Shown: one piece after another, positions 1-64,000 of the stretch
Layout: each line of letters starts with the position of its first letter
Numbering within the stretch: the first letter of the stretch is position 1
From: Promethearchaeota archaeon
GTDB taxonomy: Archaea > Asgardarchaeota > Thorarchaeia > Thorarchaeales > Thorarchaeaceae
Reading direction: 5' to 3'
DNA length: 64,000 bases
NCBI GenBank assembly: GCA_014728035.1
Contig: WJMJ01000059.1
Span: forward strand, 256,001 to 320,000
Notes under the pieces: model-generated
What the model was told of the DNA's origin: nothing
The model's input: only the letters and a program-made list of their open reading frames with translations
The model's database searches: none
Program-made: the position numbers and the translations under genes

Positions 1-1
1 A

Positions 2-3000
2 CTGAATGCACCTCCATCAATCCGTAATTTATATTCGGTATTGGATATACCTCTTTCACAGCGTGTTCAAGATAACATATCACAATTTGACACGCTTAAT
101 GCTTTTGAGAATTCTAGCGCTTTAGATGTCGCTTTATACGTAGAACAATATTTCAAGAGCACTTTTGACCTCATGATGGATCCTGATGAATACTCGGAGC
201 GCCCATCTGATGGACAGGAAGTGACTGATTGGTTTATCGAACGTGGTGGTGGTCTTCCAATGGATTTTGCTACAGCATATTCAGTCTATATGAGAAGTCT
301 TGACATTCCTGCACGAGTAACAATGGGTTATGCAGTTGGTGATCAAGATGGTGACCAACGAATCATTCGTGTTCGCCATATGATGTTCTGGGCGGAAGTG
401 TTCATCCCTACAAGTGATGGTGGAGATTGGATTCAAGTCATTCCATTCTCACTAACCCCTGATATGGGTGGGGGGCAAACTCCCGAAAATGTTGATGAAA
501 CTAGTATCGAATTATACGCTTTTCCTGCTGATTTGGACTTTCCATATGGTGTGATTGGTGAAGATGCGTATATTGGTGCAGCAATGAGTGCCGAAGGTTT
601 CTTTATTTCCCAACCAGAAACTATCACCTTTTATGATCATACCGATGAGGTTGTTATGGGATCCACAACAATACAACCTGGGGAGTTGTTCCCACTTGCT
701 AATTTGACCTATGTATTTCCCGAAGGATCCTTTATTGGCCAACATAATATTTCGGCAACATGGACCGGTCCTGATTTTTCCGTTTCCAATTGGACCTATA
801 TCACAGTTGGTGGTTCAGCTTCACCAGTTAGCCTCCCATCTATTAGTGCTATTGATGGATTTATCAGAGACACACCTGATGTTATTGATCCAAAGACGGT
901 CCAAGTTAACATTGCGAATGGGTTTGACAATCATACAGCATATTGGGATGACACGATTTCTGTTCAAGGTGTTTTAACAGTAGGTGGTTCTCCAGTTAAC
1001 GGGTCTACTTTGGAAAACGACCAAGTTCAGATTATGTGGGATAACGTATTTTATGCTAATGCTACAATTGCTGAAGACGGTTCTTATTCACTTGATATTT
1101 TTGTAGACCCATTTGATTTTGTTAGAATGACTGTTGGAGGACATGAGATCAAGTCGTATTATGCTGGAGAATTTACGGAAAGCAATGTTATTTTTCCTGG
1201 AGAGTCTCAACCCTCAACCGTTACAGTGCAAGGCATTGTTAGTTTCACATACTCTGTAACTCCCACCCTTACTTTCCGTGGTGATGTTATAGAATTCGAA
1301 GGTGTTGCTCAATTAAGAAATGGCACTACATTAGATGGTATTACAGTTGGAATCATTTTCGATGGTGTTTTGGTAAACACCACGACAAGCAATTCTTCTG
1401 GAGGATTTTTAGGATATTACACAATTCCTGGTGCAACCCCTTCCGGTTCTTATCCCGCATCTGTAAATTGGACCTCACCAGGCTCTGGTATTTACGCTAA
1501 TATTAGTGGTGATACGAGTACTGAAGTCTTTATAGATGTACAGACAGGAGCAACTGACTTGACTATTCAGACAAATCCCATAGCTCCAGGTCCTATTCAT
1601 ATTTTCGAATCAGTAACGGTATTTGGTAATCTTACTGAAACTGAAACTGGTAACGGTATAGTCGGTCGTGAAATTACAATATATTGGGAATCCGACTCTG
1701 TTATCAATTTAGGAACAGTCACTACCGGAACAGGTGGATATTATGAACTAACATTTGGAGTTCCAGATGGCTACCTTGGCAATGTTACTATTTGGTCCGT
1801 ATTTGATGCTGTTTCCGACCCAAGCTACTTGCCTACTGAATCGTTCAACCGGACAATGACTGTAGTAAAATGGCTTACTCAGGTGCAAGTATCCGTTGAC
1901 CCAAATCCTGTTCATCTATTAGAGGATCTCTCTATTGATGTTCGAGTATATCTACCTGAGAATGGAAGCTATTTGTCTAATGCTCCAGTTACAATATGGT
2001 GGCAAAACAGCACAACTACTCATAACCTTACAATTGAGATTACGAACTCAACTGGCTGGATTCATTATCAATATACAATTCCTATAGACCACTCATTTGA
2101 AATAGTAAACATAACCGCTCAATTTATCTCTCCCGCACTTGCCTATTCTGATAATGTATCTAGCTCATATTTTGTACAAATAACAAACTATCTTACAACA
2201 TTGACAATTAACTCAAACTCAACAGTTTATCATTTGAATGAGACTGCTTTCATATGGGGCTATTTGGAACATGAGAATGGAACCGGCTTATCGGGACAAT
2301 CCATCACAATCAATTGGGACTGGAATAATGGAACTGTGGATGTAATCCCTGTCGTAACAAATTCAACTGGTCATTTTGAGTATATCTATTCATTTTCATT
2401 AGCCGATGGTGAAGGAACAATTGACATAAATGCGACATATACAAGCCCCACAATTCTATACAATGGTTCTGTAGCTTACTTGATGCCATCGATGATTCAT
2501 CAGCTTTATCAACTTAGTCTTACTGGTGATTTTGATCAAACTCCTGCTGAGTATCATCTTGATGAATCATTCATATTCTCTGGCTCTCTCAGTTTTGTCG
2601 AGAATGGTAATCCCATATCTGGTGCAACAATTGTAATTAGCTACCTGAATAGTTCGGGAGTATTTACCTTCGATAAAGTCACTAACTCATCTGGTGGATA
2701 TTCTTTCCAGTACAATTGCACACTTAATGATGCACTTGGTGCAATTTACGTTTGGGCATCTTATCTTAGTACTGATCCTTTGTGGGAGAATGCCCAGTCT
2801 GTAAATAGAACCGCAGATTTAATTCTCTATCAAATGTCATTAACTATTAACACAGATACCAGCTCATACTTCCTTGATGAGATAGTTACCGTGACTGGAC
2901 AACTAACCTTCCAAGATAATGGAACTGAATTAGCTGACAAACCTATCCGGGTATGGTGGAATAATGGGTCTGCGTATGCTTTTGAATGGTATATAACAAA

Positions 3001-6000
3001 TAGTACTGGACACTTTACCTTTCTATACAATCTTTCTTTAGATGATGCTACTGGTATGGTTGATATTTGGGCTGAGTTTGAAAATACAATTCCTTTATGG
3101 GATAATGCAACCTCAAGTACGGTACAAATTCTACTCGAACTTTACCAATTTGATTTGACCATCTCAACGAATAGTTCTTCATATTTCTTAGATGAAGTTG
3201 TTTATGTAACTGGGCAGCTAGTATTCTCTCACAATAGTACTCCAGTAGAAAATGGTGCAATTCGTATCCTTTGGAATAACGGAAGTGTGTTTCAGTTCCA
3301 GTGGTACTATACTGATAGTTCTGGACAATTCGACTTTTACTATAACCTTTCAACATCGGATGCTACTGGTACTGTTCTTATTCAAGTGGAATTTGAAAAC
3401 ATTAATCCATTATGGAACAACGCATCATCAAATTCTGTATCTATTGATTTAGATTATTACTCGTTCACTCTAGGTATTGCTACAGATGCTGGATTCTACT
3501 TCTTAGATGAAGTTGTACATGTATATGGACAATTAACATATACGCACAATGGCACTGAATTGGTTGGTGCACCTATTCGTATCTCTTGGAATAATGGATC
3601 AACATGGTTCTTTCAGTGGTATTATACAAACAGTACTGGGTACTATAACTTCTATTACAATCTCTCCCCCTCCGAAGGTGAGGGAAACATCGATATCCGT
3701 GCATATTTTGAGAATACCAATCCTTTGTGGAATAATGCTACTTCACTTCTGCACTCGATTAGTATTGGTAAATATTCGACAACTATGACCGTCATGTTAT
3801 CGCCTAATCCAGTTTATCTTAACGAGACCCTGACAATTTACATATATCTCCAGTTTAGTCATAATAGCTCGGGAGTTTCTGCTCAACAAGTCAATCTTTA
3901 CTGGAACAATGGGACTGAATTTTTCATAGCCTCCATCATTACTGATGCAAATGGTGAATACTGGTACACCTATTCGAAGATGGATGAAGATACAATCTGG
4001 ACCGGAATAACTATTCATGGAGAATATGCCGGAAATGCTCTCATCGCAGGGGTGAATTCAACAGGACAAGGATTGACACTACAGCAGTGGCCAACAATAT
4101 TCACAGGTGTCAATACTGGTGGAATTACTATCTATCACCTCACTGAAACTATCATAATATCTGGAACTTTGTATTATGACACCAATCCCGATGTCGTATT
4201 TGGCGGTGCAACTATTGATTTATTACTTGATGGCTGGCTTGCAAATCAAACCGTGACCGGGTCCGATGGATCATTTACGGCCTATTGGTATATCAATGAA
4301 TCAGTTTCCTATAGTACTTACACTCTTACCGTTCGATATCTGTCCGGTGTCAATTGGATTGCCGATGCAAGTGATTCGCTATTTATTTCTATTACAGAGA
4401 ATGCACTATCTTGGATATTCACAGTGTCACCTACTCCTGTTAATTTGGGTCAATCTGTTAGCATAACTGGCACTCTACTCTTAGAAAATGGAACTGGGTA
4501 TGCTGGTGCAAGCGTGAATCTATATTGGCGTCATGAATCTGGCCCCGATATCTTCATCACCTCTGTAGTTACACTTGGAGATGGTTCCTTTAGCTACAGC
4601 CATTTTATCGATTTATCAACTCCTCTCGGTGACAGCGATTTCTGGGCAAACTGCACCCCTGCAGACTCCCACATTGCAGCTGGTCAGTCCCCAATTCGTA
4701 CAATTCTAATTCAAACCATTGCAGTGGAACTAACTTGCTCAACAGATACAGGGTCTGACTATCGAGGTAGTTCCGTTACAATTTCTGGATTATTGACCTT
4801 TTCAAATGGGACTCCAATGTCAGGATATAACATTGGTATATTTTGGAATGGTGCATTGCTCACGAATAGAACCACTGATGGTTCTGGCTCTTACTCTTAT
4901 TCTTTCATAATTGGTTGGACTGTTCCTGTTGGGACAATCTCCTATTATGCAGTATTTACACGTCCAGATGCGTCCTATGCGCATGCACAAAGCCAAACAA
5001 GGAATTTCGACATTCGTGACCTCATTCAACTAACTTTGTATCCACAGACAATAACCGAGATTACTGCTGGCGAAGAACTCGCCGTTTCCGGTTATGTTAC
5101 AAATGGAAATAATAGTGTTGAAGGGGTTTTCATCCAAATTGTGTTTGATTCTTCTCTGCAATCTGAGGGGGCGACAACAGATTCTATTGGTGAATTCCTT
5201 ATTTCCTACACAATACCCACCTCTACTGCAGTAGGTGACCATACGATAAGCATTGGGGTAGTTTCATCGTACTATGACCTGTCCAGTACTCCAGACTCGT
5301 GGATCATTTCAGTGCAGGCAGACTCTGAAATCGAGGTGGAGTTTGTTAGCCTCGCTGACACAATGGTTGGCGAAACTATCACTTTTCGATTCCATGTACA
5401 ACGAACGAGTGGTGAGCTAATTACCAATGGATCAGTTACAATTGAGCTGGGAAATACCGTAATCGGCACCTATTCGATTGCGTCTAGCACGTGGACAGAA
5501 CACGCCTTTACAATACCTCTCTCTTGGTCTGAAGGAAGTGGGTTATTCACTCTGCATGCAATTTACTCAGGTATAGCCGACATCGCTGGGTCCGAAGCAG
5601 AATCCGATGATTCAATACACATATTCTCACGGGATGTTGTTTTTGATACAAGCCAGACTCTCTCGGTAGTAATTCCCGGGCAACCTCTTGTGATTACTGT
5701 TATACTTACAGATGACTCTACCGAACCAATTCCGATTAAGAATAGGGATGTTCGAATTGACCTTAACGGAACCGATTCTGTTCGACTCACAACAAATGAT
5801 GCAGGTAGAGTTAGCTATACTGCTTTCGAAGCAGCTCCAGAAGGTCAATTTAATTTTACCATAGTTTTATTGTCCACAACGATAGATGTCCAGTCTGATA
5901 CACAAATAGTCCAAATAGGAATAGTACCTATTCCTGGATTGGACACCGCACTAATTATTATGTGGGTTGTTATCATTGCTATCGAGGTGGTTGTTGCCAT

Positions 6001-6106
6001 GATTATCTTTGCTAGATATGGTGCAGCAATCTCACGATGGACAAGACGTTTCCGTTTCCGGATGTGGGATGGAACAAAACTCAGTCAATACATAAAACAC
6101 GGGTGA
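2..6106 (+). CDS. Giant membrane-anchored surface glycoprotein: inactive transglutaminase-like domain plus many Ig-like repeats (5' end lies upstream of the window)
   Basis: Frame is open from nt 2. TGase-like core FATA..MRSLDIPARVTMGY..G..WAEV..W, followed by ~100-aa beta-rich repeats (TnstG.y.f.y), many N-x-S/T sequons, a C-terminal TM helix and a basic tail. Confidence 0.85.
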   Translation: MNAPPSIRNLYSVLDIPLSQRVQDNISQFDTLNAFENSSALDVALYVEQYFKSTFDLMMDPDEYSERPSDGQEVTDWFIERGGGLPMDFATAYSVYMRSLDIPARVTMGYAVGDQDGDQRIIRVRHMMFWAEVFIPTSDGGDWIQVIPFSLTPDMGGGQTPENVDETSIELYAFPADLDFPYGVIGEDAYIGAAMSAEGFFISQPETITFYDHTDEVVMGSTTIQPGELFPLANLTYVFPEGSFIGQHNISATWTGPDFSVSNWTYITVGGSASPVSLPSISAIDGFIRDTPDVIDPKTVQVNIANGFDNHTAYWDDTISVQGVLTVGGSPVNGSTLENDQVQIMWDNVFYANATIAEDGSYSLDIFVDPFDFVRMTVGGHEIKSYYAGEFTESNVIFPGESQPSTVTVQGIVSFTYSVTPTLTFRGDVIEFEGVAQLRNGTTLDGITVGIIFDGVLVNTTTSNSSGGFLGYYTIPGATPSGSYPASVNWTSPGSGIYANISGDTSTEVFIDVQTGATDLTIQTNPIAPGPIHIFESVTVFGNLTETETGNGIVGREITIYWESDSVINLGTVTTGTGGYYELTFGVPDGYLGNVTIWSVFDAVSDPSYLPTESFNRTMTVVKWLTQVQVSVDPNPVHLLEDLSIDVRVYLPENGSYLSNAPVTIWWQNSTTTHNLTIEITNSTGWIHYQYTIPIDHSFEIVNITAQFISPALAYSDNVSSSYFVQITNYLTTLTINSNSTVYHLNETAFIWGYLEHENGTGLSGQSITINWDWNNGTVDVIPVVTNSTGHFEYIYSFSLADGEGTIDINATYTSPTILYNGSVAYLMPSMIHQLYQLSLTGDFDQTPAEYHLDESFIFSGSLSFVENGNPISGATIVISYLNSSGVFTFDKVTNSSGGYSFQYNCTLNDALGAIYVWASYLSTDPLWENAQSVNRTADLILYQMSLTINTDTSSYFLDEIVTVTGQLTFQDNGTELADKPIRVWWNNGSAYAFEWYITNSTGHFTFLYNLSLDDATGMVDIWAEFENTIPLWDNATSSTVQILLELYQFDLTISTNSSSYFLDEVVYVTGQLVFSHNSTPVENGAIRILWNNGSVFQFQWYYTDSSGQFDFYYNLSTSDATGTVLIQVEFENINPLWNNASSNSVSIDLDYYSFTLGIATDAGFYFLDEVVHVYGQLTYTHNGTELVGAPIRISWNNGSTWFFQWYYTNSTGYYNFYYNLSPSEGEGNIDIRAYFENTNPLWNNATSLLHSISIGKYSTTMTVMLSPNPVYLNETLTIYIYLQFSHNSSGVSAQQVNLYWNNGTEFFIASIITDANGEYWYTYSKMDEDTIWTGITIHGEYAGNALIAGVNSTGQGLTLQQWPTIFTGVNTGGITIYHLTETIIISGTLYYDTNPDVVFGGATIDLLLDGWLANQTVTGSDGSFTAYWYINESVSYSTYTLTVRYLSGVNWIADASDSLFISITENALSWIFTVSPTPVNLGQSVSITGTLLLENGTGYAGASVNLYWRHESGPDIFITSVVTLGDGSFSYSHFIDLSTPLGDSDFWANCTPADSHIAAGQSPIRTILIQTIAVELTCSTDTGSDYRGSSVTISGLLTFSNGTPMSGYNIGIFWNGALLTNRTTDGSGSYSYSFIIGWTVPVGTISYYAVFTRPDASYAHAQSQTRNFDIRDLIQLTLYPQTITEITAGEELAVSGYVTNGNNSVEGVFIQIVFDSSLQSEGATTDSIGEFLISYTIPTSTAVGDHTISIGVVSSYYDLSSTPDSWIISVQADSEIEVEFVSLADTMVGETITFRFHVQRTSGELITNGSVTIELGNTVIGTYSIASSTWTEHAFTIPLSWSEGSGLFTLHAIYSGIADIAGSEAESDDSIHIFSRDVVFDTSQTLSVVIPGQPLVITVILTDDSTEPIPIKNRDVRIDLNGTDSVRLTTNDAGRVSYTAFEAAPEGQFNFTIVLLSTTIDVQSDTQIVQIGIVPIPGLDTALIIMWVVIIAIEVVVAMIIFARYGAAISRWTRRFRFRMWDGTKLSQYIKHG
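2820..3780 (+). repeat. Three highly similar 105-aa (315-bp) Ig-like tandem repeats within the giant protein
   Basis: YFLDE codons start at 2867, 3182 and 3497 (exact 315-nt period). Shared motifs WNNGS..F.WY.T, YNLS and FEN..PLW.NA.S. Confidence 0.9.
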
Positions 6107-6114
6107 TATAATAA

Positions 6115-6558
6115 ATGCAACTTCAAATAATCCTTCCAGCAGCAGCTCTTAGTGGTGCAATAGTCGTTGTACTATTGTACCTCTATCTGGTCAAAGGTAT
6201 GTTCAGAAGGCCTGTAAGTCCAACAGGTGTGGATATTCCTGGAAAGCTGAGGAATATCAAAAAGCTCGCAAATGCTGGAAAGTATGGTGCAGCAATTACT
6301 TTAGCGTATCGAACGTTCGAACAGATGTGTGGAGCAAGGATTGGCTCAGAAAGAGCTAACTCCGAAACAGCTCGTGAATATCTTGAACGTGTGCTTAAGA
6401 CACTTCCATTGGACACAGCTACTTTGGAAGAGTTTGTTGATACATATGAGGAAGCGCGATTCTCAAATCATGAGATGTCTCAAGATCGATATGAGTATGC
6501 AATTAGGGTGTTTACTGACATCTATCCAAAAATCGATTCGACTGCACGTGTAGAATGA
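6115..6558 (+). CDS. DUF4129 domain protein with N-terminal TM helix
   Basis: R..SETAREY...YEEARFS motif; MoxR operon context. Confidence 0.85.
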   Translation: MQLQIILPAAALSGAIVVVLLYLYLVKGMFRRPVSPTGVDIPGKLRNIKKLANAGKYGAAITLAYRTFEQMCGARIGSERANSETAREYLERVLKTLPLDTATLEEFVDTYEEARFSNHEMSQDRYEYAIRVFTDIYPKIDSTARVE

Positions 6559-6581
6559 ACAGTAATTGGTGGAAGTAGTAA

Positions 6582-7973
6582 ATGGGCTGGAAAGAAGTTC
6601 TTCAAATAATCGTATTCGCTCTGGCATGGTTTCCTGTGGGTATACTGGTGAGTACCAGTGTATCTGGAGGTGAAGAAATATACCAACATGATTTCAGTAT
6701 TTATAATGACGCTTACGACGGGTTAAGCCAATACCGTCTTGCCATTGAGAATGTAAATTATGATGTAGAAACTATACAGTCCTCCATGAGTGTAATTTCA
6801 AGATATAATGGGTCTGCTGTTTTGGTAATAATGGGTCCGGTCCAGGATTTCACTATTGATGCAGTCTTAACAATATTCAACCATTTACAAGCTGGTGGGG
6901 GTGTTCTTATTGCAGATGATTTTGGTACTGCCAATCGTTCATTTGGTTTGCTTAACACACTCTTAGATGGAATATTTACGGGCCAATTACCAGTTGATGT
7001 TCAAGGTTTCTTATCATATACTGATGGAGTCCTTTTAGATTTGGATTCATATGATAGATCCCCAAAGCTCCCAGTGATTCGTGACCTTCGAATTGGACTT
7101 GATGGTGGTGCGTTAACCCAAGGAGTTTCAGAGCTCCGTCTTAATTGGGCGACCGCAATAAATCCAAGATGTTTGATTGGAGCTGCTGGTATTGCATTTA
7201 CTACTATCAGATCTTGGTGTGAAACAGACATTGAAGACACCAACCCTGCACCTGATGAACACGAATGGGCTGGAGCTCTTCCTGTTGCTGGTGCTATTGA
7301 TTTAGGCGCTGGTGGATTAAGTGGTCGTATCGTTGCTGTTAGTGACCCAAGTATGTTCAATAATGATATGTGGGGCAGATCCCCAGGAAATCGGCAGTTC
7401 GGCATGAATATTGTTAATTGGTTATCACATGGAGATAATTCTATACCCGTGGTCTTCAGTGAGAATCTTCTAGCTGTACCTGTCAATTCTCCCGAATGGT
7501 TTTTTGGTGCCTATCTTAGTAGAATTCTTTGGATGAGTACCAATCCTATACTAGCTCCAATTTATCCACTTATGACCGCAATAGGAATCAGAAAGTATCT
7601 GCCAGACATGAAGAAGGTTGAGGTCAAATCAGTTTCAGAAGTTTTCCTTCGTCGTGGACAGACCTATTTCAGTGAGCGAATGGCGTACTACAGAACCGAG
7701 GGAAATTATGCAAGAGTAGTCAAGTTATTGTATCGAAAACTTCGACGAGACCTACGTAGAAAACAACACATGACTGAATTCAGTCCTGAAAAGACATGGG
7801 AACTTATCAAACATATAGATAGTAAGATGAAAAAACAAGAATTCTTCAAAACTTTTGAACGAATTGATGAAATCGCATCTGATCCGGGTAAAAAGATCCG
7901 TGAAAGTGAGATGATGGATTTGTTTTTCTTCCTTCGTACTATCACATCACAATTAATTGACTCAAAAAGTTAA
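6582..7973 (+). CDS. DUF4350 domain membrane protein
   Basis: GGGVLIADDFGTAN and GRIVAVSDPSMFNN motifs; N-terminal TM/signal; MoxR operon context. Confidence 0.8.
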   Translation: MGWKEVLQIIVFALAWFPVGILVSTSVSGGEEIYQHDFSIYNDAYDGLSQYRLAIENVNYDVETIQSSMSVISRYNGSAVLVIMGPVQDFTIDAVLTIFNHLQAGGGVLIADDFGTANRSFGLLNTLLDGIFTGQLPVDVQGFLSYTDGVLLDLDSYDRSPKLPVIRDLRIGLDGGALTQGVSELRLNWATAINPRCLIGAAGIAFTTIRSWCETDIEDTNPAPDEHEWAGALPVAGAIDLGAGGLSGRIVAVSDPSMFNNDMWGRSPGNRQFGMNIVNWLSHGDNSIPVVFSENLLAVPVNSPEWFFGAYLSRILWMSTNPILAPIYPLMTAIGIRKYLPDMKKVEVKSVSEVFLRRGQTYFSERMAYYRTEGNYARVVKLLYRKLRRDLRRKQHMTEFSPEKTWELIKHIDSKMKKQEFFKTFERIDEIASDPGKKIRESEMMDLFFFLRTITSQLIDSKS

Positions 7974-7987
7974 GGTGGAACAAAAAG

Positions 7988-8974
7988 ATGACATTAGAAG
8001 ATAGTGGATTAGGTCAGTCTGGTGGAATTGCACCGATGACCATAGATGAGGTGCACGAGCTCTCATCTGAAATCATCCGAGAATGCGGACGAGCCGTAGT
8101 TGGAAAAATCGACATCCTCCGAGATGTGCTGATTGCCTTTCTCTCAAACGGCCACGTTGTTCTTGAAGGTGTACCTGGCCTTGCAAAAACCTACATGGCG
8201 CGTACATTCTCATCCATTCTTGGTTGTGCTTTCAAGAGAATACAACTCACCGTTGACACACTTCCTGCTGATATTCTCGGAAGTAATGTGTTTAATCAAA
8301 AAAGTGGTGAGTTCTGGTTTAGGAAAGGACCTGTATTTGCCAATCTCGTTCTAGCTGACGAGATTAATCGTTGCCCTCCTAAGTCACAAAGTGCCCTCTT
8401 GGAAGTAATGGAAGAACGCCAAGTTTCAATTGAAGGAGTGACTAGAAAGCTTCCTAAACCATTCCTGATTATTGCAACACAGAATCCTGTTGAACAGGAA
8501 GGAACTTATCCTCTGCCTGAAGCACAACTGGACCGGTTCATGTTCCGATTGATATTAGATTATCCGACTGGCGCTGAAGAAGCTGAAGTCATCCGCAGAA
8601 AACATGTTGGCGACATAACCGACCTTCGTGTGCTAGCGGACCCAAGTACCCTTATTCGTATGCAAGAAGCATGCAAACAAGTATTCCTGGAAGAAGATAT
8701 CATCAGCTACATCCGTGATATAGTTATTCGGACTAGGAATGACCCACAGATCCTGTTAGGAGGCTCCCCACGTGCATCTTTGGTGCTCATGAATGCGTCC
8801 AAGACTAGAGCAGCTATGCATGGTCGTGATTATGTTATTCCTGAAGATGTTCGCAAACTCTGTGTTCAGACCTTGAATCATCGGCTTCTACTCAAACCCG
8901 AAGCCGAACTCGAAGGATTGACCGTTGAACGAATTGTATCCAAGATTCTTGGTGAAGTTGATTGTCCAAGATAG
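7988..8974 (+). CDS. moxR: MoxR family AAA+ ATPase
   Basis: Walker A GVPGLAKT, LADEINR, ATQNPVEQEGTYPLPEAQLDRF, SPRAS. Confidence 0.95.
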   Translation: MTLEDSGLGQSGGIAPMTIDEVHELSSEIIRECGRAVVGKIDILRDVLIAFLSNGHVVLEGVPGLAKTYMARTFSSILGCAFKRIQLTVDTLPADILGSNVFNQKSGEFWFRKGPVFANLVLADEINRCPPKSQSALLEVMEERQVSIEGVTRKLPKPFLIIATQNPVEQEGTYPLPEAQLDRFMFRLILDYPTGAEEAEVIRRKHVGDITDLRVLADPSTLIRMQEACKQVFLEEDIISYIRDIVIRTRNDPQILLGGSPRASLVLMNASKTRAAMHGRDYVIPEDVRKLCVQTLNHRLLLKPEAELEGLTVERIVSKILGEVDCPR

Positions 8975-8993
8975 TTGATTGAGGTAGATTCAC

Positions 8994-10316
8994 GTGATTA
9001 CTCAGAGAGGCTTTGTGGTGCTATTTGGAGGAATTCTTTTACTTACTAGTGGGTTTTCCTTCTATAATTTCTATTTGACTCTGTTAGGGGTCTATCTAAT
9101 TGTAGGGCTCGTTGTCACCTTGCCCCTCTTTGCAACCACCGCTAATATCGCTGGCATCGAGGTCGAACGTCGCATTAGCAAAGTGAAAGTCTTCTCTGGC
9201 GACTTCCTCCGGGTTCGAGTCACTGTGAAAAACACCTCTAGAAGGCACTTCGATTTCATCGAATGCTGGGACCGCTTTCCAGAAGTTTGGACGCTTGCAA
9301 TTGGTGAAAATTTCATTGCATCTCGGATTGAGCCGAACAGTAGTATAACCTTCTCGTATATACTCCAAGTTCGGATGCGTGGTCGGTACTATCTTGGTCC
9401 GACAGAGATAATCCTTCGAGACCGTCTGGGACTGCACTATTATCGACGTATAGTATTTGAGAAAACTGAGATTCTTGTGTATCCTACTTGGAAAGATGTT
9501 CGCCGTTTGGAATCGATGGGAAAACAGAGGCAGCTTGGACTCATGTTTGGCGCACACAGAACCAAAATCATTGGGATGGGTACTGACTTTGCAGGATTTC
9601 GAGAGTACCAGCCTGGAGACTCGTTCCGTTCTATTGACTGGAAGAGTAGTGCAAAACGGGGCGAGATGATGATTCGTCAATATGAGATGGAGAAGAACAT
9701 CCAGGTCGTATGTATGGTTGATACAAGTGGTAGTATGGGTAATGGATATCCCGAGAATACGAAATTGGAATATGCAATTCGAGCTGCGGTTCTATTGACT
9801 CATATGGGTCTCGAAAGAAAGGATCTTGTCGGCACATGTGTATTCAGTGAACTTGTTCATTCTTATGTTCCACCTTCAACACGACCAAATCACATGTACG
9901 ATGTTCTAGAAGCACTAGCAATGGCTGAGCCTTCTGGTTGGAGTGATTACGAATCTGCTATTTCCTATGTTATTTCCCAGACGCAAAAACGATCCTTTAT
10001 CATATGGCTTACTGATTTAGAAGAGAGTCCTGCTCCACTATTGAACGCTATGAAGACACTTGTTGCAAATGGGCACAAAGCTATGGTGATAAGTCCCTTT
10101 GGACCTTGGTTTGAAGCTCCTGTAGGACAATTCGGTCCGGTTGACAAAGTCTTAGCTGAAGCAGTTTCAGAAGAGTTATGGGAGCGAAGAACAAAGATTG
10201 CTAAAGCTCTGGCTCGTTTTGGTATTTCAGTAGTAAATGTTGGACCTGAAGACTTTCTTCCTACAATTATCAAGCAATATGAAACTGCTAAACAAAGAGG
10301 AGTTGCTATGTTTTGA
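8994..10316 (+). CDS. DUF58 / vWA domain protein, MoxR partner
   Basis: FREYQPGD..R.IDWK.SA motif; MIDAS-like DTSGSM; two N-terminal TM helices. Confidence 0.92.
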   Translation: MITQRGFVVLFGGILLLTSGFSFYNFYLTLLGVYLIVGLVVTLPLFATTANIAGIEVERRISKVKVFSGDFLRVRVTVKNTSRRHFDFIECWDRFPEVWTLAIGENFIASRIEPNSSITFSYILQVRMRGRYYLGPTEIILRDRLGLHYYRRIVFEKTEILVYPTWKDVRRLESMGKQRQLGLMFGAHRTKIIGMGTDFAGFREYQPGDSFRSIDWKSSAKRGEMMIRQYEMEKNIQVVCMVDTSGSMGNGYPENTKLEYAIRAAVLLTHMGLERKDLVGTCVFSELVHSYVPPSTRPNHMYDVLEALAMAEPSGWSDYESAISYVISQTQKRSFIIWLTDLEESPAPLLNAMKTLVANGHKAMVISPFGPWFEAPVGQFGPVDKVLAEAVSEELWERRTKIAKALARFGISVVNVGPEDFLPTIIKQYETAKQRGVAMF

Positions 10317-11686
10317 AAGTCGTCACTTGGGTTCTTCGAATTCTCTCTATCGCTGCATTCGTGTATATGGCATATCTTGTCTATAGTATTATGTCTGCTC
10401 TCGGAGTTTGGGATTGGAGTGCTCCGTACGATTACATAGTTACCGTATTTCGATTGCTATCACTAATTGTATTCTTCATATCGATAGTAGTGTTTTCAGG
10501 AATAATTGCTTCAGTGCTAGGGGCTATACCAGGCGGACTTGTTTCAGGATTGTACAATACTCTCGTGCTACGATTATGGTATCTACAACCATACCGTGTT
10601 GACGGCCCCCTAACTGATGTAAATGCCGCTTTTGCTCAGTTTCTAAATAATATCATGGACCTTGCGACCTATCTCTTTGAAACTACTTTCATCTTTCTGT
10701 ACTTCCTCTGTGCAGGTGTTGGCATTGCATTGTTTCTGCAATCTCTTGTTAGAATGGAACACAAATACGTTGCTGGAGCTTTTATTTCAATACAGGTCAT
10801 TCTTATTCTAGGTGCCTATAAGGGATTAGAAGTTATAGATATGAATCCGGTTCCAGTTGATTTTGTCACATTTATTTTTCAAAGCGCACAAATATTGGCT
10901 TTGGTGTCTTTTGCTTATCTTGAGATTAGTTATCAAATGATATACAGTTATTCTGTTGGAAAACCTGTTGAAGATCGCGAAGAAACCCTCAAAAAACAAC
11001 TTCTGGCTTTAAGAAAAGCTACCAGAAAACAGGATGCAATTGAAAGAGAGAAAATCTCGTCGAGTGGAATGAGTAGGTCTTCGGGAGCAACAGTCTTTTC
11101 TTTTGTGCGAGAGGCAATTGAGAGAAAGACAATTGGAGAACAAGATGCCTTAGAAAATTTGGATGCGATTTCTGATGTACGGCGTCTTCAGATATTTGTT
11201 GATGAGCTTCTATCTTCAGACCCTGATGCTCGTGATGAGCTTACTGCAAAAGCAGCTGCCCCCTCATCTTTCTATGTTATATCTTCAACAATAATGGGAT
11301 CTGCTATCAGATTCGTTAGTGTCCTTGCTTTATCATTTCTACTAATCAATCCTCAATTCATTATGGATTTGCTGAACCTGACCCCAGGAATACAAAATAG
11401 TGCTGAGTTGAATCAACCTGAAATAATCCTTCTGTTCCTTGTTCCGCTTATTCTACTCTTCCCCTTTGTTGCTATGGTTATCAGCTCGTTTGTGAATACT
11501 GAAGAAGAAAAAGAAGAATTAACCCCTGAAGAGAAAGAAGCAGAAAAAGAACGCAAACGTAAGCTGAAAGAATTGAAGAAAGAAGCTGAAATAGCACGAA
11601 AAGAGCGAGAAAAAGCTAAACGTGGGAAAAAGAAGGGTGAGGGTGATGAATGGGATCGAGCTCTTGAAGAAACCTACGGTGTCTAG
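10313..11686 (+). CDS. Polytopic membrane protein with charged C-terminal tail
   Basis: About 8 hydrophobic segments; overlaps the DUF58 stop codon (coupled); Lys/Glu-rich tail. Confidence 0.75.
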   Translation: MKVVTWVLRILSIAAFVYMAYLVYSIMSALGVWDWSAPYDYIVTVFRLLSLIVFFISIVVFSGIIASVLGAIPGGLVSGLYNTLVLRLWYLQPYRVDGPLTDVNAAFAQFLNNIMDLATYLFETTFIFLYFLCAGVGIALFLQSLVRMEHKYVAGAFISIQVILILGAYKGLEVIDMNPVPVDFVTFIFQSAQILALVSFAYLEISYQMIYSYSVGKPVEDREETLKKQLLALRKATRKQDAIEREKISSSGMSRSSGATVFSFVREAIERKTIGEQDALENLDAISDVRRLQIFVDELLSSDPDARDELTAKAAAPSSFYVISSTIMGSAIRFVSVLALSFLLINPQFIMDLLNLTPGIQNSAELNQPEIILLFLVPLILLFPFVAMVISSFVNTEEEKEELTPEEKEAEKERKRKLKELKKEAEIARKEREKAKRGKKKGEGDEWDRALEETYGV

Positions 11687-11697
11687 GGGATGGCATA

Positions 11698-12675
11698 GTG
11701 ACTGAAGACGCAGTTATAGTTTCTCATGGAGATTTGGATGGAATCACATCTGGTGCGATTGCTCTCTGTGTTTTTCCAAGTGCCCACTTTTATTTTTCGA
11801 AACCTTCTCAGATTGCTAACGATCTGTATCGAATTGCCAAATACAGACCTTCTGTTGTTTCTGTTAGTGATATAGCTGTGAATGCAAAAAGATTTGATAC
11901 TCTACTAAGAGCATTAGATAGATTTCCCACTTCTACCAAAATTCACTGGATTGATCACCATCCAATTAAGAGCAGTATGAAAAAGGAGCTTTCACAAAGA
12001 GTAGATGTTTTCCATGAAATTGGTCCTTGCGCTGCAGAACTGGTTTATCGTCGTTTTCAATCCAGTTTGACTGACCATGCAGCCCGTCTTGCATTATATG
12101 GGGCGATTGGCGATTACTGTGATAATACTCCCTTTGTAAAAGACCATCTGGAAGACTACGATAAACGGACATTGTATCTTGAAGCAGGAATTCTTGTTCA
12201 GGCACTTCAAGAAATAGATTATAGAAATGCATCAAAAGATTTGGTGCGGGAGCTCTCATTAGGTATTGAACCAAGCTCGATGAATGATATTGTTGCCTTA
12301 GCTATCAAAGCCACAAGAATCGAGCATGAAGTATTCAGATATGTGACGGCTAATTCAAGAAAAATAGGTCCGATTGGATACGTTCTAGACATTCCAATTA
12401 GTGGTTATCGTGGGAAGAGCGCGAAATTCTCCGCATTTGCAACCGACTCGCAAATTGGTATAAGTGCACGTTCTTCAAATGATGAAATTGACATGTCCAT
12501 TAGAAGAAGAAGATCCACAATAGATCTCAATAGTGCTCTTGATAATGTTCTATCCGATATTCCAAATGCGCAGGGTGGAGGCCATCCAGCCGCTGCGGGT
12601 GCGTCTATGGATAAATCTGACTTTCCAAAGTTTCTTCAAACGCTATCTGAATATGTTGACAAATTCTCTAAATGA
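11698..12675 (+). CDS. DHH/DHHA1 family phosphoesterase
   Basis: HGDLDG, WIDHH and GGGHPAAAG motifs. Confidence 0.9.
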   Translation: MTEDAVIVSHGDLDGITSGAIALCVFPSAHFYFSKPSQIANDLYRIAKYRPSVVSVSDIAVNAKRFDTLLRALDRFPTSTKIHWIDHHPIKSSMKKELSQRVDVFHEIGPCAAELVYRRFQSSLTDHAARLALYGAIGDYCDNTPFVKDHLEDYDKRTLYLEAGILVQALQEIDYRNASKDLVRELSLGIEPSSMNDIVALAIKATRIEHEVFRYVTANSRKIGPIGYVLDIPISGYRGKSAKFSAFATDSQIGISARSSNDEIDMSIRRRRSTIDLNSALDNVLSDIPNAQGGGHPAAAGASMDKSDFPKFLQTLSEYVDKFSK

Positions 12676-14881
12676 GTAGTATCATTGCGTTCCACATTAC
12701 CCAAATTACTGTAACGATAGCCTCTCCCGCTACAATTCCACTCATTATCCTGTTTGTCTTTTCTTGTTTTGCACTACATGTAGCTAAATCCACAGTTTCA
12801 GATTCTTCCTTCTTTTGTTTTTCAATTCTATATTGGATAAGCCCACCAAGCAACATAGTAACAGTTGTGGCCGGTGGCACAAGAAGTCCTACAGCAAGGC
12901 TGATTGAACTGAGATTCTTATTATTCAGATACCTCCCCATCATAAATCCTGATATTCCAAACGAGATTAAATATACGAAGCTCAAAAGGGGATGAACTCC
13001 TGGAAACTGACCTATTCCTGGCAGTTGGAAGTTCGTTAGTCCAGTAAGACTTGTTACAAGAAATCCAAATAGTTGAGCAGCAGGACTAGGAAATTCTGTT
13101 CCACCAAAACCATAAGAATCGAAGATGAAAAATGTAATCCAAGATCCAACAATCGTGCCTAATATAGCTCCAATAAAGACTGCTTTTAGTATGTCTCTTC
13201 CACGCACACCAGTAAGCCTTCCTAGTTTTAGATGGACCAAGACTGCAATTGCAGCGTCTTGAAGCGCACCTAACATTGACATGAAGGTTGTAATCGCTTG
13301 AAATGTGACTCTGAAGAAGAGTATAGCTGGAATCGCCATCATGTCGGAGATATATCCTGCTAACATGCCTGTTTCACTAATTGCACGTGCAGTGAAATAT
13401 GCAGAAACCATTGCTACAGGAGTTCCTAGAATGAAGAGGAGCCAGTGGATCTGGAGATTTGAAAAAGGGGTAATTATTGAGAATATTATTATCCCCACAA
13501 TGATAAAGATTGATAATGAAACGAATGCCACCCAAGGAGGTAGTTGCCCCCTTCTACTTCGCAAATACTCTCGTGGGTTGGAAATCATTTCTTTGATTTC
13601 TGCTCGAAACATGTCAAACGAGAATAAATGCTCCTGGACTCTTGCAAGTTCTTTTACACTGCTGACCTTATGCGGACGTTCAATGATGAAGTGATGTCCT
13701 TCCGCTGAACCCCCTATCACTTGTTGTTCAGCTATTTTCTCAAAATCTTCAGGATTTATTTCATCTGCCCTTGTTGAGAGTACATCTCCAGCAATTACTG
13801 AAGCAAAAACTCCTAATGCGATATATAGTATCTCTGGTCTCCTGAGATGCTCATCATATAGAACACTTCCACTGGCCCCCTCTAAGAATATCCAGATTAG
13901 AAGTGTAAGCACACTACCTATTGCCATAATTGCTGTTCTTTTCCAGCCTACGAAATAGCCTATCCCAGCAATCAGAGGGGAATTTGACAATCCAATCCAA
14001 TCTGGAACCATACTACTTCCTGGGATTATTGGAGCAAGTGAATGTGGGATTGTAGAAATATTATTTCCGGTTGACATTTCAACAAGCTTCATTGTACCAG
14101 TCCATGTTGTTGAGCCTGCTAATCCTATAATGACCGATTTTCTTGCATTAACATCTGATCCCAGAGAAGTGATACATTGTGCTTGAGGAATGACTTGTGG
14201 CCATGGGTCATTTTCAAATCTTTCTCGAAAGGGTAGCAATAAGACCAAACCAAAAAACGCACTAACTCCCGTTACAAATACAATAAACGGATATGTGATC
14301 AAGTCAGCTGCAACTTCAGGTCGAAAGATTGCGATTGCTGGGAACGTTATCAACACGCCCAATGAAATCATACTAGACCCATTTGCAATGGTTACCACTA
14401 TTGTGTTTTCTTCAGGAGTATATTGTCCAAAAAGACTCAATACCAAGAATCCCAATAGCTCAGCCCCAACAAAATATACAATTCCAATCTTCAGTGCTAG
14501 ATAAATTCCAAGAAATGTCATCACAACACCGACAATTAATCCCGTTCCCATCGCCCTTTTAGTAAGTGGGAACTTTGGCACACTCATCAATAACCCGTAG
14601 AGCATAAGCCCTCCACATGCCATAATTACTACTTCCGAGAAAACCCCAAATACCCACATAGCTGAAAAATATAGAATAATCAAGGATAGAATGACTACAA
14701 GTCCTCTTTTTGTTATGGGGTCATTAAGTAGTGCACCATAAAGTAATCCTAGTGTACTAAGTATTGCAATCGCAATACCAATGTCAAATCTTGAGTTAGC
14801 AATAACAAATACTACATAAATCAATCCCGCCACATAGAGTCCTGCCAATAGAGTCCTTGTGGAATTAGGGACCTGATTCAT
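12668..14881 (-). CDS. OPT/YSL family oligopeptide transporter with extra N-terminal TM segments
   Basis: LALKIG, EENTIV.T, RAISETG, FPSPAAQ and SGIVAGEAI motifs; many TM helices. Confidence 0.85.
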   Translation of the reverse strand: MNQVPNSTRTLLAGLYVAGLIYVVFVIANSRFDIGIAIAILSTLGLLYGALLNDPITKRGLVVILSLIILYFSAMWVFGVFSEVVIMACGGLMLYGLLMSVPKFPLTKRAMGTGLIVGVVMTFLGIYLALKIGIVYFVGAELLGFLVLSLFGQYTPEENTIVVTIANGSSMISLGVLITFPAIAIFRPEVAADLITYPFIVFVTGVSAFFGLVLLLPFRERFENDPWPQVIPQAQCITSLGSDVNARKSVIIGLAGSTTWTGTMKLVEMSTGNNISTIPHSLAPIIPGSSMVPDWIGLSNSPLIAGIGYFVGWKRTAIMAIGSVLTLLIWIFLEGASGSVLYDEHLRRPEILYIALGVFASVIAGDVLSTRADEINPEDFEKIAEQQVIGGSAEGHHFIIERPHKVSSVKELARVQEHLFSFDMFRAEIKEMISNPREYLRSRRGQLPPWVAFVSLSIFIIVGIIIFSIITPFSNLQIHWLLFILGTPVAMVSAYFTARAISETGMLAGYISDMMAIPAILFFRVTFQAITTFMSMLGALQDAAIAVLVHLKLGRLTGVRGRDILKAVFIGAILGTIVGSWITFFIFDSYGFGGTEFPSPAAQLFGFLVTSLTGLTNFQLPGIGQFPGVHPLLSFVYLISFGISGFMMGRYLNNKNLSSISLAVGLLVPPATTVTMLLGGLIQYRIEKQKKEESETVDLATCSAKQEKTNRIMSGIVAGEAIVTVIWVMWNAMILLI

Positions 14882-14941
14882 CTTGACTTCTCCAAATTAT
14901 TTGTAATAATTTATAATTGATAGCAGATGTTGAATGGATAT

Positions 14942-15250
14942 TTATTGTTTATGAACTGATTTGACGATAGATAGCACTTCGCCTGCACTCATTCCAAATA
15001 TTTGTAGTATCTTCTCTCTTGAACGATGCCCTCTAACAAGGAGAATCTCACTTGACGAACGGCCAAGAAGTTTTGAAAGACGTTTTACTAACTCGGTATT
15101 TGCTTTACCCTCTCTTGCAGCAGACTTGAGATTAATTACAATCCATTTTTGTTCTATTTCTGCAACTAGATTCTCTTCTCTTGATTTTGGTTTTACAACC
15201 ACACGTAAGAAACAGCCTTGGTCAGAATCCCATGTTATACTATCTTTCAT
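14942..15250 (-). CDS. DUF167 (UPF0235/YggU) protein
   Basis: V.VKPKS, A.EGKAN.EL and G..SREK motifs. Confidence 0.9.
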   Translation of the reverse strand: MKDSITWDSDQGCFLRVVVKPKSREENLVAEIEQKWIVINLKSAAREGKANTELVKRLSKLLGRSSSEILLVRGHRSREKILQIFGMSAGEVLSIVKSVHKQ

Positions 15251-15383
15251 GATGGTGATTAGAGAAACATCCTATTTGAGTATGTTTGGATGTATATAAT
15301 GAAAAGGGGGGAGCTATTCGGAATTGTTTTTTATGTTCCTGACATATAGGATTACTTAGACCGTATTTCAAAGACGGGGTGAA

Positions 15384-15770
15384 ATGAAAATGAGCGACCC
15401 AGTAATGGATGCATATACTCAAGCATACGAGGCATCTGGTCAGATGGTCCAAGCGTTTGGAGTCATCACGACAGGTGGACAGGTACTATGGCAAAGCGAT
15501 AACTGGGACCTTACTGCTGATGCCCAATCCCTAGCCGGTGCTGTTGGAAAGGGTGTTGCCAGTGTTACACAAAATGAGGTCAAATATAGTACCATTCGAT
15601 CAAGCCCAGAGAGCCTAGTTGCTCGAAGTGTTTCTGGAAATGGAACTCTAGTACTTGCCAAGATTGAAGATGGGAAGTTTGTGATTGCATGGGCTTCTCC
15701 TGATGCGGCTCCTGACGGCGTCTATGTAGATGTTGATCGTGCCGCAAAAGCACTGAAAGGCAAGGTTTAG
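15384..15770 (+). CDS. Asgard profilin (paralogue 1)
   Basis: ~126 aa; G.VLWQSDNWD and V..NEVKYSTIR..PESLVA motifs typical of Asgard profilins; GGGTGA SD favours a start at 15390. Confidence 0.85.
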   Translation: MKMSDPVMDAYTQAYEASGQMVQAFGVITTGGQVLWQSDNWDLTADAQSLAGAVGKGVASVTQNEVKYSTIRSSPESLVARSVSGNGTLVLAKIEDGKFVIAWASPDAAPDGVYVDVDRAAKALKGKV

Positions 15771-15787
15771 TTGAATATATTCGGAAC

Positions 15788-15818
15788 AGGACATGGGCCA
15801 GGAAATATGCCCTGTCCT
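15788..15818 (+). terminator. Stem-loop between the two profilin genes
   Basis: aggaca(t)gggc ... gccctgtcct inverted repeat 17 nt after the profilin-1 stop codon. Confidence 0.5.
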
Positions 15819-15852
15819 CTCCAAGGTTTTTGATTCGTTGGTGAATTGGATA

Positions 15853-16227
15853 ATGGATGATATAATAAATCAAGAATGGCAGTATCTCTATTCATACAAT
15901 CCTAAGATTAAGGCATTTTGTGTCTGTAAAGGCTCTGAAGTCATTTGGCAGACATCTAATTGGGATCTTGTTTCAGATGCGCCAACAATAATACGTGCTC
16001 CACGTGAAAGTGCTCAAAAAGTTGTGGTAAATGGAGTAACGTATAATCGTGTAGACTCAAATGCTGAACGCTATATTGCATCAGCAACTGGAGATCAGGG
16101 TCATCTAATTGTGGCTCTAATTGAACTTGATAATTGGGCGATAGCTTGGGCAACTTCTGATGCTGTTCCTGAGCTGGCAGGTATTGATCTGGCTTATTCC
16201 GCAATACAACTTGTTGGAAATCTATAG
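15853..16227 (+). CDS. Asgard profilin (paralogue 2)
   Basis: VIWQTSNWDL, VVVNGVTY and GHLIVA..W motifs align with paralogue 1. GGTGA SD at 15840 supports ATG 15853 rather than 15793. Confidence 0.8.
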   Translation: MDDIINQEWQYLYSYNPKIKAFCVCKGSEVIWQTSNWDLVSDAPTIIRAPRESAQKVVVNGVTYNRVDSNAERYIASATGDQGHLIVALIELDNWAIAWATSDAVPELAGIDLAYSAIQLVGNL

Positions 16228-16303
16228 AATCTTTACTCAACTTTCAAAAGTAATTGGTTCTATTTTCTATAAAGAGTATCAGTTAATTCAGGTCGGAAAT
16301 TGT

Positions 16304-17194
16304 ATGCGCGAAACAACCCACGATGATGTAAAAGAATTATACAAGAAAGGTATTCAGTATGAACGATTTGGCGAGCTTAATGCCGCAGAAGAGGTTCTAC
16401 AAAATGCTGTAGCAATCGATGAACAATTTTCTGATGTTTGGAACTTGCTTGGAATTGTGTATAAAAAGAAGAGAGACATTGAAAAATCTAGACATGCATT
16501 GAAAAAAGCGGGGTCTCTCGATCCAGATTGGGCTGAACCTTGGATGCATCTGGGACTATTAGAACTCGATAATCATCAATTTGAAGATGCGATTTCCGCA
16601 CTGGAAAAGTACGTTAGCTTAGGAGGGGATGATACACACGTATTGATTCGTTTAAGTAGGACGTATAGTGATAGGAACGATTGCGAATCAGTCATCAGAA
16701 TAACAAAGAAAATTTTGAAACTTGAGCCAAATAATACTGAAGCTTGGTCATTACGTGGTTTGTGTGAAAAGAAACTCTCTCTAGAAGACGAAGCCCTCGA
16801 AAGTCTGAGCAAATCCTTGGAATTGAAATCCAATCAAGTTACTGTTCTTGACGCTATAGGCGCGATTTATTATGATCGTGGAGACTTCGAGAAATCGTTA
16901 GAGTATTACGGTCCAAGTCTAGAGATTGAGCCAATTAATGTGCCAGTTCTTTTCAGATACGGTACATCTCTGTGGTTTACAGGTGATTGGCAGAGGGCCT
17001 TGGACTATTTGCAAAAATATGTAGAATTATCTCCAGATGATGCAAAAGGATGGAATAATCTTGGTGTGGCATATCGAGAAAAGGGGGAAGTGAAACGAGC
17101 TTTGGAGTGTTTTAAGAGAGCTATAAATCTAGCTCCAAATATGGAAACCGCACAAAGTAATCTTGATATGGGCACCAAACATGCGCTTCCGTAG
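16304..17194 (+). CDS. TPR repeat protein
   Basis: Repeated W..LG..Y....A...F.KA..L.P units; ATG 16304 avoids overlap with the profilin gene. Confidence 0.9.
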   Translation: MRETTHDDVKELYKKGIQYERFGELNAAEEVLQNAVAIDEQFSDVWNLLGIVYKKKRDIEKSRHALKKAGSLDPDWAEPWMHLGLLELDNHQFEDAISALEKYVSLGGDDTHVLIRLSRTYSDRNDCESVIRITKKILKLEPNNTEAWSLRGLCEKKLSLEDEALESLSKSLELKSNQVTVLDAIGAIYYDRGDFEKSLEYYGPSLEIEPINVPVLFRYGTSLWFTGDWQRALDYLQKYVELSPDDAKGWNNLGVAYREKGEVKRALECFKRAINLAPNMETAQSNLDMGTKHALP

Positions 17195-17198
17195 CCTG

Positions 17199-17954
17199 TT
17201 ATCCAAATATTATCTCGCGCATTCTTTGTTGAATCTCTTGAAACTCTGATAACCCACTAGCTCGAAGTCTTACTAACCAATCATACAGCTTTAGAGCTTT
17301 TTCGTCTGCAACATCTCCCTTTACCATTTTGATGATTGGTCTTCTATTATCAAAATAGATTTCATCGGTTTTGACTAATAGTTCTACAAGTTCGCTCTCT
17401 TTCTCTTCAGAGAGTTTAATTCCGAATACTTTTTCCAATCTTTCAATACTGGCCTTTGCGCTCTTGACTATTTCTGCCCTTTTCTGTGTGCTGTGAACTG
17501 TGACAACAAACCCTTTTGCAGTTCTTCGATAATAGTGTGTTGTACGTTTTCCAGTTTCAACCTTACCGTATTCTATGATATATCCCGCATCGATTAATTT
17601 TGGTAAATGATGATAGACCTGATTCTTGGTAATCTCTTCTACTCCTTCAAGGACCTCAGACTGATTCACAATCTCTACTACCGATAAGGCATATCGTTGT
17701 ATTTTTTTCACTCTGATAATTCGTTCCCCAGTTTCTTCATTGAACTCCTCTGTGGTTTGAGTGTCTTCTTTTCCTTTTCGTAGGATTTTAATGATACTCA
17801 ATCTTACTGGATCATCCAGCATTTGTGCTCGCTCGTCATCTTGCACAAATTCAATCTCTTTCATCTCCTTTTTTCCTTCTTCAGTAAGTTCAATTTCCTT
17901 TAGTGTGTCTGTGAGATTATCACTCATTGTTTGATCTTCCATATTCCTTTTCAC
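17199..17954 (-). CDS. ArsR-like winged-helix transcriptional regulator (true start probably 17942 or 17927)
   Basis: LDDPVRLSII, VYHHLPKL..AGYI and YYRRTAK motifs. Confidence 0.85.
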   Translation of the reverse strand: MKRNMEDQTMSDNLTDTLKEIELTEEGKKEMKEIEFVQDDERAQMLDDPVRLSIIKILRKGKEDTQTTEEFNEETGERIIRVKKIQRYALSVVEIVNQSEVLEGVEEITKNQVYHHLPKLIDAGYIIEYGKVETGKRTTHYYRRTAKGFVVTVHSTQKRAEIVKSAKASIERLEKVFGIKLSEEKESELVELLVKTDEIYFDNRRPIIKMVKGDVADEKALKLYDWLVRLRASGLSEFQEIQQRMREIIFG

Positions 17955-17983
17955 ACATACATCTTATGATTTTCCATATTAAA

Positions 17984-18099
17984 GTTTTGTTAACCAAACC
18001 ATTTTTAGACAAATACTTTATAATTTTTAGTTTGTAAAGCAAACCTTTATATTGATTTGAGTATACACTATAATTGTAAGATGGTTTGTTTTACAAACC
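17984..18099. promoter_or_regulatory. Divergent promoter with three palindromic operators (consensus GTTTG-N5-CAAACC)
   Basis: 17984 gttttg-ttaac-caaacc; 18029 agtttg-taaag-caaacc; 18083 ggtttg-tttta-caaacc (inside a perfect 8-bp inverted repeat, 18082-18100). TATA-like tttataat at ~18017 and tttatatt at 18046. Confidence 0.75.
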
Positions 18100-18112
18100 A
18101 AGGTGATTAACA

Positions 18113-18214
18113 ATGGCAGAAACAAAACAACAAGACTGCGATACCAAGAAGGAAATCCACGCAAAGGCCCCAAAGGCATTGGCGTTGTATCATGCATATA
18201 AATATCGGAGGTAA
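18113..18214 (+). CDS. Micro-ORF 1, 33 aa: MAETKQQDCDTKKEIHAKAPKALALYHAYKYRR
   Basis: AGGTGA SD at 18101; TATA upstream; similar to micro-ORF 2. Absent from the supplied ORF track (too short). Confidence 0.7.
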   Translation: MAETKQQDCDTKKEIHAKAPKALALYHAYKYRR

Positions 18215-18219
18215 ATCTA

Positions 18220-18306
18220 ATGGCTCAAGAGAAAAATAAGACTGATAGAAAGATTCGAAGAGACATTTCGACTAAAGCAATCGGTTACTCATATCAATAC
18301 AGGTAG
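18220..18306 (+). CDS. Micro-ORF 2, 28 aa: MAQEKNKTDRKIRRDISTKAIGYSYQYR
   Basis: GGAGGT SD at 18207 overlaps the ORF1 stop codon; paralogous to ORF1. Confidence 0.7.
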   Translation: MAQEKNKTDRKIRRDISTKAIGYSYQYR

Positions 18307-18312
18307 ATGAAG

Positions 18313-18432
18313 ATGACAATTAGTCAAGATTCCCATAGATCTGGTTTGAGTGAGCCTTGCCAGCAATCTGTTGAAAAACAGAATTGTCGAAATCTCAATT
18401 GTGATGAAGTGCTCATGCTGGAATGCACATGA
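18313..18432 (+). CDS. Possible micro-ORF 3, 39 aa with 4 Cys: MTISQDSHRSGLSEPCQQSVEKQNCRNLNCDEVLMLECT
   Basis: AGGT SD overlaps the ORF2 stop codon with similar spacing, but its 3' end runs into a terminator-like hairpin. Confidence 0.35.
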   Translation: MTISQDSHRSGLSEPCQQSVEKQNCRNLNCDEVLMLECT

Positions 18433-18437
18433 GCACT
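18408..18437. terminator. Hairpin between convergent transcription units
   Basis: agtgctcatg / catgagcact perfect 10-bp inverted repeat. Confidence 0.6.
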
Positions 18438-18443
18438 CACCAT

Positions 18444-19241
18444 TTATTTTTTAAAAACTAACTGATAGAAAGTTCCATTATAGATATAATCAACCTCCAC
18501 ATCTTTTGCTTTTTCAGGTATTTGTTCGAGAGGTGGTTTTGCTGCAAATAACGCGTTTGCCTCAACAATTGCCTTACCTCTATCAGTCCCTCGTACCTTT
18601 GGTGATAGACCTTCGTCAATTACTAGAATTGTCCCCTCCGGTTTTGCTACACGTAACATCTCCTTCAGTGCTTCCGAGATGTCTGAGAAAGTGTTAATTC
18701 CACCTGTATGAATGACTAAATCAAACTGGCTTTTTCTAAAAGGCATGTTGAATACACTTGCGTGAAGTAAAGCTACTGGAAGTTTTAGTTGGTTCATTTT
18801 ACTTTTTGAAACCTGTAACATCCCTGTGGACAAATCAATTCCATACAAATCAAATCTAGGTTCATTCTTTCTTATATGTGGTGCTAGAGCCTCAAAATTG
18901 GCAGCAGTACCTATACATACATCAAGTATCGAAACCGAACTCTTTTTCGGGATGAATTTTAGCAAATCTTCTCTTCCACTGGAAATGTCCGCTCCTAGAA
19001 AATCATCGTATTGTTTAACAAGGTCATCATATTTTGGAGCGAGCTCATCATATTCATCTATCCATCTCTTATCTTCTTCAGAGATTGGTGGATATACACA
19101 CGAAAGAATCTCTCCTTCCATATTCCAGACATGTCCTTTCTTGCATGCTATTTCAGCATCAATAAGTTCTGTGTTTGGAGGTATAATGATTTGATTCTTG
19201 CATTTCGGGCATCTTAGTTTCTTCAACATATTCGATTTCAT
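18444..19241 (-). CDS. Class I SAM methyltransferase (UbiE/MenG-like) with N-terminal Trm112-like Zn ribbon
   Basis: LRCPKC...C..GH; ILDVCIGTA, GIDLS.GM, PF....FD and ALKEMLRV.KP.G motifs. Confidence 0.85.
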   Translation of the reverse strand: MKSNMLKKLRCPKCKNQIIIPPNTELIDAEIACKKGHVWNMEGEILSCVYPPISEEDKRWIDEYDELAPKYDDLVKQYDDFLGADISSGREDLLKFIPKKSSVSILDVCIGTAANFEALAPHIRKNEPRFDLYGIDLSTGMLQVSKSKMNQLKLPVALLHASVFNMPFRKSQFDLVIHTGGINTFSDISEALKEMLRVAKPEGTILVIDEGLSPKVRGTDRGKAIVEANALFAAKPPLEQIPEKAKDVEVDYIYNGTFYQLVFKK

Positions 19242-19365
19242 TTCTCTACGTCCTAGGTCATGATATCCTATCATTATAGTATTCTTTAGTAGTATATGCA
19301 TTGGAGCAGATATATTGGAGGTCAACTTTGAAATATAATGTCTGTGAATCATACCAACAATGAAC

Positions 19366-20205
19366 CTATCCTTTTGCTGGAGACCCTATTGCATATTGAA
19401 ATGGCGAGTCGCTGAAGTAAGTATGGTCTCCCCTTCCCATTCTGAACGAATAACTACTGAGATTAAATCCCACACTTTCAAGAATACTTATCGCTTGTCT
19501 GTTAGTTTCTAATACACCTACACGAACTTTTTCACGGACAAGCGACCCGAAATGTTTCAGTAAATCAATTACTAGTTCTGATTTCTCACTGCAAACGATT
19601 GGTCCCAGTCTAACAACATTTGCTCTTTTACTCCCCATCGCGTATCCGACTATCTCCTTATTCCTTTCAGCAACTAGACAAAGCTCTGGAAAGTTCTCAA
19701 ATATGTTTTGTAAAAAGTGTGTACGATTTGCATTAAATGCGGAATAGTCCAGAGAATATACAATTGATTGATCCTCTTTTTCCATTTGTCTAACATTGCA
19801 TGAACGATGGCCCTCAATCTTTGTCTTGAATCGTAATGATTTGCAAAAAACTTGAAACCCTAAACTTTCATAAAGTGGAACTGCATCAGCCACTCCATCC
19901 AGCATAATGAGTGGAACTTTTAGCTTTTCAAGATAACTGATTGCAAAACTCATAAGATGTGTTCCAATGCCGTTTCCACGGTGTTGATTTGTGACAATGA
20001 GACCTCCAATAAATCCGAACTTGTCATATGCAACAGCACTAACCATTCCTACCAAGTGATTGTTGATTTCAGCAACAAATGCTGCATTTGGATTGTATGT
20101 AATAAAAGCATACCAATCATCGTAGATATCTGTCCAACCTTCATTCTTTGTTTGTTCTAATGCAAATGAGATCTCATCAATGTGCATCTTTCTGATTCTA
20201 AGCAT
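19366..20205 (-). CDS. GNAT family N-acetyltransferase (tandem GNAT)
   Basis: HRGNGIG acetyl-CoA motif; LYESLGF. Confidence 0.9.
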   Translation of the reverse strand: MLRIRKMHIDEISFALEQTKNEGWTDIYDDWYAFITYNPNAAFVAEINNHLVGMVSAVAYDKFGFIGGLIVTNQHRGNGIGTHLMSFAISYLEKLKVPLIMLDGVADAVPLYESLGFQVFCKSLRFKTKIEGHRSCNVRQMEKEDQSIVYSLDYSAFNANRTHFLQNIFENFPELCLVAERNKEIVGYAMGSKRANVVRLGPIVCSEKSELVIDLLKHFGSLVREKVRVGVLETNRQAISILESVGFNLSSYSFRMGRGDHTYFSDSPFQYAIGSPAKG

Positions 20206-20268
20206 GAATTTGGTTCACCAACTATGTATGAACTAGTACTAACTAACAACAATTGAAGTAAACAACAT

Positions 20269-21294
20269 TCACTCTTTTATTTCAACTGTGCAGTCCTCTG
20301 TAAGCTTATCCTGTTCTGATATAGAATCAAATTCGAAGATTGGGTCTTTTGCCCAGCTAATAAAACCGATTGCCGATGGTACAAACGATATTGATAGCAA
20401 AATCAATGAGAATGATATAATTCGTACTGTGTCTATTCCTACCAGTCCAAACATGAAAATAAGTACGCCTTCACGAATTCCTAGTCCCAATATTGTTATT
20501 GGAATTGCAGTTAGCATCAGTACCACACTGAAAGAAATTGCGAGATGAAACCATGTTATTTCCAAATTCATAGCATATGCTAGAACAAACCACTGAAGGG
20601 TGTAAAACAACCAAGATCCCAATGAGAGAAGTAAAGAAACTGCCAGTCGTTTCTTACCGATTTTTTTAAGATTATCTCTCAATGTGAATAGTAGCTCTCC
20701 TGAAATTCCGGTGTTCAATTTTTGTATACGGGCTTCCAAAAACCAGGGCCAAATTGTGCTTCTAATTATTTTAAATACCACATATCCTCCAAGTATCCAA
20801 ATAGCGGGAATAATTATGGTGTCCCACTCTAAGGGAATGTTGAAGATTTCAATAATTGCTAAAACTGCAACTGTATATGGGACAATTACTGATATCGTTG
20901 CGTCGATGAATAGACTAAGAATCGACTGGTCTGTAGGATTACCCCGACTGGTAAGATAGGGTACTCGAACAAAATCCCCCAAGCTACCTGGGACTATCAG
21001 ATTTGTCATCTGAGCTAAACACAATGCATCTACTGCTTCTACAGTAGATAGACGTAAATTTAATCCCCTACTGATTACTTGCCATCTTGCCCCTTTTAGA
21101 AACAGAATTGGAATCATCAATGCTATTAGGATTACTGTAAAAATCGGATCTATAGATAGTGCAAAAAAGAAAACTGACTGAAGGTCTATCTGTATCATTA
21201 TATATATGAACCACGCCACTCCAATCAATCTAATAGCATGTTTTACAAATAATCTCTTATCCACGTGACCCCCTCGCTGATTGTTTTTCAGCAA
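20269..21294 (-). CDS. Lysylphosphatidylglycerol synthase TM / UPF0104 flippase-like membrane protein
   Basis: RWQ, PGSLGDFVR and P.T..GLGIRE motifs. Confidence 0.85.
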   Translation of the reverse strand: MLKNNQRGGHVDKRLFVKHAIRLIGVAWFIYIMIQIDLQSVFFFALSIDPIFTVILIALMIPILFLKGARWQVISRGLNLRLSTVEAVDALCLAQMTNLIVPGSLGDFVRVPYLTSRGNPTDQSILSLFIDATISVIVPYTVAVLAIIEIFNIPLEWDTIIIPAIWILGGYVVFKIIRSTIWPWFLEARIQKLNTGISGELLFTLRDNLKKIGKKRLAVSLLLSLGSWLFYTLQWFVLAYAMNLEITWFHLAISFSVVLMLTAIPITILGLGIREGVLIFMFGLVGIDTVRIISFSLILLSISFVPSAIGFISWAKDPIFEFDSISEQDKLTEDCTVEIKE

Positions 21295-21505
21295 GATGCT
21301 TTATTCAATGCAAACTGGGATGGTAACAATGCCTATTCATCATTTTATACTCGAAGGCTTTGAACGCCCTTGCAAATGACTCCGTAACTCATCTCAATTT
21401 AGATTCTTTTTGGATGTATCGTTTCCGGATTATCTTTCTGTTAATATTCTATCTTGGTGCCGATTTGTGATATCTTAATAGTTAAGATTTGTAACTTTTG
21501 TTATT

Positions 21506-22864
21506 ATGACGAAAAGCAGATTGAATTGGATCGAGATACATAGATACATTTCATGGACACTGGTTATTGCATCCATTGTACTCATTTCAACTGGTTATGC
21601 TGTTTCTCGTGGATTGAGTCCATCCTATTATTATCAGCTAGCTCTGTTTCACCGAATCTTTGAGATGTTCTTTATTCCTCTACTGATACTTCATATGAGT
21701 ATCACAATTCGGTATTATCGTATCAATTGGAGAAAAACAATATCTCTGCTTCGTCAAAATCGTGGTTCATCAATACATAGTATGAGGCTTCTGCAAAGAC
21801 TATCGAGTTGGCTTATTGTGTTTTTCGCAGTCTTAGTAATAATCCCCGGGCTTAATGGGTATGATATTTTCGCTGAAGCTACAGGCGAAGCTATCCCATT
21901 CAGTTTACATCGTTTTTTTGATGTGTTTCTTGTTTCTTTGATTATTATTCATAGTATTATTGGAGTTCGTTTTGTTATGATGCGAAAACGAATACGCTGG
22001 AGATTTACTAACCATCTATTATCCTTTCTAACAATTGGTTTAGTCTTAGCTGTTGTTCTGGTTAACGTACCTCAAGCATCCGTTAAGGAAACGGAGTATT
22101 CTGGTACTGTTATTATTGGTTCTGAGGAGTTTAGTTTCCAAGCTTCCGATATCGACTCTCTCCGACCTGACATTTTTACAGAGGGACACTTTTCAATGTT
22201 TGATATTCTTGTTCACATTTCTAATCATGAAGGTATTGAACTGGAATATCATTTCAATGAAACAATGAATACTTTTGTTGTGGAGTCTATTAATGGAGAA
22301 CCGCATTGGTGGTATCGTGTTATCTACAGTGGTGGATGGCCAGAAAACAATGTATTCAGAATGGATCACTATCCTTGGAAGCCTGAAACTGAGATAACAT
22401 TCTACAAGGTGTCCAAAGAAAGGTTAGATGAAACTTATGCTATCTTTAGGGAAGAAATTGAACGCAAACTTGTTAATGATGGAGAACTCATTATCCCTGA
22501 AGTTACAATTCGTGGAAAGTCCTTTTATTACCGTGCAGAAAATGTTTCTGTGACTGCACATAATTTACGAAATGATACGTTCCAAACTGGTGTAATTACG
22601 GCGATTGATGTAATCATGAGTCTTGGTGACAAAGGGGATATTTTCTATGATATTGCATGGTTCGAATCAATTGGCGATGCTGATGTAGTGCAAAATTACT
22701 ATATTGTTCAAATCAATTCAGACCGACAAGCTGGCACATGTGGTTTTGTCTACGAATCTGGTGACCTTGAGAATCAGGGGCTTCTAAATCATATTCATCT
22801 TCCCTCCGATTCGCGTGTATTGAACGCACCTGAATATGTGACATGGTATTGGATATGTCTTTAG
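21506..22864 (+). CDS. Membrane protein: duplicated cytochrome b (Sdh-anchor-like) module plus duplicated soluble domain
   Basis: IHRYISW..FHR..LH repeats as LQRLSSW..LHR..IHSIIGVR. C-terminal repeats LRPDIF.EGHFSMFD..VESING and LRNDTFQ.GVITAID..IVQINS. Confidence 0.65.
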   Translation: MTKSRLNWIEIHRYISWTLVIASIVLISTGYAVSRGLSPSYYYQLALFHRIFEMFFIPLLILHMSITIRYYRINWRKTISLLRQNRGSSIHSMRLLQRLSSWLIVFFAVLVIIPGLNGYDIFAEATGEAIPFSLHRFFDVFLVSLIIIHSIIGVRFVMMRKRIRWRFTNHLLSFLTIGLVLAVVLVNVPQASVKETEYSGTVIIGSEEFSFQASDIDSLRPDIFTEGHFSMFDILVHISNHEGIELEYHFNETMNTFVVESINGEPHWWYRVIYSGGWPENNVFRMDHYPWKPETEITFYKVSKERLDETYAIFREEIERKLVNDGELIIPEVTIRGKSFYYRAENVSVTAHNLRNDTFQTGVITAIDVIMSLGDKGDIFYDIAWFESIGDADVVQNYYIVQINSDRQAGTCGFVYESGDLENQGLLNHIHLPSDSRVLNAPEYVTWYWICL

Positions 22865-24003
22865 TATTCAAAGATCATTTCGGATTCTGAACTCTTATCT
22901 GTGATTTCATTGTTTGTATATCTGAAGAATACGAAACCAATTGTTGACATTACTGCTGCGAAGATAATGATTGGAAGGTATTGATTTGGCCATATCGTAA
23001 TCAAAATTCCTGCAAAAATCGGTCCCAATACACCAGAGATTGACATGATTGATGTAAGCAATCCTGATGCGGTTGAACGTTCTTCATTTCTATCATTAAG
23101 GAATGTTAATGCACCTACATATAGACAGGCCCAAGAAAAACCTAGGAGTATTTGTGCTGGAATGATATCAATGATTGTTTTTGCGAAACTAAACCAAAGA
23201 AAGGTTACTGCAGATGAAACCAATCCCATTTGTATTAATTGAGTATCTTTGAATCTATCTGTAATTCCAACCATGAATACTACTTGTGAAACTGAATTGG
23301 TCGCTTGGACAATTCCAATCATAATTAATAGCTCTCCTTGTGAAAATAGAGTTCCACCAAGGTCTGACAAAAATAATGGCCATAATGTCCAAAGAGCAAA
23401 CGCACTACTATGACGAATTAGTACTGCACCATAAACGGAAAAATTCTTGGTAAGAGTATCTTTTGGAAATAATGGTACTGCTATCGAATCTCTTTCAATA
23501 GTTGGTAGCGTCATTGCAGTACCAAATGCTGCAATGAAAAACACTGTTGAAATCATAAATGCCCAGTGAATTCCGAAACCTGCTGCATATCCTGCAATAA
23601 TCGTGCCAACCCCCCATCCAACAGCGCCAAATGAGGCGAAACGTCCCATCTTCATATGGGACTCGTAGGCGAAAGCTGCCAAAGCTCCCGGATAAATACC
23701 GATACTGAAACCATTAAGCAATCTTACTATAAAGAGAACTTCTAATGAATTTGAAAAAATGATTAACCCAAAAGACAATGTTGATAGAAGTAATCCGAAT
23801 CGGAGTACAATTCTTCGACCGTAGATATCACCTGCTCTACCAAAGATATAGCTTGATACAAAACTTGCTACTGCATAGAACCCAACAAGTATTGTGACGT
23901 AGAAATTATCAGCACCCAACGCATCTCGTGCTAATATTGGGATATATGTGAAAGCAGACAATACTGCAGCACCTGCCATCACTTGAATTATCTCTGTCTT
24001 CAA
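22861..24003 (-). CDS. MFS transporter
   Basis: Motif A GRAGDIYGRR; about 12 TM helices. Confidence 0.92.
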   Translation of the reverse strand: MKTEIIQVMAGAAVLSAFTYIPILARDALGADNFYVTILVGFYAVASFVSSYIFGRAGDIYGRRIVLRFGLLLSTLSFGLIIFSNSLEVLFIVRLLNGFSIGIYPGALAAFAYESHMKMGRFASFGAVGWGVGTIIAGYAAGFGIHWAFMISTVFFIAAFGTAMTLPTIERDSIAVPLFPKDTLTKNFSVYGAVLIRHSSAFALWTLWPLFLSDLGGTLFSQGELLIMIGIVQATNSVSQVVFMVGITDRFKDTQLIQMGLVSSAVTFLWFSFAKTIIDIIPAQILLGFSWACLYVGALTFLNDRNEERSTASGLLTSIMSISGVLGPIFAGILITIWPNQYLPIIIFAAVMSTIGFVFFRYTNNEITDKSSESEMIFEY

Positions 24004-24136
24004 ACCACGTCACTATCAGTTGAACATTTTATGCATCTAATTAACAGTCCGATTGAGGCCACATCTGACTTTTTCAGCAAACTTTTTGTCATTTCATGTG
24101 ATAGTATATTCAATTCTTAACATAATGGTGAAATGA

Positions 24137-24526
24137 GTGGTTTCAACAAAAGTCAAATTCATAGCAATAACAATTGATGAGCTAGTTCTGGTGCCTATAG
24201 TAATTGCCATTGTATACTTTTTCATTCCTGAGTTATTGGTTCCCCTCTCAATATTACTAATTGTTGGTGCAGCAATCTTCGTTGTGATCAAGTATTATCT
24301 GGTCTATCCTTCGTTGGAGGAATCAAGCTATTATCTGTATGATCTTGATGGTGCAATAGGAAAAGTGACCCAGACAGTCACAGCGCAGTCCGGAAAAGTA
24401 AAGGTTGGTCAGGAGATTTGGGATGCTCGTTGCGACGAGGGCCAAATATCTATAGGAACTGAAGTCCGGATAACTGCACGGGAAAGTATGCGCGTTAAGG
24501 TAGTGCCACGTGATGAGTATTCATAG
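24137..24526 (+). CDS. NfeD-like protein (TM helices plus OB fold)
   Basis: G.V...GKVKVG.EIW.A......G.EV motif. Confidence 0.85.
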   Translation: MVSTKVKFIAITIDELVLVPIVIAIVYFFIPELLVPLSILLIVGAAIFVVIKYYLVYPSLEESSYYLYDLDGAIGKVTQTVTAQSGKVKVGQEIWDARCDEGQISIGTEVRITARESMRVKVVPRDEYS

Positions 24527-24527
24527 A

Positions 24528-25562
24528 TTATAGAAGTATTGCACGGACGAGTCTTATTGTTCTCTCAAGGTCATCAAGACTGATGGTTTCAAAGCTGCTA
24601 TGTGTATATCTACATGGAATTCCCAAGGCAGACACTCTTTGTCCCTGAGAAGCAATCTGGTAACCATCTGTTGTGTAGTTATGATATACTGCTCGCTGTA
24701 GTGGAATCTGTTCCCTTTCTGCTGTAGCAATAATTTCCTTGTTAAACTCATGAGAATAATGCATGTGATTATCTTTTATTACAAGTACTGGTCCTTCATT
24801 AAGAGAGCTACCTGCCATTCCATCGGTTCCTGGATAATCATCTGCAAGACCAACATCGATAATCAAAACTGCATCAACATCTAAATTGCGTGCAACTGAT
24901 GCTGCACCTTTAGCTCCTAATTCTTCCATGACAGTGGAAACAAATACTATTGTAGGCCTTTCTGATTTGGGAATCCGTGAAATCTCTTCTGCAATCTTGA
25001 TTAAGAGAACAAGTCCAACTCGGTCATCCATAGATTTTCCAACAACATTTTTCCCAATACATTCTATATCCGTTGCATATACAATAGGGTCTCCAATGTT
25101 GATTCCTTTCTCGCGAATTTCTTCTTCGGATGATGCTCCGATATCAATGAATATGTCCTCGTAACTGGGGAGCTTTCTCTTTTCTTTTGCGCCAGCAACA
25201 TGTGCGGTCTTGACACAGAAATACCCAGGGATAGAATCTGTATCTGTCAATATCTTTATTTTTTGCCCAGGAACCAATCGTAAATCTGGCATATACGATT
25301 GTGTGTTCCATTTCGCTCTAATGAACCCCTTACAGTCAAAACCACTTACGAGAAATCCCACTTCGTCTGCATGAGCAACGATTGCGTACCTCTTTTCCGT
25401 TCCTGGCATCGTAGCAATCAGATTTCCAATTTTATCTTCGATAATATCAAGATTGAGTTTTGCAAATCTCTGTTTCATGAACTCTTGAACTAGCTTTTCT
25501 CTTCCTACTGGACCAGGAATTTCACATAACTCTTTCAGGAGGTCAAATGTATCGTCACTCAT
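24528..25562 (-). CDS. M42 family metallo-aminopeptidase (TET-like)
   Basis: HADE, DDR, MEELG and RYTHS metal-ligand motifs. Confidence 0.92.
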   Translation of the reverse strand: MSDDTFDLLKELCEIPGPVGREKLVQEFMKQRFAKLNLDIIEDKIGNLIATMPGTEKRYAIVAHADEVGFLVSGFDCKGFIRAKWNTQSYMPDLRLVPGQKIKILTDTDSIPGYFCVKTAHVAGAKEKRKLPSYEDIFIDIGASSEEEIREKGINIGDPIVYATDIECIGKNVVGKSMDDRVGLVLLIKIAEEISRIPKSERPTIVFVSTVMEELGAKGAASVARNLDVDAVLIIDVGLADDYPGTDGMAGSSLNEGPVLVIKDNHMHYSHEFNKEIIATAEREQIPLQRAVYHNYTTDGYQIASQGQRVSALGIPCRYTHSSFETISLDDLERTIRLVRAILL

Positions 25563-25710
25563 TTTTCTCGGGTACAGGAATCATTTTTCTCCTCTTAAGG
25601 AGATTGTATCTATATCTTAGCACAATCAATTGATGATAAATGGCAATTTCAGATTCGACAAAACTCTTTTTTGTGCGAATGTCTTAAAATCAGTCAAGGT
25701 TAGGCTAGTA

Positions 25711-26691
25711 ATGATAATCACAGTTACTACTGTTGTAGTTCTTACTATTGGCATTTTATCGTTACTTTTAGCTTTGTATGGTGGATTATTAGCTAATTCG
25801 ATAGTAGAATTTGACTCTGATGATACTACTAAAAGTCAAACTTCTGAAGAGAGATACTATCTGTTGGGTATGATCGGTCTCATTGTTTTACTTTCCCGAA
25901 TTCTTATCATTCCGATTTTTTTCTGGATGTTACAATCCTTGGTTCCATATTGTCCTGGTGCTATGTGTGCATCTGGAGTAGTAAACGTATCAGCTCCCTA
26001 TTCTCTTCTAGCTATCGGCACAAAGATTTTCGTACCTTTTGCATATGGTCTTTGGCTAGTTTTAGAGATGACGAATAGAAAACAAGCTCAGTTACCCTTG
26101 ACATTAAACTTAGCAAGAGGATTTCTATATGTGCTACTCCCAATGTTATTCATTGATAGTGCTTTGGATTTGTTAGTTGTCGCATCTATTAGACCCATCT
26201 CTGTTCCCTGTTGCTCAAGCGTTTATGATGTCAATCCCCCATTTTCGCCTTCTTCTTTTCTTGGCCCAGAATTTGGCTTCTTGATTCTTGTCTTCGCAAT
26301 TGTTTCCACTTTGATACTTTCTGGAATTCAATGGATTGAAATGGACAATCCCAAAATTAAGCTTGCATCTGCTATACTAGCACCTCTATCCGCGCTCTTG
26401 TATTTTATTGCATTACACGATACCTATGCACCTATTGTGCTGGGCCTTTCAACACATCATTGCCCTTATTGTCTATTTCAGGAGTTTCCTGATACTGCAT
26501 TCTTTAGTATGTTATTTTGGATTGGAATTGCGACAGTGGTTTGGCGGTTAATTCTTGAGATGATTTCTGTACACTTTGAAATTTCAACTCAATCGATTTC
26601 TGGAATTCGCTCTATTCTTAGAAAAGTGTCATCTGTGTCTTTGCTATTTAGTATGGTTAGTATGTTAGCTCATCTTAGTATAGCTATCTAA
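25711..26691 (+). CDS. Cys/His-rich polytopic membrane protein
   Basis: About 8 TM helices; YCPGAMC, PCCSS and HHCPYC motifs. Confidence 0.8.
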   Translation: MIITVTTVVVLTIGILSLLLALYGGLLANSIVEFDSDDTTKSQTSEERYYLLGMIGLIVLLSRILIIPIFFWMLQSLVPYCPGAMCASGVVNVSAPYSLLAIGTKIFVPFAYGLWLVLEMTNRKQAQLPLTLNLARGFLYVLLPMLFIDSALDLLVVASIRPISVPCCSSVYDVNPPFSPSSFLGPEFGFLILVFAIVSTLILSGIQWIEMDNPKIKLASAILAPLSALLYFIALHDTYAPIVLGLSTHHCPYCLFQEFPDTAFFSMLFWIGIATVVWRLILEMISVHFEISTQSISGIRSILRKVSSVSLLFSMVSMLAHLSIAI

Positions 26692-27362
26692 ACGATTTTC
26701 CCCTCATCCATCATGAACGTCTGATCAGCCCAGTCTAAAATGCGGGAGTTATGAGATGCAAGAATAATCGTCATCGCATCATCTTTAACCATTTTATCCA
26801 ATAACTTGAGAAGGTCCATTGTTAATTTTTTATCGATCGAGCTACCCGGTTCATCTGCAATCAGAATTTTCGGATTGTTAATTAATGCACGTGCAATGCT
26901 AACCCGTTGTTGTTCTCCTCCACTTAGCTCTGCAACTCGAAAACTGAGTCTATGTCCCAAATCAAGCTGCTCTAGTTTGTCTCTAGCTATTTTTTCAGCT
27001 TGCTTTCTTGGCACATCTGTACAGAGTTTTGGCAAAGCTACATTTTCTACTGCTGTTAGGTGTGGTAATAGGTAGTTTGCTTGAAGGATGAGACCAATTT
27101 TCTCACGTCTTATTTTTGCTCGAAAGACTTCAGAAATCATCGAAACATCTTCTCCTTCTATGAAGATTTTTCCCTTAGTTGGCGTAGTAAGCAGCATCAT
27201 TAATCCAAGAAGTGTTGTCTTTCCAGAACCACTTGGACCTCCCAGTGCAGTTTTTCTTCCTTTTAGAATCTCAATAGTAACATCTTTGACAGCATCAACT
27301 TTTCTAGATTCTTCCCTTCCAAAGGACTTCCACACATTCTTTGTTGTTATTATTGCATTCAT
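26688..27362 (-). CDS. ABC transporter ATP-binding protein (LolD/MacB-like)
   Basis: GPSGSGKT, LSGGEQQR, ILIADEP and SH motifs. Confidence 0.95.
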   Translation of the reverse strand: MNAIITTKNVWKSFGREESRKVDAVKDVTIEILKGRKTALGGPSGSGKTTLLGLMMLLTTPTKGKIFIEGEDVSMISEVFRAKIRREKIGLILQANYLLPHLTAVENVALPKLCTDVPRKQAEKIARDKLEQLDLGHRLSFRVAELSGGEQQRVSIARALINNPKILIADEPGSSIDKKLTMDLLKLLDKMVKDDAMTIILASHNSRILDWADQTFMMDEGKIV

Positions 27363-28574
27363 TCATATCCCCCTCAATACAACATCAGGATCGGTTAATG
27401 CATTTCGCCAGGCTGGAATCACTGTAGCTACCAATATAGGAATTATTGCCACTGTATAGATCACAAAAATTGTTATGCTTGAAATAGTAAGAGGAATTCC
27501 TCCATTGAGCAAAACCAAATTCCAACCGAGCAATAATCCTGCTAGTCCAGGAGCTCCAAGCAGAAATGTGTATATTATTGAAATGGAGATGCCAAAGCTG
27601 CTTCCTAGTAAACTTTGAGTCAGACTTTCAATCATTCTAATCTCCAGAACATCCACTGTGTCAAAGCCTAGTGCCTTAAGCAATCCTACTTCTCTTCGTG
27701 CTTCATCTGAGCCAGCACTCGAAACAGTAAACGCAAGAAGAAGAACTGTCAATAGGAGAATGGTCCAAATTAATGCGACAATTCCCGCTCTATCTCCATA
27801 GGTTCTGAGCATTGCATTATGTATTGCTTCTCGTGAAAGTACCCTTGCATCAACTAATCGGTTTTCAATCCTAAAAGCCACATCATTAAGATATGCTCCT
27901 GGAGTATTCCAAATGGCAATATCTGTACAAGTTTCATTTGAAATGCCAAATAACTCTCTAGCGCTTTGGATGTCTGTCATAATCATGTCATAACTGTATA
28001 TTTTTGATTTGCTACCAAAGATGCCTGCGACTGTGAACTCTATCAACGATTGATTGTATGAGATAAGCGATATCACTGAGCCTACCTCAATTTCAACGGG
28101 ATTTGAAGCGGTATTCATGAGGTCTACAATACCCTGCCCTATCACGATAGATCGCTCATTTCCAGTTTGTATGAATTCTCCCTCTTCTATCTCTGTACCA
28201 GTGGCACCAGGGATATCTTGGTAATCTGTCACATTGATGCCCATTACAGTTAGAAATCTTCCACTCCCAACATCTGCATATCCCCATACTCTAGGCATGG
28301 CAACTTTAACTCCTGAAACCTGTGAAATATTTGAAAACCAACTAAGAGGAATTGATTTCTGTCTACCGGCCTCAAGCTGTTGAACAACAATATCAGGCCC
28401 CTCCTCCAAAGAGTTCTCAATGTCTGTTAATACTCCTTGATGAATGAATTCTGTTGAACAAAGTAGAGTGGTTGAAACTATCAATGCAACCACTATTGCG
28501 GTACTTCTAAGTCTATATTTGAATAGGTTCCCTAGAGCATAACTAGCGAGATTAGTATGTTTTTGAAAGCCCAT
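27363..28574 (-). CDS. ABC transporter permease (FtsX/MacB/LolE-like)
   Basis: TM helix, large extracellular domain, then 3 TM helices; RREVGLLKALG and PAW.....P...LR motifs. Confidence 0.92.
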   Translation of the reverse strand: MGFQKHTNLASYALGNLFKYRLRSTAIVVALIVSTTLLCSTEFIHQGVLTDIENSLEEGPDIVVQQLEAGRQKSIPLSWFSNISQVSGVKVAMPRVWGYADVGSGRFLTVMGINVTDYQDIPGATGTEIEEGEFIQTGNERSIVIGQGIVDLMNTASNPVEIEVGSVISLISYNQSLIEFTVAGIFGSKSKIYSYDMIMTDIQSARELFGISNETCTDIAIWNTPGAYLNDVAFRIENRLVDARVLSREAIHNAMLRTYGDRAGIVALIWTILLLTVLLLAFTVSSAGSDEARREVGLLKALGFDTVDVLEIRMIESLTQSLLGSSFGISISIIYTFLLGAPGLAGLLLGWNLVLLNGGIPLTISSITIFVIYTVAIIPILVATVIPAWRNALTDPDVVLRGI

Positions 28575-28959
28575 AAGATTTTCTTCCCAGTATAATTATG
28601 ATCAGTATTGGAACTATTGCAAAAAGAATCGCAGTTATTATTACAATGGCATCAGTTTGCTGCATAGAAAAGACAGTGGGTCTTACCAACTGGACTGGAA
28701 TATTGAAAGTGTAATCTATGTAGCCCACCATCGCACCTCCAGAATATATCGAATAACCCCCTGGTATATCTCCAATTATACCAAATGGCGACTCTATGGC
28801 TGGTGCTCTGTTGTGATAGGAATCCTGCATAATAGCTGGTCCAATCTCCGGGAACATCCAATTTGGGGAATTAGCCCTATTCACAAGAATAACCATCGCC
28901 AAGCAATTAAGCAAGACCGATCCGATTAGACCAATAGTCAATAGTTTTTTTCTATTCAT
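28552..28959 (-). CDS. Two-TM hypothetical protein
   Basis: N- and C-terminal TM helices; GGTGA SD; overlaps the permease start. Confidence 0.65.
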   Translation of the reverse strand: MNRKKLLTIGLIGSVLLNCLAMVILVNRANSPNWMFPEIGPAIMQDSYHNRAPAIESPFGIIGDIPGGYSIYSGGAMVGYIDYTFNIPVQLVRPTVFSMQQTDAIVIITAILFAIVPILIIIILGRKSYGLSKTY

Positions 28960-28970
28960 TTTCTCACCAA

Positions 28971-29435
28971 TTACCATTCATATGGGTTTGAAATTAGTGA
29001 CCCTCCATATTGATTTATGAAATGACTCTCACAAAGCTCTTGTCCATATGCATCTTCACAAAGAACTACAACTGTTGGTTCTCCAGTTGTTGGACATAGA
29101 TACTCTGGTTGATACACCCAGACATTCATTGGATCATTCCAATCCATCAGCATACCACACATAGCACAACGAACCTTTACATTTTGTAACTGGTCAATTT
29201 CTCCGCTATTCTTGATGGCCTCAAGTGCTTTCAGTGAAACATTGATACATGCATAATATTTGATTGTGCCATTACTGAACAAAAAAGAAACCTCATGCCC
29301 AAATCTTTCCTCTATTCTTAGACCTGTCCAATCACAATAATGGTACACTTCGAGGGTTGTAGTGTAGGTGTAAATGCTGAAGCATCCCAGAATGACAAGA
29401 ACTACTTGAATCATTCTTTTTTGTTCAGCATTCAT
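28971..29435 (-). CDS. Membrane-anchored Cys-rich protein, NosL/TRASH-like
   Basis: TM anchor; CDWTG..I...F.NG..KYYAC and CAMCGM motifs; GAGGTG SD. Confidence 0.6.
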   Translation of the reverse strand: MNAEQKRMIQVVLVILGCFSIYTYTTTLEVYHYCDWTGLRIEERFGHEVSFLFSNGTIKYYACINVSLKALEAIKNSGEIDQLQNVKVRCAMCGMLMDWNDPMNVWVYQPEYLCPTTGEPTVVVLCEDAYGQELCESHFINQYGGSLISNPYEW

Positions 29436-29462
29436 GAAAAACACCTCAAAATAAACTGATTA

Positions 29463-29654
29463 CTATTCTCCTAAGTTTAGATACATTCCAATGAATCCTA
29501 AAACGGCAACGATTGCTCCCAGTATTGTTTCAACGTCTCTTGTGAACCAGCATCGCATCTCTACACTGCAAACTGGTGCGAATGTCCAAGGTGCTATTGC
29601 TATTACAAGTCCAATAATTAGAACAACTAAGTTCATTATCACATTGATTTTCAT
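29463..29654 (-). CDS. Small two-TM protein, DUF4418-like (single unit)
   Basis: P.TFAPVC...MRC..T between two TM helices. Confidence 0.65.
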   Translation of the reverse strand: MKINVIMNLVVLIIGLVIAIAPWTFAPVCSVEMRCWFTRDVETILGAIVAVLGFIGMYLNLGE

Positions 29655-29666
29655 GCTATCACGTTT

Positions 29667-30074
29667 CTATGTTTCAATTTGGTATTGGAAAACTTCCGTA
29701 TCCGCAGAATTCTTGGTTGGCGAATCATCATATGCAGTAACATAAACCTGAACCTGATCACCTGAATCTACAGGATCAATACTGCCAATCCACCTTCCTC
29801 CAGCCAAACATAGGCAGGCGTAGAAGTTCATTTGGTATGTTTCCCAATCCTTACCATTAACAGATGCTCGGAGTTCGGCATTTGACACTCCTGAGGGATC
29901 GATACAATAAATTGTAACAGCTATACGGTCGCCTGCCATGGGCTCGACGGGTTGAATGTGGATTTCGTATATAGTTGGACCTTCAACATCGTCAACTATC
30001 AGTGTAGCGATTGTTCCAACTAATACAAGCATTACTACTGCTCCAACAAGCACTAGCTTCGTTTCGGTTCGCAT
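29667..30074 (-). CDS. Membrane-anchored Ig-like protein with CxC motif
   Basis: N-terminal TM; D.EGP.I, DPSGV..A.L, YACLCLAGG and Y.TAYD motifs. Confidence 0.7.
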   Translation of the reverse strand: MRTETKLVLVGAVVMLVLVGTIATLIVDDVEGPTIYEIHIQPVEPMAGDRIAVTIYCIDPSGVSNAELRASVNGKDWETYQMNFYACLCLAGGRWIGSIDPVDSGDQVQVYVTAYDDSPTKNSADTEVFQYQIET

Positions 30075-30203
30075 AATTCGATATCAGCACCAGTATTCCG
30101 CGTTCGGTGGAATAGGCAGTAGTGATTCGTATCTAATAATATTTCCTTGGTGTCAAATGTGAATCAGGACTGTATGCCTTATGATTGTCTACAATTTGGT
30201 TTT

Positions 30204-31307
30204 CTAAATAACACCTATAGTTTGTAATGGTGTTTCTAGACAGAATTCTCTGTCCGTCTTCCAATCGTTCTTTGTGGAATCAAAGGTTTCTGCCCACAGA
30301 CCATATCTCTGCGAGTTCTTATAATCGATTATCAATAACTCATAGCTAGTTGATATTTTCCATACTAAAGAAACCAACTCTGAAAAATGAGCAGATGGCA
30401 TGCGTGCAGACCAGACAAATCCTGTGGTAGTTTGTCTAATACTAGAGCCAAATGGGAAATCTCCCATTTGAAGTCGTTCTATCAGTTTTTCAGTAACTTC
30501 TTGTTCTGCCTCGGCAATAATGAGTGGTGTATTGTACACATCGAAGTGATTCCAATTGATAAATACTCTATATGATTCAACAGCCTGGTTAATCTTTTTC
30601 AATCGTTTTGAAAAGTCCTGTTGAACTCCCATCTTGTTTTTATCAAGTCCGATTTCTTCTATTATCTCTGTATTTTTTTTCCGAGCATCTAGAGTAATGA
30701 CTTCTAATATTTTAGCGTCAGTCTTGTCTAATGGAATCAATCCTTTTGCATTCTCTCGTTCTTTCTCTTTTCTGTCTAATACCTCTGTTTTTTTTCTCCA
30801 CCAAGCATCCCAGTCGAAATTCCATGTCATCTTATTCGGATCCCATGCATCTAGTTTTGGCCTTGTGTATGTAGAACCATATACTGGATTTAATGTAGGA
30901 AGCTCCCGAATTCTTTTAGCATAACCTTTCGTTTTCAGAATTTCTAATGCTTCTTCCAAATGCTCTCTTGCTTCGTCAGGCTGTCTAAATTGCATGATAA
31001 CCCCTTGGTTAGAACCACCAAAGACTCTTGCACGATACAATGTATATGGATGTTTTTCACAAAACTGTTCTATTTTCCTGACTGCTTTATACGAGTCCAC
31101 TTCAATTAGAAAGTCATCCATCTCCAAACCTATACGTCTTACCCTTAGATTGGGTTGTACCCCTATGTACACTTGTTCACTCTTAAGAGAATCAAGCCAT
31201 GCCTTGGCGGTAGGGGGTGAGATATCTACTTCTTTTGCCAACTGAACAGCTGGCGCCATGGGATACTCTTGTAGCTTGAACAGGAGCTTAAGCCTATCTT
31301 GATTCAC
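30204..31307 (-). CDS. Double winged-helix Lrp/AsnC-like transcriptional regulator
   Basis: N-terminal HTH (LAKEVDISPPTA) and a second Lrp-like unit (LDKTDAKIL.....DAR). Confidence 0.75.
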   Translation of the reverse strand: MNQDRLKLLFKLQEYPMAPAVQLAKEVDISPPTAKAWLDSLKSEQVYIGVQPNLRVRRIGLEMDDFLIEVDSYKAVRKIEQFCEKHPYTLYRARVFGGSNQGVIMQFRQPDEAREHLEEALEILKTKGYAKRIRELPTLNPVYGSTYTRPKLDAWDPNKMTWNFDWDAWWRKKTEVLDRKEKERENAKGLIPLDKTDAKILEVITLDARKKNTEIIEEIGLDKNKMGVQQDFSKRLKKINQAVESYRVFINWNHFDVYNTPLIIAEAEQEVTEKLIERLQMGDFPFGSSIRQTTTGFVWSARMPSAHFSELVSLVWKISTSYELLIIDYKNSQRYGLWAETFDSTKNDWKTDREFCLETPLQTIGVI

Positions 31308-31328
31308 GTATCGACAACCTTCTGTTAT

Positions 31329-31799
31329 TCAAAAATATGCTTTAACATCAGGTAGGCCGGGTCCTGCTCCAGTTGGGGGGTCAAAAATGAGTTGGTCAGT
31401 AATGTAGTATTTTCCATTACCTGTTCCCATAACTGATGCAAGCATGGTCACAGTATACCATCCACTCTCAGTTGCCATATTGAGTCCATCAATATTCAAA
31501 ATCGATTGAGCGGGTGCCCGATACACTGACACTCTTACGTTGTAGGTTAGACCTGAGGGCAATTCGATCCATATATTCAAGTCAACTCTAACTGAGTCGT
31601 CAGTGGGAAATTTGAATTCGAGTAGGATTTTGATATCATCCTCACAGTTGTCTCCATCAAGATCTGCATAGTATGCATCAATAATGGATATGTCTGTACT
31701 TTCTGACACAACTGTTCTGGGCTGAGCACTGGCAAGCGGGATAAGTGATAATAGAACAATCATAGATGCGGCGAGAATTGTTAGATTGGATTTTTGCAT
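31329..31799 (-). CDS. Secreted hypothetical protein with DxDxD-type Ca-binding motif
   Basis: Signal peptide (..LASA/Q); DLDGDNCEDD; AGGTGA SD. Confidence 0.7.
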   Translation of the reverse strand: MQKSNLTILAASMIVLLSLIPLASAQPRTVVSESTDISIIDAYYADLDGDNCEDDIKILLEFKFPTDDSVRVDLNIWIELPSGLTYNVRVSVYRAPAQSILNIDGLNMATESGWYTVTMLASVMGTGNGKYYITDQLIFDPPTGAGPGLPDVKAYF

Positions 31800-31942
31800 T
31801 AGGCTCACCTAAATCAGATGCTTCTAGAAATACAAATTGATATATAAGGATATTTGAAATTAGAATTTAAAGCTATATTTATATATTAGTTTTTATTCCT
31901 AATGTGTTGTCCGACGATTGATCGGAAATTAAGGTGAATACC

Positions 31943-32779
31943 ATGAAACGCTTCGGCGCACTGCTCCTAATTGTAGGACTTGCTTTTGCCATGTTCGCAC
32001 CAACTGTTGCCTTTACAATTGACAACAAGTTGATCATGCGTGGACCTGGCGGTGGTGGTGGTGGAAACTCAGAACCCACTCCTCCTCCTATCGAGTACTA
32101 CACTGATTCAGGCCAAGACAAATGGGCCATACTAATTGGAATCTCAGACTATGAAGGTAGATCTTCGGATCTATGGAATCCGCACAATGATGCACTTGAA
32201 ATGAAAGAGATTCTTGCTGCTTATGGTTATAATTATGCTATCGCTCTTGATGGTGCTGGCACAAAGGATAACATCATAATGCTTCTCGACTGGCTCATTG
32301 CTAATGAAGGACCTAACTCCGAGGTAGTGTTCTTCTACTCTGGTCATGGTGCCAGAACCCAAGATGGTAGCTGGGATACTGATATAGAGGCCGATGGATA
32401 TGACGAGTGCATTGTTTCTTGGGACAGTTACGCAGTAACTGATTCCTACATGGCTAGCCGCTTCAATGAGATCGAATCAAATCATTTTGCTGCAATATAT
32501 TGCAGCTGTCACAGTGGTGGAATGTTTGATCTTGCATCAGAAACCCGTGATGGTGCTCTGTACATTGGAGCAGCTGAGGCTGACCAATACGGTTGGGACT
32601 ATCTTGATTTGGAGAACACTCTATTCTTCTACTGGTTTGGTGATCAGGGTATCATCAATGGACCCTATAACAACCTCCAAGATGCTTTTGACTATGCACG
32701 ACCTATTGTGATTGCTGAGCAACCAGACAGTTGTCCGATTATGCTTGACAATCTAGGCGTTCCATTCTATGTGAAGTAA
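31943..32779 (+). CDS. Secreted caspase-family (C14, meta/orthocaspase-like) protease
   Basis: Signal peptide and Gly/Pro linker; WAILIGISDY, catalytic FFYSGHG and CSCHSGG, DE.DG.DE-like loop. Confidence 0.88.
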   Translation: MKRFGALLLIVGLAFAMFAPTVAFTIDNKLIMRGPGGGGGGNSEPTPPPIEYYTDSGQDKWAILIGISDYEGRSSDLWNPHNDALEMKEILAAYGYNYAIALDGAGTKDNIIMLLDWLIANEGPNSEVVFFYSGHGARTQDGSWDTDIEADGYDECIVSWDSYAVTDSYMASRFNEIESNHFAAIYCSCHSGGMFDLASETRDGALYIGAAEADQYGWDYLDLENTLFFYWFGDQGIINGPYNNLQDAFDYARPIVIAEQPDSCPIMLDNLGVPFYVK

Positions 32780-32807
32780 GGGGAATCCCCCCTCTTCCTC
32801 TTTTTTT
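32780..32807 (+). terminator. Terminator after the caspase gene
   Basis: gggg-aat-cccc hairpin followed by a pyrimidine tract ending in T7. Confidence 0.55.
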
Positions 32808-32859
32808 GTAACACCACGTAATTACTGGTAATTATATGTTCTAGTGCATACATTATGGT

Positions 32860-33315
32860 ATGCCTATTGAAGATGTCTTACTTGGTCTCGGAATTGGTTT
32901 ACTTCTTACTGTGTTCGTATATCTAATAATGCGTATGCGTCTCCGTCATAGAATTTCTATGGTTGAGAAAGAATTTCAAAAACTCTGGGCTGAGCAAGAG
33001 TCAGATATTCGTAAGGATGCAAGTAAAAGAAGTAGGCATGTATTGAAGGGAAAAATTGCTGAGCATATGGTGCCCCTCTTCCGTGATGTCTTCAAATATG
33101 AACCATCAGATGCTAGATTTATTGGTGCTCCAATTGATTATCTCATCTTTGATGGCTATACCCGTATAAAAGATGCTGGGTCTGAAGATGAAATCACTGT
33201 AGTATTAGCTGACATCAAAACCGGGTCTGCAAGGTTGAATAAGACTGAACGACGTATAAAAGAAGCAGTCGAGGCTGGGCGAGTGAAGTGGGAAACCATC
33301 CGTGTAGAGTTCTGA
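32860..33315 (+). CDS. Holliday-junction-resolvase-like endonuclease (Endonuc_Holl family) with TM anchor
   Basis: SR.VLKGKI.E, RFIG.PIDY..FDG and DIKTG.A.L motifs. Confidence 0.88.
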   Translation: MPIEDVLLGLGIGLLLTVFVYLIMRMRLRHRISMVEKEFQKLWAEQESDIRKDASKRSRHVLKGKIAEHMVPLFRDVFKYEPSDARFIGAPIDYLIFDGYTRIKDAGSEDEITVVLADIKTGSARLNKTERRIKEAVEAGRVKWETIRVEF

Positions 33316-33396
33316 ACGACAATCTTGCTCAGATAATTAGGTAGTTATTAAGCTAGGAGTGTTGTCCATTATATGAAAATTTGCGGATGAATTTCC

Positions 33397-33900
33397 ATGA
33401 AAAAAGAAGAGTATTCTAAAGATACAATTGAGATTTCCTATTTTGATTTTCTGAAAGAGGTCTATTCTGGTAGAATTGAGCTGATACGTGAAATGGAACG
33501 TGTTTTCGGAAAAGATGCAGTACACAATACCATAGAGAGATACTACGAGCAAAGATCTGTTTCTAGCAGTTCGAAAATGATGGAACAGGAAGAACCAATC
33601 TCCACAATTGAAGATTTTCGAACATTTTTACTAAAGATTGATGAACGGCCATTTATGCAAAAAACAATGATTACTGAACATCCTGAATCGGATGGCAAAA
33701 CCGTACATAGAGTGGTCAAACAATGCATGTGGGCCGATGTGTTCAAGGAACTCGATGCTTCCGACATTGGTGATATAATGCTCTGTAAGACTGATTTTGC
33801 AACGGCGAGTGTATTCCATCCAAATGTAAAACTAACTAGATCGAAGACTCTCATGGCTGGTGACGATTGCTGTGATTTCATCTATTCATGGGAAGAATAA
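33397..33900 (+). CDS. L-2-amino-thiazoline-4-carboxylate hydrolase-like protein (V4R-related fold)
   Basis: C.WA..F, LC.TD and LTRSKTLMAGDDCCDF motifs. Confidence 0.85.
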   Translation: MKKEEYSKDTIEISYFDFLKEVYSGRIELIREMERVFGKDAVHNTIERYYEQRSVSSSSKMMEQEEPISTIEDFRTFLLKIDERPFMQKTMITEHPESDGKTVHRVVKQCMWADVFKELDASDIGDIMLCKTDFATASVFHPNVKLTRSKTLMAGDDCCDFIYSWEE

Positions 33901-34236
33901 CTAAGCTGCAAAACATGGTTTGAATACTGACCTAGTTACAGCATCAGTAATTGTGGCATCACTGGGAATTCCGTGTAGTTCTGTATCACAGATTTGAGTT
34001 GTGGGCAGCAGAGTTATTCTAGATAATTCTTCACTGTTCAACTCATCTAATCGCACTTTTCTTATCATATATGGAGATAATCCAAACTGTTTGAGTATTT
34101 CTTCGACTTTTTTAACAACTAATTCGCAGAATAGACAATTCTGACTTGTGTAAAGGGTTATGCAACTCTCTCTTTTACAAGGTATAGAATCGGCGGTTCT
34201 ACATAATGTGGCGGCTTTCAGCACTAACCTCTCCAT
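33901..34236 (-). CDS. Thioredoxin/glutaredoxin-fold protein
   Basis: LYTSQNCLFC (CxxC); LPT cis-Pro loop. Confidence 0.75.
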   Translation of the reverse strand: MERLVLKAATLCRTADSIPCKRESCITLYTSQNCLFCELVVKKVEEILKQFGLSPYMIRKVRLDELNSEELSRITLLPTTQICDTELHGIPSDATITDAVTRSVFKPCFAA

Positions 34237-34354
34237 TATTATTATATGAAAAACAGAATAATAAACTTCTAGTGTATTTATTCTCTTTTCAACTTACAGT
34301 AGACTTTTCTTTGTAGACTCGATTCAAATTTCAACAAACAGCATATATGAGGTA

Positions 34355-35545
34355 TTGTTGGTGTCAGAAGTCTATTCTAGAATCCCTAAGAAAGAGATTG
34401 AAAATCGGATACAAAAATTATCAACCAAACTGCATGAGAACAATCTTGATGCAGCATTACTTCTATCAATTCAAGAGATTTACTATTATTCGGGTGTTGG
34501 CTTGAATGGGGCAGTATATGTGACTTCTGACGGAAATGCAACATATTTAGTAAAACGTAATCTTGAGCTGGCAAAGGCATATTCGCCCTTGGACGATATT
34601 CGTGAATATGGTCGTCAATCAGCATTATTCCAAAATCTCAAGGCAGAGGACGATTCTCGTATTGGTGTTGAAGAAGACATTGTTTCTTATTCGTTCCTTT
34701 CATATTTGAAAACGAAAGCATCACCAAGTGAACTTGTGGATGCCTCGAACATCTTTCGTACCATTAGATCCATCAAGTCAAAGTTTGAAGTCCAACAGAT
34801 AGAGACTGCTGCTGGTATAATCGATGAGATGATGACTTACTGCACTGAGGTCGCAACACCCGATATGACCGAGATTGACCTTGTATCTCGTTTAGATAGC
34901 TGGCTTTTGGAACACAATCATGCTGGTAACATAACTACCCGTGGTTTCAATACTGGAATGCTCCATTATTCCTATGTGGTATCGAGTGATACCTCAAGTC
35001 TCAACAGTTTCTTCACACCAGTATCAGGTCAAGGTTTATCTCTCAAGTATCCATACGGCCCTACTAGAAGAAAACTGGGCAGAAACAAACCGTTCATTGT
35101 TGATGCCTGTGGAAATTGTAATGGGTATGTTTCTGATACTACACGTACGTTCGTCTGTGGGACATTCGATTCACAACATTTAGAATATCTTGCTGCTTTG
35201 ACGGAAATCAAAGAGTATCTTTCAAAAGAACTTGTTTCTGGTCGAAATTTGGGGGTGTTATTCTCAGATGTATGGAAGCTTGCTAATGAGCTTGAAGTTG
35301 CTGAGATGTTTATGGGTGAACCAAATAACCATGTTGCCTTTATTGGTCATGGTGTCGGTCTAGAATTGGACGAACCTCCTATTCTTTATGCTCGTGGACC
35401 TGATTTAGAAGCGGGCCATATTATTGCTTGTGAACCTAAACTTGTAATCCCTACGCAACTTGTTTTGGGAATTGAAGATACCTTTCATATCACTAGTTCA
35501 AAACCGGAGATTCTAACCCATGCTACAGAATACTTTGAAATCTAG
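34355..35545 (+). CDS. M24 Xaa-Pro aminopeptidase family protein
   Basis: RSIKS..E, D....GY.SD.TRT, GHGVGLE, EP and GIED motifs. Confidence 0.92.
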   Translation: MLVSEVYSRIPKKEIENRIQKLSTKLHENNLDAALLLSIQEIYYYSGVGLNGAVYVTSDGNATYLVKRNLELAKAYSPLDDIREYGRQSALFQNLKAEDDSRIGVEEDIVSYSFLSYLKTKASPSELVDASNIFRTIRSIKSKFEVQQIETAAGIIDEMMTYCTEVATPDMTEIDLVSRLDSWLLEHNHAGNITTRGFNTGMLHYSYVVSSDTSSLNSFFTPVSGQGLSLKYPYGPTRRKLGRNKPFIVDACGNCNGYVSDTTRTFVCGTFDSQHLEYLAALTEIKEYLSKELVSGRNLGVLFSDVWKLANELEVAEMFMGEPNNHVAFIGHGVGLELDEPPILYARGPDLEAGHIIACEPKLVIPTQLVLGIEDTFHITSSKPEILTHATEYFEI

Positions 35546-35704
35546 CAGGAATCAAAAATTTCTCTCATCGGTTTTAAAACTATTCAATAGAATCTTCATT
35601 TCATTTTCCACAATTTTCCTCATAAAAGACTAGAACCAAACCAAACAACCTTATATCTCTCGTTACGGCATAAACTTAGGCATCTCAGCCAGGAGAATTT
35701 CCCA

Positions 35705-36307
35705 GTGACTGAGACAACTAAATTTCTACTTGAAATAAAAAAATCGAAGCGTCTCATACGTGTAACAATAGTTGGTGAAGGAGCTGTTGGGAAAACTACC
35801 ATTGTCACATCAATTTTAAACTCAACAAAAGCTCATGAGCATTCGACATCTACAATATCAACAATTGAAAAGACAAATCGTACCCCATTTATGATTATTG
35901 AAACCTGGAAACAAGATGGGCTTACAGTTCAATGTTTTGATTTGGCAGGTCAAAGGAAAACACCCGGTGCTCATCCCTTGGATATTCTAAAAGACCAAGT
36001 TCTAAAGATGATTGATATTGTCATCCTCGTATTTGCTCTGGATAGATATGAATCGTTTGAAAATATCTACAAGTGGATGCAACTGATGGGTTTTGAAGAC
36101 GGCCCTCCCGAAGAGGGACCATTATTCATTCTTGTCGGAAATAAATGTGATTTAGAACAAAATGTTTCTAGAGATCTTGTCACACCTCTTGTTGGTCCAG
36201 ATAAGATGTTTGAAACTTATATAGAAACATCCGCTACCGAGAATATTGGGATAAAGAAATTATTAGAGGAAATCGCCCGGATAGGAAATGATGTTCTTGG
36301 CTCATGA
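35705..36307 (+). CDS. Ras-superfamily small GTPase (Rab/Roc-like)
   Basis: G1 GEGAVGKT, G3 DLAGQ, G4 NKCD, G5 ETSA. Confidence 0.92.
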   Translation: MTETTKFLLEIKKSKRLIRVTIVGEGAVGKTTIVTSILNSTKAHEHSTSTISTIEKTNRTPFMIIETWKQDGLTVQCFDLAGQRKTPGAHPLDILKDQVLKMIDIVILVFALDRYESFENIYKWMQLMGFEDGPPEEGPLFILVGNKCDLEQNVSRDLVTPLVGPDKMFETYIETSATENIGIKKLLEEIARIGNDVLGS

Positions 36308-36344
36308 TTCCACTAAATGAATACAATCTTCAAAGGGAACGAAT

Positions 36345-38564
36345 ATGACCGAATTCAAATGTAAGATATGTAATCAAGATATCTCCTTTGACTTGGATGA
36401 TTCTAGCACGTATTTGTCAAAAACTGAATCTGGAAATCCTCTTATTGGAAAGCTATACACTGTACGCGTCGGCCATAGGGGTGGAGTAAATGTACTGCAT
36501 ATCAATGTGGTCGTTGTGGATGAGAATGGTGAATATCGTGCTCACAAGGATAGTTATGAAGAGAGCGAGTCAGCTGATGATACATCTTCTTTTGAAAGAG
36601 TGAGTCAAAAGTTCCCCTCCGAAATTAAGCCTTTTTTGGATCTTGCCAGTGAATCAGATAGGACGATTATATCTGCTATATCTCAGCCAATGGATTGTAC
36701 TGCAGATGGATGGACTCGGACAATCTCTCAATTATACGAATTAGACACATCCAGTCGTCTGTTCGAATTTCTTCTAGCAAAGTGGAACTTCATTGTAGGA
36801 AATGGTTCAGAGATTCCTGAGGGTGCAGCTCGTTCAGAATCTTGGGGATATCCTTTGTATCTTCGATTTCGTTGTCGTGTATCTGGTTCTCCTGAATTGC
36901 TTGAATTGACAAAAGAATTACATTTTGATTCATACCCCCCTCTCATTCAATTTGAGGTGGCGATGGCAAAGGCTGAAAACTTTCTACGCATGGCGGCTTT
37001 CGAACATCTTGATGAGCTTTATGAGTTTGTTCAGAAAAATTGGGGCGATACAGATCTTGTACAAGAGAAAATTGCGCTTCTGGTCATCCAATCATATTGG
37101 GGATTCAGTCAATATCGAAAAGGCGAAGTAGCAAAAGCTCTTGGATTGATTGAACCAGCTTTTAGTTTTGGACAGATTATTAATAATAGAGAAATTATTG
37201 CTGTTGTAGGTACTCTATATGCCAATGTTCTTCGTGCTAGAGGAGACCTTTCTACTGCTCTCAATGTATATGAAGTGGCACTAAATACTATGGAGGAACT
37301 TGGTGATGAAAGAGGGAAAGTAATTCTCTCTATCAACATGAGTATTGTAGAATACAAGCAGGGGAAATTCGAGCAATCACTCCAACGTCAAAAAGACACA
37401 CTGAATTCTTTGGTAGCACAAAGAGAATTCCTAATTCGGAACACAATTCTGAATAATATGGCTGAAAATTTGCTAGCTCTCGAACGATATGAAGAATCTC
37501 AAAAGATTGCTCAAGATGTGTTATCCGAAGAAAACATTCCTGTTGATTTGAGAATGGCTCTTCTTGCAAACCTGAAATTAATCGCTGGAAAGACCGAGTC
37601 TCTGGACCTATTAAATTGGATAAAATGCAATCTCCCCGATAATGAATATATGGCTTCGCCCCGTGGACAAATATTTCAATATGATCTGGATGCTATTGAT
37701 GCGGAATTACATCAGAATTGGGAGTTAATGATTAGCCTTCTCAAAAAACAATTAGACATTATGACTGAAAACAAACTAACTGAAGAAGCAAATGACATTG
37801 AATTACGAATTGCGGAAGGTTACTTCACAAAATTTCAAGAAACAAAGGATATGCAGTATCTTAACGAAGCGTACAAACATCTTGATATGGCTAAGATATT
37901 AGCTCTAGAGTCGCAATATTATTCTGATCTATGCAGACTCGCAATAATAAAGGGGTTACTTGCCATTCAAGCTGAACTCTCGGAAAGAGCTAGAGCTCAC
38001 TTTGAAGATGCCCTTTCTATTGCAAGGTCAAATGAATTGTACAGTCTGGAATCTCAGGTCATTAAACATCTTGACCAACTGGAACAGGGTCAACTGGAAG
38101 AAGAATCCACCTCCACACTGCGAAGTTTATTCCAGCGTCTTACTTTTCGGCGTGCGGAAGAGAGGAAGAAGTGGAGACCCAGTAATGTATATGCTATATG
38201 GATAAGCAAGAGGGATGAGGCTTGGGAAATTCTTTTGCAGAATGAAGAGATAGGAAATTCTGATTACACAAATTATTTACTTGGGCTAGTAGATTTGTGG
38301 GATAAAATTGGTCATCATACAGAGCAAGATGCTGTTGATTCATTTCAAGGTAGTAGAGGATTTGTGATTATCGAAAGCTCTTCCGAGTATGATGTAATAG
38401 TCCTTTCAGACCAGATTGATTACATTCTCCGCGCCAGTATGCAGGATGTGATCGAAGAGATTGAATCTTTTCCTCTGAATCATATTGATGAGGAACTAAC
38501 AGCAAAGACACTTGCAACTATTGAAAGTAGAATTGGCAAATTTGAACGACTTTCACTTCTCTAA
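36345..38564 (+). CDS. TPR protein with N-terminal Zn-ribbon-like domain and C-terminal alpha/beta domain
   Basis: CKIC...H...H at the N-terminus; MalT-type TPRs (A...Y..AL....E.GD..G). Confidence 0.8.
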   Translation: MTEFKCKICNQDISFDLDDSSTYLSKTESGNPLIGKLYTVRVGHRGGVNVLHINVVVVDENGEYRAHKDSYEESESADDTSSFERVSQKFPSEIKPFLDLASESDRTIISAISQPMDCTADGWTRTISQLYELDTSSRLFEFLLAKWNFIVGNGSEIPEGAARSESWGYPLYLRFRCRVSGSPELLELTKELHFDSYPPLIQFEVAMAKAENFLRMAAFEHLDELYEFVQKNWGDTDLVQEKIALLVIQSYWGFSQYRKGEVAKALGLIEPAFSFGQIINNREIIAVVGTLYANVLRARGDLSTALNVYEVALNTMEELGDERGKVILSINMSIVEYKQGKFEQSLQRQKDTLNSLVAQREFLIRNTILNNMAENLLALERYEESQKIAQDVLSEENIPVDLRMALLANLKLIAGKTESLDLLNWIKCNLPDNEYMASPRGQIFQYDLDAIDAELHQNWELMISLLKKQLDIMTENKLTEEANDIELRIAEGYFTKFQETKDMQYLNEAYKHLDMAKILALESQYYSDLCRLAIIKGLLAIQAELSERARAHFEDALSIARSNELYSLESQVIKHLDQLEQGQLEEESTSTLRSLFQRLTFRRAEERKKWRPSNVYAIWISKRDEAWEILLQNEEIGNSDYTNYLLGLVDLWDKIGHHTEQDAVDSFQGSRGFVIIESSSEYDVIVLSDQIDYILRASMQDVIEEIESFPLNHIDEELTAKTLATIESRIGKFERLSLL

Positions 38565-38573
38565 TTACTTTCA

Positions 38574-39038
38574 TTACTCTTCAGGAATCTTTTCACGAAG
38601 TGTACGCCCCATCTGTCTGGCTCTTTCAGTTTCTCCCTCAATTAGGGGGCCTTTTCTTCCACTGACTTTGAAAGAAACACCATCTATGACTAGCGTAATC
38701 CCTGGAATTTTTTCCTTGATTGTCTTCTCAAGTTTCTTTGTTGCAATTCCTTCGTTTCCACCTGTATAGGTGTCGAATACAGCACCAAACTTGTTTTCAA
38801 GGCCGACAATTGATACTCTATCGATGTACTTCATTATGTTCAATGTTGGAGCTTGATTGTGGTTTGGTGAGCCAAAGAGAATGATGTCATAATCACACAG
38901 CTTGTCTGTGTGGATACCACCTGGATTTGCAAGTCTGACTTCGATATTTCCACTTTCTCTCAATCCATCTCGTATCTCTTCTGCAATCTGTCTAGTATTT
39001 CCGTATAGACTCTCATAAATAATCGCGACACGTTTCAT
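38574..39038 (-). CDS. Flavodoxin
   Basis: IIYESLYGNT, FGSP and AVFDTY motifs; start at ATG 39038. Confidence 0.9.
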   Translation of the reverse strand: MKRVAIIYESLYGNTRQIAEEIRDGLRESGNIEVRLANPGGIHTDKLCDYDIILFGSPNHNQAPTLNIMKYIDRVSIVGLENKFGAVFDTYTGGNEGIATKKLEKTIKEKIPGITLVIDGVSFKVSGRKGPLIEGETERARQMGRTLREKIPEE

Positions 39039-39151
39039 AAGATGAATTTGTATTCTCCTCTTATTTGCATTCCCCACTCGCAACTGGACTTGTGAAAATA
39101 AGTGATTCGTATGTTTGCATATGAAACATAATAGATATGCTATTAGCATAA

Positions 39152-39712
39152 TTGTTCGTAAAAAACTGCGGACATCTGCATAGTGCTCAAAAGCGCCACA
39201 AAGTAGGTGAATCATTCGTTCTCGATCATATGACTGAGGTCTATGCTTATCTCGGAGATTTTAAGATGGCCCGAGACTGTTTTCTGGAGAGTATTGAGAT
39301 TAATGAACCAATTGGTCTTGAACCTGCAGATGTGTTATCCAGCTTATCTCGATTCTATGTGGGAATTGGAGATGGGGATTCAGTTTTGAAATATTCTACT
39401 CAAGCTATTGATTCTTTTCAGAGAATGAAGACTAAACATCCCATGGTATATTTTGATATGGCACGGGCACTTATTCTGAAAAAAAGATTTTGAAAAGGTA
39501 TTTGATTTTCTTGAAACCGGTACTGAGCTAACGTTCAAAATCAGATATTGGCGGATAAAGACACATATGAGGCACGAGTTCTCTTACGTCGCTTCATTGA
39601 TGAGTTTCAGAGTCTGATTGGCAATGCGTATGAGGATTGGTCCAGAGAGCAATCTAGTCTTCCTGTTATTGAAGAAATCTATCAACGGATTCTTACAAGT
39701 AGAGATCTTTGA
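39152..39712 (+). pseudogene. Degraded TPR-protein gene remnant
   Basis: TPR-like text stops after an A7 run (39479-39485). The +1 frame continues KDFEKVFDFLETG, and further protein-like text runs to a stop near 39712. No clear start. Confidence 0.55.
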
Positions 39713-40240
39713 TTAACTCCACATATGCTTTGGATCGAATGGGTCTGCTGGGCTTAGCTCTTCGTCTCTATCTAAACCACCCATGTCATTCAAACGTAGC
39801 ACTGTAATTGGCTTTGTACCTGACAATAGTCTAGATTCTTTTGTCAAAAACATAAGCATGTGAGGGTGGTCTTCAAGAAATTCCCTGATCTGCTTGTCAA
39901 AATCTATCTTGATTATCAAGAATGAATATTCTGGAGTCAATGTTTCTGAATACCTTTTCATCCTATAGATATCTTGTAGCTGAGGTGCTTCATCAAGAAT
40001 TTCTACAAGTACTAGTCTAGCAGATGCAGAGGATAGTGGCTTCTGAATTTTAGCAAGTCCTACCATGTCAGGAAGACGTTCCCATGATTCGATTATTCTT
40101 GTGGCGTCATCTCCCACTTTATCCTTAACCACTTGGATAATTTCTTCTGATGCAATATATGTAGTGCATTCTCCTACTTGGCTGAAACATGTTTCTAGTT
40201 CAGTCCCAATTTGTTCCAGTTCCTTCGAGTCGGCGTTCAC
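39713..40240 (-). CDS. Hypothetical protein (possible degenerate PD-(D/E)xK fold)
   Basis: GAGG SD and GTG start; LPDMVG...LVLVEI. Confidence 0.6.
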   Translation of the reverse strand: MNADSKELEQIGTELETCFSQVGECTTYIASEEIIQVVKDKVGDDATRIIESWERLPDMVGLAKIQKPLSSASARLVLVEILDEAPQLQDIYRMKRYSETLTPEYSFLIIKIDFDKQIREFLEDHPHMLMFLTKESRLLSGTKPITVLRLNDMGGLDRDEELSPADPFDPKHMWS

Positions 40241-40300
40241 GTGAATATCCTCATTAAATACTGTTTTTGAAATGATAAAAGGTCTATCGTTATCACTATT

Positions 40301-41122
40301 TCACGGTTTGAATCCCGTAACACCTAGTGTGTCATTTTTTCGTTGCACACGTTGAAATCCTACTTTGCGAAGTCTTGTCATTATGCCTTTTGGTAAATCT
40401 TTTTTCTTGTATCGAGATCCTGGAGAACCTACGTAATGATAAAGGACGCCTTTTGGTTTCATAACTCGATATAATTCTTCATAGAAGTCTTCTGTGTATA
40501 GCTCAGGTCCTAAAGTGAATCTGGGCGGGTCATGAAGTACTCCATTGAATCTCTTGTTCGAGAACATTTTGATTTTTTCTGAAGCATCTCCTATTATCAT
40601 CTCTACTCTTTCATCTTCAAATAGCCTTTGAGACCATGGATTAATTCTTGCTAATTCAATCACATCAGAATCTCTTTCGATTGTAGTTATGGTTGAAACA
40701 GCATTATCAAGACAGGCAATAGTTGAATACCCAAGACCTGTACAAATTTCAAGCATCTCCGAACCTTTTCTTGCACATAATTTAGCTTTCATTCTTGCAT
40801 CTTTCATCGGATCAATATCCTTTATCCGATGCATAAGAACACCATCTATCAACAAAGCTGGTGCTTTATTCTTTCCAGCTGGCATCAGTTTATAGAAACT
40901 CTTTCCCCGTATTGCTGCTTTGAACACGCCTTCCTCATTTATGAAGTAAACAGTATCGGGATCTTCAACAATTTTTCGCAACTTCGAAATATCCCATTTG
41001 TACTCTGCCAATCTAATTATGGACTCTGACAAACCTAAATCTATTGATATTTCTATTTCATTTTCTCCTCTTTTCAAACTTTGAAGGATAGTCTCTGCGG
41101 TATAAGAATCTAGGAATATCAT
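40301..41122 (-). CDS. Predicted archaeal SAM-dependent methyltransferase (COG2521-like)
   Basis: IDGVLMH, LEICTGLGYS, NPWS and HDPPRF motifs. Confidence 0.88.
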   Translation of the reverse strand: MIFLDSYTAETILQSLKRGENEIEISIDLGLSESIIRLAEYKWDISKLRKIVEDPDTVYFINEEGVFKAAIRGKSFYKLMPAGKNKAPALLIDGVLMHRIKDIDPMKDARMKAKLCARKGSEMLEICTGLGYSTIACLDNAVSTITTIERDSDVIELARINPWSQRLFEDERVEMIIGDASEKIKMFSNKRFNGVLHDPPRFTLGPELYTEDFYEELYRVMKPKGVLYHYVGSPGSRYKKKDLPKGIMTRLRKVGFQRVQRKNDTLGVTGFKP

Positions 41123-41238
41123 GGGAACACAAATTGACAAAAATATCTCGCTCATTAAATCTTCGCAAAGAGCACTAGTACCACATTTTCAATGTAGTTA
41201 TATCTTGGATTTGTTTTTACATTCCAACGTGAACTAAT

Positions 41239-41634
41239 ATGGACCGTCCACAATACCATAGAATCATGTATCTAATTGCCGCTATTTGGAATTGGATTCT
41301 GGCTGTATCATTTCTAATATTACCTCGCATCAATATCAATAATTTCTACATTGCAGGAGATACAATTCCTCCAACACTTATCTGGTTTGACTGTTTCATG
41401 GGATTGGTTTTTGCCTTTGGAATTGGTTTCTACTTTGTTAGTCAAAGTGTATCTGATAACCATGGCTTAATTCAAGTAGCCGCGTTTGAGAAGACCTGGG
41501 TTTTTATCATCGGGCTGTACTACTTTCTACTTGCTCAGGCGTCAATATGGGTCTTGATTGTTGTTGTAGGTGATCTAATCTTTGGATTTCTTTTCATTGA
41601 GGATTTGTTTGCGATTAGAAAACTATCAACTTGA
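41239..41634 (+). CDS. Four-TM membrane protein
   Basis: Four hydrophobic helices. Confidence 0.7.
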   Translation: MDRPQYHRIMYLIAAIWNWILAVSFLILPRININNFYIAGDTIPPTLIWFDCFMGLVFAFGIGFYFVSQSVSDNHGLIQVAAFEKTWVFIIGLYYFLLAQASIWVLIVVVGDLIFGFLFIEDLFAIRKLST

Positions 41635-41798
41635 TGAAACCACATACTGTACCTGTTCAATGACACAGATGCACTTGGGGAGAATTGGAAATATGACTCC
41701 CTAATTTAGAATGATTATAAGTTACCTCTGGTGATTCACCTAGCCACAAGATTATTCACCTTGAAGGTATACTGTTATGTAATTCAGGAGAATTAGAT

Positions 41799-42164
41799 AT
41801 GGTAGACTATCGACGACTTGGTATTTCCATTGTGCTTGGCGCAGTGCTTGGTGTTCTATGTATTATTGGAGTTGGTTCAAGACTCCCTGGTGGGATTATT
41901 CCGAATATCATTTTTCTGATAGGAATGTGGTATAATCGGGTGGTTATGGGACTTGTCATTGGTTTAGCAGATGACGTTATGATCCTCAAAGGAAAGGAAA
42001 AGAGCAATATTCCAAATGCTGTAATTCGGGGCCTATTATTTGGAATTCTTATTTCAAGTGCAATATTTCTATCCACAGAATTTCGTGATTTGCCTGGACT
42101 ATTTGCAGGTTTTGCATATGGAGTCATAATTGATGCTATTGCTACTAAGGTACAGACATCTTAG
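41799..42164 (+). CDS. Four-TM membrane protein
   Basis: Gly-rich TM helices; WYNRVVMG motif; AGGAG SD. Confidence 0.75.
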   Translation: MVDYRRLGISIVLGAVLGVLCIIGVGSRLPGGIIPNIIFLIGMWYNRVVMGLVIGLADDVMILKGKEKSNIPNAVIRGLLFGILISSAIFLSTEFRDLPGLFAGFAYGVIIDAIATKVQTS

Positions 42165-42221
42165 ATAGAAACAAAGCTCTTTGATCTCATCATTGAGCTT
42201 GTATCTTTTTATTACGATAAA

Positions 42222-43769
42222 CTAAGAAATTTCCCTTGTTTTGAGATATTTATGAATTGGGACTGGTGAACCGTTTTTCCTCGCTTCGAATCTGTCTTTT
42301 TCAATAAACAACTCATAACGGGTCTCTGCTCCTTTTAGCTTTGAAAGAACTATTATTTTTAGTTTTACTTTCTCTGAAAGATTAGGAATATCAAATAATT
42401 GATTAAACCGTCTTATTCTTCCCTTGAATGCTCTTTCAGGGTCGAGAGCTTCTATATCTTCATTGTCAAATATGAACTCCATAACCATGAAATCATCTTC
42501 AACATAGATTTTTGTTCGACAGAATTCTTCAATATATTGTCTGAACTGATTTGCTCTGGAGATTCGAGAGAATTCTTCAATCTCATCTATCAATGCTAGA
42601 AATGAAGAAAGATTGTTGAATTCCCTCATTCTATATCCTCGACTTGTATGGTCTGATATAGCTGTAAGTATCTGCATTTTTGCAAAGGTTCTTGGTAAAT
42701 CGAAGACATCAAGAGGAATATCTGCGATGTTTGAGTATGTTATTGTCATATCAGTAAATGCGGAAACAATTTTCATCAATAGAAAAGCACTCATTATTCC
42801 ATGAGCATACCTCTCGAAGTCATCTGAAAATCTCATCATCCTTGCTGTGTTTTTGTGGAACCAACATTTGATTTGGTATAGTTGTCTAAGGATGTGCACC
42901 TGTTCTGGTGTGCATGATTTGATAAGCTCCTTGACTTCTGGTAGGAAAGCAGGTATTTTGCCTTTGGAATGTGCTATTGCTGTAAGTTCATTTGTTTTTT
43001 CAACAATATGTTTTACTAGTTCATACTCGTGAAAGGTCAGGTCTCGATCCCGAGGACCTACAAATACATCATATCCCATTATTTCAATGAAATTTTCAAT
43101 ATAGAATTGTTGACTTGACTCAAATTGAAAATGAAATTCTCCAAATTGTGATATCGAAAAGTAAGGTAGCACTTTTCCTATTGCTTTGTTTATCTTCACT
43201 ATCTTGTTCAATGGATAGCCTAAATCGTGTGTCAAGGCTGCAACACATCTTGCAGCTCCAATACTAGAAACGAACGGATCCATTTCTTTTATCGTGGAAA
43301 GCAATTCTCCAAAGATTTCTTTCGAGTCTAGCTCTGTGTATATTTTTTTGTAATGCTCTCGAACTTGAAAAGATTGGTAAAAATTCTCAAAGAATGGCTG
43401 GAATTCTTTCTTACGGAACACATACTCCCCCAAAAAATACACCCACAACGAATGCAATGTGTGGTCTCGATAGAATGAATCTGAGGCAAATATTAGCTCT
43501 TCAAAAGACACAAACTCGTCAAAATATCTAAACAGCTCATCATACCCCATCTTGTTTGGATCAATATACTCCATTGCAGCTTCAAAGAGAAGTTTCCAAA
43601 GGTCTCGGGCACATTCGATTCTATCATGTAGGGAGTTTGATTCTTTCAATTTCTGAATACTAATTATAATACTCTCTGCTTTTGCTGGCTTGTCCTTAAG
43701 AAAATGTATCTCATCCTCTTTTAGCAAGTGTAGATAGTAGTCCATAACTACGGTTTCATCCAATTCCAT
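42222..43769 (-). CDS. HD-superfamily phosphohydrolase
   Basis: YRDH..H..W..LG, ALTHDLGYP, HGIMSA, DH and DEIEE motifs. Confidence 0.8.
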   Translation of the reverse strand: MELDETVVMDYYLHLLKEDEIHFLKDKPAKAESIIISIQKLKESNSLHDRIECARDLWKLLFEAAMEYIDPNKMGYDELFRYFDEFVSFEELIFASDSFYRDHTLHSLWVYFLGEYVFRKKEFQPFFENFYQSFQVREHYKKIYTELDSKEIFGELLSTIKEMDPFVSSIGAARCVAALTHDLGYPLNKIVKINKAIGKVLPYFSISQFGEFHFQFESSQQFYIENFIEIMGYDVFVGPRDRDLTFHEYELVKHIVEKTNELTAIAHSKGKIPAFLPEVKELIKSCTPEQVHILRQLYQIKCWFHKNTARMMRFSDDFERYAHGIMSAFLLMKIVSAFTDMTITYSNIADIPLDVFDLPRTFAKMQILTAISDHTSRGYRMREFNNLSSFLALIDEIEEFSRISRANQFRQYIEEFCRTKIYVEDDFMVMEFIFDNEDIEALDPERAFKGRIRRFNQLFDIPNLSEKVKLKIIVLSKLKGAETRYELFIEKDRFEARKNGSPVPIHKYLKTREIS

Positions 43770-43878
43770 TGTTTCCACACTGAATGCGATTTTGTTACAT
43801 TTTCTTTTAGTGTTTTGTTTTTTATTATGAAACAAACAGTATTAAACAAGAAACGAAAGTAATGATATGGAGATATAG

Positions 43879-44727
43879 TTGACATCTATAAATTCGTTCT
43901 ATATTGTGGATGCATTTACTGACAAGATTTTCACAGGTAATCCTGCTGCTATTCTTCTGAATCCCGTTATATTACCTGACACCACTATGCAACGTATTGC
44001 TCGAGAATTTAATCTCTCTGAGACTGCATTTCCCACACCTATAGAAGGCTCATCCTTTGAACAACCTTATAGGTTCAATCTCCGTTGGTTCACTCCAACT
44101 GTTGAGGTTCCTCTGTGTGGACATGCAACTCTTGCCACCGCACATGTTATCCTCTCCGAACTTGGAAACTCTAATTCTAAACTCGTCTTTTCTACACACT
44201 CTGGTGATCTCGTCATTTCACGTGATGGAGATTTCTATGTGATGGATTTTCCTTCGGGTGTAGCTCAACCTGTAGATATCTATGAAGATGTACTGAAGGC
44301 TCTCAAACTTGGACAAAACGATGTCGAAGAGATGTTGTACTGTGAAGAACCGAATAAACTTCTTGTAGTATTGCGTGATGTTGATGTGGTTCGGAATGTT
44401 ACACCTGATTTTCCCTGTCTTCTTGAGGTTTCAAAGAATCTGAATGCCGGAAGTGTAATTGTGACAGCCTTATCTCCATCTTCTAAATACGACTTCATCT
44501 CACGAAATTTTGCACCTCTACATGGTGTGAATGAAGATCCTGTTACGGGTTCCTCACATGTCATACTTGGTCCCTATTGGCAAAAACGATTAGACAAATA
44601 CCAGCTGCGTGCCTATCAGGCTAGTACACGTGGCGGCTCCATGGAACTGGAAATTCGAAGTTCCGGAAGAATACTTCTCAAAGGCACAGCTCGTACAGTC
44701 GCAAAAGGCACTATGAATGTCGAGTAG
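43879..44727 (+). CDS. PhzF family isomerase
   Basis: VDAFT...F.GNPA, NLSETAF, EVPLCGHATLA and EDPVTGS motifs. Confidence 0.93.
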   Translation: MTSINSFYIVDAFTDKIFTGNPAAILLNPVILPDTTMQRIAREFNLSETAFPTPIEGSSFEQPYRFNLRWFTPTVEVPLCGHATLATAHVILSELGNSNSKLVFSTHSGDLVISRDGDFYVMDFPSGVAQPVDIYEDVLKALKLGQNDVEEMLYCEEPNKLLVVLRDVDVVRNVTPDFPCLLEVSKNLNAGSVIVTALSPSSKYDFISRNFAPLHGVNEDPVTGSSHVILGPYWQKRLDKYQLRAYQASTRGGSMELEIRSSGRILLKGTARTVAKGTMNVE

Positions 44728-44790
44728 TATTCCAACAAATGAAATGAGGATATCTGAAGAGGTTAAAATCCCCTTCAGTACCAATCGTAA

Positions 44791-45201
44791 TTATTTCAGT
44801 GGCACGTACTGGCTACTCTTTGTAGCACCAATTCCTGGATTGCCATGTCTTACACGCTTGGTCGTTATTGCAAATTCGCCAAGAACATGTCCAATCATTT
44901 GTGGGAGTATTTTGATTCGAGTGAATTCTCTTCCGTTGTGGATAGCAACAGTGAGATCAACCATCTCGGGAAGGATGACCATATCTCTACAATGAGTTTT
45001 GACAACCGCGTCTTTGCCCTTTCTTTGGGACTTGCGAGCGGCACGTAGTTTCATGAGTAATTTTTTCTGGCGTGGCGGCAGGCCTCTTCTAAGAGTACGT
45101 CTTCTTCGAGAGGGTAGGAGCTCGATTAGTTCATCCATATTCATTTTTGCTAGGTCTTCGAGCTTATGACCGCGATACATTGGTTCGCCTTTTCGTGACA
45201 T
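44791..45201 (-). CDS. rps19: 30S ribosomal protein uS19 (archaeal type)
   Basis: YRG..L, KTHCRDM.ILPEM, MIGH.LGEF..T.K.V.HG.PG.GAT.SS..VPLK; GGGTGA SD. Confidence 0.97.
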   Translation of the reverse strand: MSRKGEPMYRGHKLEDLAKMNMDELIELLPSRRRRTLRRGLPPRQKKLLMKLRAARKSQRKGKDAVVKTHCRDMVILPEMVDLTVAIHNGREFTRIKILPQMIGHVLGEFAITTKRVRHGNPGIGATKSSQYVPLK

Positions 45202-45295
45202 TATATTCACCCGAGATAATAGTCGGAGGTACTATTGACTGCTCCGAACAGTGTTGAACCATTGGTTTGATAATTTAAACGTTATGTAGTAGACA

Positions 45296-45844
45296 CTATG
45301 ATGATTTCTGTTTTGCTCTCTTAATATCATTAATCGCGTCTTCTAATTGGCCTGCTTGAATCATAGCATCGCGAACCCATGTCAGGGCATATTCCAGTCC
45401 TGGATCTCGCGTAAGAGCGACTCTCGCTAAATCTATAGCCTGTTCCCAATTTTCTAACTCGTAGTGAATCTCGGCCATGTGTAGTACTGCAAGGGGCTGG
45501 CGTTCTTCGATTTCAAGCGCGGTTTGGAAAGCGGCAAGTGCTTCTTGATACATACCTAATTTACGGTAGAATACGCCCCTATTGAAGATTGGAACTGGAT
45601 CATCAGGAGCGAGCTTAGCTGCTTTGTCTAGAAGTATGAGTGCCTCTTCAGTTTCTTCACTTGTTCTTTTCGGATCGTCTTGAACTTCCAGCAGTGCTAC
45701 TGCGAGAGCTACCATAGAATTGCTGTCATTTGGATCAGCTCGAATGATATCTCTGAACATCTCTATGGATTCCTCAATCTTCCCCTCCGACAAAAGACGT
45801 GCAGCTTTGTCGTATTCCTTGTTTCTTTTTCTGAATAGAGGCAT
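45296..45844 (-). CDS. TPR repeat protein
   Basis: TPR units; GAGGTG SD. Confidence 0.85.
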   Translation of the reverse strand: MPLFRKRNKEYDKAARLLSEGKIEESIEMFRDIIRADPNDSNSMVALAVALLEVQDDPKRTSEETEEALILLDKAAKLAPDDPVPIFNRGVFYRKLGMYQEALAAFQTALEIEERQPLAVLHMAEIHYELENWEQAIDLARVALTRDPGLEYALTWVRDAMIQAGQLEDAINDIKRAKQKSS

Positions 45845-45906
45845 AAATGACACCTCATCGCGATACTCTTAAGTTAATACCTATCTGCATGCGAATGTGA
45901 AACGAA

Positions 45907-47262
45907 ATGGGCAGGATTTTTGGAACAAACGGTGTAAGAGCAACTATCAATGATGACCTCACTGTAGATATGGTTCTTAATCTAAGTCGTGCGATTGGAA
46001 CAGTATTGAACGGTACGATTGCAATATCTCGTGACTCTCGTATGGGTGGGGAGATGTTTAGTAGAGCTGTGGTTTCAGGACTATTATCTACTGGTTGTTC
46101 CGTAATCGATTTAGGTCCCATGCCCACTCCTGGTCTGCAATTCATGGTCCCTCGACTTGGATGCATTGCTGGTGTGATGGTTACAGCCTCCCATAACCCC
46201 CCTTCCTTTAATGGCCTTAAGGTAATGGGTGCAAATGGAATTGAAATCACTCGTGAGACCGAAGGTTTGATTGAGGATGTATTCTTCGAAAAATCGTTCA
46301 CTATTGCAAAGTGGCATGATATTGGGTCAGTTCAGTCTTATGAAACCGCTATTTCTGATTATATTGAAGGGATAAAGAAACATGTTGATGTTCCAGCTAT
46401 TCAAGAGCGAAAACTTACTGTTGTAGTGGATGGGGCGAATAGTGTTGGTTCTTTAGTTACTCCAATCCTCATGCGCGAACTGGGTTGCAAAGTCATTTCT
46501 CTCAATTCACAACTTGATGGGCATTTTCCCGGACGCATGCCCGAACCCCTACCAAAAAACCTTCTAGACCTAAGTTCAGTAGTTCGTTCTGTTGGTGCTG
46601 ATGTAGGTATTGCTCATGATGGTGATGCAGATCGTGCGACATTTGTCGACAAGGATGGAACCGTGCTGTGGGGTGACCAATCATTTGCTCTTATTGCAGT
46701 TCGTGTACTAAATAAGAAAAATGGGTCTACGCTTATTACTCCTGTTAGTAGTGGCAGACTCGTCGAAGATATTGCAGATGCTGCCGATGCTAGAATTCTA
46801 TGGACTGAAGTTGGGAGCGTTGTTGTTTCTCATAAGTTGCTTGAAACTGGAGCTGAACTTGGTGGTGAGGAGAACGGTGGAGTTTTCTATCCTCCTCATC
46901 TCTGTGCTCGTGATGGAGCAATGACCGCAGCACAGATTGTGGAAATCATGGCTATTGAGAACAAACCGCTATCGGAACTCGTAAGGGGATTGCCTACATA
47001 TTTCAGCACAAAAATCAAAGTACCTGTGCCCGCAGATAAAAAATCTCTACTTTTGGAACCAATTCTTGAAATCACTTCTGACTTGGATCGGATAACTATC
47101 GATGGTGTAAAACTCATGTACGATGATGGATGGGTACTAATGCGCCCATCTGGAACTGAACCACTCTGGAGAGTATTCGCTGAGGCTAAGACCCAGAAAG
47201 AGGCTGACGAATTAGTTGAAAAGGGAAAATCAATTATTGAAGAGGCTATTAATAAAATCTAG
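45907..47262 (+). CDS. Alpha-D-phosphohexomutase (phosphomannomutase/phosphoglucomutase/GlmM)
   Basis: FGTNGVR, TASHNPP, DGDADR, GEENGG and RPSGTEP motifs. Confidence 0.93.
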   Translation: MGRIFGTNGVRATINDDLTVDMVLNLSRAIGTVLNGTIAISRDSRMGGEMFSRAVVSGLLSTGCSVIDLGPMPTPGLQFMVPRLGCIAGVMVTASHNPPSFNGLKVMGANGIEITRETEGLIEDVFFEKSFTIAKWHDIGSVQSYETAISDYIEGIKKHVDVPAIQERKLTVVVDGANSVGSLVTPILMRELGCKVISLNSQLDGHFPGRMPEPLPKNLLDLSSVVRSVGADVGIAHDGDADRATFVDKDGTVLWGDQSFALIAVRVLNKKNGSTLITPVSSGRLVEDIADAADARILWTEVGSVVVSHKLLETGAELGGEENGGVFYPPHLCARDGAMTAAQIVEIMAIENKPLSELVRGLPTYFSTKIKVPVPADKKSLLLEPILEITSDLDRITIDGVKLMYDDGWVLMRPSGTEPLWRVFAEAKTQKEADELVEKGKSIIEEAINKI

Positions 47263-47340
47263 ATTTTTTGAGAAGAAGTGAAATGCGAGATGACAATTTC
47301 ACCATCTCGCAAAGCATTTAGGAAACGTAATGCGCTTTCC

Positions 47341-47676
47341 TTAGTCTTCTTCGTCATCATCCTCGTCTGCAGACTCTTCATCGAAATCAAAGTCTTCGAG
47401 AGGTTCTGGAGCGGGGGTTGTAATCATTGTCCAACCAATCCACATTGCAATAATCATAATCAATACTGCAGCTGCCCAGATTGGGAGAATGATAAGGAAC
47501 ATTGGATCTGGTAATAATATGTCTTGTAGTAGTCCGTCGACCATTGGATCAACAATTGCTCTGATGTCTGCGCCATTCCATGGGTTCTGCAATAGAACCA
47601 ACGCCCATGTATAGTAAATTAGCACTAAGAATGCGAAGATGAATATGAGTGCGCCAAGAATCTTTTCTTTGCCCAT
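47341..47676 (-). CDS. Two-TM protein resembling DPM2 (Dol-P-Man synthase regulatory subunit), with acidic tail
   Basis: LIYYTW.LVLL...LLP..FLIILP....L......IG.TM; AGGTGG SD. Confidence 0.6.
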   Translation of the reverse strand: MGKEKILGALIFIFAFLVLIYYTWALVLLQNPWNGADIRAIVDPMVDGLLQDILLPDPMFLIILPIWAAAVLIMIIAMWIGWTMITTPAPEPLEDFDFDEESADEDDDEED

Positions 47677-47857
47677 TTATGTTTCCACCTAATGTAGTTT
47701 TGAAACTACTGAGGTTTGGATGTCACGTCAATAAAAGCATTATGTAAGTTCAAAAATGCTTGATGTAACATGGAAAAATATTGCTAGTGCGAACGGCTTA
47801 TAATGTTCTAATCCTCAACCGGTTCTCAGAAAACCCACATACTTTAGGGGTCTTGCT

Positions 47858-48646
47858 ATGAAGATTATCGTTCCCGTTAAACAAGTACCCGAAGTCGCTG
47901 AAGTAAAGGTTAATCCAGATACTGGGACACTGATTCGAGATGGTGTACCAAGTATTCTAAATCCCTTCGATGAGCTGGCTGTTGAAGCTGCTATTCAATT
48001 GAAGGAGGCTCATGGTGGCGAAGTTACAATTATCACAATGGGTCCGCCACAAGCAAAGGATGCCATTTACAAAGCCCTCGCAATGGGCGGCGACAAGGCG
48101 GTACACATGACCGACCGTGCGTTTGCAGGTGCTGATACCTGGGCTACTGCTTATACTCTTGGAAAACAAATTGAAAAGATGGAATTCGACCTTATCATCT
48201 GTGGCAAGCAAGCCATTGATGGGGATACTGCTCAAGTAGGGCCCGAGATAGCAGAGGTCCTTGGAATTCCCCAGATTTGTTACGCCCGTCACATTGAGAT
48301 GACCGAAGATGGCAAGAGTGTTATCGTTCATCGCGAAACCGATGAAGGTTACGAAGTAGTCAAAGCTAGGTTGCCTGTTCTTATTACCGCAACCAAAGGT
48401 CTGAATGAACCTCGTTTGCCAAACATCATGGGTATTATGAAAGCGAAAAAGAAACCTCTTGAGGAAGTGAACGCTGAATCTTTAGGCGTTCCTGAAGATG
48501 AAATTGGTCTTAAAGGCTCACCAACCCAAGTTCGAAAGGTGTTTCCTCCCGAGAAAAAGGCTGGCGGCATCAAGGTAGAAGTTGAAGATCCGAAAGAAGT
48601 TGCGAAGAAGCTTGTTGAGTTTCTCGCAGAGAAGGGGGCTATATAA
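47858..48646 (+). CDS. etfB: Electron transfer flavoprotein beta subunit
   Basis: VKQVP, NPFD..AVE.A, GADTWAT, GKQAIDGDTAQVG and GSPT motifs. Confidence 0.96.
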   Translation: MKIIVPVKQVPEVAEVKVNPDTGTLIRDGVPSILNPFDELAVEAAIQLKEAHGGEVTIITMGPPQAKDAIYKALAMGGDKAVHMTDRAFAGADTWATAYTLGKQIEKMEFDLIICGKQAIDGDTAQVGPEIAEVLGIPQICYARHIEMTEDGKSVIVHRETDEGYEVVKARLPVLITATKGLNEPRLPNIMGIMKAKKKPLEEVNAESLGVPEDEIGLKGSPTQVRKVFPPEKKAGGIKVEVEDPKEVAKKLVEFLAEKGAI

Positions 48647-49845
48647 TGGGTCTAATTTACAAAGAAGATGTTTGTACTGGCTGTATGCTCTGTCCCAAGG
48701 TCTGTAATTTTGGAGCTATCGAAGAAGATGGTGACAAGGTCAAATTTGACTTGGATAAGTGTGTCCTTTGTGGTTCATGTGAAGAAGTCTGTCCTGTTGA
48801 TGCAATTGACATTGAACGACAGGTGATTGATAAAGAACACATTGCTCAATACAAGGATGTATGGGTTTGGTGTGAAACTCATGATGGTAGATTAAGAAGC
48901 GTAGCTCGTGAATTGGTTTCTGAAGGACGTGAGCTTGCTGACAAATTGAATGAGCAAGTAGTTGCTGTTCTCTTAGGACATAACGTTGAAGGTCTTGCAG
49001 AATCCCTCATTCACCAAGGTGCGGACAAAGTCTTAGTTGTGGACAAAGAGATTCTCACCGATTATACTACTGATGCATATACTATTGCTATGACAACCCT
49101 CATTGCTCCCAGAAAACCCTCTATTGTGCTATTTGGTGCAACAGGAAATGGACGTGATTTGGCTCCGCGCGTAGCAGCAAGAATGGCACTTGGTCTCACA
49201 GCTGATTGTACTGGTCTTGATATTGATGATGAGCGTCAATTGGTACAGACTCGTCCTGCATTTGGAGGTAACATCATGGCAGAGATTCTCTGTCCATATA
49301 CTCGCCCTCAGATGGCCACAGTTCGTCCCAACGTTTTCAAACCCACTGAACCCGATACTTCACGTACTGGTGATATTGAGAAGGTTGAGGTTGAAATCCG
49401 ACCCAATCAGGTTCGAACAAAAGTTCTTGAGAAAGTTAGTGAAGTTGTAGCTGGTATGAAATCTGTTGAAGAAGCTGATGTTGTCGTTTGTAGTGGTAGA
49501 GGGATCAAAGAACCAGCAAATCTAGAACTCCCTCAGAAACTAGCTGAAACTCTCGATGCAGCGGTTGGAGGTTCTCGTCCTATTGTAGATCTTGGTTGGC
49601 TTCCTCCAACTCAACAAGTTGGGCAGTCTGGGCGCACCATCTGTCCAAAACTATACTTTGCTCTCGGAATATCAGGGGCTATTCAACATGTGGCTGGTAT
49701 GTCCAGTTCTGATATTGTAGTAGCGATTAACAAGGATCCTGAAGCACCCATCTTTGAGATTGCTGACTATGGTATTGTTGGAGACCTCTTTGATGTGCTT
49801 CCACATGTTATTGAGGAGATTAAAAGAATAAAGGCTGAACGATGA
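48646..49845 (+). CDS. etfA: Electron transfer flavoprotein alpha subunit with N-terminal 2[4Fe-4S] ferredoxin domain
   Basis: CTGCMLC...C and CVLCGSC...CP; GLTADC, RPAFGGN, QVGQSG and GISGAIQH motifs. Confidence 0.96.
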   Translation: MGLIYKEDVCTGCMLCPKVCNFGAIEEDGDKVKFDLDKCVLCGSCEEVCPVDAIDIERQVIDKEHIAQYKDVWVWCETHDGRLRSVARELVSEGRELADKLNEQVVAVLLGHNVEGLAESLIHQGADKVLVVDKEILTDYTTDAYTIAMTTLIAPRKPSIVLFGATGNGRDLAPRVAARMALGLTADCTGLDIDDERQLVQTRPAFGGNIMAEILCPYTRPQMATVRPNVFKPTEPDTSRTGDIEKVEVEIRPNQVRTKVLEKVSEVVAGMKSVEEADVVVCSGRGIKEPANLELPQKLAETLDAAVGGSRPIVDLGWLPPTQQVGQSGRTICPKLYFALGISGAIQHVAGMSSSDIVVAINKDPEAPIFEIADYGIVGDLFDVLPHVIEEIKRIKAER

Positions 49846-49851
49846 AACCGC

Positions 49852-49890
49852 AAGCATGGCATCTCTGGTGCTATGCTTTTTTCTTTTCTT
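49852..49890 (+). terminator. Terminator after etfA
   Basis: aagcatggcat / gtgctatgctt stem followed by a T-rich tract. Confidence 0.65.
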
Positions 49891-49973
49891 GATTAACTAA
49901 CTTTCAATAATGAGATATAAGAGGCGGGACACAGTTTAAACTGCTCCCCGCAAAAAACCTCTTTTCCGACCTT

Positions 49974-50165
49974 TTACAAGTCGTATGCTTTCAAGGTCTT
50001 TCGACCATTGGCTTTACAGCGTTCAACAGCAGCAAGAAGCATTTCGTGAATCTTCTCATTAACTGCATCATATGAATCTGAGCCAACCATCATGTTGTGT
50101 TGTTTTGCAAAATCCTGAATTCCTTTCTTTACAAAAAAGGTAATGTCTGTTTTTTTCTTTGCCAT
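49974..50165 (-). CDS. Histone-fold protein with truncated alpha-3 helix
   Basis: 63 aa ending A..R...NGRKTLKAYDL (RxTxxxxD clamp); GAGGGTG SD; TATA at ~50215. Confidence 0.88.
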   Translation of the reverse strand: MAKKKTDITFFVKKGIQDFAKQHNMMVGSDSYDAVNEKIHEMLLAAVERCKANGRKTLKAYDL

Positions 50166-50391
50166 TTTTTCGACACACCCCTCGAAATGTGGGGAAGAAC
50201 AATGTCTCGTGGTTATTTATAAGGGTTTTTCGTTGCCCTATAGTCGCTCTGTAGACTCTCTACGGCACATTGGAAATTGGAATCATCTTCTATTTTTCGT
50301 TAATAATCTCTATATTACGAAAATTGATGTAATTTAACCGAATGAAAAACTTTATATTAAAAATGTACATTATTACAGTTAGTGAACAACA

Positions 50392-50502
50392 ATGAAACGT
50401 ACTAGATTAGAAAACAAACAGGATTTCCGTACGATTCCTAAGTCATCACGCGACTTTTTGGATGTGTACGGAATTCACTCAACAAGGATTACAAGGAGGT
50501 AG
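50392..50502 (+). other. Structured leader / possible 36-aa uORF ahead of the ArsR gene
   Basis: TATA tttatatt at 50351; long hairpin 50421-50476; ORF MKRTRLE...ITRR whose stop codon overlaps the GGAGGT SD. Confidence 0.4.
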
Positions 50503-50507
50503 TTTTG

Positions 50508-51365
50508 ATGAGTGAGGATAAAACATCAATAGATGAAGTTCGTAAAGAACTGGAAGAGATTAGAAGGCTGAAAGAAACTCTCAAAAAGGAAATTGAAGAA
50601 GTCCGTCTTGAGAAGGAACAACAGACACATCAAGAGGAAACGGATTCTGCACAACTTCATGCTGCGAAAGCAAAAGAACTTGCACGAGCTGCCCGAATAG
50701 AGGCGAAACGTGCAAGAAAGGAAGCAAGAAGAATCGCACGCGAAAAAGGAAGAAAACATGAACGTAGATTACCTCCAATAGTTGATCTTAGTGGGATTAC
50801 TGAAGGACTGGAAGCAATGATGGAGGATATTGGCACACAAATTGATGATGCATTTGGATCCATTGATGAAATTGATGCAAAAATCAAGATGCCAACGTTT
50901 AGAATGAAGACTCACACAAAGCGAGAAAAAGATGAATTTGAGCGAGAAATTGAGCTTATTCCTCCGGAGCAGGTTGCAAAAGTTGTCAGTCCATTAGGAC
51001 ACGAAGAACGTCTACGAATACTGGATTTTCTAAAAGATGGAGGAAAGACTTTCAAAGAGATTGAGGAACACATTGGAAAGACTGGCAGTTCTCTAACTCA
51101 CCATCTTAATCCTCTTCTAGATGCGAAATATCTTGTGAAAGGTGCCGTTCGTGGAACTTACTATGTTACTGTTGAAGGCAGATTGGCTTATCGTTTAGCT
51201 CAATGGTTGACTCATCGCGTTGAAAACCAGCGGCTTGAAAATGGTGACAATAAATCGCAAACTGAATCTGAGCAACCTTCAGATAATGAAGAACCAATTG
51301 ATGAAACGGTTGATATTCAATTTGAAGATGATGACACAGATGACTTTGTGGAGGATGATTGGTAA
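50508..51365 (+). CDS. ArsR-family wHTH regulator with N-terminal coiled coil and acidic tail
   Basis: LGHEERLRIL..L, SSLTHHL..L and Y..T.EG motifs. Confidence 0.85.
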   Translation: MSEDKTSIDEVRKELEEIRRLKETLKKEIEEVRLEKEQQTHQEETDSAQLHAAKAKELARAARIEAKRARKEARRIAREKGRKHERRLPPIVDLSGITEGLEAMMEDIGTQIDDAFGSIDEIDAKIKMPTFRMKTHTKREKDEFEREIELIPPEQVAKVVSPLGHEERLRILDFLKDGGKTFKEIEEHIGKTGSSLTHHLNPLLDAKYLVKGAVRGTYYVTVEGRLAYRLAQWLTHRVENQRLENGDNKSQTESEQPSDNEEPIDETVDIQFEDDDTDDFVEDDW

Positions 51366-52144
51366 TGCGGCTAGAACCAGAAGATATTGTTATGGTGACA
51401 CGAGCTCCAATGACTCTGGTAGATACGGAGAAATCTATTGTTAGACTTGAAAATGGGGCTCTCTGGTGCTATGTTACTGATGGCAGAAATCGAGTTGGTA
51501 TTGCATTTCAGGGTAAATCTAGTTATGCAGTAGATGCGATTGGTGTAACGTCTCGTGGAGCTGTTGGTCAATCCTACTCTGGAACTTTAGAGGGAATTCA
51601 AATATTCTTGGGAAGCACAATTATTGAAGACATATCCAAACCCCCCTTAGATCCCGACTTTCAAGGACACGGATTTGACAGCCCTCATGGATTCGTTCAA
51701 TCTGTTATCAAACGAATAGATACGATACAAGGCGAAAAGGAGTCACATTCACATTGGGATGAATCTGACGAATCTAACATTCTTCTTGGTAATAATGGTG
51801 AACATGATATCATTCTCATCCCGAGAAATGATGGCCTTGTGTATATTCATGGAAAGACCGTCTTTGTTCTGAATGATGAAAAATTGGTTTCTGTTGAAGG
51901 AAAGCGAGTCGTAATATCTGGTGATAGAGGTGAAGAGATTATAATAGATAAGGATGGAATACACGGTCTTGATATCCCCGATGTGGGTCAGATTGTTCAA
52001 ACTGCAATGACTGGTGCAATGCGAGATCTTGGTGTTGGCATGAAAGATCTAGGTAAGTCTATCCGTCATGTCAAGAAAAGCGAAATCTCCCTAAAACCTG
52101 ATTATGACGATGTCGATGATTTAGACTGGGATGACGATGAGTAA
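51365..52144 (+). CDS. Hypothetical beta-rich protein, translationally coupled to the regulator
   Basis: TAATG stop/start overlap; acidic C-terminus DDLDWDDDE. Confidence 0.7.
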   Translation: MRLEPEDIVMVTRAPMTLVDTEKSIVRLENGALWCYVTDGRNRVGIAFQGKSSYAVDAIGVTSRGAVGQSYSGTLEGIQIFLGSTIIEDISKPPLDPDFQGHGFDSPHGFVQSVIKRIDTIQGEKESHSHWDESDESNILLGNNGEHDIILIPRNDGLVYIHGKTVFVLNDEKLVSVEGKRVVISGDRGEEIIIDKDGIHGLDIPDVGQIVQTAMTGAMRDLGVGMKDLGKSIRHVKKSEISLKPDYDDVDDLDWDDDE

Positions 52145-52195
52145 ATCAATATTTTCTTGATTTCTTTCTGCTCCGTTATCATGACGGGGCATCTC

Positions 52196-54004
52196 TTATT
52201 TTGAAATCATTGATTGTTGAGCTCGGGGCCTTATCTGAAGCTCGTATAGTGAGTAGTATTTTCCTTTCTTTTCCATCAGTTTGCGATGAGTTCCCGTTTC
52301 TACTATTTTTCCTTCTTCAAGTACAACGATTCTATCTGCATTTACGATGGTAGAAAGACGATGTGCGATTACAATTGATGTTCGTCCTCGCAGGAGTGTT
52401 TTCATACCTTTCTGGATTGCATGTTCCGTATAAATATCGATTGAACTTGTAGCTTCGTCAAGAACGAGAATGCTTGGGTCTGCTAGAAGAGCTCTAGAAA
52501 AGCTTACAAGCTGACGTTCTCCCTCCGAGAGTCTGCTGCCTCTCTCTCCCACCTCTGTATCAAAACCTTCATCAAGTCCTTCTATAATTCGTCTTGCGCC
52601 AATTAGTTCAGTAGCCTCAATTATTTCCTTGTCTGATGCATCAGGCCTTCCGTATCTTATATTGTCCTTTACTGTTCCCATGAATAGAAATGCGTCTTGT
52701 AAGACCAATCCGATTTTTGAATGGAGTGATTTTTGTTTTACTTCTCTAATATCTATACCATCAATTCTGATTGCCCCTTCTTGAACATCATAGAACCTGT
52801 TAAGAAGACTTACTACCGTTGTCTTTCCTGCACCTGTATCTCCAACTAGAGCTATAGTTTCCCCTTTTTCTATTTCTAGGTCAAAATTCTCAAGAACTAC
52901 TTTTCCCTCTACATAGCTGAAAGTGACATTATCAAATACAATATGGCCTTCGACATCCGGCATCTCTATCGCATCATCTTCATCAGTAATTGACGGCTCT
53001 TCATCTAGTATTAAGAATACACGTTCAGCTCCTGCAAATGCACTTTGAACTGATGTGTAGAAATTAGTGATAATTAGAATCGGTCTAAAGAAACTGGAAC
53101 TATATTGCATGAACATTACAATTGTCCCAATAGTTGTCATTCCCTGGATTAGTAGAAATCCCCCGATCCAAAGAATGAAAAATATTCCCAAACCACCAAT
53201 GAAGCGTACTGTTGGGAAAAAGGCGGATTGTGCCCTTCCAGCATCAATATTTGATTCATAATCTGCCCTATTTACTTCATCAAACCTCTCGATACTAATC
53301 CTCTCTCGAGCGAAACTCTTGGTAACTTTAGCTCCTGAGATGCTTTCAGCCAGATTTGCTGTAACACTTGAAATGGTCTTTCTGGTACTTCTATAGGCTT
53401 CTCTCATCTTTTTTCTAAAGTAGATAGTTGTCAATAGGAGTATTGGAACTACTGTTATTGTTGCTATTGCCATATAGAGGTCAAAAAAGAAGATAGCAAA
53501 TCCAATTGCAAATACGACAAATATTTGTGCGAAAGAGCTTATCAGACCTCCGCTGAGCAATTCGCTCATTCTGTCAATATCATTTGTAATCCGTGAGATA
53601 ACTCTTCCACTTGATGATTGATCGTAGAAATCTTGAGAGAGGCACTGAAGTTGTTCGTATAATTCTTGCCGAAGCTCGTATACTGCTTTCTGTCCCATTA
53701 GTGCCATTGCATATTCATTACCATAGCTAGTAAGCCATGCAGCAATCTGTAAGAAGATGTAAATCCCTGCTGTAAAAACAAGACCATCTATATTTCCGGT
53801 CAAAAATTCATCATCTATAGCATATTTCAATACAATTGGAGAGTAAACAGTTATTGCAATACCTACTGTAACTAAACCACACACCATTAAAAAGAGCCTT
53901 TTGTATGCAAATAGGTAGTTTACCATTCTTTTGAGCAATGTTCCATCGGAATATACATAGCTGCGTTCTTCTGGATTGTCTTGGGCATTTATTCCCCTAC
54001 TCAT
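52196..54004 (-). CDS. ABC exporter TMD-NBD half-transporter (subunit B)
   Basis: 6 TM helices; GDTGAGKT, LSEGERQ, LDEATS and IAHR motifs. Confidence 0.95.
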   Translation of the reverse strand: MSRGINAQDNPEERSYVYSDGTLLKRMVNYLFAYKRLFLMVCGLVTVGIAITVYSPIVLKYAIDDEFLTGNIDGLVFTAGIYIFLQIAAWLTSYGNEYAMALMGQKAVYELRQELYEQLQCLSQDFYDQSSSGRVISRITNDIDRMSELLSGGLISSFAQIFVVFAIGFAIFFFDLYMAIATITVVPILLLTTIYFRKKMREAYRSTRKTISSVTANLAESISGAKVTKSFARERISIERFDEVNRADYESNIDAGRAQSAFFPTVRFIGGLGIFFILWIGGFLLIQGMTTIGTIVMFMQYSSSFFRPILIITNFYTSVQSAFAGAERVFLILDEEPSITDEDDAIEMPDVEGHIVFDNVTFSYVEGKVVLENFDLEIEKGETIALVGDTGAGKTTVVSLLNRFYDVQEGAIRIDGIDIREVKQKSLHSKIGLVLQDAFLFMGTVKDNIRYGRPDASDKEIIEATELIGARRIIEGLDEGFDTEVGERGSRLSEGERQLVSFSRALLADPSILVLDEATSSIDIYTEHAIQKGMKTLLRGRTSIVIAHRLSTIVNADRIVVLEEGKIVETGTHRKLMEKKGKYYSLYELQIRPRAQQSMISK

Positions 54005-55913
54005 GAGTGCTACCCCCTTCTGTAGACAATGTTGGTGTGTCAGCTGCTAACTCCATTTCTCTCAAGGTTGATGCAATTCCCGCATAGTACCCATCTTGTT
54101 CAATTAATTCTTCATGAGATCCAATCTCTACAATTCTACCCTTCTCCATCATGACTATCAAGTCTGCATTTCGAATTGTGCTTAGACGATGAGTTATAAT
54201 GAACGTGGTTCTTCCAATCATTAGCTTTTCCAAAGCTTGCTGTATTAGAGCTTCAGTTTTGGCATCAACAGAACTAGTCGAGTCATCCAGAATCAAAATT
54301 TTCGGATCTGCTACAAGGGCTCGAGCAATTGCAATTCTTTGTTTTTGACCCCCACTCAATGTGACACCTCTTTCCCCAATTGTTGAGTCGTATCCTTCAT
54401 CAAGACTAGATATGAAGTCATGAATGTTTGCTGACTTTGCAGCCGACTCTATTTCTTCAAATGGACAATTTGGTTTTGCAAAAGCAATATTTTCTCCAAT
54501 CGTGGCTGAGAATAAGAAGGGATCCTGATGTACCATTCCAATATTCATTCTCAAATCTTCTAAACGATAATTTCTAACATCTTCTCCATCAATACGAACA
54601 TGACCTGGTTCTCGAATCTGGTATGCTTTTCCCTCAATGACAATAGCTCCATGCTGTTCCTTGTGTTTTTCCCCATCAACTTCCACTGTATTATCTTCTT
54701 GAATATGGTATATTTTATCATCGATTTCAACAGTAGGTCTATCATCCACATCATAGAATCTGGGAATCAAATTCATAAGACTCGTTTTTCCTGAACCGGT
54801 TCCTCCTAGCAGTGCTACAACCTGTCCTGGCCTAGCAGTAAAATGAATATCTTTGAGGATGAACTTATCATCATGATAACTGAAGTAGACATGTTCAAAG
54901 TCCACTTTGCCCTTGAATCTATCAATCTCAATTGGTTCTTCTGGATTCAATAATTCATCACGGTGGTCTAAGATGTAAAATGTTCTCTCACCGGCTGCAT
55001 CAGCTCTCTGATACATTCCAACACCCCAACTGAGGAATCTTGCAGGAAGTATGAGCATTCCTACAAGTGTAATATATCCTGTAAATACTCCGTAGCTCAT
55101 GGACCCCATTAAGAATTGAAGCCCCCCATAATATATGATGAAGCCTGTGGCAATTCCAAAAACGGTTGGCAGTAAGGGTCGATAGAATGAAAGAAGTCTA
55201 AGCGCTTCAGTTCTTTCTTCGAGAAATCTATAATTCTCTTTTTCGACTCGTTCAAATTCTCGCTCTGAAGCAGCATACGACTTTACAACTTTCATGCCTA
55301 CAATATTTTCTGCTAGAACCGAACTAAGTGTGCCATATTGTTCTCTAGCTGAATAGAATACTGGTCTAACTTTTTTGGCGAATACGTAAATGAATGCACC
55401 CGCAAATGGAATAAGTGCAAGAAGATACAAGGTCAGATCCAAATTTAACCATAGCATAACTATGTATGTTCCAATCATTTGAGCCAAACCAATCAGTATT
55501 ACTCTATATCCCCAGAAGAGAAACTCTCTCATTGTTGTCACGTCAGTAGTTACTCTTGCTAGTAGTTGTCCTGTTTCATTCTGGTCGTAAAACGATAGGT
55601 CTTTCTCCATCAGAGAATCGTAAAGTTCCCCTCTAAGGTCGTAGATTACTTTCTGTGCCGTAATAGCTGCTCCGTATCTTCCACCTATATCAAATAAAGC
55701 ATATAGTAGTGTGAGAGCTAGATATGTTAGTGCAAGTTGAATTACGATATTGTAGTTTCCGGAGGGTATAGCCGTATCGATAATTTCTACTATCACTAAT
55801 GGGGTTAGCAGATTGAAAACCGTACCTATTACTGCCGATGTCAAAAACCCAAAAAATAGTGGCTTATGCTTTAATGCATAATTTGTAAGACGAGATACGT
55901 ACCCCATTTTCAA
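53997..55913 (-). CDS. ABC exporter TMD-NBD half-transporter (subunit A, degenerate Walker B)
   Basis: 6 TM helices; GGTGSGKT, LSGGQKQR and LDDSTS motifs; 45-aa insertion in the NBD. Confidence 0.95.
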   Translation of the reverse strand: MKMGYVSRLTNYALKHKPLFFGFLTSAVIGTVFNLLTPLVIVEIIDTAIPSGNYNIVIQLALTYLALTLLYALFDIGGRYGAAITAQKVIYDLRGELYDSLMEKDLSFYDQNETGQLLARVTTDVTTMREFLFWGYRVILIGLAQMIGTYIVMLWLNLDLTLYLLALIPFAGAFIYVFAKKVRPVFYSAREQYGTLSSVLAENIVGMKVVKSYAASEREFERVEKENYRFLEERTEALRLLSFYRPLLPTVFGIATGFIIYYGGLQFLMGSMSYGVFTGYITLVGMLILPARFLSWGVGMYQRADAAGERTFYILDHRDELLNPEEPIEIDRFKGKVDFEHVYFSYHDDKFILKDIHFTARPGQVVALLGGTGSGKTSLMNLIPRFYDVDDRPTVEIDDKIYHIQEDNTVEVDGEKHKEQHGAIVIEGKAYQIREPGHVRIDGEDVRNYRLEDLRMNIGMVHQDPFLFSATIGENIAFAKPNCPFEEIESAAKSANIHDFISSLDEGYDSTIGERGVTLSGGQKQRIAIARALVADPKILILDDSTSSVDAKTEALIQQALEKLMIGRTTFIITHRLSTIRNADLIVMMEKGRIVEIGSHEELIEQDGYYAGIASTLREMELAADTPTLSTEGGSTHE

Positions 55914-55985
55914 AGTCCCACCTTTTGGTGCTCCTGGCTTGATGATAAGGATTGTGTAGTATACACAGTATTTTCGTTTTATGGT

Positions 55986-56405
55986 TTATTCGACACACAA
56001 ATCTGAGAGAGTTCCACCGATTTTATTACATTTTTTGAGGTCAATTTCACTGGGTTGATCTTTGACCTTCAATGGTGTTTCAATTGCTGGAATACCCCCT
56101 CGCTCCTTTAATGCATCCATTATCATGTCTGGCGCCTCACCACTCCATCCATATGAACCAAATGCGAATACTGCCAATCCATTCCTAAGCTCTATTTCAC
56201 TTAGCAAATTTCTGACCTTCGGTAAAGGTCTTTTCATTCTTGTTGAGCTTCCAACCGCTAAAACGCACACGTTCTCAAGCCCTGCAAAATTTTCAGCTGG
56301 CAAGACCGTGCAATTCTTTCCCTTATCTATTACTCCTTCGCAGATAGCTTCTGCCATAGCTTTTGTTCGCCCTCTCGTGCTTTCGTAGATGACAAGAACC
56401 TTCAT
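55986..56405 (-). CDS. Flavodoxin-like protein
   Basis: VIYESTRGRT..MA and AFGSYGWSGEA motifs. Confidence 0.88.
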   Translation of the reverse strand: MKVLVIYESTRGRTKAMAEAICEGVIDKGKNCTVLPAENFAGLENVCVLAVGSSTRMKRPLPKVRNLLSEIELRNGLAVFAFGSYGWSGEAPDMIMDALKERGGIPAIETPLKVKDQPSEIDLKKCNKIGGTLSDLCVE

Positions 56406-56567
56406 GAAAATCAAAGTAGTCAAGCATTTTCTACTCAAAAGCTTTCTGAAACCGATACGCATAGACAAATTTGTTCATTTTGTGTGATTGATAGGAGAAT
56501 TATAATATGTGTAAATGCTGTTAGAAACATACTAGGTTTCAAAACTATTCATTGAGGTATCAGAGCA

Positions 56568-57251
56568 ATGGAACTTTCCTCGCAGGTTGTATCAGACATC
56601 AAACGAAAGGCAAGTAAAATATGTGATTTGCTCATTGCAAACTATGGTGAAACTGTTTCTTCTAAGCAAAGACCTCCCCTTGATGAATTGGTTTATACAA
56701 TTCTTAGCCAAAATACAACTGATGAGAATGCTGAAATCGCCTATCAAAACCTATTGGTTGAATTTCCGACGTGGGAACAAGTCATTGAAGCACCAGTAAA
56801 GACTATACAGAATCTTATTTTTCCATCCGGTTTTTACAAGGTAAAAACAAAACGAATTAAACGTACGTTGAAAGAGATAAAGAAACGAGTGGGAAAATTA
56901 GACCTAGATCTTCTTCAAGAAATGGAAATCGAAGATGCAAAAGAATGGCTAACTTCTTTACATGGGGTAGGACAAAAAACCGCTGCAATTGTCCTATTGT
57001 TCTGTTTTAGAAAACCTGTAGTTCCTGTTGACACGCATGTATATCGAGTTACTAAACGACTTGGTGTTGTACCTGATGATTATTCCAATGATAGCGCTCA
57101 GATATTTCTTGAAGCGATTTTACCACGCTATTGTATATTCTCTCTCAACCATAATCTTGTGACCCATGGACGACAAATCTGCAAATCCAGAACTCCTTTG
57201 TGTGAGGAATGTTTTCTGAACCATCTTTGTGAATACTATTTATCTCAATAA
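56568..57251 (+). CDS. nth: Endonuclease III (HhH-GPD glycosylase with [4Fe-4S] cluster)
   Basis: ILSQNTTD, L.GVG.KTA, PVDTHV.R and C......C..C.....C motifs. Confidence 0.92.
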   Translation: MELSSQVVSDIKRKASKICDLLIANYGETVSSKQRPPLDELVYTILSQNTTDENAEIAYQNLLVEFPTWEQVIEAPVKTIQNLIFPSGFYKVKTKRIKRTLKEIKKRVGKLDLDLLQEMEIEDAKEWLTSLHGVGQKTAAIVLLFCFRKPVVPVDTHVYRVTKRLGVVPDDYSNDSAQIFLEAILPRYCIFSLNHNLVTHGRQICKSRTPLCEECFLNHLCEYYLSQ

Positions 57252-57349
57252 TCATTAGACCTTTTTTGTCCCTAGCAACATATTCAATAGTCAGAGTAGA
57301 CCTCCTTCATTTGTTCAAGTCACAACCTATACAAACATAGCAATTTGGA

Positions 57350-58747
57350 GTGTCGCTTGTGGAATTATTACTAGAAATTACCCCTTTACTCATCATTGGA
57401 GTTTCTCTTGTTCTTGCATTTGTCGGTGCAGAGGTTATGAAAAGAGCAGGCATCCCTCAGATTCTGGGATTCATGATTGCAGGATTAATACTTGGAATGA
57501 CTGGTTTCTTTAATGACGAGATTAGGAATTCTTTATTTCCATTAGTTGAGCTAGCACTAGGACTTATTGGATATAACATAGGGCTTGAAATCAGGAAAGA
57601 AGTCTTCAAAGGTCAAGTTCGAAAGATGTCTTTAATTCTAATAATGGAATCGATACTCACCTTTGTATTGGTTTCAGTGCTTGCATATATAATTCTAGAA
57701 TTTTTCGGTATTGCTGCTGGATGGGGAATAAATCCTTGGTTTATCGCTATTGTGTTTGGAGCTTTAGCTAGCGCAACTGACCCAGCTTCCACTGTTATGG
57801 TAATTTGGGAGCGGCATTGTAAAGGCAATCTAACTGATACTTTGATGTTTGTACTTGCACTGGACGACGTAATAGCTATTCTTCTTGCAAACATAACCAT
57901 TGCAGTTGCCATATCTGCTTTTTCCACTGCTGGAACAATCGCACTCTCAGAAACTTTGTTTCATACACTAGTTGAAGTTGTTGGGTCGAGTGCACTTGGT
58001 GCAATAGTTGGTGCAAGTCTAGTCTATTTCATTAATCGAGAAGATGACAGACGTGCTTTGCTTGAGTTTGAGCTTGGAATGATTATTCTACTTGTAGGAG
58101 TTACTGCAGTACTGGGTCTCAGTTCCATATTATCCTGTATGGTATTTGGATTCATTGTTGGAAATTACGTAGAACAATCAAAAGACCCAGTTAGTCATAC
58201 ACTGAAGACTGTAATGAGTCCCGTAGTAATGATCTTTTTTGTTATTGTGGGCGCCTCAATTGATTTAGCCCAGATTGCAGGCATTGCTGCAATCATTTTA
58301 GCAGTAGTATATGTTGCTGGAAGAAGCTTTGCAAAATACTTTGGTTCGTATGTTGGTTCCACGTTAGCCAAGATGCCAAAACTAACAACCAGATATATTG
58401 GCTTTTGTTTGATGTCACAAGCTGGTGTTGCCGTTGGATTGTCACTTGTCATAGAAGAGGCATTTCTAGGAATTGGTACTCCCGAGGCCCAAGCTGCTGG
58501 AGTCTTGATTCTAAATATTGTAGCCCTTACTACAATGATTCTCCAGGTATTTGGTCCTATTTCTGCCAGTGAAGGCTTACGAAAAGCCGGAGAGTATCCT
58601 GAATTTCTCGAACCTGGCTATACTGAGATGTTCGAGTTTTATCGACGATGTATTGACTGTCCAATGGGCAATACCTCGGACCATGATTTTCTTGGTGAGC
58701 CCACCGAGGAACGAATTGAGGATATGCCAGAGGATTACAGAACCTGA
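57350..58747 (+). CDS. Cation:proton antiporter (CPA2)
   Basis: IP.ILG...AG, ATDPA, ALDD, FFV..GA and QAGVA.GL motifs. Confidence 0.92.
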   Translation: MSLVELLLEITPLLIIGVSLVLAFVGAEVMKRAGIPQILGFMIAGLILGMTGFFNDEIRNSLFPLVELALGLIGYNIGLEIRKEVFKGQVRKMSLILIMESILTFVLVSVLAYIILEFFGIAAGWGINPWFIAIVFGALASATDPASTVMVIWERHCKGNLTDTLMFVLALDDVIAILLANITIAVAISAFSTAGTIALSETLFHTLVEVVGSSALGAIVGASLVYFINREDDRRALLEFELGMIILLVGVTAVLGLSSILSCMVFGFIVGNYVEQSKDPVSHTLKTVMSPVVMIFFVIVGASIDLAQIAGIAAIILAVVYVAGRSFAKYFGSYVGSTLAKMPKLTTRYIGFCLMSQAGVAVGLSLVIEEAFLGIGTPEAQAAGVLILNIVALTTMILQVFGPISASEGLRKAGEYPEFLEPGYTEMFEFYRRCIDCPMGNTSDHDFLGEPTEERIEDMPEDYRT

Positions 58748-58788
58748 CCAATAGAGTCATGAATCAATATACTATATGCTTGGAGTAG

Positions 58789-59091
58789 TTGATAATCATG
58801 GCTGAATCGGAATGTATTCGTGAGACACCGTGGAGTGTCAAGATTAGGGTCATTAAACAAAAAGGTAGTTGTGTTGTCGGACATGAAGTAGATGATGAAA
58901 TCTTCATTACTGATTCTGGAGTAGAAGGAAAAATTTGTATCAGTTTACTCTACTCAGTATTGCCCAAAGTATATGCTATGATGTATAATGCACGATTTCC
59001 TTGGTTACAAAACCAGTGCAAAGCAACTCATGCTTGTCCTGATGCACATAATCCTCTTGTTGTAGAGTTAACTAGAATTGATTCAGACTAG
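58789..59091 (+). CDS. TIGR04076 family Cys-rich protein
   Basis: V....GSC..GH.V.D, IC, FPW and CPD..NP....L.R motifs. Confidence 0.85.
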   Translation: MIIMAESECIRETPWSVKIRVIKQKGSCVVGHEVDDEIFITDSGVEGKICISLLYSVLPKVYAMMYNARFPWLQNQCKATHACPDAHNPLVVELTRIDSD

Positions 59092-59439
59092 TTCTTCTTC
59101 AGCATCCTCTTGAGGTTGTTGTTCTCTAAGCTCAGGGAATGCGGACTCGAGGTCTCGAAGCACCGCTTCTGATAAATCTCTATTTGACATAACTGCTAGA
59201 TTTCGTCCATACCATCCACAATCTAGGCAATAATATGCGGGTTGAAATGATCCAATATAACCCAAGTCATGATAAGAAGTCAAGTCCACAATTCTGGCAC
59301 TTTTGCAATTTGGGCAGACTGGAAAATCCGCAGAGATGCCTTTTCTCTTTAATCTATCAAGCGCTTCTCTCACAGCTCGAAGTCTTCTTAGCTCGATTAA
59401 TTCTCTTTTAGAGAGTATGCCACCAGTGAATTGTGTCAT
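59083..59439 (-). CDS. Zn-ribbon protein
   Basis: CPNCKS ... YYCLDCGWYG. Confidence 0.8.
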   Translation of the reverse strand: MTQFTGGILSKRELIELRRLRAVREALDRLKRKGISADFPVCPNCKSARIVDLTSYHDLGYIGSFQPAYYCLDCGWYGRNLAVMSNRDLSEAVLRDLESAFPELREQQPQEDAEEELV

Positions 59440-59500
59440 TTGAATCAATACCTTCTGAAACAAATTTGAATAAACAACTTAGCTTATTCTATTTATTGTA

Positions 59501-59947
59501 CTAGGAAGCACTAGGCATGATCTGAACCATAAACGCAATAATTCCCAACAGATAGGCAATTAACCATAATATCAAAGTACTAATCATTAGTGGTCTTGTT
59601 CTCTTCAACAATTTCAATGGCATATCCTTTCTAGTTAGAAAAATTATTGAGAGAATTATCCCAAATGTTACGGCCAGTATGCCCACCAAATCATGGACAA
59701 TTTGATACCCGTTAGCTACTAAATCCATAAACGCTCCTTCTGCAGCAAGTGTGGCTGCTCTTGGAATCATCCAAGCTCCAACAGTAATTGAGTGGATTAG
59801 TACTACTGAATAGACCGCTTTGTGGTGTAAATCAAAATGCATCCGTCTAGCACCAAAGTACCACCCTATTGTTATTATCACAAATAGAATTGATTCAACT
59901 ATCATAATGATTGTAGCAATTTCTAGACTTTGACTCATTATTTGCAC
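59501..59947 (-). CDS. Four-TM DUF420/cytochrome b-like membrane protein
   Basis: TM helices carrying His residues (LHH, IHS, VHD). Confidence 0.6.
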   Translation of the reverse strand: MQIMSQSLEIATIIMIVESILFVIITIGWYFGARRMHFDLHHKAVYSVVLIHSITVGAWMIPRAATLAAEGAFMDLVANGYQIVHDLVGILAVTFGIILSIIFLTRKDMPLKLLKRTRPLMISTLILWLIAYLLGIIAFMVQIMPSAS

Positions 59948-60684
59948 TATTTTTCCTCCTTGATTGCAATATCACTGACACTGCCTGTTGTAGTAAATAG
60001 ACTTGACGAGAGCAACGCTTCCCTTCCTTGATGTGCTGTGACAATGGCAGATGCAATCATTCCCCATGGACAAAATCGCACATCCAGATTTCGATATGCT
60101 TCTGAGTCATGAATTCTAGCAAAGGCGCATCGGTTTGCAGCAATAGTGACTTTGTTTTTGTCATATTTCACTCTTGCATATCCAACAAAATCGTGCTCCT
60201 TTATGAAATCCACATAAGCCTCTAATTTTTCTTTTAGCGGCGCTGTTGGATTTAACATACGTTCTGGAAGGTATGCAGAGAGAATATCTGACATTCTCAT
60301 AAATACATAGTTTTTGATTGCTGCTTCTCCAAGAATCTCGATGAAGACACTCTCGTAACCAAATATAGCTGCTCGTAATTTCCAGATGTCCTCCATAGTC
60401 AGGTCTTGTACTGACCCTTTATCAAACGCCTGATCCACTTTCTTCTTGAAATTCTCCATGAACTTCTTGAGTTCCGAACTCAGTGTATCTGAATCAGTTT
60501 CCTCTGAGAATGCCTCCGGTAGAAACTCCTTTACATAGTAGACCATTCTTGGAAGTACGTGATCCTCAAGGACGTCTGGCCCTATAAGCTCTGTACCCAC
60601 AGCTTCGTAAGCGTCTAGAATGCCTTTGTACAGAAAAACTGCTTCCATTGCAGCATTTTCAGGCTCGCTTTGTTGTGATTGCAT
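59947..60684 (-). CDS. V4R/H-NOX/Bet3-fold-like protein with duplicated helical N-terminal domain
   Basis: C-terminal ANRCAFA.IH...FCPWG; internal repeat YE.V..E..G.......V..RM......LPE. Confidence 0.6.
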   Translation of the reverse strand: MQSQQSEPENAAMEAVFLYKGILDAYEAVGTELIGPDVLEDHVLPRMVYYVKEFLPEAFSEETDSDTLSSELKKFMENFKKKVDQAFDKGSVQDLTMEDIWKLRAAIFGYESVFIEILGEAAIKNYVFMRMSDILSAYLPERMLNPTAPLKEKLEAYVDFIKEHDFVGYARVKYDKNKVTIAANRCAFARIHDSEAYRNLDVRFCPWGMIASAIVTAHQGREALLSSSLFTTTGSVSDIAIKEEK

Positions 60685-60751
60685 CTTTACCCCATCTCAA
60701 CTTAGGCAACTTATCACACATAGATGCGGCCACTAAAATGTCTACCTCTTT

Positions 60752-61780
60752 CTAGGATAGGTTCTCTATAATTATATGACTTCCATCATTACTTCTTTCA
60801 AATCTAAGAATTTGAATTGTTTTCTCAATTTGGATAATCATACACTTTTGGATAGCTCTTCTTAAGAGAGAACGGAATACTCCCTCAACATTGTTCAACA
60901 AAGTAGAGAAAAATACAGGAGCCATTGAGGAGAATTCTTTCCCTTTCTTGTGGGTTAGTTGTCCATTTTTACTAAGTATTGCCTTACTGACGACATGTGT
61001 ATCATCTATTTTTTCCATGTTTGCTTCAGTATCATCCAAATAACAGATTTCAGCTGTTACTTTGACAAGGTCTTTTGGTGAAATTCGGATTGCACCTGTA
61101 GCAACTCCCAGCAATTTCCCATTATGGCATATAGTTGCGGAATAATTCGGTGATTGCATTATAAGATACTCATATGATTCCATAATCTCTAATTTTGAAA
61201 TTGCACGCATTATTGTTGAATGTGCCAATAGAACTTCTCGTACCTGCTCTGGCTTGAAGAGTGGCTTGGGGCGAGCAAATCTGGCAAGAGTCTTTTTTTC
61301 TTCAATATCTACGACAAAGGCAAGAGGAACATCAGTACGACTAGATAGCACATTTTCCATATATTCTCCTATAATTTCGCTTCCAAAGAATTGGCTTGCC
61401 AGTCGAGCTATCTTATTACTGATACGTTCTTGCTCGTCTTTTTTCATTACTTCTCCTTGTCCCTCTGGGATATTTGCGTGCTGAAGAATATCTTGTATCT
61501 TCTCAAGTATGCGGGAAGCTAATTTTCCTGAAGTTTGTTTTTCGAAGACCCCTACTACTACCGCTTTTCCTTCATGGCATGGAATGAATTGGAAAAACTC
61601 GCTTTCCGTTGAGAATGATTGTAATGCGTCAGACCTTGTCTGTTCACTGAAATCTCGAATCGCGCTCATTAACCCTGATGAAAGGACTGCTTGGTCACTA
61701 TTACTTGTTTCCGTATCGATATCATAATGATAAATGAGCATTCCGTCTTCAATGAGATAGACTTCTTTTAGCATAGCCAT
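60752..61780 (-). CDS. Longin domain protein with two further longin/roadblock-like domains
   Basis: N-terminal VYLI.DG.LIY...D..L.SGLMSAI..F, the Asgard longin signature. Confidence 0.75.
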   Translation of the reverse strand: MAMLKEVYLIEDGMLIYHYDIDTETSNSDQAVLSSGLMSAIRDFSEQTRSDALQSFSTESEFFQFIPCHEGKAVVVGVFEKQTSGKLASRILEKIQDILQHANIPEGQGEVMKKDEQERISNKIARLASQFFGSEIIGEYMENVLSSRTDVPLAFVVDIEEKKTLARFARPKPLFKPEQVREVLLAHSTIMRAISKLEIMESYEYLIMQSPNYSATICHNGKLLGVATGAIRISPKDLVKVTAEICYLDDTEANMEKIDDTHVVSKAILSKNGQLTHKKGKEFSSMAPVFFSTLLNNVEGVFRSLLRRAIQKCMIIQIEKTIQILRFERSNDGSHIIIENLS

Positions 61781-61887
61781 ACTTCCAAATTTGTTCTGAT
61801 TATGGTATGAATTCAACTATTGTAGAGATTGCTGATGACGTTATATTATTTACCAAAATTTCATACCTCTAAGTGGGAGATTAATAT

Positions 61888-62385
61888 ATGGAACATCATA
61901 CATTCATAAAATTGATTGCAGCAGAAACAAAAACTTGGCGAGATATGGAATTAACCTTGATGGAGAAAGAAGGTTGGATAGATTTATCATATCGTCCTCG
62001 AAACAACATGTCTTCTCTTGGTTGGGTCCTAGCTCATCAAGCTATGGTGCTTGATTATACTCTTAACACACTCATTCTTGGAGATAAGCCAGTTAATCCT
62101 GAGATATTCTCAAAATATCGTCCAGGAACGGATGGCAGCTGGGATGGTATATCCCTTAAAGATATTCTTGAACTGTATGACTCTCTCGAAACAAATTTCT
62201 TGGAATGGGCTAAGTCTGCTACAGTCCAAGATTTTTCAAGAGTGGTTTCCGGTGATTCTATCCCCTCCTTCTTTTGTGGAAAGACTGTTCTTGAGATTAT
62301 CCTAAGCACATTCACACATCTTGATTATCATACTGGGCATCTTAGTGCAATTAGAAAAGATTGGCTATCAACAAGGACCTCGTAG
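61888..62385 (+). CDS. DinB/YfiT family protein
   Basis: S.GW.LAH ... H..YH.G motifs. Confidence 0.88.
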   Translation: MEHHTFIKLIAAETKTWRDMELTLMEKEGWIDLSYRPRNNMSSLGWVLAHQAMVLDYTLNTLILGDKPVNPEIFSKYRPGTDGSWDGISLKDILELYDSLETNFLEWAKSATVQDFSRVVSGDSIPSFFCGKTVLEIILSTFTHLDYHTGHLSAIRKDWLSTRTS

Positions 62386-62537
62386 TATTCTTTAATCATG
62401 ACCTGTTGATGCAAATCTAATTCGTCTATACATATCCGAATAGAGTTAATATTTGTAAGTTATTTAATATCTGATAACAGAAAATTACATGAAAACTGGG
62501 GACCTGTAATTTTACTCTGCAGAAATGGTGAAATTAG

Positions 62538-63896
62538 TTGGAAATAGATTTTGTATTAATCATAGGTTTGGCGCTTGTATTGGCGTTTGTTGGTGCTTTG
62601 AGTCTGAAACGTCTAGGTGTGCCACAGATTGTGGGATTTATGTTGGCTGGACTTGTCTTAGGCCAAATTGGATTAATGAATGAAGCAGTTCTTCTTGATC
62701 TGAATTTTTTGGTTTCAATTGCGTTAGGACTCATTGGTTATAATATCGGGCTTGAGATGGAACTGAAGGCATTCAAAGGGAAAATTACGAAGTGGATTAT
62801 TATTGTTCTTATTTCAGCCATTTCTGCATTCGCTCTTGTGACACTCCTTGTTCATACAATTACCGGAAATATTGTACTTGCTCTTATTTTAGGTGGACTT
62901 GCGAGTGCTACCGCTCCAGCAGCAACAGCTGATGTAATCTGGGAAAATCAATGTGAGGGGCCTGTATCTGAAACCCTGATGTTTGTTCTTGCTTTCGACG
63001 ATATAATTGCTGTAGTACTTACAGGTGCAACTATCGCATTTGGTCTATGGGTATTCGCTCCAGCAATCTATCCTTTTGCATCAGTTATCATTAATCCTTT
63101 AATTGAAATCATATTTTCTACTGCATTTGGATTATTCTTTGGACTGATATTTATTCAAGCGGTAAACCGTTTCAAGGATCGCGGTCGACTTTTGGAGATG
63201 GAATTAGGCATGATTTTTCTTCTAGTTGGGTTGGCTAACACATTTCATTTCAGTGACATCTTTGTCTGTATTGTGTATGGGTTCATGGTTGGTAATTTCG
63301 TTAAGCGTGATACAGAGCAACTACCTCATTTATTGAAGCGAATTATGTCGCCAATTGTAATGATATTTTTCGTGATAGTTGGTGCCAAAATTGAAATTGA
63401 GTTATTCTTGGGCGAAACTGGACCATTTGTATTCATATTGGCTCTAACATACATCGTTGGTATGGTATCTGCCAAATATACTGGGACTTTTGTTGGATCA
63501 ACAATAACTGGAAGTCCTGATACAGTTAGAAAATATTTGGGAGCTTGTCTATTTTGTCAGGCGGGTGTAGCACTGGGGCTTGGATTCATAATTGAAGAAA
63601 CCTTCTTAGAAATTGGTGGTGAAGCAGCTGTGATTGGCAGTTTGATTCTAAGTGTTGTTGGAGTTGCCACTATGATTCTTGAGATGATTGGCCCCATTTC
63701 AGTAAAGTGGGCATTAGGAAAAGCTGGTGAGATTCCAATTCACGGAGAACTATTCACACCTCATGACTACATCTTTGATGAGCGAGAAATATTTGATGAA
63801 CTAGCTACACTCTATGAGATGGATGATGAGGAATCCTCAACAGATGATGTCTTTGATGAACTCGGAGCTCTCTATGAAATGGGCGAAGAGGAGTGA
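62538..63896 (+). CDS. Cation:proton antiporter (CPA2), paralogue of 57350-58747
   Basis: Same motifs (VPQIVGF, ATAPA, AFDD, MSP.VMIFFV.VGA, QAGVA.GL). Confidence 0.92.
   Translation: MEIDFVLIIGLALVLAFVGALSLKRLGVPQIVGFMLAGLVLGQIGLMNEAVLLDLNFLVSIALGLIGYNIGLEMELKAFKGKITKWIIIVLISAISAFALVTLLVHTITGNIVLALILGGLASATAPAATADVIWENQCEGPVSETLMFVLAFDDIIAVVLTGATIAFGLWVFAPAIYPFASVIINPLIEIIFSTAFGLFFGLIFIQAVNRFKDRGRLLEMELGMIFLLVGLANTFHFSDIFVCIVYGFMVGNFVKRDTEQLPHLLKRIMSPIVMIFFVIVGAKIEIELFLGETGPFVFILALTYIVGMVSAKYTGTFVGSTITGSPDTVRKYLGACLFCQAGVALGLGFIIEETFLEIGGEAAVIGSLILSVVGVATMILEMIGPISVKWALGKAGEIPIHGELFTPHDYIFDEREIFDELATLYEMDDEESSTDDVFDELGALYEMGEEE
63792..63893 (+). repeat. 60-bp-period tandem duplication encoding FDEL..LYEM..EE twice
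   Basis: tttgatgaact....ctctatga.atgg at 63792 and 63852. Confidence 0.85.
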
Positions 63897-63903
63897 AATC
63901 AAG

Positions 63904-63931
63904 AAGAGGTCATTAGACCTCTTTTCCTTTT
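63904..63931 (+). terminator. Terminator after the antiporter gene
   Basis: aagaggtc-atta-gacctctt hairpin followed by a T tract. Confidence 0.7.
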
Positions 63932-64000
63932 AATTTCAGGAATTCTCGGATATGAACTTCTATCTCTTTTTGTAGCTCTGTTAATTCATCTTTGAGATGA

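Follow-up and report, generated by a model that had tools for sequence, protein, structure and literature searches.

Sequence evidence for a lineage-wide, undescribed microprotein system of Thorarchaeota encoded by short tricistronic operons

The DNA analysed here, in the following termed the window, is a stretch of 64,000 nucleotides on contig C25 of a host genome of 4.3 Mb. A gap of 490 bp between the gene of a winged-helix regulator (ArsR/PH1932-like, 242 aa; minus strand, 17199–17927) and that of a convergent class I methyltransferase (minus strand, 18444–19238) contains three short open reading frames on the plus strand, all of them present as the original prediction had described. ORF1 (18113–18214) encodes peptide A of 33 aa, which the family profile places in a basic A/B family, ORF2 (18220–18306) its paralogue, peptide B of 28 aa, whose TAG stop lies in frame with the following ORF as recorded in a junction survey, and ORF3 (18313–18432) peptide C of 39 aa, which belongs to a separate, mostly acidic family and has an alternative in-frame ATG at 18307 directly abutting the ORF2 stop. 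Each ATG is preceded at a distance of 7–8 nt by a Shine-Dalgarno (SD) sequence on the same strand. That of ORF1 (18101–18106) is complementary to the 16S tail of the host genome, and the SD cores of ORF2 (18207–18212) and ORF3 (18301–18304) overlap the stop codons of ORF1 and ORF2, respectively, which confirms the predicted arrangement. Likewise confirmed were a separate TATA box of the unit, recognized by its sequence at 18046–18051 (plus strand) in a conserved geometry, and a closing hairpin (plus strand, 18408–18437). The latter is a conserved RNA element which folds in the window transcript, overlaps the last codons and the stop of ORF3 and precedes a T-tract apparent from the sequence (plus strand, 18443–18452), as expected for a 3′ end or terminator element. 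Three palindromes of the GGTTTG-N5-CAAACC type, termed op1, are located at 17984–18000, at 18029–18045 immediately 5′ of the peptide-operon TATA box in the position of a BRE, and at 18083–18099 in the inferred 5′ UTR shortly before the first SD. The first of them is abutted by a TATA-like box of the regulator promoter (minus strand, 17976–17983; sequence and PWM scan). The original prediction had overlooked these palindromes as well as the further copies of the unit in the host genome. The regulator gene is oriented divergently from the peptide operon and its product is the presumed op1 binder, while the methyltransferase gene is a common but non-obligatory neighbour outside the core system.

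The coding character of the three ORFs was assessed by comparison with the orthologues of a sister species, which is independent of the family profiles. It yielded a pN of 0.21 and a pS of 0.77 for the pooled A, B and C frames (Fisher p ~1e-15), the individual pN and pS values being 0.20 and 0.67 for A, 0.12 and 0.93 for B, and 0.28 and 0.75 for C, next to 0.14 and 0.84 for the regulator. Missing ORFs or disrupted frames at orthologous loci had been set beforehand as counting against the prediction; found were retained peptides with a pN far below pS. The family profiles recognized 10 A/B ORFs (E <= 8e-6) and 5 C ORFs (E <= 3e-8) in the host genome, E-values which are not independent as these ORFs were part of the training set, and gave 0 matches in the reversed host genome. 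Over 182 distinct A/B peptides the dN/dS ratio was 0.35, with 0.51 in the basic middle part as opposed to 0.22 for the C-terminal core; the conserved Ser, Thr and Ala residues of these peptides are encoded by all of their codons. Comparative sequence analysis thus confirms the three ORFs as real genes under purifying selection.

The A/B peptides follow the consensus M-A-L-A-[KT]-N, a Lys/Arg-rich stretch, S-T-x-A-[ILV]-x-x-[AS]-[YF] and finally 3–5 mostly Arg-terminal residues; in a shorter form of the motif, the core position before [YF] is given as A instead of [AS]. Their net charge is +5, compared with −3 for C, and they possess neither a signal peptide nor a hydrophobic stretch (median maximum 11-residue hydropathy 0.65). 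The Y-x-Y-R ending on which the original prediction had been built is shared by only 82/221 members, the most frequent ends being Y-R-R and F-R-R; conserved in the family is the S-T-x-A-type core instead. The assumption that the terminal Arg is partly forced by the overlapping SD also holds in part: AGG codons prevail at sites that have to supply an SD, but last-in-chain peptides without a coupled gene retain Arg-Arg in the form of CGC, CGT or CGG codons. Because it persists there with non-SD codons, the terminal Arg can, judging from codon usage, be attributed in part to the SD and in part to selection. A further suggestion concerned docking through a C-terminal Tyr-X, as in peptides which gate the proteasome by an HbYX motif. 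Although some B peptides end with Leu/Met/Phe-Tyr-Arg, the HbYX motif requires Tyr in the penultimate position, preceded by a hydrophobic residue (PMC10349142). Hb-Y-X is found in only 15/221 members, neither window peptide being one of them, and a penultimate Tyr in 20/221, so that proteasome gating is largely refuted and hardly credible.

The A/B profile matched 76/76 genomes of the Thorarchaeota family with 1–14 copies each, and found no credible match among 224 other Asgard genomes, the single weak match being interrupted by an internal stop. A search of 1.84 billion proteins returned 76 matches, all of them short (29–90 aa), and the 15 inspected ones were family members or mis-called extensions. 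Pfam contained no match for the three window peptides and NCBIfam none for 86 A/B or 27 C members; the peptides matched no family in PDB sequences or the ESM Atlas, and no description of the peptide family was found in the literature. The view of an undescribed small-peptide system is supported by these searches, and the check proposed with it, carried out on the relatives, revealed conserved ORFs in variable copy number with a dN/dS ratio below 1. On this comparative basis we consider the lineage-wide, undescribed microprotein system to be real. Its genes were overlooked by standard annotation despite their presence in every genome of the Thorarchaeota family searched, and the peptides appear to be the mark of a tightly regulated programme that defines this lineage of close eukaryotic relatives.

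ORF3 had been regarded as a weaker, Cys-rich ORF. Instead, it represents a second conserved family, in which only 29% of the members contain any Cys and a variable, mostly acidic N-terminal part is followed by the conserved 12-residue end L-[TS]-x-x-E-V-L-x-[LW]-E-A-T. At a loose threshold, the C profile matched 75/85 relatives. Homology between C and A/B received no hhalign support, and the idea of C as a detached N-terminus of an MFS protein was rejected for the same lack of support. The DNA encoding the conserved C end doubles as that of a 13-bp RNA helix, whose compensatory changes include ones touching the stop codon; 86% of cells are paired (slid controls, 19–45%) and double-sided changes amount to 36 versus 15 in shuffled data. 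Of 65 loci located solely through their hairpin DNA, 58 have an open frame between the coupled ATG and the stop in the hairpin, and most of the 7 exceptions with a closed frame contain an extra, unrecognized divergent peptide in between. An Rfam search gave nothing near a gathering score.

The junction between B and C is more constant than that between A and B. Its stop codon is TAG in 41/54 cassettes, followed in 35 cassettes, including that of the window (18304–18315), by exactly 6 nt in frame, while the A–B spacers measure 4–8 nt in all frames; on a tree of 51 cassettes, 7 spacer changes were counted at B–C versus 16 at A–B. Obligatory read-through from B into C was nevertheless rejected because 4/39 spacers contain in-frame stops and because the two ORFs are not in frame with each other in several lineages and in 4/5 cassettes of the host genome. 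Recoding by pyrrolysine was also rejected, as PylS was detected in 0/86 genomes with a working control and the tRNA-Pyl reported by ARAGORN (G000 C51:15308–15405) has a broken anticodon arm, this irregular molecule probably being a mis-folded intron-containing tRNA. Two of the B–C fusion proteins of ~70 aa in the protein library were traced and turned out to be gene-caller artefacts with TAG read as Gln. A bulged SD pairing offers the simpler reading of the conserved spacing, and the chance of a facultative read-through is slim. At three loci (L051, L105, L109), divergent B variants of 37 aa fall below profile detection but are still joined to C by an in-frame TAG.

The window carries the regulator-linked copy of the operon. 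Four more A-B-C cassettes in the host genome use another promoter with a different palindrome, op2, and these are found at the same four loci in the host and the sister species; four of five copies of the latter share their loci with the host genome, in which the fifth locus is empty. The op2 cassettes are 89–98% identical within each genome versus 81–85% between the genomes, regardless of the locus. Because identity is higher within a genome than between the same loci, the sequences point to homogenization of the op2 cassettes by gene conversion rather than to transposition. The window copy escapes homogenization, with 69% identity to its own orthologue and about 48% to the other cassettes. 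A MITE-like mobile element was rejected as an explanation, as the copies reside at shared loci and the cassette ends, inspected by eye, lack a shared inverted repeat. Homogenized, dispersed protein-coding cassettes of 400 bp within one genome are unusual in themselves, and their homogenization at fixed loci suggests that dosage matters. At locus L144 (G000 C8:60446–60865), an MFS gene is preceded by a stack of three promoters (op1, op2 and a mirror-type op2 whose half-sites are spaced by 11 bp) and by a degenerate sixth peptide. A weak A/B-like frame at G000 C65:28340 lacks a start codon and may be a decayed copy. In one clade (L072, L075, L078, L083, L091, L093, L095, L118 and L166) an open frame of ~40 codons after A/B extends through the next promoter and may encode a fourth peptide type or be a by-product of conserved operator DNA.

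The only Pfam matches of the regulator were HTH/PadR entries below cut-off. Its AlphaFold model (pLDDT 87) found its best PDB match in PH1932 from Pyrococcus horikoshii (1uly/2cwe; E 4e-9), whose winged HTH plus C-terminal helical domain is the closest solved fold; the regulator differs from it by a sequence identity of 20%, TM values of 0.39–0.48 and a long β-hairpin insertion. We know of no peptide partner of PH1932. The predicted link between the peptides and the divergent regulator proved to be conserved: of the 34 loci of the regulator orthologue, 30 have peptides in a head-to-head arrangement, one of the 4 misses being a split contig whose other half bears a peptide, and each of the 21 orthologous peptide loci examined has an op1 site, which in most cases directly adjoins the TATA box. 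With op1 on both the regulator and the peptide-operon promoters, the geometry would be that of a repressor which also autoregulates, and we infer that the regulator binds op1. Signalling or anti-repressor peptides acting on this regulator would, tentatively, be the best reading among those offered by the original prediction, but plain repression of the peptide operon accounts just as well for the conserved link and the shared operators. When the regulator dimer was co-folded with peptide A, the score was 0.00, which is no evidence either way. DUF362 is an op1 target in a lineage-specific manner only, and distant regulator paralogues showed no op2 sites. Divergent pairs of more distant, longer regulator paralogues occur at L343–L345, with a small GTPase-like gene beside 2/3 pairs. 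An unannotated protein of 313 aa is preceded by an op1-like site (L142:2078–3019; G000 C10), and a look-alike of its gene is divergent from a regulator paralogue in another genome (L356).

The neighbourhoods of 124 peptide loci were surveyed, with gene clusters judged from their sequence and only some of them profile-scanned. The recurrent co-oriented downstream genes encode MFS proteins of two types. Type 1, of the H+-antiporter/Mef/EntS group and DHA3-like, follows the peptides directly in 23 loci, in the slot taken by C elsewhere, and is translationally coupled where the B junction is resolved; type 2 is found in 20 loci behind a promoter of its own, with op1 and op2 promoters interleaved at several of them. 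In the host genome, no intact coupled DHA3 MFS gene was detected beside any cassette, only partial homologues elsewhere in it. The coupled architecture resembles that of the mef/erm leader peptides, in which a short ORF ends with a stop codon that coincides in part with the SD of a DHA3 efflux gene. Accordingly, the last 12–14 residues might act in cis within the ribosome tunnel as arrest leaders gating the coupled downstream ORF, be it MFS or C, and the conserved residues just before a stop that overlaps the next SD would suit such a role. However, the same peptides also occur with nothing to regulate and as up to several tandem paralogues; chain-terminal peptides without a coupled ORF keep both the motif and Arg-Arg with non-SD codons, the distance from motif to stop varies between 3 and 5 residues, the N-terminus is conserved as well, and stand-alone A-B-C cassettes could regulate only C. 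Also unlike mef/erm leaders, RNAalifold revealed no alternative hairpins at the junction. We therefore regard arrest leaders as decidedly unlikely.

Beyond the peptide loci, op2 precedes the gene of a bactofilin-like protein in 28/28 genomes (control 0) and that of a 7-TM membrane protein in 6/23. The name of the bactofilin-like protein (411 aa) is based on a Pfam bactofilin match above cut-off and a β-solenoid model, a Foldseek search having given no significant match to a solved structure. Its gene (L143:3841–5073; G000 C16) is highly conserved and also present in several other Asgard families. Such regular co-regulation, together with the MFS coupling, raises the question whether the peptide core binds to a product of the same regulon, such as the MFS or the bactofilin-like filament, or to some other protein of the cytoplasm, by analogy with SgrT, AcrZ and MgtS, which are bacterial small modulators of a partner protein. 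A short conserved motif after a disordered region indeed resembles a binding motif, with a hydrophobic residue and a Ser/Thr helix cap. On the other hand, the bactofilin-like gene also exists in Asgard families where no peptide was found and most cassettes are unlinked to an MFS gene, which renders partner modulation unlikely.

A weight-matrix scan of the host genome placed op2 also before a second MFS paralogue and before one tldD-pmbA pair. Op2-like sites precede the corresponding pair in 8/29 genomes; the host site is strong (20 bits; controls <= 4.2), those of the seven others, from few genera, are weak, and in one genome the pair is divergent from an MFS gene. Independently of op2, a clade of regulator paralogues shows translational coupling to tldD at each of 11 loci, which represent five genera, with pmbA downstream where the context is long enough. 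Members of this clade head tldD(-pmbA) operons at L028, L353–L360, L362 and L363, with op1-like sites upstream in about half of them, and are candidate peptide-sensing regulators of peptide catabolism. Four tldD homologues exist in the host genome, and TldD/PmbA pairs are common housekeeping peptidases here. TldD/E truncates unfolded peptides processively from the N-terminus, but the E. coli enzyme leaves the unmodified microcin B17 precursor uncut (PMC5810440). Taken together, op1 and op2 would define a regulon of MFS pumps, the bactofilin-like protein and sometimes TldD/PmbA, which makes the function directly testable.

The original prediction had further considered leader-plus-core precursors modified in trans by the products of the convergent methyltransferase and GNAT genes. 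In the sister species, the methyltransferase has lost residues 1–179 and the GNAT protein all but its first 46 residues, while the peptides are intact; a deletion (L216:5128–5525) fuses the first 46 GNAT codons to the last 85 methyltransferase codons beside the intact operon. Moreover, no methyltransferase orthologue was found in two 96–98% complete genomes that keep the peptides. Both enzymes were thus rejected as dedicated peptide modifiers, whereas the leader-plus-core layout, now combined with TldD/PmbA, is still plausible. The tandem paralogous short ORFs, the coupling to a putative exporter and the candidate TldD link recall the microcin B17 and microcin C operons, in which tiny precursor ORFs are associated with an MFS exporter and genomically linked to TldD/PmbA, and Tyr-x-Tyr is common in the core. 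Accordingly, the peptides could be RiPP or leaderless-bacteriocin precursors with a Tyr/Ser/Thr core that would be modified by enzymes encoded elsewhere before its export as an antimicrobial. Microcin operons, however, possess cyclodehydratases, adenylases or other linked modifiers, and no radical-SAM, P450, YcaO-like or other modifying enzyme was recognized by sequence in the recurrent, partly profile-scanned neighbour clusters of the 124 loci. The A/B peptides also lack the C-terminal Asn or the Gly/Ser/Cys-rich core of microcins, and their core is less amphipathic than shuffled versions (helical moment 0.245 versus 0.301 ± 0.009), unlike the amphipathic helical leaderless bacteriocins. Their distribution is universal and chromosomal, not patchy as for a weapon, and the promoter pattern gave 0 matches in viral contigs. 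An antimicrobial precursor is, on balance, very unlikely.

High copy number and homogenization within the genome, a transcript that is structured and bears a conserved hairpin at its 3′ end, and strongly positive A/B peptides with conserved Tyr/Phe and Arg and no export signal would suit intracellular, stoichiometric microproteins of stress or dormancy. Like SASP or ribosome hibernation factors, full-length A/B would coat DNA, RNA or ribosomes and C would neutralize or release them, while the MFS and bactofilin-like genes merely share the same developmental regulon. The SASP genes of Bacillota are also multi-copy and tiny, with a strong SD, a 3′ hairpin and a dedicated switch; the peptides differ from them in the absence of sequence similarity, half the length, the tricistronic order and the coupling to a transporter. 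The sole PDB look-alikes of the N-terminal half are the basic tails of eS1 and uS11, at non-significant E-values of 0.5–1. As the peptides resemble no named family, conservation within A/B is lowest in the basic half, and both the translational coupling to MFS and the connection of the regulator family with TldD would stay unexplained, we consider such a dormancy function somewhat unlikely.

Our preferred reading, held tentatively, is a peptide-precursor circuit in which a regulated, dosage-amplified operon acts as a peptide signal or effector. Gene reality, selection, translational coupling and shared operator DNA make up its established part, as far as genome comparisons reach; the further steps are given in the order of decreasing certainty. 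First, the divergent winged-helix protein would repress the window copy as a "master" copy, and itself, via op1 sites over BRE/TATA and in the 5′ UTR. Second, another factor would drive the dispersed copies through op2. Third, TldD/PmbA might trim the variable Lys/Arg-rich N-terminal half of A/B, leaving the conserved C-terminal core of 12–14 residues. Fourth, this core might cross the membrane via the coupled DHA3-like MFS and/or bind to the C-terminal helical domain of the regulator, with feedback on the regulon including the cell-shape-type filament protein. Finally, the acidic C, in the MFS slot of other copies, might bind or buffer the basic A/B. Selection concentrated in the C-terminal core fits the leader-plus-core layout. 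Against the precursor circuit count the lack of a signal peptide or hydrophobic stretch in A/B, the lack of an intact coupled DHA3 MFS at the host cassettes, the indirect TldD link via a regulator paralogue and an op2 site that is strong in the host only, the housekeeping nature of TldD/PmbA and the uncut microcin B17 precursor, the 8–14 gene copies, which exceed the usual need of signalling, and the variable 3–5 residues after the core.

A specific version of the circuit would be cell-to-cell signalling, in which precursors of ~30 aa are trimmed by TldD/PmbA, exported by the DHA3 MFS and sensed by the ArsR/PH1932-type protein that governs the bactofilin-like regulon, with a possible B–C read-through product. 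We know of no peptide-based cell-to-cell signalling circuit in any archaeon, and this version, if true, would constitute a peptide communication system in archaea with a cytoskeletal-type output; we consider it doubtful. Rgg/SHP, Rap/Phr and ComR/ComS of the RRNPP family are peptide quorum-sensing cassettes of Bacillota. The operon shares with them a short precursor gene that is oriented divergently to the gene of a DNA-binding regulator, here under a candidate op1 operator, a variable basic N-terminal part with a conserved C-terminal core, several paralogues per genome, and a peptidase plus a transporter in the regulon. In contrast to RRNPP systems, the thorarchaeotal regulator is ArsR/PH1932-like without a TPR domain, the A/B peptides lack a hydrophobic signal region, transport would be of MFS instead of ABC type, and three coupled ORFs form homogenized multi-copy cassettes whose receptor binding is putative. 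By analogy, the peptide system may work like Rgg/SHP or microcin-type operons, yet it is a member of neither because a TPR receptor, a signal region and a linked modifying enzyme are absent.

Two further features were noted on the far side of the regulator gene. A TPR protein is encoded convergently with it (16160–17194), but at this position only in the host genus and one other locus, and is for this reason not a conserved receptor. Two tandem profilin-like genes are present at 15384–15770 and 15793–16227, the first with a weak Pfam profilin match. The pair adjoins the regulator in 20/20 clustered orthologous loci, possibly by mere synteny, and deserves mention in view of the bactofilin-like gene in the regulon.
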